64,000 nucleotides of DNA, taken from NCBI GenBank assembly GCA_965248755.1, contig OZ252149.1:2304001-2368000 (forward strand), read 5' to 3'. This DNA comes from Candidatus Latescibacterota bacterium. GTDB lineage: Bacteria > Latescibacterota > CBDEFO01. The notes below the pieces were generated by a model. The model made no database searches. It was not told the DNA's origin and was given only the letters and a program-made list of their open reading frames with translations. Shown here one piece after another: positions 1 through 64,000 of this stretch (position 1 is its first letter; each line of letters opens with the position of its first letter). A program made the translations under genes and the position numbers.

Positions 1-869
1 GCCAGCGTTAGCGAGATGTTCATCAGGTGCGGCTGGGTAGTTACCGGTTTCGTCCATGTCACTCCCAGATCGTCGGACCAGCACACCGCCATGGGCTTGT
101 ATTCGCTAGGTAAGTGCGAATATTGCGTACGCAGCATCGCCACCATCTTTCCATTGGGCAACAGCGTGATGCTGGGTTCGCCGGCGCCGCAATATTGGCC
201 AGGAAGCTCCGGGTGCGGATCTACCGGCACATAAGCAATCGAGGCGTAGAACTCCCAGGTGCGTCCCTGATCTGTTGACCGGACGAGAATCGCCCGATGG
301 ATATTTTCGCTGTCGCCTTTGAAGTCTCCGTTCGGAAGCTGCACCATCTTGCCCTTTGAGAGGCCGGGGTTTTTGACGTCCAGAGAGGTCGGGCTGGCGT
401 TGGGTAGGTGGATCTGGACGCGTTCGAACTCCCAGGTCATCATATCGTCCGCAATGCGAACGAACATGACGTCGTACCAGCCTTCTTTGGCACTGGCCGA
501 GGGCTGCAGATCGTCCATCGGCATGATGACGCCGCCGTCGCGAAGTATGCCACTGTTCTGGCCTCCGCCCAGCTCAGGTGGAGAATCCATCTCCTGACTC
601 CACGTCAGCCCGCTATCGGTGGAGATCCGGTAAAACGCAGGCCGCGTACCGGGCTTTGGATAGAACGCCGCCACGACGCCCGTTCGCGACACCATCACAG
701 ACGCCGTGTTCTGATTAACTAGATCGATGAGCTTGGTGGCTCGCCGACGGTGATCTTGAGGATCTCGGTCTCTTCCGCTGCCGCAGACTTTTCGGCACAA
801 CCAGCATCACGCACAACGCCCGCGAGGCAAAACATATATAGTTATTACACAAAGACAATCCCATTCCAT
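1..869 (-). pseudogene. BNR/Asp-box (sialidase-like beta-propeller) protein, frameshifted near the N-terminus and running off the window edge
   Basis: Manual minus-strand translation gives Asp-box motifs STDSGLTW, STDQGRTW and SDDLGVTW in one open frame from about 740 to 1. The ATG at 869 (after GAAAGGA) is in a frame that stops early, and there is a further frame break near 740. Confidence 0.7.
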
Positions 870-1189
870 GTCGATTCCTTTCACACTTGAAAATTAGGCC
901 AATAAACTTGTATCACACTCACATACGAATTGCCCGGGGTAGAAAATCCTCACCTGTCTACTTTACAGTAGAGATTTTCACCAGGCATAGAAGGTCCGCC
1001 TTCTCTCAGAACATAGATCCATTGAAAAACCCGCGGTATCGTTGGAATTTTGTTGCCGTCTCCATCTTTTCCACGAGGACCGTCGATGCTTGGGCGTAAA
1101 GTCGGTCTGGCAACGCATATCCCCACAGGTCATGGCGGGATATACCTCCACCAACAGAATCAGGTGTTGCGCATCATCCCGGCCTACTC

Positions 1190-1429
1190 TTACGGCAAAC
1201 GCCAGCGAACCACTTCACAATTGAAGAGTTTTCCCGATTCTCCTTCGTCAGGCCGCCAATAGGAATAACTGGTCACAAGAGTCCCGTCGTCGAGCTCGAC
1301 AGTGTTGCCGAAACCATGGCCCAAGCAGATGTTGCCCATGCGGGCCTTTTCCTGGCCTCGGTGGAAACCGATTTTATTGCGGGTGTTGCACTACCCATAG
1401 ATGGCGGTATGACTTTTCGAATGGGTTAA
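1190..1429. pseudogene. Fused gene remnants: C-terminus of a sialidase-like protein (-, 1190-1339) and C-terminus of an SDR oxidoreductase (+, about 1346-1429)
   Basis: Minus strand reads GFGNTVELDDGTLVTSYSY...VVRWRLP*. Plus strand reads LFLASVETDFIAGVALPIDGGMTFRMG*, a typical SDR C-terminus. Confidence 0.55.
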
Positions 1430-1726
1430 CCAGAAATTATTTGTTCAATACTGATTAAGTCCAAAGGGTCGAAATAAGACACAACACATGGCGAGGTAGT
1501 TGTGTGGCCGGGACGTGTATTGTCTCAGTAGGGTTTTGGGATCGTACGCAAGGGACCGCTAGAGCCGAGGACGTTCAAGATGGCAGGCGCCCATTAGAAA
1601 GTTATATAAACCGATTCAAACGCCAGAAGGGCGATCATATTTGACCTACATTGAGGTCCAGCGATCTATCAGCGCTAAGTGTTATCCCCCAATAGAATTG
1701 GAAACCGTTCCGTTTGAAGCTGGCAC

Positions 1727-2554
1727 CTAGAATTGGATCGCCTTAAATTCTTTCATTTGTTCTGTGATAGCGATTTCCGTAGGCAAGCGCTCCATGCTGG
1801 AGGCGCCATAGAATCCATGTACCCCTTCGGTGTTTTTTAAGACGTATTCGGCATCATCTGGCATGGAAATTGGACCACCATGACAAAGGCACACAACATC
1901 CGGATTCACTCGTTTGGCGGCGTCGCAAAGTTCCTGTACCTTGCTCGGCGCTTCTTCCAGAGTCAACGCAGTGCTCGCACCGATTGAACCTTTAGTGGTC
2001 AAGCCCATGTGTGCCACCACGACATCTGCATTAGCTTCGGCCATAGCCTTGGCTTCATCAACATTGAAAATATAGGGCGTAGTAAATAGATTCAGTTGGT
2101 TGGCTTGGCGAATCATATCGACCTCAAGGCCGAATCCCATTCCGGTTTCTTCCAAATTTTGTCGGAACATCCCGTCGCAAAGCCCCACCGTAGGGAAGTT
2201 CTGTACTCCTGAGAATCCGGCTTCGATAATCTGTTTGAGAAACACATCCATCATCCGAAAGGGGTCTGTTCCACAAACGCCAGCTAAAACAGGTGTGTTT
2301 TTCACCACGGGCAGTATTTCATGGGCCATTTCCATGACAATGGCATTGGCATCGCCGTAGGGCATACAACCCGCCAGGGAACCGTGACCACCCATCCGGA
2401 AACGTCCGGAGTTATAGATTACGATCAAGTCTACTCCGCCGGCCTCTTCGAATTTTGCGGAAATTCCAGCGCCTGCACCACCGCCGATTATGGGCACTCC
2501 CTTGTCTATACTCGCCCGAAGGCGATCAATTACTTGCTGTCTTGTAAACGCCAT
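1727..2554 (-). CDS. Phosphoenolpyruvate hydrolase-like TIM-barrel protein
   Basis: 275 aa with [31 protein letters not shown] and [12 protein letters not shown] motifs; the usual partner of the upstream UPF0261 gene. Confidence 0.9.
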
Positions 2555-2578
2555 ACTCTTGCTCCATTCGATTGCTAA

Positions 2579-3802
2579 TCAAGCTCTGCCGGGAGGCATA
2601 AGCGCCAACAGCATGTCCACTGCCGTTTCTGCAAAGGCCGAATCATTAATATTTGCATCCAATTCCACCACTTCAATGTTCGGTCTGAGATTTTCTTTAA
2701 TCGCATCAAACATCGCTCGATCGGCTTCGGGTAACCAAAACTGATCCCCGTCGCTATCCAGTATAGACACCCCGCGGGTTGGCAAAAGAAAAGCTACCGG
2801 TCCTTGGGAAGCGTTGGCTTTCTCCGCGAAGATCTTCCCCATGGCTCTATTTTCCTCAACGTTGGTTCGCATCAATGTCACATTTGGATTCCATTGGTAG
2901 AGCTGTCGATTATTGTATTTTTCTGGGACCGATTCGATGGGCCCAAAGTTGGCCATGTCCACACATCCGGGGGCTATTAGATGAGGTATCCCGGCGCGGC
3001 CGGGCGCTGCCAGCCGGTCAGGGCCCGCACTAAAGACACCACCGCATATCTCATCAGCCCATTCTGTTGGAGTGATATCCAAAACGGCGTCGACATACCC
3101 ATCATCAACCAAACCTTCCATAGTCCGGCCGCCTGTACCGGTAGCGTGAAACACCAATACTTCATATCCTTTTTCGACCAGCGATTCGCGGCACATATTC
3201 ACGCAATCCGTGGTATTGCCGAACATACTGGCACAGACCACTGGCTTGGATTTTCCGCTGAGCGAATAATCCATTTTTGTCATACCACAGATAGCCCCGA
3301 CGGCTTCCTTAAAAACTTTCTCGCTGATCGGATTGATACCAGCGACATCAACAATTGAGGGAATCATGGTGATGTCCTTGACCCCCGTAATGATGGTGGT
3401 GTCACCTGCTGCCACGGTTGAGACCAAAACTTTGGGTGCGCCAATCGGCAAGGCTCGCATGGCACTTGAAATGACGCTGGTTCCACCGCTGCCACCCATA
3501 CCCAGCACCCCCTGAAACTTGCCTTCATCAAAATACTGCCTGGTCAGTGCGGCGGCTCCTTTGGCCATGGCTTCCATGGCTTTGCCCCGATCTTTGTCTT
3601 TCTGAAGTTTTGTGATATCCGTTCCGCCCGCTTTAGCAACCTGCGCATTGGGAATATCGGTTACAAACAAATCCGTATCACCTAAAACCCCGATGTTCAT
3701 TGTTAACACGCTACAGCCTTGGTCCTCGATTTGTTCTTTTACGAAGCAGTACTCCTCTCCTTTTACATCAAAAGCTCCAATGAGAAGAATGATCGTAGAC
3801 AT
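2579..3802 (-). CDS. Tm-1-like ATP-binding domain protein (UPF0261)
   Basis: 407 aa with GGSGGT, SMFGNTT, VFHATGTGG, PGCVDMANFG and DANIND motifs. Confidence 0.9.
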   Translation of the reverse strand: MSTIILLIGAFDVKGEEYCFVKEQIEDQGCSVLTMNIGVLGDTDLFVTDIPNAQVAKAGGTDITKLQKDKDRGKAMEAMAKGAAALTRQYFDEGKFQGVLGMGGSGGTSVISSAMRALPIGAPKVLVSTVAAGDTTIITGVKDITMIPSIVDVAGINPISEKVFKEAVGAICGMTKMDYSLSGKSKPVVCASMFGNTTDCVNMCRESLVEKGYEVLVFHATGTGGRTMEGLVDDGYVDAVLDITPTEWADEICGGVFSAGPDRLAAPGRAGIPHLIAPGCVDMANFGPIESVPEKYNNRQLYQWNPNVTLMRTNVEENRAMGKIFAEKANASQGPVAFLLPTRGVSILDSDGDQFWLPEADRAMFDAIKENLRPNIEVVELDANINDSAFAETAVDMLLALMPPGRA

Positions 3803-3840
3803 GATGAACTCCTTGAGTGGTGTACCGGGTGTTTACTTCG

Positions 3841-4581
3841 TCATCCGGGCGGGCCGGGCCCCAGGCCCATTTGATACTGGATCGCTCGGGATAGTTCACT
3901 TTCCGGATCATCCAGCTGCGTCGCGATGGAAAAATGGTTGTGGCCCAGCATCACCAGGACGTCAGGTGTCTCGCCGGAGTGAAACCAAGCTTCGGCGAGG
4001 TCATTTGACTGACGTAGATACTCTGGCCCTTCCGTCGCGCCAACTGGCAACAAAAGGGGTGAGAGACAGGTGCGCCGTTGTTTCATGGGGCTATTGCGTG
4101 CCGCGTCTTCCTCGCTGAGCTTGAGATCCTCGTTCAGAAAGCAGAGCCGGATGGGCTCGAGGTCATAAAGGTCGCTGATTCCACAACCGCCACAGATCGG
4201 CTGGACGGGCAACTCCGGGTCGAATGCGGGCCAGTCGGTCGCTATCATCATTGCAACGAGGTGCCCGCCTGCCGAGTGGCCCGAGACAAATATTTGTTCG
4301 CGGTTACCGCCGAAGCGATCTGCATTCCTCCAAATCCAAGCAAGCGCTACGCGGCACTGACGGACAAGTTCGTCAAAACTAACGTCTGGTACCAGAGCGT
4401 AGTTCACCACCACGGTGACGGCGCCGGTGTCATGGAGGCCGTATGCCACGTAGCTGAAGTTGTTCTTATGCGGTGCGCCAATATCCCCCGCGGCCGATGG
4501 GAGTTCTGGTGTCAACCATGAAGACGTCATGCTCGAAATCAAATTCAAAGCCGTCTTCGGTTTCACGGCCGAGTACCGCAC
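3841..4581 (-). pseudogene. Alpha/beta hydrolase (kynurenine formamidase/esterase-like), N-terminally degraded
   Basis: GHSAGGHL nucleophile elbow and NHF catalytic His region are present. The HGG oxyanion motif and a credible N-terminus are missing. Confidence 0.65.
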
Positions 4582-5266
4582 GAATTGCAGGGAAGATACA
4601 AAATAAGATAGCAGATGTCAATAAGAATCGGTGGTTGTCATAGGACCATTCAGTTCTCAGTTTGGAGGTGGGTGAGAATTGATAGGCCTCGATGGGTTGC
4701 TATGCTCCTACTTAAAAGCGCTTCTAAGAAAACTAAATATCCCTCAGTAATTTTGTCCGCTACTTTTCTACCAGCTTCTACTAAATTTCTACTGGAACAA
4801 GCCGAAACACCGTGAAAAACAAAGAAACATCGTAAAAGGTGAGAGGCTGTTAGCCTAAACAAAATAAAGAGTTAGGTAACAACACGAAACAGGAGGTAAA
4901 TCACTTAACTGACAGAAGATCACAGAAAGGACCGGGAGCAGATACAGGAGAAAAGACAGAAAAGGCGTGAGGAAATGGATCGACGTCAGTCCAGTCGGAA
5001 AACTGGCGGCAGATCAAGAGCCAGCTGAAGTAGGCTTCCCCGACGGCGGCTTGGCCTCGTCCCACAATGAAGACATCGAGTTGAAGACCATTAGACGAGC
5101 TGAGGTGTGAGTGAGCATTTGTGTGACGTCAGAACGGCACGGAGCTTAAGACCATGCCGCATATCACAGTTTAGTACCAGAAGATAGGGGACATCAACCT
5201 CACGAAGAAGTAGGAATGGAGTGACCCCGCCCGTACAAAGGGAAGCGTTGGAAGGAGATGTAACAG

Positions 5267-5743
5267 ATGGAGATAAGGCGTATTGTTCTGATAATCTGTG
5301 GCCTGCTCGTTCTGGCCTCCATAGGCTGCTCGGCGGCTAAAGCGGCGGGAGAAGAGGTGTTTCGGGGAATGGGCACATTTGATCAAGAGCGATTCGGGGC
5401 GATGCAGGCCCGGATGGAGGCCATGCGGGCCTTAGATATCGATTGGCTCTGGACACGACTTTCCTTCGCGCTGGAGCTGACAGAAGCGCAGGAGCAACAG
5501 GTCAGAGAGCTGCAGAAGGATCCGTGGGAGAGGCGGGAGCAGATGATGGCTGAGGCGGAAGAAAGTGGGGACGCGGACTGGGTGGCCATCGCCAACAAAT
5601 TCAGGGATATGAAGAAGAACGTGCAGGGGAAGCTGGAGGGGATCCTCACCTAGGAACAGCAGAGGCAGCTTGCAGATCTGGAGGAGCAACAGGAGGACCG
5701 GATGAGCCAGTTCCAAAGGCGAGATAGGGTTTCTCCATTCTGA
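5267..5743 (+). pseudogene. Spy/CpxP-like (LTxxQ) helical lipoprotein with an in-frame amber codon
   Basis: Signal and lipobox (LASIGC) and an LTEAQ motif. A second motif LT*EQ is broken by TAG at 5651-5653, and the frame continues 29 codons to TGA at 5741-5743. Confidence 0.65.
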
Positions 5744-5857
5744 TGAAGGCAGGCAATCTCGGCGGGACGTGGAATCTTGACGTTGTACGGAGTGCTGCCT
5801 GTCGCCCTCTGTTACGCTGAGTGAGCCGGACATTAGAGCGCTTGCTACGATCCATCC

Positions 5858-5890
5858 AAACAAGAGCCCCCTACGTTTCGCAGGGGGCTC
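5858..5890 (-). terminator. Intrinsic terminator closing the repeat/ncRNA array
   Basis: Minus strand GAGCCCCCUGC-GAAAC-GUAGGGGGCUC hairpin (one G-U pair) followed by UUGUUU. Confidence 0.75.
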
Positions 5891-7190
5891 ATTATACCGG
5901 ACATCCCCGTTCACACCCGTTTAGCAGTTCACCTAATCTGTAAGACATACTACCCAGGGTTATTCAGTCTTCTCAGATGTTGCGATCCAACAAGTTCAGC
6001 ACTGCTTCAAGCTCAGCACTAGTTGCTGAATAACCCTGGGTGACATACATTCTACTTACCTCACGGATTATGCAACAGAGATGTCCTTAACAGAAGGCCT
6101 TCACTTCCTAAAGCGTCATTACCATCAACGCTGTTACCCGAATACAGGACATTCCCGTTCACACCCGTTTACCAGTTCACCTAATCTGTAAGACATACTA
6201 CCCAGGGTTATTCAGTCTTCTCAGATGTTGCGATCCAACAAGTTCAGCACTACCTCAAGTTCAGCACCGCGGCAAGTTCAGCACCGCTTGCTGAATAACC
6301 CTGGGTGACATACATTCTACTTACCTCCGGATTATGCAACAGAGATGTCCTTAACAGAAGGCCTTCACTTCCTAAAGCGTCATTACCATCAACGCTGTTA
6401 CCCGAATACAGGACATTCCCGTTCACACCCGTTTACCAGTTCACCTAATCTGTAAGACATACTACCCAGGGTTATTCAGTCTTCTCAGATGTTGCGATCC
6501 AACAAGTTCAGCACTACCTCAAGTTCAGCACCGCTTGCTGAATAACCCTGGGTGACATACATTCTGGTATCCTACCCTACTACAAGCTCTACAAGCTGAT
6601 TTCTAATCTAATCCTAAACGTAGGGCGAAGAATACCTTGAGTCGATCAGGTGTCGTATCGTCGTATGCAAAACTCACAATACGACACATCAGTAGTCCCA
6701 TGGACTGGACATTCTACTTACCTCCGGATTATGAAAGCAGTTCACCTAATCTGTAAGACATACTACCCAGGGTTATTCAGTCTTCTCTGATGTTGCGATC
6801 CAACAAGTTCAGCACTGCCTCAAGTTCATCACCGCGGCAAGTGTAGCACTACCTCAAGTTCATCACCGCGTCAAGTGTAGCACTGCTTCAAGTTCAGCAC
6901 TTGTTGCTGAATAACCCTGGATGACATAGATCCAGGTATCTTACCCTACAAGTCCTACAAGCTGATTTCTAATCTAATCCTAAACGTAGGGTGAAAAATA
7001 CCTTGCGTTGATCAGGTGTCGTATCGTCGTCTTCGAAACTCGCAATACGACACCTCAGTAGACGGGTGGACTGGACATACTACTTACCTCCGGATTATGA
7101 ACCAGGAATGTCCAACGAGAAGGCCTCTACTTCCTAAAGCGTCATTACCATCAACGCTGTTACCTGATATATTGGGCCTTCACTTAGATA
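5891..7190 (-). ncRNA. Putative modular structured ncRNA array (4x hairpin A with 2/3/2/6 17-nt units, 3x module B, 2x hairpin C, 2x hairpin D, 4x GGAGGUAAGUAG linker)
   Basis: Tandem blocks start at 5899, 6147 and 6411 (periods 248 and 264 nt). Stems of 14-16 bp, compensatory and wobble changes between copies, no long ORF, and a terminator at the 3' end. Confidence 0.65.
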
Positions 7191-7270
7191 GTCACATTAA
7201 ACCGTTAAATTCTTTCAAAAAAATTCATAAAATAACATATCCACGTACTAAGTCTTGGATATCAGTTGAG

Positions 7271-7798
7271 TTACAGATAATATTGCAGACCTGCTTTCAA
7301 AGCCTCCTTTTCAAATTTCTTCGTTGCCCTGGCTATCCACGTTGCTACAGTGCCTTCAGGCACCTTCATCTCCTCAGCTATCTCTCGGTAAGAAAGTTCA
7401 CGACATCGTAGTGTTAAGACTTCTGCCTCTTTCGGTTTCAGACGGGATAGAAGAATCTCTTGAACTAACGACTTCAGCTCATCTTTTTCAAGCAACCGAT
7501 CGGGTTGGTTGTCCTCATCGTCAGCGACATTATCATCCAGTTCGCAAAATCTGCCCTTGTTACGGTAAAGGTCCTTTGCTCCGTTTACGCACGCTGTTAT
7601 AAGGTAAGCTTCAAGATTCTGGATTTCTTCCAGATTTTTCTGAAGCGCATAGCAGATAACCTTTTGCGTTACCTCTCTTGCTTCATCATCAGTACTTGTG
7701 TATCCCCTTGTTATGTGGAAGAATTTGTCGAGGAACTCTCTGTCCTTGAGTAAGTCAGAGATGGACGGGGAGCCATTAGGTAGTGTCCGTCTCACCAT
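7271..7798 (-). CDS. ECF-type (sigma-70 family) RNA polymerase sigma factor, divergent
   Basis: 175 aa from ATG 7798 after an AAGGAG RBS. Sigma2-like EAREVTQ...NLEAYLITACVNGAKDLYR and sigma4 HTH LSYREIAEEMKVPEGTVATWIARA. Confidence 0.88.
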   Translation of the reverse strand: MVRRTLPNGSPSISDLLKDREFLDKFFHITRGYTSTDDEAREVTQKVICYALQKNLEEIQNLEAYLITACVNGAKDLYRNKGRFCELDDNVADDEDNQPDRLLEKDELKSLVQEILLSRLKPKEAEVLTLRCRELSYREIAEEMKVPEGTVATWIARATKKFEKEALKAGLQYYL

Positions 7799-7886
7799 TT
7801 CTTTCTCCTTTCGATGATGCCAAGCGTCTACAAAAGATGACTTTACGCAATTGGCAGCGTGGGTTTCAGAAAGGCGGGTACACAAC

Positions 7887-7915
7887 AGTATACTCCCTTA
7901 TTAAACTTCCTACAA
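7887..7915 (-). promoter_or_regulatory. Sigma70-like promoter upstream of the ECF gene
   Basis: TTGTAG-N17-TATACT on the minus strand. Confidence 0.45.
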
Positions 7916-7976
7916 AACTAAACACATCATCAAGACATGGAGATTCCTTTATAATACAAAGAACAGATTTACGACT

Positions 7977-8585
7977 TTAACCTAATTCGGGATATTCTCT
8001 TCCCTCCCTAAGATCGTTTACAAATATCAGCAGATCGTGAGAATGCTCCTTCAAGTCCACAACTTGGTCGGGGAGTGTCGCCACCTGTGTATAACCTATA
8101 TCCAGGAACATCTGAATAGCCCCATGTTGTTCCACCATACACTCAGCCCTTAATCTGTCCAAGCCGGTGTGCATGGCTATTTCCGTCAACTCGCCCAAAA
8201 GCAGACCTGCTAGACCTCGGCGTCTGTAGTCAGGATGCACGACCGTCCGAACCTGTCCCGTGTGCCTCATCCAGCCCATCCTGTGATGATGCAGTGAAGC
8301 TTCCCCTATAATCTTCCTCTCAAGTTTTGCTACTAAAGGGATAACTCTACTTAGATCTACATTGGCGCACCATCCGTCAATGACAGACTCATCCGTCACA
8401 TCGTCCCTCAGGAACATCCTGTCCCTTGCCGGAATCTGGAGGAAGAATTGCATAAGTTCCTCCTTATCCCAGCTCTCCAATAACTTTATCGTAACTTCAG
8501 TACCGTCCTTCAAAGTCTCCACCTTCGGATATATATCCCCGAAGACTTCATCTAAATAGCTATCTGATAGAGTCTCCTGCAGCAT
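7977..8585 (-). CDS. GNAT family N-acetyltransferase
   Basis: 202 aa with the VHPDYRRRGLAG acetyl-CoA binding motif and an LKDGTEVTIK N-terminus; AGGAGG RBS. Confidence 0.88.
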   Translation of the reverse strand: MLQETLSDSYLDEVFGDIYPKVETLKDGTEVTIKLLESWDKEELMQFFLQIPARDRMFLRDDVTDESVIDGWCANVDLSRVIPLVAKLERKIIGEASLHHHRMGWMRHTGQVRTVVHPDYRRRGLAGLLLGELTEIAMHTGLDRLRAECMVEQHGAIQMFLDIGYTQVATLPDQVVDLKEHSHDLLIFVNDLREGREYPELG

Positions 8586-8719
8586 TTTGTCACCTCCTGG
8601 TTACTTGCGCTATAGTGGGTTTTAACACCCTAACAGTTTCTCTTAAGTGTCTTCCGTAATGGCCGAATTTTCCCGATCATCAAAGGAGATTTTGGTACGT
8701 TCCGTGGAAACTTCCTGAT

Positions 8720-9082
8720 CTACTCACAGGAAACTTCTATCTCCGCCGGCTCTCCTAACATAAAAAGAGCGACGATACTGCCTGTTAAGGAACTAATCGC
8801 TGTTTGAACGTCAACAACCTTGCGCCCCATAGTCTCCACGATCACATCTTCCAGATATTGGCGGGGACCCTCAAAAAGAAGCGCATTAAACTCCCTTAGG
8901 AGATTTTGGCCCTTCTGGCTTAAGGCCAGATGTTTTTCAGCAGGAGAGAGCATCTCTTTGAGATGGACGACGATCATATCCTCCTCTATCAGGACAGTTG
9001 CTTTCCTGGGGACTATTCCCATCTGTAATTCCTGAAATTTAGTGATCTCCTCACAAATAGCATCTTTAAGATCAGCGTTCAC
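8720..9082 (-). CDS. DUF2294 / MpsC-family protein
   Basis: 120 aa paralogue of 12224-12631 (EEITKFQ...MG..P...DMIVVHLKEMLSPAE...TG). Confidence 0.8.
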   Translation of the reverse strand: MNADLKDAICEEITKFQELQMGIVPRKATVLIEEDMIVVHLKEMLSPAEKHLALSQKGQNLLREFNALLFEGPRQYLEDVIVETMGRKVVDVQTAISSLTGSIVALFMLGEPAEIEVSCE

Positions 9083-9129
9083 GGTTTGTCCCTTTCTCTA
9101 ACAATAGATGAATACTCTATGACTGCTTC

Positions 9130-9393
9130 TTATTCAACTGCTATGCACGTTATCGTCTTTGTCACACCGGCAATGCTCCTCACCTGGGATGTAATCGCTT
9201 CTCCCAAGCCATTGCTGTCATCTGCCTGAATATGAGCCATAATATCGAAAGATTCCATTAGGGTAGTAAGATCCCGTAACCGTCCTTCTGCAGGGCCGAC
9301 AAATTTTATCCCTTCTATGTCGGAGAGCTCCTCCACGACATCTTCCACACTGTCGCCCGCCACATCTATCAGCACATAAGCTCTAACAGACAC
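9130..9393 (-). CDS. Stand-alone Lrp/AsnC ligand-binding (RAM) domain protein
   Basis: GTG start after GGAGGAGG; 87 aa VRAYVLIDV...FDIMAHIQA...VRSIAGVTKTITC. Confidence 0.8.
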   Translation of the reverse strand: MSVRAYVLIDVAGDSVEDVVEELSDIEGIKFVGPAEGRLRDLTTLMESFDIMAHIQADDSNGLGEAITSQVRSIAGVTKTITCIAVE

Positions 9394-9432
9394 TATCTTA
9401 TCACCTCCTCCAAAAGATTTGTTTGTATAGCA

Positions 9433-9581
9433 CAAAAACAAAAAGCCGACGCAAAAAGACCCATATACTGGGCTCTGCGTCGGCATACTTTTCAACAAGC
9501 CATCTTTTTCAAGAGTGCTATTTAACTAATCTGCCGAATTAAAACTGCTACCAATATACCGTATTTAAATTAATATGTCAA
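9433..9581 (-). promoter_or_regulatory. Promoter plus attenuator-like leader (copy 1)
   Basis: TTGACA (9581-9576)-N17-TATATT (9558-9553). Terminator GCCGACGCA...UGCGUCGGC-UUUUU at 9484-9445. Upstream UCGGCA can pair with UGCCGA in the terminator 5' arm. Confidence 0.7.
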
Positions 9582-9850
9582 GACTTTTTTGACGAAGTGC
9601 CCCCTTGAGGGAGCATTTCCTCAAGGCGCTTGTCCAGAATGAAAAGTATGACCCTCTCGCCTGTCCTCGTGCTGATGTCAGTATGAATGCTGGTGACTTT
9701 ACATCCAGATAAGGTTACAAATTACATCCTCCAAAAGCGGACGGGAGAACTCCATAAGCTGCATCTTGATCTCTTTGATCAATCCCGATCCTTTTGGACT
9801 CTCACCCAATTTTTGTTCAGCAGGCGTCAAAGGTCCAAGGATAACTCCCG
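9578..9850 (-). pseudogene. DUF2294 paralogue, 5'-truncated and frameshifted
   Basis: Closely similar to the 3' part of 12224-12631. One extra base near 9710 gives NLIWM* instead of AHTGCKV. Confidence 0.8.
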
Positions 9851-10025
9851 CTAGACCATCTATCTGGCCGCTCTTTCTGGTTAGGTTTCTTTTCAGACTT
9901 TTCCCGAGGGCTTCTGACAGATCGTGAACAGGCGAGTCTATATGGTTAAGGTTGAAAACTTCGCCTACCAAATCTGAAGGAACTTCGAAAAAGGGCAAAA
10001 CGACGTCCCATTTTTTGGCAGTTTG

Positions 10026-11435
10026 TCATTCGAAGAAATCGTCTAACCAGCACGCCTCATCATTTAACGGAACGGTAAATATCTTTCCCACATCTTCTTC
10101 ATCTCTGCAGGAATGGTACTTAAGGATCAAATTTTCCTTTTCGTCTTGCACTATCGTGCCGAATATCTCAATCTTACCTGTATAATGCGACATCGCGTAT
10201 CTTACTGTCCTTGCCAGACCGCCTAGACCCTTCTTGGACTCCTCGAAGATTCTCAATCCTTCTGCTATCGGGACGCGGTAGTGCAAGCTCCCCTTTACGG
10301 GCCGCATCTGAAAGAGATAATACGGAGCGACCCCAGCATCTGCCAATCTCCTAAATAGCTCCCTCAGCACATCCGGATCATCGTTAATGCCTCTGTGCAA
10401 CACCGCCTGGTTGATAATGTGCGCACCTGCCTTAATGGCCTTATCTAAGCACTCCAGCGACTCCGCCGTCAGCTCCCTCGGATGATCGTAATGCGCGACT
10501 ATGTATATCCTCCTGTCCGGCAGACTATATCTCTTTATCAACTCCAGAAAACCATCGTCTAATATCCTGAAAGGATTAAACGCGGGCAGCTTTGTGCCGA
10601 GCCTTATGATCTTTATGTGGTCTACTGTACGCAACTGACTGAGAATAAAATCCAGCTTTTCGTTGACCAACATCAGAGGATCACCGCCCGTAATCAAGAC
10701 ATTATCTACCTCTCTATGTCTTCGCAAGTAGCCGAGAGTGCCTTCCCAATCGACACCTGTCTCTTGTTTTGATATAGACCCAGTAGTGAAGCGTTTTCTG
10801 AAGCAATATCTGCAGTAAGATGCGCAGACCGAAGTGGGCAAGAGCAAGACGGTATTTCTGTATTTGTGCTGCAACCCTCTTACTTGCACGTTATCTGCCT
10901 CTCCGCTGGTGTCATACTGGCCCCCTTCCCTAAGCTCATCGACTGAGGGTACGACTAATTTCTTCAGGGGATCGTCTGGATCGTGTGGATCGATGAGGTC
11001 AGCGTAGTATGGCGTAATGCCCATTTGAAACTTCCTAAGCACTATCGGTAGTTTCTCTTCTTCCTCTGGCGTCAGTGCTACATATTCTCGCAGTTTATCC
11101 ACAGTCCGTATGCTATCAATCAGTTCCTGTCTCCATCTTTCCACCTTTCGCGACGATCCCTCAGAAGCTACCTTGATGGCCCCTGGTTCCTCCATCGTCT
11201 CTCTGGATCCCGCCAGATGTAACACTTTTTCCAAAGAAGCTACAACCTTTCTGATAGGGCTGCCGAGGTCATTGCTGCTGGTCGATGAGCGCCTACTGAT
11301 AGAGTGTCTTCTTATGATATGTCGTAATTTCCTGCTCTTTCTCGGAGCCGAAGTCTTTCTTGAAGCCGAGGCTAGACCACCCTGGGGCCGCTCACCGATT
11401 TGAACACCTTCTTTTGCTTCATCTTCCCAAGTCAT
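10026..11435 (-). CDS. KamA-family radical SAM protein (lysine 2,3-aminomutase-like) with a low-complexity N-terminal extension
   Basis: CASYCRYCFRKR cluster motif, ITPYY, GLQHKY, LITGGDPL, HPRELT and PYYLFQ. Confidence 0.88.
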   Translation of the reverse strand: MTWEDEAKEGVQIGERPQGGLASASRKTSAPRKSRKLRHIIRRHSISRRSSTSSNDLGSPIRKVVASLEKVLHLAGSRETMEEPGAIKVASEGSSRKVERWRQELIDSIRTVDKLREYVALTPEEEEKLPIVLRKFQMGITPYYADLIDPHDPDDPLKKLVVPSVDELREGGQYDTSGEADNVQVRGLQHKYRNTVLLLPTSVCASYCRYCFRKRFTTGSISKQETGVDWEGTLGYLRRHREVDNVLITGGDPLMLVNEKLDFILSQLRTVDHIKIIRLGTKLPAFNPFRILDDGFLELIKRYSLPDRRIYIVAHYDHPRELTAESLECLDKAIKAGAHIINQAVLHRGINDDPDVLRELFRRLADAGVAPYYLFQMRPVKGSLHYRVPIAEGLRIFEESKKGLGGLARTVRYAMSHYTGKIEIFGTIVQDEKENLILKYHSCRDEEDVGKIFTVPLNDEACWLDDFFE

Positions 11436-11777
11436 CGTATAATCCCTTTATGTCATTTGCGCACTCTTGCTCGTAGTACCAGTCATTGTCCCTGCTTGTG
11501 TCTTAGCTAATGCTGCCTGCAGGTCCGCGTCTGTCCCCTATCAAAACGCCAAGAGTGCCATTATTGCTGGTTTATAGTTCTATGCAACAGGTACTGAACC
11601 GTCCCCTAAGATCCTGTGCTACGCGACAGCGCCTCTACGTCTTTTCGTTTTGCTGCCTGTCTCCGGTACTCTCTGACGAGGTTGCTTTGGTCGTTGATGT
11701 CTTTGCCAGCGTGACAACTCGAAGCAATTTCACCGTTGTCTGAGTTATGATCCTTTACGGCCAGGTGCTCCCGACCT

Positions 11778-12041
11778 CTATTCGATTGCTATGCACGTTA
11801 TCGTCTTTGTCACCCCAGCAATGCTCCTCACCCGGGATGTGATCGCTTCTCCCAAGTCATTGCTGTCATCTGCCTGAATATGAGCCATAATATCGAACAA
11901 TTCCATTAGGGTAGTAAGATCCCGCAACCGTCCTGCTGCAGGGCCGACAAATCTTATCCCTTATATGTCGGAGAGCTCCTCTACGACATTTTCCACACTG
12001 TCGCCCGCCACATCTATCAACACATAAGCTCTAACGGACAG
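11778..12041 (-). pseudogene. Lrp/AsnC ligand-binding domain paralogue, inactivated
   Basis: Copy of 9130-9393 with the start GTG changed to CTG and a GAA-to-TAA stop at 11961-11963. Confidence 0.85.
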
Positions 12042-12080
12042 TATCTTATCACCTCCTCGAAAAGATCTGTTTGTACAGCA

Positions 12081-12227
12081 TAAAAATAAAAGCCGACGCC
12101 ACATACCCATCTACTGGGCTCTGCGTCGGCATACTTTTCAACAAGCCATGTTTTTCAAGAGTGCTATTTAACTCGTCTGCCGAATTAAAACTGTCACTAG
12201 TATACCGTATTTAAATTAATATGTCAA
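12081..12227 (-). promoter_or_regulatory. Promoter plus attenuator-like leader (copy 2)
   Basis: TTGACA (12227-12222)-N17-TATACT (12204-12199); terminator 12130-12092 with a U-tract. Confidence 0.7.
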
Positions 12228-12631
12228 GACTTTTTTGACGAAGTGCCCCCTTGAGGGAGAATTTCCTCAAGGCGCTTGTCCAGAATGAAAAGTATGACCC
12301 TCTCGCCTGTCCTCGTGCTGATGTCAGTATGAATGCTGGTGACTTTACATCCAGTATGGGCGCAGATTATATCTTCCAAAAGTAGACGGGACGACTCCAT
12401 AAGCTGCATCTTAACCTCTTTGATCAATCCCGCTCCCTTTGGACTGTTACCCAATGTCTGTTCAGCAGGCGTAAGTGTTTCCTTCAGACGCACTAAGATC
12501 ATATCTTCGATAATATATGTCTTTGATTCTTTAGGACCTCTGCCCATGTGTTCTTTTTGAAATTTGATGATAGCCTTGCTTATCTCATCCTCCATCTGTC
12601 CCTTGGTCAAGTTGGCCATATCTGTCCTCAT
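12224..12631 (-). CDS. DUF2294 / MpsC-family protein (Na+-translocating system-associated)
   Basis: TKGQMEDEISKAIIKFQKEHMGRGPKESKTYIIEDMILVRL...LTPAE...HTDISTRTGERVILF is characteristic of the family. Confidence 0.88.
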   Translation of the reverse strand: MRTDMANLTKGQMEDEISKAIIKFQKEHMGRGPKESKTYIIEDMILVRLKETLTPAEQTLGNSPKGAGLIKEVKMQLMESSRLLLEDIICAHTGCKVTSIHTDISTRTGERVILFILDKRLEEILPQGGTSSKKS

Positions 12632-13021
12632 CTGACCTTTCTATCCGCCTTGAATCCATCCTAAAGTAGGATCCACAAATCCAGATACTGTGATGAATTG
12701 CGTGCAAGACAAAAAATAGTAAAACCACAATCTATCGGTGAACAGGACATCGAAGCGAACGCTCCACAAATTGTCAAATATGCTTGGATAATATATTTAT
12801 CTGATAGGCAGAAGTCAAGTAAAAGCCAATTTTCCCCATTCCGTCGCGGTCTCTGATATCATCTCCTGAAATTTTCTATTCTGTCGGTCATAAAAAATGT
12901 GCGACGATGCCAGAAATTCTTAGTGCTTGATTTCTCAGATTTTTCAACTATACTATACTACTATACCCGGTGGCGGCAGCAATTGAAGTTCCTATTGGAC
13001 AGTATCCGAAGGAGACTTAAG

Positions 13022-14653
13022 ATGGATATAGAATTTCGTGATTTGGCATTGGAAATAATTGAAAGCTGGTGGGAGAGAAGCCCTGTATCTGCTACGTTCG
13101 AGGGTATACACAAATATGACTATACTTTAGATAGATTCGACGAGGAGACCCATACAAGTTTCACCGAGCAGCAGAGATCCTACCTTTCTGAACTGGAAGA
13201 GATTGATAGCCACACGCTATCGGAAGGGGACAGGATAGACTGTCAAATCCTTAAGAACACTATCAGATCTGAATTGAGTAAAGATGAAGAGATACAATCC
13301 CATCTGCGCAAAGCCAGCCTGTATCCTGAGATCGCCCTTTACGGCACATACATAATGATGCTGAGGAATTATGCTCCGTTATCCGATAGGATGGAAAATG
13401 TCTCAAAGAGGTTAGCTGAGGTTCCTCGCCTGTTGGAAGAGGGAGTAGAAAACCTGATCAAAGGAGAAAACATCCCCAGAATCTGGACAGAGGTCGCAAT
13501 CGAAGTGACGGAAGCCGGGAATGGATTTTGGGGAGAGTTCGTACCGAGGGAGGCCCATAAAGTTCCCGATTTGAAGGAAGATATACTAGACAACAATGCC
13601 AAAGCCCTCAAGGCCTTCGACCGCTATCTCCACTTCCTTAAAGACGAACTCTTGCCAGTCTCAAACGGACATTACGCCATCGGAGAGGAGATGTTCGACT
13701 TTCTCCTTGAAGTCCAGCACGGTCTGCCCTACACATCACAGGACCTCCTTAAGATAGGCACTGACATAATCGAAGGGACGACAAAGCAGCTTGAAGAGAC
13801 AGCGTCTTCGATAGATAGATCAAAACCCTGGCAACAAATCATTGAGGAGATGAAAGACTCGCATCCTCAAAAGGACAATCTGATCATAACTTACGTCCGG
13901 GCGATGGAGGAGGCACTGGTGTTCATCGGCAAAAGGAATCTGGTTACAGTGCCTGACGATCAATTTCTAGAGATAATCGAGACTCCTGCGTTCGAAAGGA
14001 CGACAGTCCCCTACGCAGCCTATGTGTCGCCTGCTCCCTTCGAAGAAGAACAGAAGGGATTCTTCTGGGTCACTCCTGTGGATGAGAACAAATCGCGCCA
14101 AGAGCAGGAAGAGCAGCTTAAGGGTCACTCCACATACCATATTCCGTTAGTCGCTCTCCACGAAGCCTATCCGGGACATCACCTGCAACTTGTCCTTTCG
14201 AACCGTCTCGAGTCGATAGTAAGAAGGCAAATCCAGACGAACGTCTTTGTCGAGGGCTGGGCGTTGTACTGCGAGGAGATGATGCACGAGCAGGGATTCT
14301 ACAGCGACCCTCGAGGAAAGCTATTGCAACTTAAAGATCGGTTGTGGCGAGGATGCAGAGTCGTCATAGACGTAAAGCTTCACAACAAGAGTATGACCTT
14401 CGACGAGGCAGTGGCTATGCTTGTGGAGATACCTAAACTCGAAAGGGTCAACGCCATAGCTGAAGTAAAACGGTACACGTACAGTCCGACACAGCCTATG
14501 AGCTACGCTATCGGCAAGCTCCAGATAATGCAGTTGAGAAATGCCTATAAAAAGATGATGGGTGATGACTTCAATTTAAAGGAGTTCCACGACACTCTTT
14601 TAGGATTCGGGGGGATTCCCATACAGTTCATCAGGGAAAGTATGAACCTTTAG
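13022..14653 (+). CDS. DUF885 family protein (putative metallopeptidase-like)
   Basis: HEAYPGHHLQ, FVEGWALYCE and PTQPMSYAIG motifs; ATG 13022 after AAGGAG. Confidence 0.88.
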   Translation: MDIEFRDLALEIIESWWERSPVSATFEGIHKYDYTLDRFDEETHTSFTEQQRSYLSELEEIDSHTLSEGDRIDCQILKNTIRSELSKDEEIQSHLRKASLYPEIALYGTYIMMLRNYAPLSDRMENVSKRLAEVPRLLEEGVENLIKGENIPRIWTEVAIEVTEAGNGFWGEFVPREAHKVPDLKEDILDNNAKALKAFDRYLHFLKDELLPVSNGHYAIGEEMFDFLLEVQHGLPYTSQDLLKIGTDIIEGTTKQLEETASSIDRSKPWQQIIEEMKDSHPQKDNLIITYVRAMEEALVFIGKRNLVTVPDDQFLEIIETPAFERTTVPYAAYVSPAPFEEEQKGFFWVTPVDENKSRQEQEEQLKGHSTYHIPLVALHEAYPGHHLQLVLSNRLESIVRRQIQTNVFVEGWALYCEEMMHEQGFYSDPRGKLLQLKDRLWRGCRVVIDVKLHNKSMTFDEAVAMLVEIPKLERVNAIAEVKRYTYSPTQPMSYAIGKLQIMQLRNAYKKMMGDDFNLKEFHDTLLGFGGIPIQFIRESMNL

Positions 14654-14853
14654 AAACTAAGTAATGCATCAACATAGTCCGGACGAGATGACAAAGATCT
14701 ACAGTACTATACAGCAAACAGTGAGGAGAGGTGATGCCCCTGTCTACCTAGTTGAGGCAGCTGTCACGACAGATCTTTTAGCTTGACATTGTCTGCACTT
14801 AAGTCCATATTTTTGACCAAAAGTCAAATAGTAGTCCAATGAAGGAGGTTGAA

Positions 14854-16293
14854 ATGGGCCTGAGGTCCGCTGAGGAATACAAAGAGGGTCTAAGAGATGG
14901 TCGGGAGGTCTTCTTCAAAGGAGAAAAGGTCCAAGATGTGACCGCACATCCTGACATAGGCGTCGGTGTGGAGCACGTGTCTTTGGATTTTAAGTTAGCG
15001 CACAACCCTGAACACAGTGATCTGATGACTTACAAGATCCCAGAGACTGGAGAGCTGATAAGCCGCTATTTTAAGATTCCAAGAGATGCTGAGGATCTTC
15101 TAAACCGCCGTGAGATGATCGAAAGGAGCACCAGGCTATCTGGCGGTGTCGTGCTTTTGATCAAGGAGATAGGCACAGACGCTCTTTTTGCTCTTTCTGT
15201 GATCGCAAAGGAGATGGATGAAAAATTAGGGACAGACTACTCAGAGAGGGTAAGATCCTATCATGAGCACTGTCAGCATAACGACCTTTCCCTGGCTGTG
15301 GCGCAGACGGATGTCAAGGGCGACAGGAGTTTGATACCATCTCAGCAATCTCATCCTGACTATTACGTCAGAGTGGTCGAAAGAAGAGATGAAGGGATAA
15401 TAGTCAGAGGCGCTAAGGCTCACACGACGTGCGCTCCCTATGTAGATGAAATTATCGTGATTCCGACCAGAAATATGTCGCAGGAGGACAAGGATTACGC
15501 CATAGCCTTTGCTGTGCCCGCCAACGCAAAAGGCCTCAAGATGGTCGCAAGTTCCTTCGGTTCGACGTCTTCGAGCGCATTTCACAATCCGGTGAGTTTC
15601 TCTCACAGATTAACAGAGAGTCTGACCATCTTCGACGACGTGTTTGTGCCCTGGGACAGGGTCTTTATGAACGGAGAGTGGCAATTTGCAGGTGCCTTGG
15701 CCACATCCTTTGTAAAGTTTCATCGCTTCACGGCGATTTCCTACAAGCCTCCCCTGGGCGATCTTTTTATAGGCGCCGCAGCCTTAATAGCCCAATACAA
15801 CGGTGTGGATAGGGCAAGTCATATAAGAGAGAAGATAATGAGGTTGATAAACTTTACGGAGACGATCCGGGCTTTGAGCAAAGCGGCAGCGGTAGATCAC
15901 AAGATTACGGGCGACGGAATCGCCGTTCCCGACCCGATCGTAACCAATATAGCCAAGTTCAGGTTCGCAGGCGAATACCATCAGGCAGTGTCCTGGGTCC
16001 AGGACATAGCGGGTGGGCTAGTGGTAACAGGTCCCTCAGAGGAGGATATGAACAATCCTCAGACGAAGAGCTATATAGATAAGTACTTAGGAGGTAAGGA
16101 AGGGGTCTCCACAGAGGATAGGTTGAAGGCGTTCAATCTAATAAGGGACCTGACCGCTTCGGATTTCGGAGGCTACGGGGAGATCTTAGCCATACACGCG
16201 GAAGGATCGTTAGAGGCGCAGAAGATCACCATATACAGGGAGTACGATATAGAAAGATGTGTAAAATTGGCCAAGGAAGCAGCCAATATCTAA
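14854..16293 (+). CDS. 4-hydroxyphenylacetate 3-hydroxylase / 4-hydroxybutyryl-CoA dehydratase family flavoprotein
   Basis: AQTDVKGDRS, GIIVRGAKAHTT, IFDDVFVPWDRVF and QDIAGG motifs; AAGGAGG RBS. Confidence 0.85.
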   Translation: MGLRSAEEYKEGLRDGREVFFKGEKVQDVTAHPDIGVGVEHVSLDFKLAHNPEHSDLMTYKIPETGELISRYFKIPRDAEDLLNRREMIERSTRLSGGVVLLIKEIGTDALFALSVIAKEMDEKLGTDYSERVRSYHEHCQHNDLSLAVAQTDVKGDRSLIPSQQSHPDYYVRVVERRDEGIIVRGAKAHTTCAPYVDEIIVIPTRNMSQEDKDYAIAFAVPANAKGLKMVASSFGSTSSSAFHNPVSFSHRLTESLTIFDDVFVPWDRVFMNGEWQFAGALATSFVKFHRFTAISYKPPLGDLFIGAAALIAQYNGVDRASHIREKIMRLINFTETIRALSKAAAVDHKITGDGIAVPDPIVTNIAKFRFAGEYHQAVSWVQDIAGGLVVTGPSEEDMNNPQTKSYIDKYLGGKEGVSTEDRLKAFNLIRDLTASDFGGYGEILAIHAEGSLEAQKITIYREYDIERCVKLAKEAANI

Positions 16294-16489
16294 ATGAGTA
16301 GACCATAGTCAGTAGACAGGGAAAGACAAAAGAGCGGACAAATGTGGGAGGGACCTGCGTGCCAGTGGGCAGGGAAGTGTGGCAAGAAGTCCCCGATCCC
16401 CGATAGACTCAATCGGGGTCAGGCCACTAAGTGGCTCGCCCGTTCGGGAAAGAATTTGACTACTTTCGGGAAGAGAGGGGGAGAAACTA

Positions 16490-18316
16490 ATGTGTGGAAT
16501 TGTAGGATATATAGGGAAAGAAATGTCAGTGCCTGTCCTTTTAGAAAGTCTCAAGAGGTTGGAATACAGAGGCTACGACTCGGCTGGTCTTGCCCTTTCT
16601 GAAAATGGTGAGATAGTAACCATTAAGGCAGTAGGAAAAGTCCACGAATTGGAAAAGCTTTCAAAGGGCAGAAAATTGACGGGCACGTACGGGATAGCTC
16701 ATACAAGATGGGCTACGCACGGGGAACCTACGGAAAAGAACGCTCACCCGCATTTGGACTGTAACGCGGAGATAGCTGTAGTACACAATGGGATCGTGGA
16801 AAACTTTTTGGCGCTCAAGAAACTGCTTCAAGACGAAGGACATGTATTTTCGAGCGATACGGATACAGAGGTGCTGGCTCATCTGATAGAGAAGTACTAT
16901 CAAGGTGATCTCAAGGAGGCTGTGCGGTTTGCTCTGCACAATGTTGAGGGAACGTACGGAATAGCCGTAATATCGGCAAGATCTCCAGGACACATAATCG
17001 TGGCAAGGAACGGGAGTCCACTGGTTATAGGTATCGGAAATGGGGAGAATATAGTGGCATCTGATGTGTCGGCTATCCTGAGACACACAGATCAGGTCGT
17101 ATATCTGAACGACCAAGAGATAGGGGTCGTTGAGGAGGACTCGTTTCATATCTCCACACTCGACGAGGATGTGGTCTCTCCACAGGTGGAAAAGGTAGAT
17201 TGGGACCTTGACCTTATACAAAAGGGCGGATTTGAGCACTATATGCTCAAGGAGATATTCGAGCAGCCCGAATCCTTGAGCAATACCCTAAGGGGGCGGA
17301 TAGACAAACGCAAAGGGACCGCCCACCTGCAGGGCTTGGAGCTAAACAAGGAGAGACTGAGGGATGCCGACAGAATTATCCTGACCGCCTGCGGCACGGC
17401 CTGGCACGCAGCATTAGTCGGACGGTATATGATAGAGGAATTGACCCGCCGCCCTGTAGATGTAGAATACGCCTCAGAGATGCGCTACAGGAACCCGATA
17501 ATTACTTCAAACACGGTGGTATTTGCTATAAGTCAGTCGGGAGAAACAGCCGACACGTTAGCGGCGATGAGAGAAGCTCAATTGAGAGGAGCTGCGTGTC
17601 TGGGCATCTGCAATGTCGTGGGCAGTTCCATAGCAAGGGAGACCGACGGAGGTGTATTCCTGCACGCCGGACCAGAAATAGGCGTGGCATCTACCAAAGC
17701 TTTTACGTCCCAGGTGGCGGTCTTGGCTCTCCTTTCCGTCTTTTTAGGAAGGATGAGAGACCTTTCCTTGGAACAGGGAAGGGAGATAATGACAGCTTTG
17801 GAGATGATACCTGATAAGGTGGAGGAGATCCTTAAACTCGATACATATATAAGAGAGATAGCAGGGGAGTTCTATCGGTGGGAGAACGCTATCTATCTGG
17901 GACGATCCTACAATTTTCCTGTGGCATTGGAAGGTGCTCTAAAGCTCAAGGAGGTCTCCTACGTCCATGCTGAAGGCTATCCCGCAGCGGAGATGAAGCA
18001 CGGCCCCATAGCTTTGATAAACGACGGGATGCCGGTCGTCGTAATAGTTACAAAGGACAGCATATACAGCAAGGTGATGAGCAATATAAGGGAGGTTAAG
18101 GCCAGAAGAGGAAGGGTGATCGCGGTGGCAACCCGCGGGGACTCTGAGATAGAAAAGGAGTGCGATTACGTTATCCCCGTGCCAAAGACGTACGAGATTC
18201 TATCCCCGCTTCTGACTGCCATTCCGCTTCAACTTTTGGCATATCACGTAGCCGTACTGAGGGGATGCGATGTGGATCAGCCCAGAAACCTGGCAAAAAG
18301 TGTAACTGTAGAGTAG
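16490..18316 (+). CDS. glmS: Glutamine--fructose-6-phosphate transaminase
   Basis: MCGIVG, LEYRGYDSAG, HTRWATHG, SQSGETADT and PRNLAKSVTVE. Confidence 0.98.
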   Translation: MCGIVGYIGKEMSVPVLLESLKRLEYRGYDSAGLALSENGEIVTIKAVGKVHELEKLSKGRKLTGTYGIAHTRWATHGEPTEKNAHPHLDCNAEIAVVHNGIVENFLALKKLLQDEGHVFSSDTDTEVLAHLIEKYYQGDLKEAVRFALHNVEGTYGIAVISARSPGHIIVARNGSPLVIGIGNGENIVASDVSAILRHTDQVVYLNDQEIGVVEEDSFHISTLDEDVVSPQVEKVDWDLDLIQKGGFEHYMLKEIFEQPESLSNTLRGRIDKRKGTAHLQGLELNKERLRDADRIILTACGTAWHAALVGRYMIEELTRRPVDVEYASEMRYRNPIITSNTVVFAISQSGETADTLAAMREAQLRGAACLGICNVVGSSIARETDGGVFLHAGPEIGVASTKAFTSQVAVLALLSVFLGRMRDLSLEQGREIMTALEMIPDKVEEILKLDTYIREIAGEFYRWENAIYLGRSYNFPVALEGALKLKEVSYVHAEGYPAAEMKHGPIALINDGMPVVVIVTKDSIYSKVMSNIREVKARRGRVIAVATRGDSEIEKECDYVIPVPKTYEILSPLLTAIPLQLLAYHVAVLRGCDVDQPRNLAKSVTVE

Positions 18317-18388
18317 GTATTGATCTGCGATTGAATCTATCGGGGATAGACTTAATAGAGAAGGCCTTGTAGACACAGGAGGGCCCAA

Positions 18389-19591
18389 GTGGCGACAGTC
18401 ACAGCGGATATCGAAAGGATCGAGAGAATCAAAAGGGTGTTGAAGGATAATCAACTCGACGGAATTGTGGTCAGAATACCTGAGAATATCCTCTATTTTA
18501 GCGGATATCTTCCGAGCATGGGAGTAAATAACCCCTGTGCTTTCGTGACTCAAGATGGGGACGTGAGCGTTATGGCGTCCTACGAAGATGAAATATTTGT
18601 AGAAGACAGCTGGGCAGACGATGTGAGACGCTATCCCGCTTTTCCTTTGGAGGGTGACGATCCTAAAGTAAGGATCACGGAGTTCATCAGGGATGAGGCG
18701 CATAAGCACGGCATCTCATCAGGGAGAATCGCTTACGAGGGGAGCTTCGAGGTTATCTCGACTCCGCTCTTCTGCGGCATCATAGCCGTGCCGTCCGTTG
18801 GCAACTTCTACAGTGAGATAAGTTTGGCGGTCCCCAACGCCCACTTAGTGGACGGAAGCGAGCTTATAATGGAGCTGAGGGGGGCCAAGACACCTTACGA
18901 GCTTGAGAAAATGAGGAAGACAGCCAAGATGACGGGAAAGGGGAACTTAGCGTGCAAAGAAAGACTCCATCCGGGGATGACTGAAGCGGAGATAGCCGTA
19001 GCTGTAGAATCGGCTATCACGCTGGGGGGCGCAGACATAGAAGGCGCCAAAAGGTGGAGAGGCTTCGCGCATGTAGCTACAGGCCAAAGGACAGGTACAG
19101 CCTGGAGCGTGATGTATTTCAACACACACAGGAAGGTGGAAGAATCGGACTTAGTCGTGATCGAACTGCACGGTATGTTAGATGGATACTGGTCTGACCT
19201 GACGCGTACCTACTCGGTTGGAAAACCGACCCAAAAACAAAGAGAAATATGGGAGGTAGTTGCCGAGGCTCAAAAGAAGGCGATGGAGGCGGACAAGCCG
19301 GGCGCTACAGGTCAAGAGGTAGACGCCGCTGCAAGGAAGGTGATCACGGAGGCGGGATACGGCGAATACTTCCCGCACCACACAGGACACGGAAGCGGCC
19401 TTAGGAGCCACGAACCTCCTTTCTTGCACCCTAACGTAGAGGGCGTAGTGCTGCCAGAGGGAGCATGCCACTCCTGCGAGCCGGGGATCTATATAAAAGA
19501 CCAAGGCATAGGCTTGAGGATTGAAGACATTGTGGAGACGACGCCCGATGGAGCCAAGTACCTGTGGGATCATGACAGGAATCTAGATTGA
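18389..19591 (+). CDS. Xaa-Pro peptidase (M24) family protein
   Basis: GYWSDLTRT, HHTGHGSG, HEPP, EPGIY and GLRIED. Confidence 0.9.
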   Translation: MATVTADIERIERIKRVLKDNQLDGIVVRIPENILYFSGYLPSMGVNNPCAFVTQDGDVSVMASYEDEIFVEDSWADDVRRYPAFPLEGDDPKVRITEFIRDEAHKHGISSGRIAYEGSFEVISTPLFCGIIAVPSVGNFYSEISLAVPNAHLVDGSELIMELRGAKTPYELEKMRKTAKMTGKGNLACKERLHPGMTEAEIAVAVESAITLGGADIEGAKRWRGFAHVATGQRTGTAWSVMYFNTHRKVEESDLVVIELHGMLDGYWSDLTRTYSVGKPTQKQREIWEVVAEAQKKAMEADKPGATGQEVDAAARKVITEAGYGEYFPHHTGHGSGLRSHEPPFLHPNVEGVVLPEGACHSCEPGIYIKDQGIGLRIEDIVETTPDGAKYLWDHDRNLD

Positions 19592-19679
19592 TCTCATATA
19601 GCTTCAAGCGGGGAGAGATTCCATTTTTTCCCAAGAGTCCTCTTCCCCAAAGAACTCCCCATACCTTTTTGCGGGCCTA

Positions 19680-20684
19680 TTAAGCCGAAATTTCCTCAAC
19701 CTTTTGGCTCTCGTCGGCAAGGTCTCTTAAAGATAGATGCTCCTTCCAGAAGTAGAACAATCCCAAAAGTGTTATAACTGTTATCTGGATGGCGTGAAGG
19801 ACTATTGAGAATCCGAGTGCTAATTCTTTGGGGATGTCAAAAAGTCTCAGGCTCAGTATGCAGAAATACTGGAACGTACCCACAAACCCCGGGCCAGAGG
19901 GAATCACTATTCCGAGGCAGACGATAATCGTAATGACCAGTGCGGCATAGATGGGAAGATCCAAATCGAAGGCCGCAATAACACACTGAGCTATCAAGGC
20001 TACCGTAAACCACATCAGCACCGAAAGTAGAAAGGCTATAAGGAAGTTCCGTCCGTCCGCAAAGATCGTCAGGCCATCCGAAAATGACCTGAAGAATCGG
20101 ATAGTCCGCTCTGAAACGGCTTGGGGGAAGATTTTAAGAATGAAACTCATAGCCCTGAGAGTCTCGTCCCTCTTTATTGCCAGGAGAGTTATGAAAAAAA
20201 GAGACGCTACGTAGAAGATAAAAAAGCCGATACCCGTTCCTTTGAGAAATTGCGGAAGAGGGAAGGACAGAAGAACGATTGCAGCAAAGAAGAAAAGAGC
20301 AAGTCCGTCAAAGAGACGGTCCACCACGATCGTTGCTAATGAGGCACTTTTGCTCACGTTCTCGATCTTGGCTATGACGTAGGCTCTTACTATCTCTCCT
20401 AATCTTGCGGGAAGAACGTTGTTTGCACCAAAACCTATCATTGTAGCTGAAAAGAGTCTATGCGTCTTGATATCTTTTATAGAAGCAAATATGTACTTCC
20501 ACCTATAGGCTCTTATCCAAAACTCGATGACAATGAGGAATACCACCGGTGTAAGATAGATATACTCAGCTTGCTGAAGCAATTGTGTCAATCCCTCAAA
20601 ATCCACCTTGCGAAGCACGAGGATGACAAAGAGGGAGCTTAAAGCTGTTCCCAGAAGCACCTGCAGAATCGCTTTCCATTTCAT
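19680..20684 (-). CDS. Lysylphosphatidylglycerol synthase TM / flippase-like membrane protein (UPF0104)
   Basis: RAYRW, NNVLPARLGE, DRLFD and PSGPGFVG; multiple TM helices. Confidence 0.88.
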   Translation of the reverse strand: MKWKAILQVLLGTALSSLFVILVLRKVDFEGLTQLLQQAEYIYLTPVVFLIVIEFWIRAYRWKYIFASIKDIKTHRLFSATMIGFGANNVLPARLGEIVRAYVIAKIENVSKSASLATIVVDRLFDGLALFFFAAIVLLSFPLPQFLKGTGIGFFIFYVASLFFITLLAIKRDETLRAMSFILKIFPQAVSERTIRFFRSFSDGLTIFADGRNFLIAFLLSVLMWFTVALIAQCVIAAFDLDLPIYAALVITIIVCLGIVIPSGPGFVGTFQYFCILSLRLFDIPKELALGFSIVLHAIQITVITLLGLFYFWKEHLSLRDLADESQKVEEISA

Positions 20685-21066
20685 AGATGACCCCTGTTTA
20701 ATTCATCCCTTTAGGAAGGTACGCTTAGAAACTCAATATAATCAATGTTTCGTGTTCTATCAAGCGGATTTTGCAAACTTCATTGGAGCACGCAAAGAGA
20801 GAAAGAGTACACAAAGAGCAGGGTGGAGGAGTACAAGCTTAACAGCGAGGAGATCAAACTGCCGAAGATATAGGGTCTCTCAGCCTTACAAGGTACACAC
20901 AGAACGGCAAATGATCGCCGATTGAATCTATCGGGGATGAAAATTACATTGCCAAACTTTCACAGGGGTTATTGCCCCAGAAAAGTTCCTTGACACTGAA
21001 GCATATTAATATTAATTTAGTGTTCGAGGAAATTCCTAGTTCCTTCAACCAAAAAAGGAGATACTC

Positions 21067-21960
21067 TTGAACCGCATAACGCTGGTTATATGCATCCTGC
21101 TTTGCCCTGCCTTCGCTCTTGCCGGTTCTGGGGAGGTAAAGTATATCGCACTGGACGTAAGCGGGAGTATGAAAAAGGCTGAGCCAGCTTTGAAGGCAGC
21201 GCTTATTCAGTATATCCTGGACAGGGATCGTGGGGATAAAGTTGTGATTATTCCCTTTTCCACCTTTGCCGAAGATCCCATAGAAATAGCGGTCGAATCA
21301 GAAGGTGATAGAACTGAATTGGGATCAGCCCTTCAAAATCTAAAGTTCGAAGGCGAGTATACTAACTTCGATGAGGTGATAAAGGCGTGGAAGGCGCACC
21401 TTTGGGATTCTAAGGTTCAAGCCGAATCTGTCTTGGAAATATGGACGGACGGTAAATCCGATCCTTCCCCAGGTAAGGAACCTTTGGACCTTTCACAGAT
21501 CTCAGACCAATCTATCCAACACAAGGGATTTAAGATCTTTACTTTAACTAGCAAAGGTACAGAAGAACAAGACAGAAGCCCCGATGTAAAGCGCCAAGAG
21601 ATTACAGAGATTATAAAGTTTATTCAGGAGAAGTTGATGGACTATGAGAAGCACTTAGTAGAGGCTATGGAGTATGAACCTGAGGTAAGCGAGACAGAGG
21701 AAGGCGAAGTAGAAGACGAAAAGGAAGAGATATATGCGATAAGCGAAGTGGTGGGGGAGTCTATAGATAGGGATGAGAGGGATCAATTTGGACTCTTCGC
21801 TGAGTTTGAGGGGTTTGTGTCTGCTAGTTACTATAAGAAGAATGGATCGTACTACCTGGAGATCGTAACTGAGGATGAAGGTGGAAATAGAGCCTCGAAG
21901 CGAAAGAAGGTCGCAAAGGCGGGAATAGATTACGTTAAGTCGAAGATTGAAAAAGAATAG
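21067..21960 (+). CDS. Secreted von Willebrand factor A domain protein
   Basis: Signal peptide, MIDAS DVSGS...T...TDG, acidic linker. Confidence 0.75.
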   Translation: MNRITLVICILLCPAFALAGSGEVKYIALDVSGSMKKAEPALKAALIQYILDRDRGDKVVIIPFSTFAEDPIEIAVESEGDRTELGSALQNLKFEGEYTNFDEVIKAWKAHLWDSKVQAESVLEIWTDGKSDPSPGKEPLDLSQISDQSIQHKGFKIFTLTSKGTEEQDRSPDVKRQEITEIIKFIQEKLMDYEKHLVEAMEYEPEVSETEEGEVEDEKEEIYAISEVVGESIDRDERDQFGLFAEFEGFVSASYYKKNGSYYLEIVTEDEGGNRASKRKKVAKAGIDYVKSKIEKE

Positions 21961-22039
21961 GTCCCGGAGCCCCAATTGTCCCTGATAGATTCAATCGGGG
22001 ATGGGGTTCAATCGGGGATCTAGGGCAACGGGGGTCACT

Positions 22040-24127
22040 GTGAAAGAATATGGCAGCTCAGAGATCAGGAATGTGGGGTTGATAGGGCATGGGAGTGTGG
22101 GCAAGACGTCTCTTGCTGAGGCTATGCTGTTCACAGCAGGGGCGTCTAATCGTCTGGGCAAAGTGGATGACGGAACAACACTATCGGATTACAGCCAGGA
22201 TGAGATCGAAAGGAAAATTTCGATAAGTGCGTCGATGCTGCACTGTGAGCGGAACGGGAACAAGCTGAATATCATAGACACGCCGGGCTATGCCGATTTT
22301 ATAGGTGAGGTGGTGGGAGCACTCAGGGCTGTGGACGGGGCTGTACTGGTGATAAATGCCGTGTCCGGAATCGAAGTTGGGACCGAGAAGGTGTGGCAGT
22401 ACGCCAAAGACTACGGAATCGGCTGCCTGATCGTCCTGAATAGGATGGGCAAAGAAAATGCCGATTTTGAGGGAACATGCGACACAATTTCCAATAGGTT
22501 CGGAAGAGAGGCTATTCCCCTGCAGATCCCGCTAAATCCGGGAGATGGATTTAACGGTCTGGTGGATGTGCTTAAGATGAAGCTTTTAACGTATCCAGCA
22601 GACGGGAGTAAACAGGTCACAGAGGGTCATATACCCCCGGAATTGAAGGATAGGGCCTCAGAGTTCAGGGAGAAGTTGGTCGAGGCAGTGGCGGAAAGCG
22701 ATGATGATCTTTTAGAAAAGTATTTGGAAGAGACTGACCTGTCGGATGAGGAGCTGATCCTGGGACTCAGGAAGGGGATAGCCACCAGGAGTATCTTCCC
22801 TATTTTGTGCACAGACGCTTACACTAACGTAGGAACAAGTGCGCTTTTGGACATAATATCGGATTGCATGCCTTCCCCTGTGGACGTTGGGACTGTTACG
22901 GGCACCAGGCCAGGAACAGATGAGAATGCAGAGCTTGAAGCTTCGGAAAGTAGTCCACTGTCGTCTCTTCTGTTCAAGACTATGTCCGAACCTCACGTCG
23001 GTGAACTATCGTTAATAAGACTCTATTCGGGGACATTGAAATCGGGAGATGAGGTGTTGAATTCCTCAAAAGGTGTGGTTGAGAGGATCGGACAAATATA
23101 TAATCTGAACGGACGAGATAGAAACGAAATAGGAAATGTGACGTCGGGGGATATGATTGCACTGGTCAAGTTGAAGGACTCTCACACGGGTGATACTCTC
23201 TGCAACAGGGAATCTCCTGTGATCCTTCCAAAGATAGATCTTCCGGAGCCAGTGATAAATGAGGCTGTGGAACTCAAGTCTAAGGGGGATGAGCAAAAGA
23301 TTAGCGCTGGACTGTCCAGGCTGCACGAGGAAGATCCGACATTTGTGGCAAAATTCGAGCCTGAGCTCAGACAGATGATCGTATCGGGACAGGGAGAGTT
23401 ACATCTGGAAGTTGTCATAAACAAGCTGAAGCAGAAGTTCGGAGTCGACGTAACTCTTGTCGAGCCCAAGATCCCTTATCGGGAGACTATAACGGGTAAG
23501 TCTCAGGCTCAGCACAGATATAAGAAGCAATCCGGAGGGAGGGGTCAGTACGGCGACGTACATATAAGAATCGAACCCGTGGGAAGAGGCAAAGGGTTTG
23601 AGTTTGTGAATGAAATTAGGGGCGGAGCTATCCCTGCCAAGTATATACCCTCAGTGGAAAAAGGCATTGTGGAGGCTATGGGAAAGGGCATTTTGGCTGG
23701 ATATCCGGCAATTGATTTCAAGGTAGGGCTATACGACGGGACCTATCACTCTGTCGACTCGTCGGACCTGGCGTTCTCCCTGGCAGGATCGATGGCTTTC
23801 CAGGAGGCGTTTATGAGTGCAAAGCCGATTCTTCTGGAGCCCATCTACGACGTAGAGGTGACAGTACCTGAGGAATTTATGGGTGATGTGATGGGAGACC
23901 TATCCAGCAGAAGGGCCAAGATTCAGGGAATGGATACGAACGGTAATTTCCAGACTATCAGAGGACAGGTCCCCCTTGCGGAACTTTATAAGTATTCCAC
24001 CGCTTTAAGATCGATGACTCAAGGAAGGGGGCTCCACACAAGGATGTTCTCCCACTATGAGCCAGTGCCTCATGAATTAAGCGAAAAGGTGATAGCTGAC
24101 GCCAAAAGACAAAAGGAGGAGGGATAA
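22040..24127 (+). CDS. fusA: Elongation factor G (stand-alone, EF-G2-like)
   Basis: GHGSVGKT, DTPGYADF, GQGELHLE, KKQSGGRGQYG, YHSVDSS and LRSMTQGRG. It is not in an str operon. Start placed at GTG 22040. Confidence 0.93.
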   Translation: MKEYGSSEIRNVGLIGHGSVGKTSLAEAMLFTAGASNRLGKVDDGTTLSDYSQDEIERKISISASMLHCERNGNKLNIIDTPGYADFIGEVVGALRAVDGAVLVINAVSGIEVGTEKVWQYAKDYGIGCLIVLNRMGKENADFEGTCDTISNRFGREAIPLQIPLNPGDGFNGLVDVLKMKLLTYPADGSKQVTEGHIPPELKDRASEFREKLVEAVAESDDDLLEKYLEETDLSDEELILGLRKGIATRSIFPILCTDAYTNVGTSALLDIISDCMPSPVDVGTVTGTRPGTDENAELEASESSPLSSLLFKTMSEPHVGELSLIRLYSGTLKSGDEVLNSSKGVVERIGQIYNLNGRDRNEIGNVTSGDMIALVKLKDSHTGDTLCNRESPVILPKIDLPEPVINEAVELKSKGDEQKISAGLSRLHEEDPTFVAKFEPELRQMIVSGQGELHLEVVINKLKQKFGVDVTLVEPKIPYRETITGKSQAQHRYKKQSGGRGQYGDVHIRIEPVGRGKGFEFVNEIRGGAIPAKYIPSVEKGIVEAMGKGILAGYPAIDFKVGLYDGTYHSVDSSDLAFSLAGSMAFQEAFMSAKPILLEPIYDVEVTVPEEFMGDVMGDLSSRRAKIQGMDTNGNFQTIRGQVPLAELYKYSTALRSMTQGRGLHTRMFSHYEPVPHELSEKVIADAKRQKEEG

Positions 24128-24143
24128 GATTTTCCTCAGGTTC

Positions 24144-24749
24144 TTGGAGAAAGAGGCGGCGTTCGGTTACCCTGAGCGTCGCTTTTCTTTTGACAGCATA
24201 TTCAAGAAGAAAAGTACTGTGACATGTCCTATCATAATTGCAGACTATGATCCGCCGTGTCCGCTTCTGTACGAAGAACAAAAGGGCCGAATTCTTGGCG
24301 TAATCGGACATAGAGTCGTCGCCATCGAGCACATCGGAAGTACCGCAGTGCCCGGATTGGGAGCAAAGCCGACCATTGACATCATGGTCGGCCTCTCTCG
24401 GCTTGTCGATGCAAGGGAGTGTATTGAGCCGCTCCAGAGCATTGGCTATGAGTATGTCCCCGACTACGAAGATTCAATCCCCCCAAGGCGCTACTTCCGC
24501 AAGGGTCCCCCGGAAGCACGCACCACACATCATTTGCACATAGTTGAATTAACAAGTGATTTTCGGGAGCAGCACCTGCTGTTTCGCGACTTCTTGCGCG
24601 CTCACACCGAGGTAGCTCAGGAGTATTACAAATTGAAGGTGGAATTAGCTGATAAGTACCGTTTCAAAGGCCAAGCCTACACTGATGCCAAGACGCCGTT
24701 TATCGAATCTGTAATGGCCAAGGCCCGCGCTGAGAAAGAACAAGAGTAA
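24144..24749 (+). CDS. GrpB (UPF0157) family nucleotidyltransferase-like protein; start uncertain
   Basis: IEHIGSTAVPGLGAKPTIDI, HLH, FRDFLRAH and YTDAK. Confidence 0.85.
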   Translation: MEKEAAFGYPERRFSFDSIFKKKSTVTCPIIIADYDPPCPLLYEEQKGRILGVIGHRVVAIEHIGSTAVPGLGAKPTIDIMVGLSRLVDARECIEPLQSIGYEYVPDYEDSIPPRRYFRKGPPEARTTHHLHIVELTSDFREQHLLFRDFLRAHTEVAQEYYKLKVELADKYRFKGQAYTDAKTPFIESVMAKARAEKEQE

Positions 24750-25068
24750 ACGATGAATCCCTACATTGTGCAAGAGGTTAAATAAGCAAAAACAGATTGT
24801 ATTCCTTACGCCAGTTAAATAGTGACCCTAAGCCAGAATTTGATATTAGGAATTTCGCTTGCATGCAGTGGACTTTTGAACTAAATTTTATCTGGAAGAA
24901 TGTGACTGTCCTATGACCAGTCACACTTAACTAGACAGCATTGGACAGGAGAGGTAGTTCACCCTTGCCCCGATTGAATCTATTGGAGGTCGGGGGCCTG
25001 TATTCTGTCTACCGATCCCCGATTGAATCTATCGGGGACTGTCTGCTTGACTATTAGGAGGGTAGCAT

Positions 25069-25827
25069 ATGTCCGGACACTCAAAGTGGAGCACAATAAA
25101 GCGCAAAAAAGCCAAAGACGATGCACAAAAGGGAAAGATCTTCTCAAAACTTATAAAAGAAATAACAATAGCGGCTCGTCAGGAAGGAGGAGACCCCACA
25201 GGGAATCCAAGACTGAGGACGGCGATAGAGGCGGCAAAGAAGGCTAATATGCCACAGACAAATATCGAGAAGGCCATCAAGCGGGGGACCGGAGAAATTG
25301 AAGGGGTGTCTTACGAGGAGGTGGTGTACGAGGGATACGGTCCGGGCGGCGTGGCAGTCATTATTGAGGTGGTTACGGACAACAAAAACAGAGCTGTTGC
25401 AGATATAAGGCATATATTCACCAAGCACAACGGAAATTTGGGAGAGGCGGGATCTGTGTCCTGGGGATTCGAACAGAAAGGTCTGATCGTTGTGGAGAAG
25501 GATGGGCAAGACGAGGAAGACCTAATGATGATGATCATAGACCAAGGGGCTGATGACATTGTGGCGGTCGAGGACGCATTTGAGATTATGACCTCGTTTG
25601 AGGGCTTTGAGACCGTAAAGAAGGCACTGGAGCAGGAGAACGTAAATTACACTGACGCCGAGCTTGTAAGGAGTCCTCGAGCTACCGTAAAAGTGGAAGG
25701 AAAAGGGGCACAGCAGACTTTGAGATTGCTGGATGCCCTGGAGGAACACGACGACGTTCAGAGGGTGTTTTCTAATTTCGACATCGATGAGGAGGAATTG
25801 AAGACACTGGCTGATCGGGCTATTTAA
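25069..25827 (+). CDS. YebC/PmpR family protein
   Basis: MSGHSKWSTIKRKK, YEGYGPGG, TDNKNR and DDVQRVFSN. Confidence 0.96.
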   Translation: MSGHSKWSTIKRKKAKDDAQKGKIFSKLIKEITIAARQEGGDPTGNPRLRTAIEAAKKANMPQTNIEKAIKRGTGEIEGVSYEEVVYEGYGPGGVAVIIEVVTDNKNRAVADIRHIFTKHNGNLGEAGSVSWGFEQKGLIVVEKDGQDEEDLMMMIIDQGADDIVAVEDAFEIMTSFEGFETVKKALEQENVNYTDAELVRSPRATVKVEGKGAQQTLRLLDALEEHDDVQRVFSNFDIDEEELKTLADRAI

Positions 25828-25845
25828 AGATCGGGAGCGACAGAT

Positions 25846-26340
25846 TTGAAAATCTTGGGAATCGATCCGGGTAGTGTGACGACTGGCTTCGGAATAATTG
25901 AATACTCAGAAAAGAACTACAGATTCATAAGCTGCGGGTCCGTACATACAAGCTCGAAGACTCCGTTTACACAAAGGCTGGGGAAAATATATTCTGATCT
26001 GATGGACGTTATAGTCGAGCTTAAACCTGATGAGGTTGCCGTGGAGGATGTGTTCTACAAAGATAATCCCAAAACGGCGCTGAAGATGGGCCACGCAAGG
26101 GGCGTGATCTTGCTTGCAGCGGTAAATTCTAAACTGCCTATCTCAGAATATACCCCAAGGGAGGTAAAAATGGCTGTCGTAGGGTCGGGAAGAGCGTCTA
26201 AGGAGCAGGTGCAGTTTATGATTATGAGCGTCCTGGGACTCCGGGAACTGCCAAAACCCCTGGACGCCTCGGACGCTTTAGCGGTGGCTCTGTGTCACGC
26301 TCACTCTTTGGACAGTAAGTTCAAAGGCTTGAACTTATGA
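25846..26340 (+). CDS. ruvC: Holliday junction resolvase
   Basis: ILGIDPG, ARGV, YTPREVK and DASDALAVALCH. Confidence 0.96.
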   Translation: MKILGIDPGSVTTGFGIIEYSEKNYRFISCGSVHTSSKTPFTQRLGKIYSDLMDVIVELKPDEVAVEDVFYKDNPKTALKMGHARGVILLAAVNSKLPISEYTPREVKMAVVGSGRASKEQVQFMIMSVLGLRELPKPLDASDALAVALCHAHSLDSKFKGLNL

Positions 26341-26936
26341 TCTCGTATTTAGAGGGGACACTTGCTGATAAGGATCCTACCGGTCTTGTGGTGGATGTTA
26401 AGGGTGTAGGCTTTCGGGTGAATATATCTCTTTCGTATTACGAGAAGCTGGGTGCCGTCGGGAGCCAGCTTAAGGTCCTCACATATCTTCACGTTAAGGC
26501 GGATGGGCTTGAGCTTTACGGTTTTAAGGATCAGGATGAAAGGGAGCTTTTCGAGACCCTGATCAAGGTGTCGGGAGTCGGTCCCAGGTTAGCTCAGACT
26601 GTTCTGTCCGGAATGTCGGTTGGGGATTTCAAGATGGCCGTGGCAAGAGAAGATATCCGGGCTATCACCTCTATTCAGGGTGTAGGGAAGAAGATGGGAC
26701 AAAGGCTTATTATGGAGCTGAAAGAGAGGTTCGGGAAGATTGATTTTGGAATCGATGCGCCGATTCTTTCAGACGTTCAGGGTGAAATAGGCCCTGAACA
26801 CGAGGCTCTGTTGGCTCTTAGGACACTGGGGATGGATGATATAGAGGCAAGACGCGCTGTGGCAAAGGTGATAAAAAAAAGTGGAAACAGGCTTTCTGTG
26901 CAACAGATCATCAAAGGGGTGCTGAGACAAACCTAA
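26337..26936 (+). CDS. ruvA: Holliday junction branch migration protein A
   Basis: LYGF, LIKVSGVGP and GVGKK...RLIMELK. Confidence 0.95.
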   Translation: MISYLEGTLADKDPTGLVVDVKGVGFRVNISLSYYEKLGAVGSQLKVLTYLHVKADGLELYGFKDQDERELFETLIKVSGVGPRLAQTVLSGMSVGDFKMAVAREDIRAITSIQGVGKKMGQRLIMELKERFGKIDFGIDAPILSDVQGEIGPEHEALLALRTLGMDDIEARRAVAKVIKKSGNRLSVQQIIKGVLRQT

Positions 26937-27152
26937 ATGGCATCGAGGAAGCCTGACGAAGTCATAAAGCACTCTGATGGAGGCAGAACTGAAATCAGGT
27001 GAAAGTGGAAATTAGGGAGAAAAGGGGAACGAAGTCGTATAAGGAAAAAGATAGATAAGAATGAAAAGACCAGGGAAACATGGCACGAACTCTTTGACAG
27101 TGAAGGCAATATTATCCATCAGGACCGGAAGTACCCCCGGAAGTACCCATAG
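26937..27152 (+). pseudogene. Small hypothetical protein with one in-frame TGA, between ruvA and ruvB
   Basis: MASRKPDEVIKHSDGGRTEIR*KWKLGRKGERSRIRKKIDKNEKTRETWHELFDSEGNIIHQDRKYPRKYP*. The ATG directly follows the ruvA stop. Confidence 0.5.
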
Positions 27153-27210
27153 AGCAAAGGTAAAATAGAAGAGGTTAAAAGATAATAGCCTCAGTGAGGC
27201 ACAAAAACTT

Positions 27211-28236
27211 ATGAACGAGCGTATGACTGCCCCAGATCCATTGGGCGACGATTTAGAGTTTGAAGAATCGCTTCGACCCGTAAGATTCGAGGACTTCCCG
27301 GGACAGCAGCAAGTAAAGGAGAATCTGAAAGTATACATCCAAGCGGCAAAGAAAAGAGGTGAAGCGCTAGACCATATCTTGCTTCACGGACCCCCTGGAT
27401 TGGGAAAGACCACCTTGGCGACTATCATAGCACACGAGATGGGCGTGAACTTCAAGCCATCCTCAGGGCCACTCTTTCAGTCACCTTTCGATCTTTCAGG
27501 AATCCTGACAAATTTGAACGACGGGGATATCCTGTTTATAGATGAAATCCACAGACTGAACAGGGCAGTGGAAGAGTACCTCTATCCCGCTATGGAGGAT
27601 TTTGTGATAGACATAATCATAGATCAGGGCCCGAGGGCTCGGTCTGTGAGGCTCAATCTGGACAAATTCACGATGGTGGGCGCCACGACAAGAATAGGTC
27701 TTTTGACTTCTCCTTTAAGGTCCCGGTTCGGGATCATGGAGCGAGTGAATTTCTACAGCGTGGATGAGTTGATTCGGATCGCCAAGAGATCTGCGAGGAT
27801 ATTGGGCGTCAAGATAGATGCTGAAGGAGCAGAAGAGATCGCAAAGAGATCCAGAGGAACTGCAAGGGTGGTAAACAGACTGTTGAGAAGAATAAGGGAT
27901 TTTGCCGAGGTAAAGGCGGATGGGGTTATAAACCTGGATGTGGCAAATGAGGCTTTGATAATGCTGAACGTGGACGAGGAGGGGTTGGATGAGATGGACA
28001 AGAAGATCCTTTTAGCCTTGATAGACAAGTTTGAGGGCGGACCCACAGGTCTGACGAATCTGGCGGCCGCTGTGGGCGAGGAGCCGGACACGATTGAGGA
28101 GGTATATGAACCCTATCTGATTCAGGAAGGTTACTTAGAACGGACCCCAAGAGGAAGGAAGGCTACCCTTCTGGCTTACAGGCACTTCGGGAAAAATAGG
28201 GCGGTAGACGATAAGAGCCAGATGACGCTGCTGTAA
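27211..28236 (+). CDS. ruvB: Holliday junction branch migration helicase
   Basis: [34 protein letters not shown] and [14 protein letters not shown]. Confidence 0.98.
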
Positions 28237-28254
28237 AGAAACCCAGGAGTTAAA

Positions 28255-28452
28255 ATGGCGTTAAATAAGGAACAGTCTAAGGCTTTAGCAGATAAGCTGA
28301 TGACTTTGGCAAATATCTCTGTAGGAGGTCTGGTCTTCGGAGCGCTTATATCGGCTAAGAAGGTCCAGATTCTATTCATAATAATCGGGATTGTTATCTA
28401 CATAGTACTGACTCTTGTAGGGCTACACTTACTTAAAGAAGAGGAGAACTGA
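28255..28452 (+). CDS. Small two-TM membrane protein
   Basis: 65 aa, AGGAG RBS, two hydrophobic segments. Confidence 0.6.
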   Translation: MALNKEQSKALADKLMTLANISVGGLVFGALISAKKVQILFIIIGIVIYIVLTLVGLHLLKEEEN

Positions 28453-28455
28453 CTG

Positions 28456-28548
28456 ATGTGGACTGCACTGCTCTTACTAATAGGGGTTACTATAGCCGCT
28501 GTTATGATCGCTCTACCCACTATTCTGTCGAAGTCAAGGAAGAAATAG
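28456..28548 (+). CDS. 30-aa single-TM small protein
   Basis: MWTALLLLIGVTIAAVMIALPTILSKSRKK* after a GAGGAG RBS; below the ORF-track cutoff. Confidence 0.5.
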   Translation: MWTALLLLIGVTIAAVMIALPTILSKSRKK

Positions 28549-28619
28549 CTATATAACTCGAAGAGAATCTACATTGATATTCCTATAAGTAGCTCGACAA
28601 AACTTGTCGCATATCTACA

Positions 28620-29341
28620 GTTAAATGAAAGTTCATTATTGATATTGATGTTTAGGAGTGCAATGTAATGGTAATTCAAGAAAATCTGTTGGCTGGAGAG
28701 AACATCAGACTGACAGGTTTAAGAAAAAGTGATGTACCTACTATTCTTAAATGGAGAGAAGATACACGCTTTTTGCGATTATGGAATTCAGATCCATTGA
28801 TTGAGCGCAGCGAAGTAAGTCTCAATGAGTGGATTGATGAGGCAGGAAAGACTGACCGTGAACTTACGTTTGCCATAAGACTGCACAACCATGAGGAACT
28901 CATAGGAGTTATCGGGATAACGGGCATCGAGTGGCCTATTTGGGAATTGGCATTGGCGAACCGGAAAATTGGGGCAAAGGCTATGGTACAGAAGCCACAT
29001 ACCTTATCATTCAATATGCCTTCAACGAATTAAATCTCTACAGACTTCAATTAACGGTCTTTGAATATAACCCTCGTGCAATTGCCCTATTTGAAAAAGT
29101 AGGTTTTCAGAAAGAAGGGGTATTTAGAAAGTTTATAGAACGTGATGGACAGAGATACGATATGTATTTATATGGCCTATTGAGAGACGAATGGGAGCCT
29201 TTAAAATCTTGAAACTACGATGCTAAAACTATGAACCTTCATTTAACAACTCCATACCCGCTACGTCGCTTCGCTCCTTGGCCCTGACGGGCAATGGCCT
29301 CGCACTGCTTAAGCCGTTCGGGTATTGGTCCAACGTTAGTA
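28620..29341 (+). mobile_element. Solitary integron-type gene cassette (GNAT gene plus attC)
   Basis: Core site GTTAAAT at 28620. Its exact complement ATTTAAC at 29241 opens a ~100-bp attC-like imperfect palindrome (CCATACCCG / CGGGTATTGG) ending GTTAGTA at 29335-29341. The cargo is AT-rich. Confidence 0.7.
28668..29212 (+). pseudogene. RimJ/RimL-type GNAT acetyltransferase, frameshifted
   Basis: The N-half (28668 frame) and C-half (28931 frame: GIGIGEPENWGKGYG...YNPRAIALFEKVGFQKEG) join out of frame near 28931. Confidence 0.85.
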
Positions 29342-29441
29342 GACAGGGCGCTTTACTCCCTTGTATGCTGTCTACTATTTTGGATCTCTATAATCTTGTC
29401 CAGACTATTTTGACCCGATACTTAAATTCAGAGGAAAAGTC

Positions 29442-30119
29442 GTGATAGTACTGGCTATTGAAACGGCGACGCCCATTTGCAGTGTGGCTCTTCTGGATGA
29501 GTCGAGGTTGATCGCAGAGCGTACATTGGACTCAGGGACGACTCACGCGGAGAGGTTGGCTTTGATGATAGAGTCTGTTTTGAAGGATGGAGATATATCT
29601 GCAGGCGACCTGAATGGGATAGCTATCTCCATAGGACCAGGGTCTTTTACAGGTTTGAGGATAGGTCTGAGCGTGGCTAAGGGGCTATGTTTTGGGTGCG
29701 GATGTCCACTTGTGGCTGTTTCGACCCTGGACGCCTTAGCGTGGAGGGTCCCTTTCTCGAGCTACCACGTGTGCCCGACTCTGGATGCGAGGAAGAAGGA
29801 GGTCTATGCCTGTCTTTACGAAGTGTCCAATGTGAGTCTGCGGAGGTTGTGGGAGCCTATTGTCGTTTCCCCTGACAATATGTTGAAGCGTATTGAGCGG
29901 CCCACGGTATTTTTGGGAAACGGAGCAAAGGTTTACAGGGATGAGATCGTATCGGCGTTGGGCAAAGATGCCCATTTTGCTCCGAAGGAGCTTTTCACGC
30001 CCTCTGCGGGCGCGGTGGCAAGATTGGGTCTTGAAAAGCTTGAAGCAGAAGAGGTAACTGATCTTTACAGCGTTCAGCCTGTTTATCTGAGGAAATCGGA
30101 GACCCAATTGGGTATCTAA
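29442..30119 (+). CDS. tsaB: tRNA threonylcarbamoyladenosine biosynthesis protein
   Basis: LAIETAT, GPGSFTGLRIG, DARKKEVY and PVYLR. Confidence 0.95.
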   Translation: MIVLAIETATPICSVALLDESRLIAERTLDSGTTHAERLALMIESVLKDGDISAGDLNGIAISIGPGSFTGLRIGLSVAKGLCFGCGCPLVAVSTLDALAWRVPFSSYHVCPTLDARKKEVYACLYEVSNVSLRRLWEPIVVSPDNMLKRIERPTVFLGNGAKVYRDEIVSALGKDAHFAPKELFTPSAGAVARLGLEKLEAEEVTDLYSVQPVYLRKSETQLGI

Positions 30120-30674
30120 GGATTTGTCAAAATAGTCGCGACAAGACTATAGAGATATAAGGTATCGACAGCATTAAGAGAGAGGCGGTCTGAGGGACGG
30201 CAGGAGGGGGGCCTGTCTACTCACTACTTATTTAGGTGCCCACGCTTTAGGATAGAGGTGAAATCTGCATGTCTGATGCCGCCGCCAAATCTGATCGTCA
30301 AGATGAAAGTAAGTTGGGTTTTGAGGTTTTCAAGATTATCCCGATGGGGAAAAAGCATCTAGATGAGATTATGGTTATTGAAATGGATTCCTTCGGAAGT
30401 CCCTGGAGGGAAGACGATTTTAAACTGTTGTTAAAAGATAAGAACGTGTTGGCTGTTGTGGGAACGTTCAACAGGAACATCGCGGCGTACGCTGCGGGCC
30501 TCTTCGTAAACGATGAATTTCACCTGGCAAATTTCGCTGTCGCAAGAGACAAAAGGGGAAAGGGTCTTGGCAGCGCCCTTTTAGAGTGGATCTTAGAAAG
30601 GGTACAAAAAGAGGGATCCAAGATGGTGACTTTAGAGGTGAGGATGTCCAACGATAAAGCTACTTCTCTTTATA

Positions 30675-32486
30675 CCCCCATTCGCCATATTAGACCCGAA
30701 AAATGGTTGTCAAAGTCGCCAGAACATGTTATATTACAATAAATAAGACTCATAAATGGCGGATAAATATTGATCATCCAGAGGGTGAAAGAATGAAAGT
30801 AGGTTTTGATGGAGGAATAAAGCTTGAATTTCATGGTGCAAAGGTGACATCAAACGGTGGACTTCTTGCGTATCGTGACCTTGATTACGCACTGGGATTA
30901 TTTGATTCGGTATCAGCGGTTTTTACCGATAAACGCACAGGCCGTAATATCCAACATGATATATCTACTCTCCTGCGTCAATCGATATACAGCCGTCTTG
31001 CAGGATATGAAGATGTAAATGACGCCGAGCGATTATCCGTTGATCCCGTCATGCGAGCGATTACCGGAAAGAAGGACAAAGGCAGGCAAGCTGCCAGCTC
31101 CAACACGATAGGACGTTTTGAAACTGATATACTGACTCAGCATGACAATCTCAGAAACTTGTCAGATATCAATGGCAAGTGGGTTCAAAAAGCGATGAGT
31201 AAAACACAGCATCAACGAATCATTCTGGACATGGACAGTTCGGAGAGTCCGGTACATGGCCAGCAGGAAGGATCAGCTTACAACGGTCATTTCGGATGTA
31301 CCTGTTTTCATCCAGTGTTCTGCTTCAATCAGTTCGGGGATTGTGAAGGAGTCCTACTTCGCTCTGGTAATGTTCACAGTGCTGATCGTTGGAAGGAAGT
31401 TCTGGAACCGATCGTCAAGAGATACGAGAGCAAGAAGAATAGGAAATACTTTCGAGGCGATGCTGCATTCGCAAAGCCTGAGATTTATGATTATCTGGAG
31501 GGAAACGGCTATTTGTATGCCATTCGGCTTCCCGCAAATGAGATACTCTATGAAAAGATACGATACCTGCTGACTCGGCCAGTTGGACGACCGCCGAGGA
31601 AACCGATTGTATCGTTATATGAATTTCAATATAAAGCGGCCAGTTGGGATCAATCGAGGCGAGTGGTCGCCAAGGTTGAATGGCACCAAGGGGAGTTATT
31701 CCCAAGAGTGGGATTTATCGTGACCAACATGAGCGCCAAGCCAGAAGGCGTGGTACACTTCTACAATGGCCGTGGCAGAGCTGAGCAGTGGATTAAGGAG
31801 GGCAAGTATGCTCTGAACTGGACCCGACTCTCATGCAAGCGTTTCGTCTCCAATCAGGTGAGGCTCTGGCTGTTTGTTCTGGCTTACAACTTGGGCAACT
31901 TCCTGCGACGTTTTGTTCTTCCGAAGAAAATCAAACACTGGTCACTACGCAGCCTCCTCGTGAAATTTATCAAAATCGGAGCGAAGATTGTCAGACACAG
32001 CGGATATATTACGTTTCAAATGGCTGAGGTTGGGATAGACAAGAGGTTATTTGCCGAAATATTATCCCGGATTGAACGATTGCGATGTTATTCTGTTTAA
32101 ACTGCCACATTTTTTTGTGAGTCGATGGAGAGGTGTCTCTAATTGGAGGATTTAAACACAAAGAAAGTGATAATTCAGAGGAAAATACTATTTTAATTGA
32201 AAAAAGTACTTGTTGAAAAATGTAAAAGTGGTAATATTAATTCAGAAACAAGAATGTATCGAAATATAATCCCTCATGAATGTGATATGGGGAATGTCGG
32301 TTCTTATGCCTTAACGTCGTTCCTATCGTCCTGCCGCCGCTACGCGAGCATATCGAGGACCTTCCCTTTTTCCTTGTCGATTACTTTATTGAGAAATACA
32401 ATCAGGAGTTAGGTGGAAGGGTTAAGGGGGTATCGTCAGAGGTGATGCAGGCATTTTTGTCCTACTCCTGGCCGGGTAAATCCGGG
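30675..32486 (+). mobile_element. IS1380-family element (30675-32300) plus 186-bp passenger (32301-32486), flanked by TTATA target duplication
   Basis: IRL CCCCCATTCGCCATATTA matches IRR (reverse complement CCGACATTCCCCATATCA, ending 32300) at 14/18. TTATA occurs at 30670-30674 and 32487-32491. Confidence 0.88.
30703..32100 (+). CDS. IS1380 family DDE transposase (true start may be downstream)
   Basis: VTSNGGLL, AGYEDVNDA, LDMDSS..VHGQQEG, RGDAAF, FYNGRGRAEQWIKEGK and NQVRL..LAYNL. Confidence 0.95.
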   Translation: MVVKVARTCYITINKTHKWRINIDHPEGERMKVGFDGGIKLEFHGAKVTSNGGLLAYRDLDYALGLFDSVSAVFTDKRTGRNIQHDISTLLRQSIYSRLAGYEDVNDAERLSVDPVMRAITGKKDKGRQAASSNTIGRFETDILTQHDNLRNLSDINGKWVQKAMSKTQHQRIILDMDSSESPVHGQQEGSAYNGHFGCTCFHPVFCFNQFGDCEGVLLRSGNVHSADRWKEVLEPIVKRYESKKNRKYFRGDAAFAKPEIYDYLEGNGYLYAIRLPANEILYEKIRYLLTRPVGRPPRKPIVSLYEFQYKAASWDQSRRVVAKVEWHQGELFPRVGFIVTNMSAKPEGVVHFYNGRGRAEQWIKEGKYALNWTRLSCKRFVSNQVRLWLFVLAYNLGNFLRRFVLPKKIKHWSLRSLLVKFIKIGAKIVRHSGYITFQMAEVGIDKRLFAEILSRIERLRCYSV

Positions 32487-32576
32487 TTATAATAAATACG
32501 GCTTCGCGGGAGTTGCAATAAGGGCCAACTATTACAGGAATCCTGTCGAAGACTCTCTGGTGATGGTGAAGTTTAT

Positions 32577-33383
32577 TTGAGTGAAAATCCCTTAGACACT
32601 ACTATAGAAACTTCCGAATTCCTCAGGGGACAGGGCTTTACGGGGGCGAAAATCGGGGTTGTGTTGGGATCAGGATGGAGAGTCTTTGCGGAGTCTTTCA
32701 AGTTCGATCTTTCCATTTCGTACAGCAAGATCCCTCATTTTTGGAACTGCCGTGTCCAGGGCCACGAAGGGATGTTGTACCTGGGTTCAGTTTCGGGTAA
32801 AAGGTGCCTAGTTATGTCGGGGAGGGCGCACCTCTATGAGGGTCTCGACTGGGACGAGGTGACTTTTCCGATCAGAGCAATAGGGACTTTGGGTGTGAAG
32901 ACTCTTGTAGTTACGAACGCTGCAGGTGGGATAAATAAAGCGTTTCGCGTAGGTGATCTTATGCTTATCTCAGATCACGTGGGGACGTTCATGCTGGAAA
33001 GGAGAAGGCTAAGTTTCCTCAGTTCGGGAGGGGAAAGCTACTGCTCGATGAAACTTCGAAAGAGGGCATACCAAGCGGCACAAAGGCACGGGATCTCGCT
33101 AAAGGAAGGTGTCCTTCTGGGCATGTTGGGCCCTTCTTATGAGACACCAGCTGAACTGGAGATGGCAAGACGGATAGGGGTTGACGCTGTGACGATGTCC
33201 ACTATACCTGAGGTTAAAGCGGCAAAAGAACAGAGTATGGACGCCCTGGGCGTCTCTTTCATATCTAATCTGACCTTTGGAAATCGCCCAGACAGTCTGG
33301 ATCATTCCGGAGTTATAGCGGTTTCTGAAAGATTTAAACAGAAGATGTCGGACTTTCTAACGGGGCTAGTAGATTGCGTATAG
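32577..33383 (+). CDS. punA: Purine-nucleoside phosphorylase (trimeric type)
   Basis: VVLGSG, GRAHLYEG, TNAAGG, GPSYETPAE and MSTIPE. Confidence 0.88.
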   Translation: MSENPLDTTIETSEFLRGQGFTGAKIGVVLGSGWRVFAESFKFDLSISYSKIPHFWNCRVQGHEGMLYLGSVSGKRCLVMSGRAHLYEGLDWDEVTFPIRAIGTLGVKTLVVTNAAGGINKAFRVGDLMLISDHVGTFMLERRRLSFLSSGGESYCSMKLRKRAYQAAQRHGISLKEGVLLGMLGPSYETPAELEMARRIGVDAVTMSTIPEVKAAKEQSMDALGVSFISNLTFGNRPDSLDHSGVIAVSERFKQKMSDFLTGLVDCV

Positions 33384-33404
33384 CAGATCAACTAAAGGAG
33401 CAAT

Positions 33405-34262
33405 ATGAACTGGTTCGATAAGATAAAAAAGGGGATTAAGACAAGGATAAAGAGGGGGATACCGGAGGATATATGGATTAAGTGCGACGGGTGTGAAAAT
33501 ACGATCTATAGAAAAGACCTTGAGAAAGGGTTCTGGGTCTGTCCGCAGTGCAATTATCACTTTCAGGCGGGTCACGAGGTCTACGTAGAGCTTTTGATGG
33601 ATGAAGGAAGTTTTGAGGACATTAACTCGGAGGTAGGATCTGCAGACCCTTTGAAGTTCAAAGATAATAAGCGCTACACCGACAGGATCAAGGACGGAAG
33701 AGAAAAAACTGGTCTAAAGGCCGCTGTGAGGACGGGGATAGGAACAATAGAGGGTAATAAGACGGCTTTAGGAGTTTTAGATCAGCGGTTCATAATGGGG
33801 AGTCTGGATTCTGCTATGGGGGAAAAGTTGGCAAGGCTGATAGATAGGGCTAAGGTGGAGAAAATACCGTTGATTATCGTATGTCAATCTGGTGGGGCAA
33901 GGATGCAGGAGAGCACTCTTGCGCTTATGCAGATGGCCAAGGTGTGTGCCAAACTGCATCAGTTGTCTGACGAAGGGATACCCTACATTTCCCTATTGAC
34001 AAATCCGACGACAGGAGGCGTATCGGCAAGCTTCGGAATGCTCGGAGACATCATAATAGCCGAACCCAAGTCCCTTATAGGCTTTGCAGGGCCGAGGGTT
34101 ATCATGCAGTCGCTGAATATAGAGGAACTGCCAGAGGGATTCCAGTTGTCGGAGTCTGTGCTTGAACACGGATTCTTAGATATGATAGTGCACAGAGGCA
34201 AGATGAAGGATACTATCGCTAAGTTAATAGAGTTTTTCGATCAGGATAATAGCGGAACTTGA
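33405..34262 (+). CDS. accD: Acetyl-CoA carboxylase carboxyltransferase beta subunit
   Basis: Zn ribbon WIKC..C...CPQC, SGGARMQE, PTTGGVSASF and IGFAGPRVI. Confidence 0.96.
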   Translation: MNWFDKIKKGIKTRIKRGIPEDIWIKCDGCENTIYRKDLEKGFWVCPQCNYHFQAGHEVYVELLMDEGSFEDINSEVGSADPLKFKDNKRYTDRIKDGREKTGLKAAVRTGIGTIEGNKTALGVLDQRFIMGSLDSAMGEKLARLIDRAKVEKIPLIIVCQSGGARMQESTLALMQMAKVCAKLHQLSDEGIPYISLLTNPTTGGVSASFGMLGDIIIAEPKSLIGFAGPRVIMQSLNIEELPEGFQLSESVLEHGFLDMIVHRGKMKDTIAKLIEFFDQDNSGT

Positions 34263-34340
34263 GCAATAAATCTTGACAATATTAAGCTTTTGTCATTATC
34301 TTGATAATGTTTGAGGACCTAAAAGGTAAATTGAAATAAG

Positions 34341-35420
34341 ATGTCTTTTGATAACGTCATCGGTCAGGACAGAGTAAAAAAGATCTTAAAGAGCGCGCTG
34401 GAGGAGAAAAGGCTTGCGCACGCTCTCCTTTTCTGCGGATCTGAGGGTGTCGGGAAGAGGGCTTTAGCGTTTGAGCTTGCCAAGGCTGTAAATTGTGAGA
34501 CTCTACATTCGGATGCGTGCGACGAGTGTAGATCGTGCAGGAAGGTTGCGTCACTTAATCACCCTGATGTGAAATTCATCCTGCCTTTAACGTCCGATAA
34601 GGATACTGAGCACGAGAGAAAAGCTCTTTTGAGTATGACTCAAGACCCCTACTTTATGGGAGAACAGGGTGGAAACCCCTCTGTGTCGATAGATAGAGTC
34701 AGACAGGTAGAAAGGGACATAAACTACGGTGCGTTTGAGGGAAAAAAGAAGGTGATTGTCATATTAGAGGCGGACAAGATGAAGGCAGAGGCCGCAAGCG
34801 CCCTTCTGAAGACTTTAGAGGAGCCGCGAACGGATGCTCTCTTGATCTTAACCACGTCGAAGCCCGACTCGATGCTGCCTACTGTCCTTTCCAGATGCCA
34901 GAAGTTAAACCTAGAGCTGCTCAGGGATGGAGAAGTTGAAAAAGAGTTGATAGAAAAGATGGGCCTCGACCAGAAACAGGCAAGGTTGGTCTCTTCCATA
35001 GCAGATGGTAGCTTGACAAGGGCAAACCAGTGGGCGTCCGGGAATCTAGATGAGGAACTGAATGCCGCTCTTGACTTTATAAGCACCTCCATTCTCAAAG
35101 ATGAGCTGAAGATTCTGAACATAATAGAAAATTCTGCAGTAAGAGGGGCAAGGGAGAATGTGCAGCGAACCCTAAAGATGATGCTGATCTGGCTAAAGGA
35201 TATCTTTCTCTACAGTCAGGGCTTAAACGATAGAGTGACTAATTTGGGCCGCTTAGAAGATTTAGAAAACCTTTCGAGAGTTCTCCAAATGAACCTTTTA
35301 GAAAGACTCGCTGCCAAGATCGAAGCATCTTTTGAAATGATGTCGCGTAATGTCAATCTACAGCTAATTATGCTGTCGCTCTATAAAGAGATTAGGGACC
35401 TATCGGTAAAGGCCGCATAG
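34341..35420 (+). CDS. holB: DNA polymerase III delta' subunit
   Basis: HALLFCGSEGVGK, C..C Zn motif, HPD, LLKTLEEP and LPTVLSRCQ. Confidence 0.92.
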   Translation: MSFDNVIGQDRVKKILKSALEEKRLAHALLFCGSEGVGKRALAFELAKAVNCETLHSDACDECRSCRKVASLNHPDVKFILPLTSDKDTEHERKALLSMTQDPYFMGEQGGNPSVSIDRVRQVERDINYGAFEGKKKVIVILEADKMKAEAASALLKTLEEPRTDALLILTTSKPDSMLPTVLSRCQKLNLELLRDGEVEKELIEKMGLDQKQARLVSSIADGSLTRANQWASGNLDEELNAALDFISTSILKDELKILNIIENSAVRGARENVQRTLKMMLIWLKDIFLYSQGLNDRVTNLGRLEDLENLSRVLQMNLLERLAAKIEASFEMMSRNVNLQLIMLSLYKEIRDLSVKAA

Positions 35421-35601
35421 TTTTGGATAAAGCGAAAAAACTTGCTTTTGTCTTCTTAGTCATTGCGAGGTGCCAAACCCCCACCCCGAAGGAGACGCGA
35501 AGCGGAACCAATCTTACCTGACTACCGTCTAGTTAATTAGACATTAGATAAACGCTAAGAGATGATCAAAACTGTACTGCTTCCCAGGAAAGCGACACCA
35601 A

Positions 35602-36465
35602 TTAAGCAACCTGGGGTAGTAGATAAAATTGTTTTCTCCACTCTTTTGGGGTCTTATATCCCAGGGATGAATGAAGCCTGTTCTTGTTGTAATTATCGAT
35701 CCACTGAGATATGATCTTCTCAGCCTGTTCAAAGGATTCAAACTTGTGAAGCCAAACACACTCTTGCTTGAGGGTCCTGAAAAAACGCTCTACAACACCG
35801 TTCCAATCGGGTTTACCACTTGGTATGTATTCCTGACGAATTCCCCAATATTCGGTACTGGCCAAATAGGCCCGAGCCAAAAAGATGGAACCATTGTCAG
35901 AGCGCAAAGTGAGACCCTGGGGGACAGCCTCCTTGGAAGTGTATCGAGAGATCACGGCCCGATCCAGGGCATCTGTGGCCTCCAGTGCCCTCCCTTTTCG
36001 ACTAAAACGATACCCAGGAACCTCCCGGCTTCCGTTGTCCACCACCGCAATAAGAGGACACCAACCATCTTTTCCACAGTAAATCTTTGTCAAGTCACTC
36101 GACCACAAACTGTCGGGACTATCCACCACAGAACGCTTCTGGGCAACCTGTGGCCCCTTTCTCCCGGGACGATTCCACAGCTTACACTGCCACCCCTTAA
36201 GCTTCATTATCCTATGAACCTTCTTAACGTTGACACATTCCCCTTCCTTGAAACGAAGATGCGCCCAAACCCGCCTGTGACCAAATGCCTCTTCTTGGTC
36301 CAGTATCCCTCGAATACGAAAAGCAAGCTCCTCATCTATCACAGGCTCTTTAACAGAAGAACTGACACCTCTATCCCTAAACCTATACAGAGTCGAACGA
36401 TGCAAACCCAAAGCCAAAGCTACCACCTTGCGGGAATAGCCTCGACCCAAAAACCGCCCACTCAA
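35602..36465 (-). CDS. IS3 family transposase OrfB (rve/DDE)
   Basis: FGHRRV, WSSDLT, LRSDNGS, NGVVERFFRTLKQE and YN..RLHSSLGY.TP. Confidence 0.93.
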   Translation of the reverse strand: MSGRFLGRGYSRKVVALALGLHRSTLYRFRDRGVSSSVKEPVIDEELAFRIRGILDQEEAFGHRRVWAHLRFKEGECVNVKKVHRIMKLKGWQCKLWNRPGRKGPQVAQKRSVVDSPDSLWSSDLTKIYCGKDGWCPLIAVVDNGSREVPGYRFSRKGRALEATDALDRAVISRYTSKEAVPQGLTLRSDNGSIFLARAYLASTEYWGIRQEYIPSGKPDWNGVVERFFRTLKQECVWLHKFESFEQAEKIISQWIDNYNKNRLHSSLGYKTPKEWRKQFYLLPQVA

Positions 36466-36791
36466 GGCAACCGCTTCGTTTTTTTTAGACGGGCTACCTC
36501 TTCGAGTATCTCCAACTGGAGCGTCAACTGCCCTACCTTGCGCTCCAACCGGCTAACCTCTCGCTCCTTCGGATCCTTGCGACCACGCCGAGACTTCAGA
36601 CTCTCCTGGCCCCCTTCTAAGAAACTATCACGCCAAGCATACGCCTGCGACTGGCTAATTCCATTCTTACGACACACCTCAGATAGATCTGCTCCTCTCA
36701 AAAGAGCCAACACAATCTCTCCCTTACGGGTCGCCGTCCAGCGCTTACCATCTTTCACTTCGGGGCTCGACACCTTGACCTCCCTTCTCAA
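36462..36791 (-). CDS. IS3 family transposase OrfA (HTH)
   Basis: HTH plus coiled coil LERKVGQL. An A8 run near the 3' end with orfB in the -1 frame is consistent with programmed frameshifting. Confidence 0.85.
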   Translation of the reverse strand: MRREVKVSSPEVKDGKRWTATRKGEIVLALLRGADLSEVCRKNGISQSQAYAWRDSFLEGGQESLKSRRGRKDPKEREVSRLERKVGQLTLQLEILEEVARLKKTKRLP

Positions 36792-36915
36792 ACCCCAATT
36801 TGCGAAATATTTGTCGCTCTGTCAAGGGGAGCGGTATGAAACATTTGATGTAAAGAAGGAGGATACGCAAGGGGGACTGACAGTTTGAAACCGTCAGTCC
36901 CTTTGCATAAGTTTT

Positions 36916-38802
36916 ATGAAAGATAAGTTCTACATAACAGCAGCTATAGACTATACTAACAGCACGCCTCACGTAGGCACGGCTTACGAGAAAATATGCG
37001 CAGATGTGATAGCCCGGTTTAAAAGGCTATTTGGATCTGACGTCTATTTTTTGATGGGACTCGATGAGCACAGTATAAATGTGAAAAAGGAAGCGCTCAA
37101 TGAGGGGCTGGAACCGCAGGCGTACTGCGACCGGATGGCTGGGATCTTCGAGAGGATATGGAAAAGGCTGAATATTTCGTACGACGATTTTATAAGGACC
37201 ACCCAAAAGAGGCATAAAGTAGTAGTCCAGAGGCTATTTCAGCAGATGTACGACAACGGGGATATATATATAGGGGAATATGAAGGGTGGTACTGTGAGT
37301 CGTGCGAGGCGTTCTACACGGATAAGGATCTGGTGGACGGCAAGTGTGCAAATCACAGCACAAAGCCGACCTGGATTCAAGAGAGTAACTATTTTTTCGC
37401 TCTTTCTAAGTATGCAGACAGGATCAAAAGGCATATCCAGGAGAATCCTAATTTCATAGTTCCCGAGACAAGAAAAAACGAGATATTGGGCTTGATAGAA
37501 GGAGGGCTTGAGGACATAAGCGTCTCAAGGTCGTCCCAAGATTGGGGGATCCCGTTTCCCATAGATGAGTCACACGTAGTGTACGTCTGGCCCGAAGCGC
37601 TGATAAATTATATCTCGGCTTTAGGCTACAGGGGAGAAGAAGACGATCTTTTCAAAAAGTACTGGCCTGCAGATGTCCATATTATCGGGAAGGATATAAC
37701 GAGATTCCACTGTGTAATATGGCCCGCTATGTTGATGTCCGCAGGCCTGGAACTCCCAAAGAGCATCTTCGGACACGGTTTTGTTAATTTCGAAGGGGAA
37801 AAGTTGAGCAAGAGCTTGGGGAGAGTGATAGATCCTTTAGAAATGGCGGACCAATTCGGAGCAGATGCTTTGAGGTACTTCCTGATAAGAGAGATCTCGT
37901 TCGGTCAGGACGGAGATTTTTCATCCGATCGTTTTGTGGACAGGTACAATTTCGACCTGGCTAACGATCTGGGCAATCTGGTGAGCAGAACGTTGGCAAT
38001 GGTGGAAAGGTATCTGGACGGTATAGTTCCAGAGGCCGGGAAGCGTTGGGATAGCAGCCTTATGGAGAAGGCAAAGGCTGTGGTGGATGGCGCGGAGAAA
38101 GATTTAAGGTGGCTCAGATTGAATTCTATGCTCGACCGGATATGGGAGTTAGTTAGAGAGGCGAACAGGTTCATCGAGATTAAGGCGCCCTTCAGGCTAG
38201 CCAGGGATGCCGGTAAAAAGGCGGAACTAAAAGCCGTCCTGTACGACCTTTTAGAGTCGATAAGATACATAGCTGTGCTACTGCATCCCGTCATGCCAGA
38301 GCGCTGTGCGATGATATGGCATCAACTTGGGATGGACGAGGATATTTCGGATGTGAAGATAGATAGCCTGAGAATATGGGGAGGAATAAGGTCGGGCGTC
38401 AAGGTGAAGAAAGGTGAGGCGATATTCCCAAGGATAGACAAGGAGAAAGAGATGCCAGATGTCAAGGAAGAGGAGGGTGGAACAATAGATATTTCCGAGT
38501 TTGGGAGAGTGGATTTGAAGGTGGCAAAGATCGAGTCAGCGGAGAAAGTCGAGGGGGCGGATAAGCTCCTAAAGCTCAAAATTGAGCTGGGAGGACAAGA
38601 GAGACAGTTAGTCGCAGGGATTGCCGCGTATTACTCTCCCGATGAATTGGTCGGAAAGAATATCGTTGTAGTTGCGAACTTAAAGCCCGCAAGAATCAGA
38701 GGAGTAACGTCCGAAGGAATGCTCCTGGCGGCTCAGAGCGAAGGTGAGCTTAAGCTGGTGACTGTGGATGGGGAGATCGCGCCAGGGGCTAAGGTGTCCT
38801 AG
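36916..38802 (+). CDS. metG: Methionine--tRNA ligase with C-terminal tRNA-binding domain
   Basis: PHVGTAY (HIGH-like), GKDI..FH, KLSKSLG (KMSKS-like) and a Trbp111-like C-terminus. Confidence 0.97.
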   Translation: MKDKFYITAAIDYTNSTPHVGTAYEKICADVIARFKRLFGSDVYFLMGLDEHSINVKKEALNEGLEPQAYCDRMAGIFERIWKRLNISYDDFIRTTQKRHKVVVQRLFQQMYDNGDIYIGEYEGWYCESCEAFYTDKDLVDGKCANHSTKPTWIQESNYFFALSKYADRIKRHIQENPNFIVPETRKNEILGLIEGGLEDISVSRSSQDWGIPFPIDESHVVYVWPEALINYISALGYRGEEDDLFKKYWPADVHIIGKDITRFHCVIWPAMLMSAGLELPKSIFGHGFVNFEGEKLSKSLGRVIDPLEMADQFGADALRYFLIREISFGQDGDFSSDRFVDRYNFDLANDLGNLVSRTLAMVERYLDGIVPEAGKRWDSSLMEKAKAVVDGAEKDLRWLRLNSMLDRIWELVREANRFIEIKAPFRLARDAGKKAELKAVLYDLLESIRYIAVLLHPVMPERCAMIWHQLGMDEDISDVKIDSLRIWGGIRSGVKVKKGEAIFPRIDKEKEMPDVKEEEGGTIDISEFGRVDLKVAKIESAEKVEGADKLLKLKIELGGQERQLVAGIAAYYSPDELVGKNIVVVANLKPARIRGVTSEGMLLAAQSEGELKLVTVDGEIAPGAKVS

Positions 38803-38822
38803 GAACCTACGGGGAACATTTA

Positions 38823-39599
38823 TTGTTGATCGATACTCATGCCCATTTAGACTATCCCCAATTTGACCAGGACAGGGACGAGGTTATAAGGCGGGCCTTC
38901 GATGCGAAAGTGGGCATAATACTATCCATCGGAACGGATATTGAGTCGAGTAAAAAGACGATAGAGATATCTGAAAGTTATGAGAATGTGTATGCCACTG
39001 CGGGAGTGCATCCTCATAATGCGCAGTACGCAAAGGAGAACTTTATAGAGAGCTTAAGAGAGATAGCAAGCCTCAATAAGGTTGTGGCTTTAGGAGAGAT
39101 AGGACTAGATTTTTATAGAGAATACTCGTCAAGAGACATGCAAATAGATATGTTCAGGAAACAGATCCATCTTGCCATGGATCTGGGACTCCCCATAATC
39201 GTCCACAACAGGAACGCTGATTTAGAGGTTATAACGATATTAAAGGAGGAAGGTGCATCCGAGGTAGGAGGAGTCCTTCACTGTTTTTCGGGGAGTCTGG
39301 ACATGGCATTAAGGGGCGTGGAGATGGATTTCTACGCCTCGTTCGGGGGGGCGATCACTTACAGGAAGTCGAAGGCTTTGAAAGTAGCGACGGGAATGCC
39401 CTTTGACAGGGTCCTCTTTGAGACGGACTGCCCCTATCAGTCACCATCGCGAATCAGAGGAGAAAGAAATGAGCCCTCGTCCGTCCTCTATGTAGCAGAG
39501 AAACTCTCCCGCAAGATGGACTTGAGCTTTGAGGAGGTGGCAAGGAAAACGACAGATAACGCGTTAAGACTCTTCGGACTGGAGGATGACGGAGCATGA
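38823..39599 (+). CDS. TatD family hydrolase
   Basis: DTHAHL, GVHPH, GEIGLD, HCFSG and ETDCPY. Confidence 0.95.
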   Translation: MLIDTHAHLDYPQFDQDRDEVIRRAFDAKVGIILSIGTDIESSKKTIEISESYENVYATAGVHPHNAQYAKENFIESLREIASLNKVVALGEIGLDFYREYSSRDMQIDMFRKQIHLAMDLGLPIIVHNRNADLEVITILKEEGASEVGGVLHCFSGSLDMALRGVEMDFYASFGGAITYRKSKALKVATGMPFDRVLFETDCPYQSPSRIRGERNEPSSVLYVAEKLSRKMDLSFEEVARKTTDNALRLFGLEDDGA

Positions 39600-40441
39600 C
39601 CGTAGCTTTCCGCCCTAAGAAGAGCTTCCGCCCTAAGAAGAGATTAGGTCAGCACTTTCTGGTAAATCGCAGCACCGCCGAAAGGATTGTGGAATCGGTA
39701 GGGGTGTCGTCCGATGATCTGGTGTTAGAGGTGGGACCTGGCAAAGGAGCGCTGACAGGGTTTCTGGTTGAAAAGGGTGGTATCGTGGTGGGCGTGGAGG
39801 TAGATGGGTTCTTGTGTGATCAGTTGAAGAAGACGTTCGCAGACAGAGAAAGTTTTGCGCTTATAGAGACGGATATTTTGACTCTAGATCTACATGAGGT
39901 ATTGACGCGCTTCGGCTGCAAGGGGGCAGTTGTAGTCGGGAATCTGCCCTATAATATCACAAGCCCCCTGCTCTTCAAGTTGATAGAGAATCGAAATCTT
40001 GTAAAGAGGGCGGTTCTAATGGTTCAGAAGGAAGTGGCCAGACGCATGATAGCGGCTGTCGGGGATAAGGCCTACGGAATACTATCCGTCGCTGTGAGAA
40101 TGTGGACCTTACCCAAGTTGCTTTTCAATGTGAGCAAGGGATCATTCAGGCCAAGACCTAAGGTAGATTCCAGTGTGGTCAGATTGGAGTTTATAGGTAG
40201 TCAGGCTGTGGAAGTACAAGATGAGGAATTCTTTTGGGATGTGGTGAGAAAAACGTTCGGACAGCGGAGAAAGATGCTGAAGAATTCTATCCCAGTATCC
40301 TGCAAAGGACTGTCAGAAGATAAACTTTTGAAGGTATCTCAGATTTCACAGCTAGATTTAAAAAGACGACCGGAGAGCCTAAATCTTCAGGAGTTCGCGA
40401 GGCTGAGCTACGCTCTTAAGGAAGTTACTAACTCTCCTTAA
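39596..40441 (+). CDS. rsmA: 16S rRNA m6,6A dimethyltransferase
   Basis: KKRLGQHFL, EVGPGKG, GNLPYNI, MVQKEVA and QRRKML. Confidence 0.96.
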   Translation: MTVAFRPKKSFRPKKRLGQHFLVNRSTAERIVESVGVSSDDLVLEVGPGKGALTGFLVEKGGIVVGVEVDGFLCDQLKKTFADRESFALIETDILTLDLHEVLTRFGCKGAVVVGNLPYNITSPLLFKLIENRNLVKRAVLMVQKEVARRMIAAVGDKAYGILSVAVRMWTLPKLLFNVSKGSFRPRPKVDSSVVRLEFIGSQAVEVQDEEFFWDVVRKTFGQRRKMLKNSIPVSCKGLSEDKLLKVSQISQLDLKRRPESLNLQEFARLSYALKEVTNSP

Positions 40442-40524
40442 GTACGCAGTGGATATGGTCCGGCAAGTGCGTATAGGATGGAACGAGAATCAGTTTAAGC
40501 GGGGGAAAAGCGGAATGTATTAGT

Positions 40525-42504
40525 ATGAGGGTTTTGCAATCAAAAATCGGAACATCAGCGCACTTAAAGTCAGTGGGCAACCTACAAACAGGAGAGGCGG
40601 TGCCCCCACGCTTGATCGGATCGAGGGTATGGGGCCTGTCTACCGTCTACTGTCTACTGTCTACTGTCACAGTGTTGCTGTGTCTCTTTGAAGCAGAACC
40701 TGCACACAGCATAGGATATAAACTAGGCTTCACGCAGAACAGCGACCGTTTTACCTGGTCACACAGTTTCAGTGGATTAAACTATACGATAGACACGGGT
40801 CGGGAAGGAACAGATTCCAAGATCAGGATTTCAGCGAACAGTTCCTTCAGATCGACTCTGACAAAGACTCAGAGCGGAAATAGATGGAGAGACAGCAGCA
40901 GCGGGAGATGGTCTGTCAACTATCCACTCTCATCAAAGTCGTCTGTGGGCATTAACGGGAGACTTAGCAGGAGCTCAGACAACTTCTCCAGGGCCAAAGA
41001 ACCCCTAGTAAACCAGAGCGTTGGTGTCACACTATCGTATAGACCCTTCTCATCGGGGTCCTTCAAATCGTTTTCCTTAAGTCAATCTTCGAGCCGGTCG
41101 TTCAACAGAACTTTCGGCCAGGGAGCATCCGGTCTAAGCTACAGTTTCAATACGTCTGTAAGTCCCAAGTTGATAGATGGCTTAACCCCGTCCTTCACCT
41201 ACAGCAGATCAGGAAATACATCAGTGAGAGGCCATCTGAATACCAGCTTAAGGGGGAGCCTTGGGAATCGCATAGGAAGTCATACAAACACCTCCCTGAG
41301 CTACAACGAAAGCAGATCAGATAGGGATTACCGGCGCAGAGACGATCCCACACGCCTGGAAAATAGATTCACCAGAACCAGGAATTTAAGCGGGAGTATC
41401 AACTTCAAGAAGGATGACCTCTCTTTAAATAACAGATTAGGATACAACGAATCCCGAGGGACAGATACTGCAAGCGATGATCCCACTTCCTCCAAGTGGG
41501 GGACGGATAGGAAGACCACACGCTTCAGCTGGAAGAGCTCGCTGAATACAAGTCTATCAGAGAAGGTGAGCATGAGCTTAGATGTGGGCTACTCGTCTTC
41601 AGAGTCTTCCACGCTTCCGAGCAAAACGATCGTAGATGGAAAGAATCGCCGGGACCTGTTGGACAAGGAGAATTCAGATATCGATTTGAATTCATCATTT
41701 AATTTCACGTTGAACGAGGATCACCGCTTGACGTTTAGAGGACGAGTCGGAAAAGCGAGCACGGATACTCCGTCCGAGGCTGAGATAAACGATAGGGACG
41801 ATTTTACGAGCCGCGTGTCCCTGTCGTACAGCGGTTCATACGATAGCTTCAATCTGAATTTGAATCTGAGCACGGGTCAAAACCACAACGTGCGTTTGCA
41901 CTCCAAAAGGTCGGCTAACAACAAATGGTTGCGAAATTACAGTCTGTCAGCAGGAACAAGCTACCAGCTATTTGAGGGCTTTAGCCTGCGTCACAGCTAT
42001 TCACTGACAGCTCGCTACAGCGATTTTGACTTTGACGAAAGATACTTTAATGTGACGACGCCCAAAAGCAACGTCAGCAGGTCGTGGTCGATGAACCATT
42101 CCGTCACCCTGCCAAGATTCGGGGGAATCGGACTATCGGGAAGCTATAACTTAAGTATTAACGATTTCGGGAACCTATTCGAGACTGGTGAGCAGTTCGT
42201 GACAAGGGACGGAAGACGGAGGAATGTCAGCCTTAATGCGAGCTATGCTGCCGCGTCCTGGCTGACCTTTGGATCTGGCTTCAGCCAAGTAGTAAGCACA
42301 AACTGGAAGAACAACAATAAAGGAGTCAGAGTGCTCGATAATGAAAGGGTCAACAGCAGTATCAGGATGAGTCTGAACTACACTCCAAGCACTGACAATA
42401 CCCTGAGCGTAAGTGCAAGCAAGGGCAAAGCGAAAAGTTCCAAGCTTACGAACATTGAGACCTCACCGACGACTATCACTATAAACTACTCTCACAGGTT
42501 CTAA
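40525..42504 (+). CDS. Hypothetical Ser/Thr-rich outer-membrane beta-barrel protein; start uncertain
   Basis: Alternating beta-strand pattern, terminal Phe (YSHRF), and a hydrophobic signal-like segment near residues 35-60. Confidence 0.65.
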   Translation: MRVLQSKIGTSAHLKSVGNLQTGEAVPPRLIGSRVWGLSTVYCLLSTVTVLLCLFEAEPAHSIGYKLGFTQNSDRFTWSHSFSGLNYTIDTGREGTDSKIRISANSSFRSTLTKTQSGNRWRDSSSGRWSVNYPLSSKSSVGINGRLSRSSDNFSRAKEPLVNQSVGVTLSYRPFSSGSFKSFSLSQSSSRSFNRTFGQGASGLSYSFNTSVSPKLIDGLTPSFTYSRSGNTSVRGHLNTSLRGSLGNRIGSHTNTSLSYNESRSDRDYRRRDDPTRLENRFTRTRNLSGSINFKKDDLSLNNRLGYNESRGTDTASDDPTSSKWGTDRKTTRFSWKSSLNTSLSEKVSMSLDVGYSSSESSTLPSKTIVDGKNRRDLLDKENSDIDLNSSFNFTLNEDHRLTFRGRVGKASTDTPSEAEINDRDDFTSRVSLSYSGSYDSFNLNLNLSTGQNHNVRLHSKRSANNKWLRNYSLSAGTSYQLFEGFSLRHSYSLTARYSDFDFDERYFNVTTPKSNVSRSWSMNHSVTLPRFGGIGLSGSYNLSINDFGNLFETGEQFVTRDGRRRNVSLNASYAAASWLTFGSGFSQVVSTNWKNNNKGVRVLDNERVNSSIRMSLNYTPSTDNTLSVSASKGKAKSSKLTNIETSPTTITINYSHRF

Positions 42505-42517
42505 CGAGGGAGTCGCT

Positions 42518-44245
42518 ATGAAACACAACTGGGTATTTGTGGACAGGCCGGACGAAAAGTTGGTCTGTGATCTTTGCTGCGAGCTGAACGTGCCGGAAGT
42601 AGTGGCAAGGCTATTAATAAACCGGCAGGTAAAAGATCTCGAGTCGGCAAGGAGGTTTTTGAAACCCTCCTTGGACGATATGTACGACCCTTTTTTAATG
42701 GCGGATATGGATATTGCGGCCGAAAGGCTCCTTTGCGCTGTTAGAAAAGGCCAAGGGATTGTGATCCACGGGGATTACGATGTAGACGGTGTGACAGGGG
42801 CGGCAACTATGATCAGAGCGCTCGAAAAGATAGGTGCAGATGTATCGTTTTACGTGCCGGATAGGTTCGATGAGGGCTACGGAATCTCCGCTAAAGGGAT
42901 AGAGGAGGCAAAAGAAAGTGGGGCCGCAGTGATCGTGTCGGTAGACTGTGGAATCACGGCCATAGATGAGGCGGCTTTAGCCAAAAACTTGGGGATAGAT
43001 ATGATAATTACGGATCACCACGAGCCCTCAGGGGTTCTTCCCCAAGCCCTTGCAGTATTAGATCCTAAAAGGGCGGACTGCTCGTATCCGTTTGAGGAGC
43101 TATCTGGAGTGGCTGTGGCGTTCAAACTCCTGCAGGCCCTCTTTAAGGAGGGGAACTTCCATACTGACATCTTGCACGAGAACTTGGATCTGGTGGCTTT
43201 GGGTTGTGCAGCCGATATTGTGCCTTTGATAGATGAGAACAGAATATTGACAAAGCTCGGCTTCGAGAAGATGAACAACACGTCCAATCCGGGGATAAGG
43301 GCCCTAATAGATACAGCAAGATTGAAGGGGAAGACTCTAAGCACGGGTCAGGTAGTCTTCGCATTAGCCCCGAGGATCAACGCTGCAGGGCGGATAGACA
43401 ACGCCCTGAAGGCAGTGGAGCTGCTGACGACAGCGGATGAGGGTCTGGCTCGGTACATAGCCGATATACTGGAGGTGGAGAACAGAAGGCGCAGAGAGTT
43501 AGATGAAATGACGAAGGACGAGGCCCTGGAGATGGTTCAAAGGACGGCTGATACGAGAAATGACCCTGCCCTGGTGTTGGCTTCCGACAACTGGCATCAG
43601 GGTGTCATAGGAATCGTCGCATCGCGGGTTGTGGAAGAATACTATCTCCCCACGGTACTTATCGCTTTAGATGGTGATATAGGAAAGGGATCTGGAAGGA
43701 GCATACCCAATTTTAACCTGTTCGAGGCGCTCCGCGAATGCAGAGACCTCTTAGAGGGATTCGGAGGTCACAAGGCGGCGGCAGGGCTGACAGTCAGAAG
43801 GGATAAAGTAGACGAGTTCAGGGAAAGGTTTAAGTCAGTGGCAGACGAGCGGCTGAGACCGGAGGACAAGATTCCACAGCTTAAGATACAAGATGAGATA
43901 CGATTAGGCGAAATAGATGAAAAATTCTTGAGACTCTTGAAGCGTTTTGAACCTTTTGGACCGGAGAATATGAAACCGCGTATGGTATCCAGAGACCTTG
44001 AGGTGGTGGGATATCCGAAGATAGTGGGAAAGGATCATCTCAAGTTCAAAGTTCGCCAGGATCAGAAGGTGCTCGACTGCATAGGCTTCAATATGAAAGA
44101 TATGCTGCAGACAGTGAAGTCATCAGGTGGAGACCTCAGCCTGGCTTACGTAATTGAGGAGAACGAATGGAGAGGCGAAAAGATGATTCAACTTAGATTG
44201 AAAGACGTAAGGAGAAAAGAAGATGGCTTTCCCAGAGGCGGATAA
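42518..44245 (+). CDS. recJ: Single-stranded-DNA-specific exonuclease
   Basis: [28 protein letters not shown] and GGHKAAAG. Confidence 0.97.
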
Positions 44246-45143
44246 GATATGGTTCAACGGAGAGTTAGTGGACTGGAAGGACGCTACGATTCACGTTCTG
44301 TCTCACGTGGTGCACTACGGATCCAGCGTCTTTGAGGGCATGAGGTGCTACGATACAAAGCGTGGATCGGCATGCTTCCGTCTGGACGACCATATAAATA
44401 GGCTGTTCGATTCGGCGAAGATATACAGGATGGATCTGCGCTATTCCAAGGAGCAGATAAGGGAGGCTATATTAGAAACGATAACGGCCAATAAATTGAG
44501 TAGCTGTTACGTAAGGCCGATAGCTTTCAGGGGATACGGCAGTTTGGGTGTGGATCCTTCCGACTGCCCTGTAGATGTGGTGATAGCCGTCTGGGAATGG
44601 GGAAAGTATCTGGGACCGGAAGCCATCGAAAAGGGGGTGACCGTAAGGACGGCCTCGTGGGCTCGCATGGCTCCGAACACTCTTCCGACCTTGGCAAAGG
44701 TGGGTGGCAACTATCTGAGCTCTCAGCTGATCAAGATGGAGGCACTGGCAGATGGTTACGCTGAGGGCCTGGCTTTAGATTCCCTCGGCTACGTGAGCGA
44801 GGGCAGCGGAGAGAACATATTTATGATCAAGAACCAAGTGATATATACTCCATCCACAGGGTCGGCTATCCTCCCGGGGATCACCAGACACTCGGTTATT
44901 ACTTTAGCGCGGGATCTGGGATACACCGTGACCCAGAGACCGATTCCGCGTGAAGCTCTGTATATAGCCGATGAGGTGTTCTTCACAGGAAGCGCGGCTG
45001 AAATTACACCCATAAACTCTATAGATAAGATCACGGTGGGAGACGGCACAAGAGGCCCTAGAACCAAGAGAATTCAGGAAGAGTTCTTCGCGATCACTTC
45101 AGGAGAGGTGGAGGATCGCCACGGTTGGCTCGACTTCGTGTGA
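44223..45143 (+). CDS. ilvE: Branched-chain amino acid aminotransferase
   Basis: [29 protein letters not shown] and GSAAE. Confidence 0.95.
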
Positions 45144-45279
45144 ACGGGAAGATGAGCTTTTTCACAAAGAGCGAGAGCCAATTCTTCCTCTCGCTTTTTT
45201 TCTTTGACATAAAGGGTTAATTTGACTATTTTTAGGATATATGGAATCGTCCTGCATATAATATAGCAGGAAATGGGTA

Positions 45280-46110
45280 ATGAAGGATAAAGCAATGTTA
45301 GATGGTAAGAAAATAGCGATCATAGGCGCAGGGAACATGGGAAGCGCTCTTGTAGCGGGAATCGTAACCGCAAAACTGGCCCCACAAGGGAACGTGACAG
45401 CTAAGGATGTCGTACCAGAATTGTTGGAGAAGCTCAAGCAGCACTATGGGGTTAATACTACGTCGGACGACAGGGAGACTGTCCAGCCTGCCGACATAGT
45501 TATACTGGCCGTGAAGCCGCAGATCATGTCACCGCTTCTGGAGAGCTTAAGAAGGTATATCAATGAGTCTCAGACTGTCATATCCATAGCGGCAGGGATC
45601 AAGACTTCGTTCATAGAGGAGGGGCTCAAGAGCAAGGTTCCAGTCGTGAGGGTCATGCCGAATATCCTCATTTCGATCGGGGCTGGGATCTCAGCGCTCT
45701 GCGGGGGCGTGTATGCCAGGAAGGAACACCTGGATTTAGCGTCCAAGATACTGGGCGCGGTCGGTGATGTGGTATATGTAGAGGAGAACTATATGGACGC
45801 CGTGACAGGACTTTCGGCAAGCGGACCAGCTTATGTGTATTCGATTATTGACGGTCTGGCGGACGGGGGCGTCAAGATGGGCTTGACGAAGGATGTGGCA
45901 TTAAGACTAGCGGCCTCTGTGGTTATGGGATCTGCCAAGATGGTGATCGAAAGCGGTGAGCATCCGGGCGTCTTGAAAGATAGGGTCACGTCTCCGGGCG
46001 GAACGACGATTGCGGGTCTGCACGTCCTTGAGAAACACAGCTTCAAAAATGCACTGATGAGCGCAGTAGAGGCGGCGACTTTGAGGGCAGAAGAATTAGG
46101 AAAAGAGTAA
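45280..46110 (+). CDS. proC: Pyrroline-5-carboxylate reductase
   Basis: IGAGNMG, LAVKPQ, RVMPN and VTSPGGTT. Confidence 0.96.
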   Translation: MKDKAMLDGKKIAIIGAGNMGSALVAGIVTAKLAPQGNVTAKDVVPELLEKLKQHYGVNTTSDDRETVQPADIVILAVKPQIMSPLLESLRRYINESQTVISIAAGIKTSFIEEGLKSKVPVVRVMPNILISIGAGISALCGGVYARKEHLDLASKILGAVGDVVYVEENYMDAVTGLSASGPAYVYSIIDGLADGGVKMGLTKDVALRLAASVVMGSAKMVIESGEHPGVLKDRVTSPGGTTIAGLHVLEKHSFKNALMSAVEAATLRAEELGKE

Positions 46111-46305
46111 GAATAAGGAATGTTAGTAGATCACTTCAGCGGCGCCCATAAAGCCAATAATAATCCCGATAAAGTCGTTCGGGGCCAACATTATTTGCTC
46201 GAACAGTTCCCGGAGAACGCCTGACCGAAGAACAGTAAAGTTTAGAGAGTACATCGCTAATATTAGCGATGTACTAAGAAGATTAACCCATAAGAAGAGG
46301 TTACG

Positions 46306-47022
46306 ATGCCTAAGACGACTGTTATCTCTGGGGTCGGCCCTGGATTAGGAGCATCGTTAGTTCAGAAGTTCGCGCATGAAGGATACCAGGTGGGGATGTT
46401 TGCACGATCCCCGGACTATATTCAGAATCTGGCCACAGAACTGCAGCAAACTGGTGTAACCGCCTTGGCTGTGCCAACAGATATCGCAGACCCCGACCAG
46501 GTAGAGCGTGGTTTCGCAGAGGTTCGGGAACAGTTAGGACCGGTTGACGTATTGATAAATCACGCTGGAAATGCGGTCTGGAAGGACTTTCTCGAACTAA
46601 CGCCTGAAGATTTCGAACGGTCCTGGCGCGTCTGTGCCTACGGCTCCTTTCTCTGCTGTAAAGAAGCCCTGCCTGACATGCTCGCAAGTGGCAACGGGAC
46701 AATACTCTTCACGGGTGCAACCTCATCGATTCGGGGGAGAGCGGGAGCCCTTGCTTTCAGTAGTGCAAAGTTCGCCGTGCGCGGTTTGGCTGAGTCCCTC
46801 GCCCGAGAGCTGTGGCCTAAAGGCATTCATGTCGCTCATGTTATCATAGACGGTGTTCTGGATACCCCCGCAGTACGGGCACAGGACTCATCTGCTGCCG
46901 AGGGCCCTTTACTTGATACCGACGCCGTAGCAGATGCCTATTGGGATCTCGTGCAACAGGATAGGAAGGCCTGGACTCTTGAGATTGATGTGCGTCCCCA
47001 CAACGAGGAGTTCTTTGTATGA
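46306..47022 (+). CDS. SDR family oxidoreductase
   Basis: GVGPGLG, FTGATSS, FSSAK, GIHVAHVIIDG and WTLEIDVRP. Confidence 0.92.
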   Translation: MPKTTVISGVGPGLGASLVQKFAHEGYQVGMFARSPDYIQNLATELQQTGVTALAVPTDIADPDQVERGFAEVREQLGPVDVLINHAGNAVWKDFLELTPEDFERSWRVCAYGSFLCCKEALPDMLASGNGTILFTGATSSIRGRAGALAFSSAKFAVRGLAESLARELWPKGIHVAHVIIDGVLDTPAVRAQDSSAAEGPLLDTDAVADAYWDLVQQDRKAWTLEIDVRPHNEEFFV

Positions 47023-47097
47023 ACACACCGGATTCACCACGCAAATGAAGATTTCCATTGCACCTGACCTAACGCTTTCAAGCTCAATTCAAATGAT

Positions 47098-47703
47098 ATG
47101 CTTACGATCGTAGATTACGGCATGGGAAATCTGAGGAGCGTCCAGAAGGCGTTTGAGAGGGTCGGCTACCAGGCGTCGGTAACCAGCGACCCAGAGGATA
47201 TCGAAAGGGCGTCTAAGTTGGTTCTACCCGGCGTGGGGGCCTTCGGCGATGCCGTGAAAAATCTAAAGATGGCCGAATTGATAGATCCTATTAAGGATTC
47301 CATAAATAGGCGCGTTCCGTTTCTGGGGATATGTCTGGGGCTGCAGCTTCTATTTTCAGAGAGCCAGGAGAAGGGAATTCACAAGGGTTTGAATGTTTTG
47401 CCCGGGAAGGTAAGACTCTTTGCAATTTCACAGAGGGTGCCGCAGATAGGATGGAATCAGATTCATATCAAAAGGGAAACTCCCCTATTAGAGGGCGTAC
47501 CCGACGGTTCCTTCTTCTATTTTGTGCACTCATATTACGTTGATCCCCAGAAGAGCGAGGACACTGTAGCAACCACCGATTATGAGATAGACTACACGTC
47601 CATAGCGGGCAGGGACAACGTCTTCGGGATACAATTTCATCCTGAAAAGAGTCAGGATATGGGACTGAGGATCCTCAAGAACTTTGCAGAGATAACATGT
47701 TAG
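47098..47703 (+). CDS. hisH: Imidazole glycerol phosphate synthase glutaminase subunit
   Basis: DYGMGNL, LPGVGAF, GICLGLQ, YFVHSY and QFHPEKS. Confidence 0.97.
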   Translation: MLTIVDYGMGNLRSVQKAFERVGYQASVTSDPEDIERASKLVLPGVGAFGDAVKNLKMAELIDPIKDSINRRVPFLGICLGLQLLFSESQEKGIHKGLNVLPGKVRLFAISQRVPQIGWNQIHIKRETPLLEGVPDGSFFYFVHSYYVDPQKSEDTVATTDYEIDYTSIAGRDNVFGIQFHPEKSQDMGLRILKNFAEITC

Positions 47704-48434
47704 TTATTCCTGCGATAGATCTTCTGGATGGACAGTGCGTGCGTCTGATTCAGGGCAGGAAGGAGGATAAGACTGTCTATTCAGACGATCCTGCAAAGAC
47801 GGCTTTGAGGTGGGAAACAGAAGGAGCAGGGTATCTGCATTTAGTAGATCTGGACGGAGCCTTCGAGGGGAAATCGAAGAACCTATCTGCAATCAGAGAC
47901 ATCCTTGAGGCTTTGGAGATTCCGGTTCAACTCGGCGGAGGGATAAGGAGCGTCGGAGCCGCCGCTAAACTGCTATCTCTGGGGATAGATAGAGTCATCC
48001 TGGGGACTGCGGCGCTGAACGAGCCTGAGATCGTCAACAAGTGTATAGAAAGATTCGGAAGTAACAGGATAGTTGTGGGGATAGATGCTAAAGATGGTAT
48101 GGTGGCCGTGAAGGGGTGGGAGGAGGTTTCGAAGGTATCTGCTGTAGAGCTGGCTTTGAAGATGAAAAAGATAGGCGTCGAGCGAGTGGTATATACCGAT
48201 GTGTCAAAGGATGGCATGCTCAAAGGTCCAAACCTCGAAGCTACAAGGCTCTTGGCAGAGGAGACAGAATTAAAGATAATAGCCTCAGGCGGCGTATCGT
48301 CCTCCGATGACATAAGGAATTTGGCGGAGTTGGAAAAGATAGGAGTGGAGGGCGTGATCGTAGGAAAGGCTCTCTATGAAGGTAAGGTGAGCCTTAAAGA
48401 TCTTACGACTCTCCCAAGTTTAAGCAGTAAATAG
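47697..48434 (+). CDS. hisA: ProFAR isomerase
   Basis: IPAIDL..GQCVRL, LHLVDLDGA, GGGIRS and ASGG. Confidence 0.96.
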   Translation: MLVIPAIDLLDGQCVRLIQGRKEDKTVYSDDPAKTALRWETEGAGYLHLVDLDGAFEGKSKNLSAIRDILEALEIPVQLGGGIRSVGAAAKLLSLGIDRVILGTAALNEPEIVNKCIERFGSNRIVVGIDAKDGMVAVKGWEEVSKVSAVELALKMKKIGVERVVYTDVSKDGMLKGPNLEATRLLAEETELKIIASGGVSSSDDIRNLAELEKIGVEGVIVGKALYEGKVSLKDLTTLPSLSSK

Positions 48435-48750
48435 CTTCTTAACTTTCTAACCTGTTGCAGCAGAAAGTCTTGGCATAGCTATACATAGTTTATACAACTG
48501 TGCACACTATGTAAGTCAGTGGATATGCGATGTCTGGGCTTTACAGATTTACGTAAGTGTCCAATAGGTAGGGTTTATGCATAGTTGTCCCCACACCCTA
48601 CATACTGTAAGTGATGAATACATAGGAGGTTATGACTACATATGTAGGGTGTGAAGGGTTTTACTATAAACTTCTGCAAAAAAAATCTTAAGAATAGAAA
48701 AAGTTACATGATAACCCTGCATATCCTACGGGAATAAGTAGCGGAGCAGA

Positions 48751-49524
48751 ATGTTAGCAAAAAGGATAATCCCCTGTCTGGATGTAGATAAAGGCCGTGT
48801 GATCAAAGGCGTCAAGTTTGTGGAACATGTGGACGCCGGTGATCCAGTCGAGCAGGCCAAGTTCTACGACCGGGAAAAGGCGGATGAACTGGTCTTTTAC
48901 GACATCACAGCTTCTGCCGAGGCGCGTCAGATTATGCTGGATGTGGTCAAAAGGACTTCAGAAGAGGTCTTTATCCCCTTAACAGTCGGCGGAGGGATAA
49001 GGACTATTGAGGATATAAAGGAGATCATACAGGGCGGAGCGGATAAGATCTCCTTGAACACCGCCGCCGTAAAGAATCCCGAGATAATAACCTCTGGGGC
49101 AGAAAGCTTCGGTAATCAGTGCATTGTAGTTTCCATTGACGCTAAGAGAGTCCAGAAAGATAGTCAAGCCGAACCTTCGTGGGAGGTCTATATCAACGGG
49201 GGAAGGACGCCCACAGGTATAAATGCCCTTGAGTGGGCGCAGGAGGCTGAGTCTCTGGGAGCAGGCGAACTTGTGCTGAACAGCATAGACGCCGACGGCA
49301 CAAAAGACGGATACGATTTAGTACTCAACCGGACTGTGGACGAGAAGGCAAATATCCCGATTGTGGCTTCAGGCGGATGCGGGAATTTAGAACACATATA
49401 TCAGGTATTGACTGCAGGAAAAGCCAGCGCTGCTCTGGCAGCTTCGATATTTCACTTCAGGGAATATTCGATTCAGGAGGCTAAGGACTACTTATCAGCG
49501 CGCAAAGTCCTGCTGAGAAGGTGA
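48751..49524 (+). CDS. hisF: Imidazole glycerol phosphate synthase cyclase subunit
   Basis: [31 protein letters not shown] and ALAASIFH. Confidence 0.97.
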
Positions 49525-49617
49525 GGAGAATTTAGCAGAGGCAAATAGGGAGTGGGGCCGGTGCCCTGTCTACTGTTTGCTGTCTACAGTCTACTGATTT
49601 TCACGGGTGAGACAAAG

Positions 49618-50634
49618 ATGATTATTGTTATGGAAAAGGACGCCACAAAGGAGCAGATAGAGCATGTATGCGACCGTGTGAGGGAATTGGGCTATTCTGT
49701 ACATCCCATCTACGGTGTGGAAAGGACTGTCGTGGCCGCGGTAGGTGATGAGAGGGAAAAGGCTCAGCTTCAGGTATTGGAGTCTGCACCGGGTGTTCAG
49801 CGGGTCGTCCCGATATTGCAGCCCTTCAAGCTGGTCGGAACGGAGGTAAAGAGGGAAAAGACCATCATAGACGTGAGGGGAGTCAAGGTAGGGAGCGATC
49901 AGTTTGCGGTGATAGCGGGTCCGTGTTCTGTTGAGAGCAGAGAGCAGATATTGGAGACGGCTGAGGCCGTAAAGCAAGCTGGAGCAAAGCTTCTAAGGGG
50001 CGGGGCGTTCAAGCCGCGAACTTCGCCGTACAGCTTTCAGGGACTGGCTGAGGAAGGATTGAAACTTCTAGCTGAGGCCAGAGAGAAGTTCGGGCTTTCG
50101 ATCGTGACCGAGGTCATGTCTCATGAGGATGTTCCCTTAGTGGCAGAGTACGCCGATGTACTGCAGATAGGGGCTCGAAATATGCAAAACTTCCCGCTCT
50201 TGAAGAGCCTGGGCGATGCGGGCAAACCGATACTTCTCAAGCGGGGGATGATGGCTACTATAGAGGAGCTCCTGATGTCAGCGGAGTACATAGTGTCAGG
50301 CGGCAACAACGATGTGATACTGTGCGAGCGGGGGATAAGGACGTTTGAGACCTACACGAGGAACACATTCGACCTGTCGGCGATCCCGGCCTTAAAGAGT
50401 CTGTCCCATCTACCGGTTATCGCAGATCCCAGTCATGGCACCGGGGTAAGGAGCCTGGTGGATTCGATGTCGAAGGCTGCCGTGGCGGCAGGCGCGGACG
50501 GACTACTAATAGAAGTGCATCCAGATCCCGAAGAGGCGTTCTCGGACGGCGCGCAGTCCCTACTGCCCGATCAGTTTTCAGCCCTGATGAAAGACATAGA
50601 GCGCTACCTTGATCTTGAGAAAAGATACCTTTAG
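49618..50634 (+). CDS. aroF: 3-deoxy-7-phosphoheptulonate synthase (type I-beta with N-terminal regulatory domain)
   Basis: [31 protein letters not shown] and DPSHGTG; start placed at MIIVM. Confidence 0.95.
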
Positions 50635-50718
50635 AGCAGGAGATCGCAAAGAGAAAGGGCAGAGGTGCCCCGTCTACTGTCCAGGGAAGACATGCGGTCA
50701 GCCCCTTTTTAAGAAACG

Positions 50719-51855
50719 ATGGATAGAAAGACTCTGTTCAAAGATATAAGACGCGTTGTTGTGAAGTTGGGGACGACGGTGATCACCCGCCAGGACAATT
50801 TGCTGGACCAAGATGTGATCCGGCGTCTTTCTGAGGAGATATCTGGTCTGAGAAGGAGAGGGATGCAGGTGGCTGTGGTCTCCTCAGGGGCCATCTCAGC
50901 GGGGATGGGGCGTCTGGGGATGAAAAGGAGGCCAGTGACTATACCTGATCTCCAGGCCGCCGCCGCTGTGGGTCAGAACCTCTTAATGCACAATTACAAG
51001 ATAGCTTTCAGGGAGTACGGAATAACGATAGCACAGGTTCTGCTCACCGCTGACGATCTGAAAGATCGGCCGCGTTATGTGAACGCGCGAAATACGCTGG
51101 CGGCTCTATTCAAATACGGGGTGGTGCCCGTTCTTAATGCGAACGACAGCGTGGCTATGGATGAGATCAAGGTGGGGGACAACGATACGCTGGCGGCGTA
51201 CGTCACCAACCTGATCGAAGCGCAGCTATTGGTTATCCTCTCCGACGTAGACGGCCTCTATTCCGGAGATCCCGGGCGGGGCGTTCAATCAGAGAACGAC
51301 CACTCTCTAATAGAGGTAGTGGAAGAGATAGACGATAAGTTTGAATCCTTCTGTGGAGGTCCCGGAAGCGATGTGGGAGTAGGCGGATTCAAGGCCAAGA
51401 TAAGGGCAGCCCGGATAGTTACGATGTCCGGAGAGATGCTGGTGATAGCTAACGGAAAGCGACATAGCCTGTCGGAAATAGTCCAGGGGGAAAATATAGG
51501 CACGCTCTTTTTGCCCGTGCGCAAAAAGATGACGGGCAGAAAGAGGTGGATAGCCTTCGCTATCGGAGGAGAAGGATCCCTAATCGTGGATCCAGGAGCA
51601 GTCAGGGCTATTGTAAAAGGGGGCAAGAGTCTCCTGCCATCGGGGATTGTGGGAATAAGGGGGAATTTTGATGCAGGAGAGATGGTCAAGATCGAGGATG
51701 AGTCCGGAAGAGAATTGGCACGGGGCCTGGCCAGATATTCCTGCGCTGAAGTAGATAAGATACGAGGGAGGAGATCGTCAGAGATAGAGGATGCTCTCGG
51801 TTATCGCAGGGACGATGAGGTGATCCACAGAGATGATATAGTGGTTTTAGTCTGA
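50719..51855 (+). CDS. proB: Glutamate 5-kinase (with PUA domain)
   Basis: VVKLGT, VSSGAI, GDNDTL, SDVDGLY and VIHRDD. Confidence 0.95.
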   Translation: MDRKTLFKDIRRVVVKLGTTVITRQDNLLDQDVIRRLSEEISGLRRRGMQVAVVSSGAISAGMGRLGMKRRPVTIPDLQAAAAVGQNLLMHNYKIAFREYGITIAQVLLTADDLKDRPRYVNARNTLAALFKYGVVPVLNANDSVAMDEIKVGDNDTLAAYVTNLIEAQLLVILSDVDGLYSGDPGRGVQSENDHSLIEVVEEIDDKFESFCGGPGSDVGVGGFKAKIRAARIVTMSGEMLVIANGKRHSLSEIVQGENIGTLFLPVRKKMTGRKRWIAFAIGGEGSLIVDPGAVRAIVKGGKSLLPSGIVGIRGNFDAGEMVKIEDESGRELARGLARYSCAEVDKIRGRRSSEIEDALGYRRDDEVIHRDDIVVLV

Positions 51856-51992
51856 TTGAGTTAAATACAGTAGACAGAAGAGATTGCTTGGCTGAACCTT
51901 CCCTTCGCTCTGGGCTTCGACCTTCATTCATTGCGAGGAGTGATCCCCCGATTAAATCGGGGGACCGGAAGCAATCTGGCAGGGAGCGCAAA

Positions 51993-53303
51993 ATGGATGT
52001 GAAGAGATATGTGTCAGATATGGCTAAGGCTGCAAAGATAGCGGCGCAAAAGCTGACCTATGCACCTATGAAGGTTAAGGATAACGCATTGGAGACTATG
52101 GCTTCGGGCTTGATTGAAAATGCCGAAAGGATAAAACAGGAGAATAATAAAGATATAAAGGAAGCCAGAAAAAGCGGGCTTTCCGGGGCTATAGTCGATA
52201 GGCTAAAGTTGGACGATAAGAGAATAGAGGATATGGCAACAGGCCTCAGGGAGATAGCGATGCAGCCCGATCCCATCGGAGCTGTGGAGGAGCTGAGGAG
52301 GCGCCCGAACGGTATGGAGGTGGGGAAAATGAGGGTTCCTATAGGAGTTATTGGAATCGTATATGAATCCAGGCCGAACGTGACGGCGGACGCTGCGGGA
52401 CTGTGCATTAAATCGGGGAACGCCGTGATCCTAAGAGGCGGGTCGGAGGCAATAAATTCCAATGTCTGCATAGCTAATATATTGTCGGACGCCGCCGAGT
52501 CTGCAGGTCTCCCCGAGAGAGCGATAAATCTTATCGAGACGACGGACAGAAAAGCTGTGATCGAGATGCTCAAGGCAGAGGGCCTTATCGATCTTGTAGT
52601 CCCAAGAGGAGGAAAGGGCCTGATCAAGACGGTGATGGACAATTCGCTCATTCCCGTCATAAAGCACTACGACGGAGTCTGCCACGTTTACGTAGACGAT
52701 GAGGCGGATTTGGATATGGCCTTAAGAATCGCGTATAACGCCAAGGCTCAGCGCCCGGGGGTCTGCAACGCGATGGAGACGCTCTTGGTGAACTCCAAAG
52801 TGGCAGATTCTTTCCTTCCCAAAATAGCCCACAAGCTCGAAGAGGCAGGTGTGGAGATAAGGGGCTGTGAGAGGACCAGAAATATTCTGTCCTCGATTGA
52901 ACCCTCCCCGATTGAATCTATCGGGGATAGATCGGGGGTCGGGGACAGAATCCAGGAGGCGACCCAAGAGGATTGGTACGCCGAATACCTGGATCTGATA
53001 CTGGCGGTCAAGGTGGTTGATAGCATAGACGAGGCGATGGATCATATAGATGTATACGGATCGCATCACACCGACGCTATCGTAACAGATAACTATTTCA
53101 AGGCTAGAAAGTTCGTTATGAGCGTCGATTCTTCCTCTGTGATGGTGAACGCTTCGACCCGACTAAGCGATGGGGCGATTTACGGTTTGGGGGCAGAGGT
53201 AGGCATCAGCACTGATAAGCTCCACGCAAGGGGCCCTATGGGCGCTGAGAGTCTGACGACGTACAAATGGGTGGTCTACGGAGATGGCCAGCTTCGGGAG
53301 TAG
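51993..53303 (+). CDS. proA: Gamma-glutamyl phosphate reductase with a repeat-derived insertion
   Basis: [27 protein letters not shown] and [12 protein letters not shown]. Confidence 0.96.
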
Positions 53304-53685
53304 AAAACTGGACATAATAGATCAAGTCAAATTCGATGAACAGGGCCTGGTTGCAGCCATAGCACAGGACTTCGAGTCAGGAGAGGTCCTGATGGTGGGT
53401 TATATGAACGGGGAGAGCCTGAGGATGACGCTGAAGTCGGGGAGGATGACCTACTGGAGCAGAAGCAGGAAGGAACTCTGGATTAAGGGGGAAACGTCCG
53501 GAAATATCCAAGAAGTGAAAGAGATTATGTTAGATTGCGATGGAGACGCCTTGCTCTTTAAGATAGCACAGGAGGGCGAAGGGGCGTGTCATATGGGATA
53601 TAGATCGTGTTTCTACAGACGTATGGAAAATGGGAGCTGGGTCATAGATTCCAAAGAGGTCGAACGTCCACTCCGTGACGTCTGA
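53284..53685 (+). CDS. hisI: Phosphoribosyl-AMP cyclohydrolase
   Basis: [20 protein letters not shown] and ACHMG..SCF. Confidence 0.95.
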
Positions 53686-54058
53686 TCCTGTAAAGATAGG
53701 GCCAAAAAGGATGAATTTGAAGAGAAAAACGCAGCTCTATCGAATGGCAAGTAGACCGCCCCTCTTTAAAAAGAAAAAGATAAAAAGTGTATTCATTCTG
53801 CTCGGCACCATACTCGTTACATACATATTTGTAGGTGGAGACTACGGCTTTTACAGGATATGGCGTCAAAAGGCTCAGATTGCAAGTCTCAAGGAGGATA
53901 TAGATGCCCTGAAGGAGGATAATGAGAGTTTGGAAAGGGAAATAGAACTCTTAGAGAACGATATGACTTATATAGAGAAAATAGCCAGGGAGGAATACGG
54001 GATGCATAAGGAAGGGGAGACAGTCTATCGAATAAGCTGGGATGGAGAGTGGAAATAG
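53675..54058 (+). CDS. Septum formation initiator (FtsB/DivIC) family protein
   Basis: One TM segment, coiled coil, and [15 protein letters not shown]. Confidence 0.85.
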
Positions 54059-54872
54059 GATGGGGATATGTAAGACCGAAGGGATAGTCCTCAGGACTCA
54101 TAAGTTAGGTGAAACCAGTAAGATAGCTACGCTCTACACTAAAGCTTTCGGAAAGATGAAGGTCGTAGCAAAGGGAGCCAGAAGCCCAAAGAGCAAGTTC
54201 GGAGCGAGCCTGGAGCCGATAACGTCGATCTTTCTTGTGTTCTACAGGAAGGAAAACAGGGACCTGCAGACCCTGAGTCAGACGGATATTGTCCATCCTT
54301 TCGGAGGATTGAAAGACAATTTGGAGAAGTTATCTTACGGGAGTGCTCTGTGCGAACTTACGGAAAGACTGACGGCGGAGAACGAATCCAACTTCAAATT
54401 CTATCGGACACTGGAAGATTGTCTGTTGAAAATGGAGGAAAGTCGTTCCGAGACCATGGAAAACGTCCTCTGGCATTTTCAGTTGAAGGCTATAGGAATT
54501 TTAGGTTATCAGCCCGATTTTTGTGTGTGTGTGTCTTGCAGGAAGGAGCCGGACTCCACACGGAATAGACCTTCGACAAAGATTATGTTCAGCATGGTGC
54601 TGGGTGGACTTCTATGCAGAAAGTGCTCAAAGAACGATGCAGGGGCAATGGAAGTGAATCTCGGGACCGTAAGGTTCCTGGAGAGTTTGAGAATGGCTAA
54701 TACATCGAGTGTGGTGAATATACGCACTTCAGATCCTCTCCAATCTGAGGTTGGGAATCTTCTGACCTCTTACCTGGAATACCATATAGGCGATCATAGA
54801 AAGCTAAAATCTTTACAAGTGTTGGAACAGATGAGGAGATATGTCCCAAAATACGAACGACCAGATGGATAA
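54042..54872 (+). CDS. recO: DNA repair protein RecO
   Basis: EGIVLR, GK..VVAKGAR.PKS and a C..C / C..C zinc finger. Confidence 0.92.
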   Translation: MESGNRMGICKTEGIVLRTHKLGETSKIATLYTKAFGKMKVVAKGARSPKSKFGASLEPITSIFLVFYRKENRDLQTLSQTDIVHPFGGLKDNLEKLSYGSALCELTERLTAENESNFKFYRTLEDCLLKMEESRSETMENVLWHFQLKAIGILGYQPDFCVCVSCRKEPDSTRNRPSTKIMFSMVLGGLLCRKCSKNDAGAMEVNLGTVRFLESLRMANTSSVVNIRTSDPLQSEVGNLLTSYLEYHIGDHRKLKSLQVLEQMRRYVPKYERPDG

Positions 54873-56193
54873 GATAGTCTCGCTCTGCAAGAGGAAGGGC
54901 TTTATATTTCAGAACAGTGAGATCTACGGTGGGCTGAACAGTTGCTGGGACTACGGGCCGTTGGGAGTAGAGTTGAAGAGAAACGTACACGATTACTGGT
55001 GGTTCTGGTTAACTCAGCTACACAGTGACATAGAGGGGCTGGAGACGAGCATCCTGATGCATCCGAGGGTCTGGGAGGCCTCAGGGCACGTGGAGAGCTT
55101 CACCGACCCGATGGTGGACTGCAAGATCTGTAAGCGCAGATTCAAGGCCGACGATATTGAGGAGGAAGTCTGCCCTTCTTGCGGCGGGGAGTTGACAGGG
55201 GCAAGACAGTTTAATCTGATGTTCAAGACGTTTCTGGGCCCTGTCGAGGACGATTCGAATGTGACATATCTAAGACCTGAGACGGCGCAGGGGAGCTACG
55301 TGAACTATCAGAACGTGATGAATGCGATGCGCAGGAAGATACCCTTCGGCATAGCCCAGGTAGGGAAGGCGTTCAGAAACGAAATAACTCCCGGTAATTT
55401 TACCTTTCGGACCCGTGAGTTCGAGCAGATGGAGATGCAATACTTCGTCAAACCGGGCACAGATGAGGGATGGTTCGAAGCGTGGAAGGAAGATAGAACA
55501 GCGTACTACAAGAACATAGGCATAAACCCTGAGAGATTAAGGTTCAGGGAGCATGGGCCTGACGAACTTGCTCACTACGCCAAGAGGGTTATCGACATCG
55601 AATACGAGTTCCCCTTCGGCTGGGCCGAACTGGAGGGGATCCACAACAGGACGGACTTCGACCTGAAGAGACATCAGGAATACTCTGGAAAGGATATGTC
55701 CTATTTCGACGAGGAGACCAGGGAAAGCTACATTCCTTACGTGGTAGAGACCGCAGCGGGGTTGACAAGGACTGTGCTTGTGTGTCTGATAGACGGCTAC
55801 GATGAGGAGATGGTGAAGGGCCGCCCGAGGGTCATCTTGAGGCTCCATCCGAGATTGGCTCCGATAAAGGCGGGGATATTTCCTCTGGTCAAGAGGGACG
55901 GTATGCCTGAAATAGCCAGAGAGATAGAGGTAGATTTGAGGAGGCACTTGAGGGTCTTCTACGACGAGAACGGGGCGGTCGGCAGGCGATACAGGAGGAT
56001 GGACGAAGTGGGCACGCCTTACTGTATTACGGTGGATTCAGAGACCAAAGCGGACGACACGGTGACGGTGAGGGACAGGGATACCATGGAGCAGATCAGA
56101 GTGAAGATCAATCAGGTGAGAGAGTATCTGGAGGAGAGCATAGAGAATTGGAAAAGGCCTGAGCGGCTCCCTGACAAGGTAGTTCAAGCTTAG
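54841..56193 (+). CDS. glyQS: Glycine--tRNA ligase (alpha2 dimeric type)
   Basis: DYGPLGVELK, YLRPETAQG, FRNEITP, REFEQME and GRRYRRMDEVGTP. Confidence 0.96.
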   Translation: MSQNTNDQMDKIVSLCKRKGFIFQNSEIYGGLNSCWDYGPLGVELKRNVHDYWWFWLTQLHSDIEGLETSILMHPRVWEASGHVESFTDPMVDCKICKRRFKADDIEEEVCPSCGGELTGARQFNLMFKTFLGPVEDDSNVTYLRPETAQGSYVNYQNVMNAMRRKIPFGIAQVGKAFRNEITPGNFTFRTREFEQMEMQYFVKPGTDEGWFEAWKEDRTAYYKNIGINPERLRFREHGPDELAHYAKRVIDIEYEFPFGWAELEGIHNRTDFDLKRHQEYSGKDMSYFDEETRESYIPYVVETAAGLTRTVLVCLIDGYDEEMVKGRPRVILRLHPRLAPIKAGIFPLVKRDGMPEIAREIEVDLRRHLRVFYDENGAVGRRYRRMDEVGTPYCITVDSETKADDTVTVRDRDTMEQIRVKINQVREYLEESIENWKRPERLPDKVVQA

Positions 56194-56195
56194 AT

Positions 56196-57638
56196 ATGAA
56201 TATCAAGGCTGTAGTGCATATACTGGGTGCCTTGCTCTTCTTCCTTGGGTTGTCAATGCTCTTCCCCTTGGGGTTTTCGCTCTATTTCGGGGATGGCGAC
56301 GCAACTGCAATAGGCTCCTCCGCGCTCATATCCATGGCTGCAGGTCTTTTGGCCTGGAGCACCATGAAAGTGGAGCAGGAATTAGGGATAAGAGACAGTT
56401 TTGCCGTTGTGACCTTAGGATGGGTGGTTATGGCGGCGTTCGGCGCGCTCCCTTTCTTGCTTTCCGGGACTGTGGATTCACCTACGGACGCCTATTTTGA
56501 GACTATGTCGGGTATGACGACGACAGGGGCGACGATCTTAACCGATATAGAGGGCATACCACGGGGGATCCTCTTCTGGAGGAGTCTGACCCACTGGCTC
56601 GGCGGAATGGGGATTATAGTTCTGTCTTTGGCTATCCTGCCCATGTTGGGCGTGGGCGGTATGCAGCTGTTCAAAGCTGAGGTCCCAGGTCCCGTCTCCG
56701 ACAAGCTGAGTCCGAGGGTTCAAAGCACGGCAAAGATCCTTTGGGGAGTCTACGTCCTCTTTTCAGGAATCGAGACGGTCCTTTTGATGGCAGGCGGGAT
56801 GTCGTTTTTTGACTCCCTTTGCCATACGTTTGGAACTATGGCTACGGGGGGATTTTCGACCAAAAATATGAGTATAGGACACTACGACAGTGCCTACTTC
56901 GACTTTGTGATCATAATATTTATGCTGATAGCGGGGACGAACTTTGCTCTGCACTACAGGTTTTTAAAAGGCAATTGGAAGTGCTACTTCCAAGACAAAG
57001 AATTCCTGTTCTATATAAGTATAGTCGGGATCGCAGCGTTGATAATCGGTCTGGACATAGGAATTCGAACCTACGATGACATCGGACTTTCAATCAGAGC
57101 GGCACTCTTTCAATCGGCCTCGATCACCACAACGACAGGCTACGGGACAGCGGATTTTGAGGGGTGGTCGTATCTCTCTCAGTTTATGCTTTTTGGCTTG
57201 ATGTTTGTGGGAGGATGCGCAGGTTCGACAGGCGGAAGTATCAAGAATATACGGGTGATGCTCCTTTTCAAGCAAAGCATAGTTGAGTTGAAGAGACTGA
57301 TCCATCCAGAGGCAGTGATCCCGGTCAGGTTAGGCGGCAGGAGCATTCCAGCCGATGTGGTAGGAAACGTCTTGAGTTTCTTTATCGTCTATATGTTCTC
57401 ATTTTTTGCTGCGACTTTGATAATGTCGCTTTTGGGCTTGGACATAGTCAGCGCGTTGACGGCTGCTGCTGCTACCCTGGGGAACATAGGTCCGGGCCTT
57501 GGATCTATAGGTCCTACAGATAATTATGCGCACATTCCTACTGCAGGCAAGTGGGTGCTGTCGGTGTGCATGCTTCTGGGAAGGCTCGAGCTTTTCACTG
57601 TGCTGGTCCTCTTCACGCCTGAGTTCTGGAGGAAGTGA
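56196..57638 (+). CDS. trkH: Trk system potassium uptake membrane protein
   Basis: TTTGAT, ATGGFS, TTTGY, GSTGG, GNIGPG and LGRLE. Confidence 0.93.
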   Translation: MNIKAVVHILGALLFFLGLSMLFPLGFSLYFGDGDATAIGSSALISMAAGLLAWSTMKVEQELGIRDSFAVVTLGWVVMAAFGALPFLLSGTVDSPTDAYFETMSGMTTTGATILTDIEGIPRGILFWRSLTHWLGGMGIIVLSLAILPMLGVGGMQLFKAEVPGPVSDKLSPRVQSTAKILWGVYVLFSGIETVLLMAGGMSFFDSLCHTFGTMATGGFSTKNMSIGHYDSAYFDFVIIIFMLIAGTNFALHYRFLKGNWKCYFQDKEFLFYISIVGIAALIIGLDIGIRTYDDIGLSIRAALFQSASITTTTGYGTADFEGWSYLSQFMLFGLMFVGGCAGSTGGSIKNIRVMLLFKQSIVELKRLIHPEAVIPVRLGGRSIPADVVGNVLSFFIVYMFSFFAATLIMSLLGLDIVSALTAAAATLGNIGPGLGSIGPTDNYAHIPTAGKWVLSVCMLLGRLELFTVLVLFTPEFWRK

Positions 57639-57687
57639 GATTCTGTCCTGACTTATGACTAAGGACTCCTAACAATCGCCAAAAACT

Positions 57688-58419
57688 ATGACAAAGAGCT
57701 TCCTTGCAGCCCTACTGGCCCTATCTTTCCTTTTGAGTTCTGCCGATTCGAATGCTCAAGTTACCATCGGCGGCGCTGGAATCTACCAGGGTTTCGACAT
57801 CTACTCTGTGGATGAGCAAAATGGCCAGGATTTTCTATTGAAGGATGGAAAGACAAAGGTGAATCTGATAAGAGAGGAGATCGAGAATCCAAACATATTC
57901 GGGGGACGGATATACTTGAACATTCTTCCGAAGACTTCAGTAGAATTGAGCTTCGACGGAGTAGCGAATGATTACGAGTTTATCTTCACTAATGTGAACA
58001 ATCCAGAGTCTGTGAAAGGCACAGGGACCTTTTTGAGGATGGGGCTCTATGCGACTTTGACGCGGGATCTGGTGAGCTTTCCCAAAGGAGTAAAAGGCCT
58101 GACTATCTACACCGGTGCGGGAGCAGGCTTTAACGCCCTGAGGCCGGCCCTGTCCCAAGAAATCATCTCGTCAAATGTGGATAAATGGACGGGGAGCCTG
58201 GATGCAGATGAGGTAGCTGATATAAATGTGAGGGCAACAGGGCACGGCCTGTTCGGCATCAAAATTAGACCGTCGCTCATCCCCTTTTCCATAGACGGAG
58301 GAATCAGGTACACAGCAGGAAGCAAGACCAAGTTCAACGAAGTTGACAGGTTCTTCTCGATTTACGCAGGAGTATCGCTGAGGTTGCTGTCAACGGGGAA
58401 AAGTAAACATAATCCCTGA
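57688..58419 (+). CDS. Hypothetical exported/outer-membrane beta-barrel protein
   Basis: Signal peptide, YTGAGAG and GGIRY beta-strand motifs. Confidence 0.6.
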   Translation: MTKSFLAALLALSFLLSSADSNAQVTIGGAGIYQGFDIYSVDEQNGQDFLLKDGKTKVNLIREEIENPNIFGGRIYLNILPKTSVELSFDGVANDYEFIFTNVNNPESVKGTGTFLRMGLYATLTRDLVSFPKGVKGLTIYTGAGAGFNALRPALSQEIISSNVDKWTGSLDADEVADINVRATGHGLFGIKIRPSLIPFSIDGGIRYTAGSKTKFNEVDRFFSIYAGVSLRLLSTGKSKHNP

Positions 58420-58563
58420 CCTGTTGAAACTAAAGGTCAGATCGTTCGTCAAAGATACGGAGCTTTCATCGAGTAAGCGCTTGACAATAGCAGAGGCGCA
58501 CCGTTTATTAGTTAAGTCAATTTAAGCGTATTCCCTTCTGGTCTGGTACCTGGAGAAAGCTTA

Positions 58564-60039
58564 ATGGAATGGTGGCAAACCCTATGCCTTCTGGCATACT
58601 TTGCAGTGATAGTGATTCTGTCGATATATGGTCTTCACCGGCATTTGATGGTAATTTTGTACTATAAGCACAAACGCAAAGTTCCCAAGCCAAAAGGGAC
58701 CTTCCCTTCTCCTCCCCAGGTTACGGTTCAACTTCCCATCTATAACGAAAGATACGTGGTAGAACGATTGATAAGAGCGGTATCTAAGATAGACTACCCT
58801 GAGGAACTCCTGGAGATACAGGTTCTGGATGATTCGACGGACGTGACGACAAAAATAGCCCACAATACAGTAGAGGACTTGAAGGCAAAAGGCCACGATA
58901 TATCTTATATACCCAGACACAACAGGAAGGGATTCAAAGCCGGCGCGCTGGCGGGAGGTCTAATAAGGGCCAAGGGGGACTTTATAGCGATATTTGACGC
59001 AGATTTCGTGCCGGGCAGGGATTTCCTTGTAAGAACGATAGACCATTTTGCGGATAAGGAAGTCGGGATGGTTCAGACGAGGTGGGGACATTTGAACAGC
59101 GATTACAGCCTTTTGACAAAGATTCAGGCCATGTTTCTGGACGGACACTTTGTGATTGAACACAACGCAAGGAACAGGTCTGGAAGGTTCTTCAACTTCA
59201 ACGGGACCGCAGGGATATGGAGGAAAGACTGTATATTATCTTCGGGAGGATGGCAGTACGACACCTTAACTGAAGATCTGGATTTGAGCTACAGGGCTCA
59301 GATGGGAGGATGGAAGTTTGTGTTCCTTGATGATGTGGTGTCTCCTGCGGAGCTGCCGGTGGAGATAGACGCCTTTAAGTCTCAGCAGCACAGGTGGTCA
59401 AAAGGCTCTATTCAGACAGCCAAGAAGCTACTACCGCAACTCTTAAGGACCAAACTGCCTTTCCACGTGAAGCTTGAAGCTCTGTTCCATCTGACTAACA
59501 ACCTTTCTTACCTATTCATGTTCCTCTTGACGCTCTTGATCCTTCCGGTTTTGATCATTAGGGCGGATATGGGATGGCAGAAGGGAATTCTGATAGACAT
59601 TCCGCTCTTATGGGCAGCAACAGGGGCCATCTCCTGGTTCTACATCTCCTCGCAGAAGGAGATCTATGCAAACTGGAAACGAATGATCAAGTATCTTCCT
59701 GGTCTTATGTCTCTGGGCATAGGACTATGTGTCAACAACGCCAAGGCTGTCCTGGAAGCGCTATTGAACCACCGGACGGGGTTTACAAGGACACCTAAAT
59801 ACCACATAGTGGATAGGGGCGACAGCTGGAGGAATAAGGTTTATACAAACGGAAAGAGGCTGTCTTTTATGGAGCTCTTTTGGGCTCTCTATTGCTCCTT
59901 TTCTACTTTGTTTGCATTGACCAATCAGTTATTCGCTTCACTGCCGTTTTTGCTGCTGTTTCAAGCGGGTTTCGTGTATATGGTCTTCACATCTTTGTTT
60001 CAAGGGGGAAAAGCTACGCATGCCCGCGCCACAGCTTAA
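58564..60039 (+). CDS. GT2 cellulose-synthase-like glycosyltransferase
   Basis: QLPIYNE, QVLDDS, KAGAL, FDADF, TEDLDLSYR and QQHRW. Confidence 0.92.
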   Translation: MEWWQTLCLLAYFAVIVILSIYGLHRHLMVILYYKHKRKVPKPKGTFPSPPQVTVQLPIYNERYVVERLIRAVSKIDYPEELLEIQVLDDSTDVTTKIAHNTVEDLKAKGHDISYIPRHNRKGFKAGALAGGLIRAKGDFIAIFDADFVPGRDFLVRTIDHFADKEVGMVQTRWGHLNSDYSLLTKIQAMFLDGHFVIEHNARNRSGRFFNFNGTAGIWRKDCILSSGGWQYDTLTEDLDLSYRAQMGGWKFVFLDDVVSPAELPVEIDAFKSQQHRWSKGSIQTAKKLLPQLLRTKLPFHVKLEALFHLTNNLSYLFMFLLTLLILPVLIIRADMGWQKGILIDIPLLWAATGAISWFYISSQKEIYANWKRMIKYLPGLMSLGIGLCVNNAKAVLEALLNHRTGFTRTPKYHIVDRGDSWRNKVYTNGKRLSFMELFWALYCSFSTLFALTNQLFASLPFLLLFQAGFVYMVFTSLFQGGKATHARATA

Positions 60040-60607
60040 AGTGGAAGATGGACCCCAGGTAACAGAGAACAGACATGATGTCTTTACTCTGTCGAACGTT
60101 TTGAGCGTTTCGCGGCTCGCATTGCTGCCCTTTATATTGCTCTGTGTTCAAGAGGAGCAGCCGCTGTACCGATATATAACCTTGCTCCTTATTGCTCTTG
60201 CGATGCTCAGCGACTGTCTGGATGGTTACTTGGCAAGGAGGCGAGGCGAAACCACAAATTTGGGAAAGATTCTAGATCCCCTGGTAGATAAGATAACACT
60301 GGGCTTCTTAGCATTCATGTTGGTCTATTATAGAAGCTTTCCGATGTGGATGGCGTTTGTTATCGTGGGGAAGGATATTCTTATAGCGATCGCGGGACTG
60401 TCCGTAATAGGTAAAAGGAAGATAATTATGACAGCGAACAAGTGGGGCAGAGCAACAGTCAATATACTGTGGATTCTGCTGTTGTGCTACGTTCTGGAAA
60501 TTGATTTTATGAAGTTGCCTCTCCTTCTTTTGGCGATGATCTTTGTCACAATGTCTTTGGCAAGTTACGGTCTTAGAGCCTTGACTTTGATGAAGAGTCG
60601 AATCTGA
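60020..60607 (+). CDS. CDP-alcohol phosphatidyltransferase family protein
   Basis: DCLDGYLAR...GKILDPLVDK motif. Confidence 0.9.
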   Translation: MPAPQLKVEDGPQVTENRHDVFTLSNVLSVSRLALLPFILLCVQEEQPLYRYITLLLIALAMLSDCLDGYLARRRGETTNLGKILDPLVDKITLGFLAFMLVYYRSFPMWMAFVIVGKDILIAIAGLSVIGKRKIIMTANKWGRATVNILWILLLCYVLEIDFMKLPLLLLAMIFVTMSLASYGLRALTLMKSRI

Positions 60608-60677
60608 ACTGTCAAGCAGGATGGCACATCTTCCACCAGGCGGATCTTAAGTCCGCTTTTTTTGTTTTGCTGATGAG

Positions 60678-61451
60678 ATGGCAACAGCTCTATTAAGATT
60701 GGCGTTGTTACTATTTGTTTGCCTTTCGCTTTGCGGATGTTCTCAGGATAAAGGTAAAAAGAACGAGCTTTTGCTATCGGCGGCTGCAAGTTTAACGGAC
60801 TCTTTCGCACAGATAGGAGACATGTTCGAGGCGAACAATCCAGGGCTCTCGGTAAGGTTCAACTTCGGCGGATCGAACCTGTTGGAAAAACAGATCGAAC
60901 GCGGGGCGCCTGTGGACATCTTTGCAAGCGCGGCACAAATTCAAATGGACAGGCTTCAAGGGAAGGGGGCGATCTTGGAGGAGACCAGGAGAGATTTTGC
61001 AGGTAACAGCATAGTATTGATAGTTCCACCAGACGCAGATGCGGACTCACTTTCGTTTGAGGCTTTGAAGGACCAAAAGATTGAGAGGATAGCTTTAGGC
61101 AACGAGGGAGTCCCAGCGGGAATGTACGGCCGCGAAGTCCTTCAGGCTCTGGGATTGTGGGACAGTCTTCAGCCCAAGCTAATCTTCGCAGAGAACGCGC
61201 GTCAGGTGCTCCATTATGTATCGAGGGGCGAAACAGGTGCGGGCCTGGTCTATTGGACGGATGCGCGCATATCAAGAAATGTGAGGGTCGTTGCAAGGGC
61301 ACAAAGAGAATGGCATACAAAGATCGCATATCCGATAGCTGTCCTGAAGAGGTCCCAGAATATCACTCTCGCAAAGAGATTTGTGGAGTTCGTAACAGGA
61401 TCTGAAAGCAGAAAAGTGCTGATGAAATACGGCTTTACCCCTGGAAGTTAG
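60678..61451 (+). CDS. modA: Molybdate ABC transporter substrate-binding protein
   Basis: AAASL, FGGS..L..QI..GAPVD, VPAG.Y and VY.TD. Confidence 0.92.
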   Translation: MATALLRLALLLFVCLSLCGCSQDKGKKNELLLSAAASLTDSFAQIGDMFEANNPGLSVRFNFGGSNLLEKQIERGAPVDIFASAAQIQMDRLQGKGAILEETRRDFAGNSIVLIVPPDADADSLSFEALKDQKIERIALGNEGVPAGMYGREVLQALGLWDSLQPKLIFAENARQVLHYVSRGETGAGLVYWTDARISRNVRVVARAQREWHTKIAYPIAVLKRSQNITLAKRFVEFVTGSESRKVLMKYGFTPGS

Positions 61452-61515
61452 GAGGTCAGAAATTCCTGTTCTGACAATAAAAAGAACTTTTTGGGGAGAA
61501 AGTGGAGGATAGGGA

Positions 61516-62175
61516 ATGATCTGGGACGCTCTGAGTCTCTCGATTTCCGTGTCCAGCGCGGCGATAGTTATAATAGGTATTCTGGGCGGAGGGCTGGGAT
61601 TGGTACTGGCTAAGAGAAATTTCTTCGGAAGGGAGTTCCTAGATTCTCTGGTCACGCTCCCGATGGTGCTCCCTCCTGTAGTAGCAGGATACTATCTGAT
61701 AATTCTGGTCGGAAGGAGAGGGATCATAGGAAAATACCTCTATGAGTTGACAGGATTGAGCCTGACATTTACGTGGCAGGCGGCTGTGCTTGCATCAACG
61801 GTAATAGCTCTCCCTATTATGGTAAAATCGGCAAAGGCGGCGTTTGAAGGTGTAGATAGAGACCTGGAACTTGTATCTTATACGCTGGGGAAAACGAGAT
61901 TAGAGACGTTCCTTAAGGTGACACTTCCCCTTGCAAAGAACGGCCTTATAAGCGGATTGGTGCTCAGCTTTGCAAGGGCAATAGGAGAATTCGGAGCTAC
62001 ACTGATGCTTGCGGGGAATATAAGGGGAAAGACTCAGACGATACCTTTAGCGATATATGAGGCATTTACCACGGGGCAGGACACGCTGGCTCAGATATTA
62101 GTGCTGATTTTGACCTCTCTGTCGGTCATTATAATATATGTAACGAATAAGATAGGTGGACTGAGGAGCTTCTAA
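61516..62175 (+). CDS. modB: Molybdate ABC transporter permease
   Basis: LPMVLPPVVAGY and FARAIGEFGATLMLAGNI.GKTQT. Confidence 0.94.
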   Translation: MIWDALSLSISVSSAAIVIIGILGGGLGLVLAKRNFFGREFLDSLVTLPMVLPPVVAGYYLIILVGRRGIIGKYLYELTGLSLTFTWQAAVLASTVIALPIMVKSAKAAFEGVDRDLELVSYTLGKTRLETFLKVTLPLAKNGLISGLVLSFARAIGEFGATLMLAGNIRGKTQTIPLAIYEAFTTGQDTLAQILVLILTSLSVIIIYVTNKIGGLRSF

Positions 62176-62502
62176 CCAGGTGCGATCGCTTCGGAGCGAG
62201 CGATCCTTTATACTGCCAAGGCCAAAGCAATCTGGCAGACAGCAGGCAGGGAAAGAATAGACTGCCTTCTTCGACATATCTTCAGGCGCTTTTAGATTGT
62301 CACCCTACATCAGAAATTGATAACATTACGTTATCAGCTGTTCTGCTATCCATCTGCCAAGAGCCTCTTCACTCATTGCATCTCTTCCACTCTTATCCGA
62401 CCATTCTTCATATGCCGCGACAGCCTCTGGCTTGCCTTGTGGGTCAGGTTCATGGCACTTAGAGATTAAGTGTCCCGTCATATCATCACCTCTGCCCAGA
62501 TA

Positions 62503-63303
62503 CTACGGTGTAAACTGCTCTTTCGGGACACTTATCTTGGCATCGGAGGCTATCCTGACCAGAACGGCGACCATCACCGCCAGCGCACTGATGATGCCTG
62601 TCACTGTGAAGACATGGTTTGCTCGTATGTTCTCTGCTATCCATCCAGATAGGCTAGACGCGAATGATCCCACCCCGAAAGCTATAAGAAAGCTGATTAC
62701 ATAGGCTGAGCTCCTCACCGAAGCAGTCGCATATTTGGCCACTAAACTGTTCTGCACAGGCTGGCTTGCAAAGTAGAAGAAGGCAAAGCCCATAGATGCA
62801 GAGATAAGAGGCAGATTCTGTGTTTGGCCTATTACAAACAAAAAGGGCGTGCTGCAGCATACGGACAATATCAAAAGATTCTCTATCCTCATCTTTTCAC
62901 AAACCCGTCCCCCCTGCCAGAAGGGCGATCGTAGTTAGCAACCCTCCTACCTCCAAGCCTCTTAGATGCAAAAGCGTAGGATCTATTGCGGCGACAAAGT
63001 ATGGCGGGAAGAAGGTCATAATCCCACTGTAGCAAAGGCCGCTGAAGACGCAGGACACATATAGCAGACTGAAAGGCAAAATCAGGGTCTTGACCTGAGG
63101 CAATGCCTCATCTCTGGACAAGCCACCTTCGGACTCCCTCTCTTCAAATCTCCAAAACAGCATAAGAAGAACTAACATAAGGCCCGGGATCGAGATGAGA
63201 ACTCTCCTCGATCCGAACCTATCCGCTATCATCCCTGCAGGCAGCGCTCCCAGGCCGAAAAGCAGGTATGAAATACTCCCCAATATACCTATGGATCATA
63301 GCA
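62503..63303 (-). pseudogene. Degraded MFS transporter (internal deletions, frameshift near 62895)
   Basis: GMIADRFGSRR motif A in 62897-63283. The C-terminal helices continue in another frame (62503-62892). Total length is far below a 12-TM MFS. Confidence 0.7.
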
Positions 63304-63464
63304 TGCGCAATACCCGTAATTAATATGACTCTCTTTTCCGAACTTTGCATTTAACTTCCGCTCAGCCAAGATATGGACAGACAAAATCCCGCACCCGAAA
63401 TAGAATGCGGGATAGGTCTTTCGTCAAGACGGATCGGTTGCAGCACCTCTTAGTAGAAGCCAGG

Positions 63465-64000
63465 TCAAAATTTTCCTCTTCTTCTCTCCTTGGAGGGTAA
63501 TATCTCAAGACACGTCGTCCACCAGCCGGAGCGAATCGTATCTATGAACTCCTCTGGAATCTTCTCCCGCTTCATCTCCAAAGCCAAGCTTTCGTAGTCG
63601 TAATCCAAGGGGACAAATTGCACATCAAGCGAGCCATTACATGCTGTCAGAACAGTGTACCAGGCGTTGGTGCTCCCATCGTTCTCCGGGCGACCTAAAA
63701 CCCCGACGTTCACAAAGCACCTGTCCTTTGAGACCTCTCTTTTCCAATGTATTCCCGTATGTGTGGCCAGTATGACCTCTGCGTCGTAGTCGTCGAGAAG
63801 CTTTTCTATGAAGTGAGTCGGAGTCGTGGATTCCCAGAGGAATTCGTTAATCTTCCGGGGGGACCCGTGACACATCAGGACTCTGCGGTTGCCTATCTTT
63901 AGCCTAAACTCCCAGGGCAGTTCTTTCATCCATCTCCTGTTCTCTAGAGAGGTCTTAGCAAACGTATAGTTGTAGCTGATCTTGGCAAAATAGTTATCTC
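63465..64000 (-). CDS. Calcineurin-like metallophosphoesterase family protein (5' end outside window)
   Basis: CHGSP, THTG and VNVGVLGRP.NDG motifs; the frame is open to the window edge. Confidence 0.85.
   Translation of the reverse strand, partial: DNYFAKISYNYTFAKTSLENRRWMKELPWEFRLKIGNRRVLMCHGSPRKINEFLWESTTPTHFIEKLLDDYDAEVILATHTGIHWKREVSKDRCFVNVGVLGRPENDGSTNAWYTVLTACNGSLDVQFVPLDYDYESLALEMKREKIPEEFIDTIRSGWWTTCLEILPSKERRRGKF

What the first reader, a model, noticed from the sequence alone, without database searches (positions are those of the whole stretch)
5858..7798. Orphan ECF sigma factor followed by a ~1.3 kb modular structured non-coding array: candidate new sigma/RNA system
Seen: downstream of the ECF gene (7271-7798, -) there is no anti-sigma ORF. 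After an AT-rich spacer, an array of reused modules runs on the minus strand in the order B-E-D-C-A6-F-E-D-C-A2-F/G-B-E-A3-F/G-B-E-A2-F/G and ends at a GC-rich terminator with a U-tract (5858-5890). Hairpin A has a 14-16 bp perfect stem (ACCCAGGGTTATTCAG/CTGAATAACCCTGGGT at 5952-6041, 6200-6306, 6464-6553 and 6767-6920). C is at 6566-6636 and 6934-7003, D at 6650-6687 and 7014-7055, and the B core at about 6112, 6376 and 7138. Established: most ECFs are co-encoded with a protein anti-sigma, and RNAs are known to act on RNA polymerase holoenzyme (6S RNA; RNA-guided dCas12f-sigmaE systems). No Cas or Nop-domain gene is in this window. Inference: the array is a long or processed ncRNA linked to this sigma, as its transcriptional output, an RNA anti-sigma/decoy or a guide/scaffold. 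An alternative is a DNA array of sigma-binding sites.
Basis: partly seen in the sequence, partly recalled or inferred. Interest (0 to 1): 0.92.

Follow-up and report, generated by a model that had tools for sequence, protein, structure and literature searches.

The report
Expandable folded RNA behind sigma gene
Behind a rare stress-type sigma factor gene lies an uncatalogued, folded RNA gene of about 490 bases that has been copied and reshuffled into arrays of different length; it appears to be expressed, but a sister bacterium lost the sigma gene and kept the RNA, so the proposed partnership with the sigma factor is unproven.

Summary
The array is real; module order and coordinates are as reported. 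It is one ~490-nt unit (B-E-D-C-A-F-G-terminator) amplified by partial duplications, with a nested 17-nt repeat (1-8 copies in 10 of 10 A loops). Three arrays, each with a different order, occur in 2 of 168 phylum genomes; a further strain has one unit. There is no Rfam match. In two metatranscriptomes 6 of 7 laid contigs fall in the array and none on the sigma gene (contigs only, no strand). The sigma link is weak: sister genome G001 lost GNAT-ECF by an IS1182-adjacent deletion yet keeps a three-unit array, and one RNA contig matches G001's allele exactly. No Cas12f/TnpB or Nop protein, no guide-like matches, no GGA enrichment, no significant covariation. Loci of four distant subfamily ECFs were unreachable, so conserved linkage is untested. 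Best reading: a new genus-restricted structured ncRNA, probably a multivalent protein-binding RNA co-transcribed with the ECF. An RNA anti-sigma remains possible (about 0.12).

The parts
7977..8585 (-). GNAT acetyltransferase gene, directly upstream of the ECF gene; co-duplicated and co-deleted with it
7271..7798 (-). 175-aa ECF sigma factor of a rare subfamily; sigma-4 clear, sigma-2 divergent; no anti-sigma ORF next to it
   Evidence: pN 0.033 vs pS 0.098 against its paralog
7182..7270 (-). AT-rich leader/promoter region with no terminator-like site; G001 keeps only 7201 onward, after an IS1182 end
7104..7181 (-). Likely 5' end (about 7181) and first B domain, opening with a 7-bp stem
   Evidence: X17 contig aligns from 7181 with 3 unmatched letters (weak); fold
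7058..7103 (-). E module 1: SD-like site, AUG and 7-codon micro-ORF with a hypervariable 6-nt spot
7010..7057 (-). D hairpin 1
   Evidence: z -5.0
6930..7005 (-). C hairpin 1
   Evidence: z -3.0
6765..6920 (-). A hairpin 1: 14-bp perfect stem around six 17-nt units and a small inner hairpin
6554..6764 (-). F-E-D-C, second copy (F-E junction lacks G-B)
6464..6553 (-). A hairpin 2: 16-bp perfect stem, two 17-nt units
   Evidence: z -5.4
6307..6463 (-). F-G-B-E (E-A junction lacks D-C)
6200..6306 (-). A hairpin 3: 16-bp stem, three 17-nt units
6042..6199 (-). F-G-B-E, near-identical repeat of 6307-6463 (264-nt period)
5952..6041 (-). A hairpin 4: 16-bp stem, two 17-nt units
5891..5951 (-). Last F-G
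5858..5890 (-). Intrinsic-terminator-like hairpin with U-rich tail, present at the end of 3 of 3 arrays

Best explanation
A genus-restricted, structured non-coding RNA gene. Its basic unit is about 490 nt, from about 7181 through B-E-D-C-A-F-G to an intrinsic terminator (shown: unit composition; inferred: ends and strand). The unit has been amplified in place by partial tandem duplications and internal deletions at short shared words, and by slippage of a 17-nt repeat inside the A loop (shown: three different orders, 1-4 A modules, 1-8 17-mers; inferred: mechanism). Because each hairpin folds locally, copies can be added without spoiling the others. The RNA most likely works as a multivalent binding platform (sponge or scaffold) for a cellular protein, with valency set by copy number (inferred). 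In G000 it is probably co-transcribed with, or transcribed by, the upstream GNAT-ECF unit, so it is an output or 3' extension of that operon, but it does not depend on this sigma: the sister lineage deleted the sigma gene and appears to express the RNA from an IS-supplied sigma-70-like hybrid promoter (inferred).
For: Single-unit form in the dominant strain of run X5, one unitig from 7187 across a 6852-6004 join. Orders differ in 3 of 3 arrays; 10 of 10 A-loop tracts are 17n+1 long. A natural full unit folds at z -5.6. RNA runs of two studies: 5 of 6 laid contigs of X10 and 1 of 1 of X17 lie in the array, none on ECF, GNAT or the downstream gene; the X17 contig (depth 34) includes the single-copy leader. 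Its 4 differences from the window are the 4 by which G001's first unit differs. G001: IS1182 replaces window 8885-7202, no close ECF or GNAT elsewhere; the same break at 8886 shows in X5's dominant strain. Sigma-70-like 9/12 match at the IS junction, 5 nt before the base equal to 7181. No terminator-like site between the ECF stop and the array.
Against: RNA evidence is from contigs only: no strand, ends or level; a filter drops records; repeats inflate depth; DNA carry-over is not formally excluded. Covariation is not significant (130 of 500 shuffles reach it). The RNA diverges between G000 and G001 by 10/419 = 0.024, the same as two control flanks (4/158, 8/341) and only about half the pooled synonymous rate (81.5/1739 = 0.047). 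Folding z-scores do not favour a strand (-5.6 vs -6.5). No binding partner was identified. The promoter match is weak (5 found vs 2.4 expected). Whether the strains behind X10 and X17 lack the ECF is inferred from alleles, not seen.
Confidence: 0.48

Rival explanations
1. The RNA is a dedicated partner of this ECF: an RNA anti-sigma or decoy that binds the sigma or its holoenzyme and replaces a protein anti-sigma, giving negative feedback.
For: It starts 90 nt after the ECF stop; no anti-sigma ORF adjoins; 2 of 3 ECF copies in G000 carry an array, and the third is cut at its last codon by a duplication junction; ECF and RNA share a very narrow range; sigma-2 is divergent; a minor X5 strain also has the ECF ending at the leader.
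Against: G001 and the dominant X5 strain lost the ECF but keep the RNA, with 3 and 1 A modules; the expressed allele is G001's. The adjacency is a single event. ECF groups without any recognised regulator are known (10.1101/2019.12.11.873521, passages), so lack of an anti-sigma is not diagnostic. The deletion may be recent, so this weakens but does not refute.
Confidence: 0.12
2. A polycistronic precursor cut (for example by RNase III in the 16-bp A stems) into separate small RNAs that base-pair with mRNAs.
For: Self-contained hairpin domains and long perfect stems; an RNase III gene is in the genome; a hypervariable 6-nt spot could be a seed.
Against: No match of 16 nt or more to the rest of the genome (0 vs 0.95 expected; 14-mers 12 vs 14.8), though short seeds would escape this test. 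An X10 contig runs continuously across A-F-G-B-E-D.
Confidence: 0.15
3. A transcribed but largely neutral repeat tract: read-through RNA from a locus prone to local duplication.
For: No excess conservation over flanks; no covariation; 169 clusters of near repeats in the genome and 87-, 178- and 2,342-bp duplications next to the second array; found in one genus only.
Against: Four strongly folding domains and a terminator in 450-490 nt; RNA contigs in two studies where neighbouring genes gave almost none; duplication junctions keep hairpins whole in 3 of 3 arrays.
Confidence: 0.1
4. A messenger for micro-peptides: each E module is a ribosome-binding site with a 7-codon ORF whose codons 5-6 vary.
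For: 10 of 10 E modules have an SD-like site 7 nt before AUG; 7 of 8 E-D copies give a 7-residue peptide; 5 of the 6 columns of codons 5-6 vary.
Against: The copies share descent, so 10 of 10 is not independent. Changes are non-synonymous, one copy lost the stop, frames entering A are broken by 17-nt units, and the first AUG is predicted paired (unpaired probability 0.07).
Confidence: 0.08
5. A DNA array of ECF promoters or sigma-binding sites.
For: The 17-mer ends in a GAAC-containing word like an ECF -35 box (recalled), and 5 of 7 genome-wide copies of one -35/-10-like pair with a 14-nt gap lie in the arrays.
Against: That gap is 2 nt shorter than the recalled sigma-E spacing and the copies share descent; only 2 such pairs lie elsewhere in the genome; a word pair shared by the ECF and array leaders is not enriched between genes (0.255 vs 0.25); long hairpins, a terminator and RNA contigs are unexplained by a DNA role.
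Confidence: 0.05

Closest known systems
Abundant RNAP-associated RNAs: 6S, Ms1, CoRP (PMC11077062; abstract and Discussion read)
   Same: Structured, apparently abundant ncRNA near the transcription machinery; the paper expects further lineage-specific classes.
   Different: Those bind core RNAP or the primary-sigma holoenzyme and are single genes; none described there is a modular array or an ECF partner. No RF00013 match here; binding untested.
dCas12f-sigmaE RNA-guided transcription (10.1101/2025.06.10.658865; passages read)
   Same: ECF gene with neighbouring non-coding RNA.
   Different: No Cas12f/TnpB domain in the genome, no variable guides with genomic targets.
CsrB/RsmZ-type sponge RNAs (recalled)
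   Same: Repeated hairpin modules giving many binding sites; CsrA is encoded in the genome. This is what the RNA most likely works like.
   Different: GGA is not enriched (25 vs 28.4 expected) and csrA sits in a flagellar fliW-type locus (label recalled).
Large ornate ncRNAs ROOL, GOLLD, OLE (PMC12286853; search listing and start of abstract only)
   Same: Several hundred nt, strongly folded, function unknown.
   Different: No Rfam match; simple serial hairpins rather than an ornate covarying fold; copy-variable modules; one genus only.
BIME/REP mosaic repeats (recalled)
   Same: Mosaic of reused palindromic units and linkers.
   Different: Only two loci in the genome, units far longer, own terminator, seen in RNA libraries.

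Membership tests
ECF (group 4) sigma factor | [quoted passage not shown] | tested here: met
   Sigma-4 Pfam E 4e-12; no sigma-2 Pfam hit for the window protein but weak hits in 3 of 4 subfamily relatives; best structural matches are ECF sigmas
ECF with protein anti-sigma | adjacent anti-sigma gene or C-terminal extension | tested here: not met
   No adjoining ORF; no longer form among 8,000 scored candidates (weak)
dCas12f-sigmaE system | dCas12f/TnpB-family gene | tested here: not met
   0 matches to PF07282 in G000; control rings in 8 of 14
dCas12f-sigmaE system | variable guide matching a genomic target | tested here: not met
   0 matches of 16 nt or more outside the arrays
TIGR-Tas / C/D-box guide arrays | Nop-domain protein and fixed-period repeats with variable spacers | tested here: not met
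   0 matches to PF01798 (the model may miss divergent Tas proteins); C/D snoRNA hits far below cut-off; no variable spacers
6S RNA | RF00013 match; one long hairpin with central bubble | tested here: not met
   No match in the array or genome (control rings in only 5 of 14); serial hairpins instead
6S/Ms1/CoRP class | binds RNA polymerase or sigma | not testable with these tools
   needs RIP-seq or EMSA
CsrB/RsmZ sponge | many GGA motifs in loops | tested here: not met
   GGA at or below expectation in 3 of 3 arrays
REP/BIME/MITE | dispersed genome-wide | tested here: not met
   35 of 44 outside blastn rows lie in the second array, the other 9 have E 0.46 or worse; all 8 and 10 covariance-model hits lie in the three arrays
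Structured ncRNA | covariation | tested here: inconclusive
   1 double change in 31 pairs, 130 of 500 shuffles as high; copies 94% identical
Structured ncRNA | transcribed as a defined RNA | tested here: inconclusive
   6 of 7 RNA contigs in the array; contigs give no strand or ends
Sigma-linked RNA system | array conserved behind distant homologues of the sigma | tested here: inconclusive
   Loci of P0156, P0002, P0003, P0004 not recovered; no module hit with E below 0.26 in 50 loci, mostly generic ECF neighbourhoods

The most novel reading that the evidence does not exclude
The first RNA anti-sigma factor for an ECF: a copy-variable array of RNA domains, made from the sigma's own operon, that binds and titrates this divergent sigma or its holoenzyme in place of a protein anti-sigma, with array length tuning the threshold; the ECF-less lineage would be a recent orphan of the system.
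Probability: 0.12. Interest if true: 0.9.

Novelty: new variant of a known kind. Interest (0 to 1): 0.5.

Why it matters
It is an uncatalogued bacterial RNA whose architecture changes between close relatives at two nested scales (whole domains and a 17-nt repeat), which gives a natural series for asking how RNA valency is tuned. If it binds the neighbouring ECF, it would add RNA to the known ways of controlling ECF sigma factors. The sister lineage that lost the sigma but kept the RNA is a ready natural control. If it is only a genus-specific ncRNA, it is still a new family, but of narrower reach.

Tried and rejected
Assembly artefact: rejected. Rfam family: best hit mir-2041 at 28 bits against a cut-off of 70; nothing at gathering level in three loci. 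Recurrent 5-mer at module junctions as a processing site or single-stranded -10 mimic: 4 copies in a 431-nt unit, but some 5-mer reaches 4 or more in 702 of 1000 shuffles, so rejected as chance. Shared ECF promoter upstream of the sigma and the array: not enriched between genes; lead only. Integron attC: by inspection the recalled core sites are in the wrong order and junctions do not fall at them. tRNA/tmRNA/RNase P identity: tmRNA and RNase P lie elsewhere; no tRNA in the second locus. Substitute for 6S: no 6S model hit, but the model is insensitive and a hairpin candidate lies after zapA. Homologues in phages, plasmids and viral contigs: none; 9 viral matches to a bare D-stem pattern failed both covariance models. 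ESM Atlas gave only generic ECF clusters. Parts without cover are not taken as absence.

Full report
OBSERVATION. The description is accurate. The ORF at 7271-7798 (-) encodes 175 aa with a clear sigma-4 domain and no Pfam sigma-2 hit; its model (mean pLDDT 83) matches ECF sigma factors best. No ORF of 60 aa or more lies on the minus strand between it and 5915. The repeat finder gives the four A stems, the D stems and the B cores at the stated places, and a script parses the order as B-E-D-C-A6-F-E-D-C-A2-F-G-B-E-A3-F-G-B-E-A2-F-G-terminator. D, A, C and G+terminator fold beyond shuffles (z -5.0, -5.4, -3.0, -4.3); B does not (z -0.7, -0.45). Rfam has no match at family cut-off.

THE BASIC UNIT. 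The genome holds three ECF copies at 93% identity. One, at G000:2458538, is followed by a second array, ordered B-E-D-C-A3-F-E-D-C-A8-F-E-D-C-A4-F-G-T; the other is cut at its last codon by a duplication junction and has no array. Both lie in a lower-GC island that begins with recombinase- and primase-like genes (labels by inspection). Outside the two arrays the modules do not occur: 35 of 44 outside blastn rows are in the second array and the other 9 have E of 0.46 or worse. The one other genome of the genus, G001, has the orthologous array at 94% identity, ordered B-E-D-C-A6-F-E-D-C-A1-F-G-B-E-D-C-A2-F-G-T. In run X5 the dominant strain (depth about 14) gives one unitig from 7187 that joins 6852 to 6004 and runs on through the terminator, that is, a single unit. 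So the gene is one unit of about 490 nt, B-E-D-C-A-F-G-T, and the arrays are partial tandem duplications with internal deletions; the junctions fall on short shared words (mechanism inferred). In 10 of 10 A loops the inner tract is 17n+1 long, n = 1 to 8, as expected of a slipping repeat. A natural full unit of G001 folds at z -5.6, its reverse complement at -6.5, so folding does not give the strand; the strand rests on the terminator, the G-rich composition and the gene order.

RANGE. DNA search: 2 of 168 phylum genomes. Covariance models of E-D-C and A-F: 2 of 151 each, all hits in the three arrays. Nothing in phage, plasmid or viral collections. The sigma is equally rare: 1 of 168 genomes at E 1e-15. 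Four distant relatives form a small subfamily (P0156, P0002, P0003, P0004; 34-42% identity), each a singleton on a short metagenomic contig. Earlier notes on this genome call the organism Latescibacterota (not checked here).

EXPRESSION. Of 18 runs listed, 3 are RNA; I laid 4 runs, 2 of them RNA. In X10 (sponge metatranscriptome) 5 of 6 laid contigs lie in the array at depth 7-12, and one lies at 9131-9200 at depth 2.6. In X17 (marine metatranscriptome, another study) the one laid contig covers 7030-7181 at depth 34 and includes the single-copy leader. Neither has a contig on the ECF, the GNAT or the downstream gene. One X10 contig runs across A-F-G-B-E-D in G001's order. The X17 contig aligns from 7181 with 3 unmatched letters, where a 7-bp stem begins: a weak hint of the 5' end. 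Limits: these are contigs, without strand, ends or level; a filter drops records; repeats add depth; DNA carry-over is unlikely given empty flanks but not excluded.

THE SIGMA LINK. In G001 an IS1182-type element replaces window 8885-7202, removing half of an MpsC gene, the GNAT, the ECF and most of the leader. G001 (96% complete) has no close ECF or GNAT elsewhere. X5's dominant strain shows a break at the same base, 8886, while a minor strain (depth 2.8) carries GNAT-ECF down to 7184. The 4 differences between the X17 contig and the window are exactly the 4 of G001's first unit. At the IS junction the IS end supplies a -35-like hexamer, and a one-base insertion gives a -10-like hexamer 16 nt on, 5 nt before the base equal to 7181 (9 of 12 matches, 5 sites found against 2.4 expected, so weak). 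The simplest reading is that an ECF-less lineage keeps the RNA, varies its copy number (3 and 1 A modules) and expresses it. That the expressing strains lack the ECF is inferred from alleles. For the link: the RNA starts 90 nt after the ECF stop with no terminator-like site between, both travel together onto the island, and the ECF is under purifying selection (pN 0.033, pS 0.098). But the adjacency is one event, the deletion may be recent, and ECF groups with no recognised regulator are known (10.1101/2019.12.11.873521, passages; its supplementary group table, not seen, may bear on where this ECF belongs).

MECHANISM TESTS. No Cas12f/TnpB or Nop domain in the genome. No match of 16 nt or more between a non-redundant unit and the rest of the genome (0 against 0.95). 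CsrA is present but GGA is not enriched in any of 3 arrays. A 5-mer that recurs at junctions is within chance. ECF-promoter-like pairs have no consistent spacing and no enrichment between genes. Every E module has an SD-like site 7 nt before an AUG, and 7 of 8 E-D copies give a 7-residue peptide whose codons 5-6 are the most variable spot of the alignment; the copies share descent and the first AUG is predicted paired. An RNase III gene exists, and the 16-bp stems could be processing stalks. Against my own reading: covariation is not significant (130 of 500 shuffles), and divergence from G001 (10/419) equals that of two control flanks (4/158, 8/341) and is about half the synonymous rate (81.5/1739). 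The genome has 169 clusters of near repeats, so local duplication is common here.

HOW IT MOST LIKELY WORKS. Shown: a folded, terminator-ended unit, amplified at two scales, confined to one genus, present in RNA libraries, and separable from the sigma gene. Inferred: a minus-strand RNA from about 7181, co-transcribed with or driven by the GNAT-ECF unit in G000, acting as a multivalent protein-binding RNA whose valency follows copy number (0.48). Rivals: precursor of base-pairing small RNAs (0.15), RNA anti-sigma (0.12), neutral transcribed tract (0.10), micro-peptide messenger (0.08), DNA site array (0.05).

COMPARISON. It works most like a sponge of the CsrB kind (recalled) but fails the GGA test. 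It is not a member of the dCas12f-sigmaE system (10.1101/2025.06.10.658865, passages), of 6S/Ms1/CoRP (PMC11077062, abstract and Discussion, which describe partners of core RNAP or primary sigma only), of ROOL/GOLLD/OLE (PMC12286853, listing and start of abstract) or of dispersed REP/BIME repeats. Four searches of the held library listed no paper whose title or abstract start describes an RNA anti-sigma for an ECF or such an array; most subscription papers are not in that library, and no supplements were read. An earlier unchecked note of this scan (e1-7417642) reports three folded RNA units behind a different sigma gene in another genome; it is a lead that sigma-adjacent RNA arrays may recur, not support.

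VERDICT. Observation confirmed; interpretation partly supported. A new, genus-restricted, copy-variable structured RNA; the sigma partnership is possible but weakened. Novelty: new variant of a known kind. Interest 0.5; 0.9 if the RNA proves to be an anti-sigma (probability about 0.12).

Noticed in passing
window 9435-9558 and 12078-12204; L001 about 4944-5067 and 5122-5245: A 124-nt element with a strong GC hairpin follows MpsC/DUF2294 genes in 4 full copies genome-wide; no Rfam match. Terminator or leader RNA.
   Followed up: partly
window 5267-5653 (+): Convergent gene for a secreted-looking helical protein without Pfam hit, with an LTxxQ-like motif as in Spy/CpxP (recalled). The window copy stops early at a TAG; G001 has a 143-aa form with a 45-nt deletion, also seen in run X5.
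   Followed up: partly
L001 (G000:2440000-2461000): Island with recombinase- and primase-like genes carrying MpsC, a canonical 223-aa ECF whose downstream partner is cut off after a few codons, and duplicated Lrp-MpsC-GNAT-ECF blocks; not found in G001.
   Followed up: partly
L001 7462-7636 and 14162-14336: Both island GNAT copies carry an in-frame 87-bp tandem duplication absent from the window copy.
   Followed up: no
window 7670-7690 (-), sigma-2 helix: The window ECF has Arg and Lys where relatives have acidic residues in the helix that contacts RNA polymerase (role recalled). With a GNAT gene just upstream, control by acetylation is an untested idea.
   Followed up: no
L072 1780-2310: A 550-nt spacer after zapA holds a closed hairpin (2172-2290, z -1.95), a candidate for a divergent 6S RNA that the Rfam model misses.
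   Followed up: partly
window 8720-12631 (-): Cluster of three MpsC/DUF2294 genes, stand-alone Lrp/AsnC ligand-domain genes and a radical SAM gene, co-oriented with GNAT-ECF-array.
   Followed up: no
window 7025-7040, 6665-6675 and A inner loops: The D loop comes in two alleles, each with a short self-complementary word, and the A inner loop has one too; possible kissing or dimer contacts, not tested.
   Followed up: no
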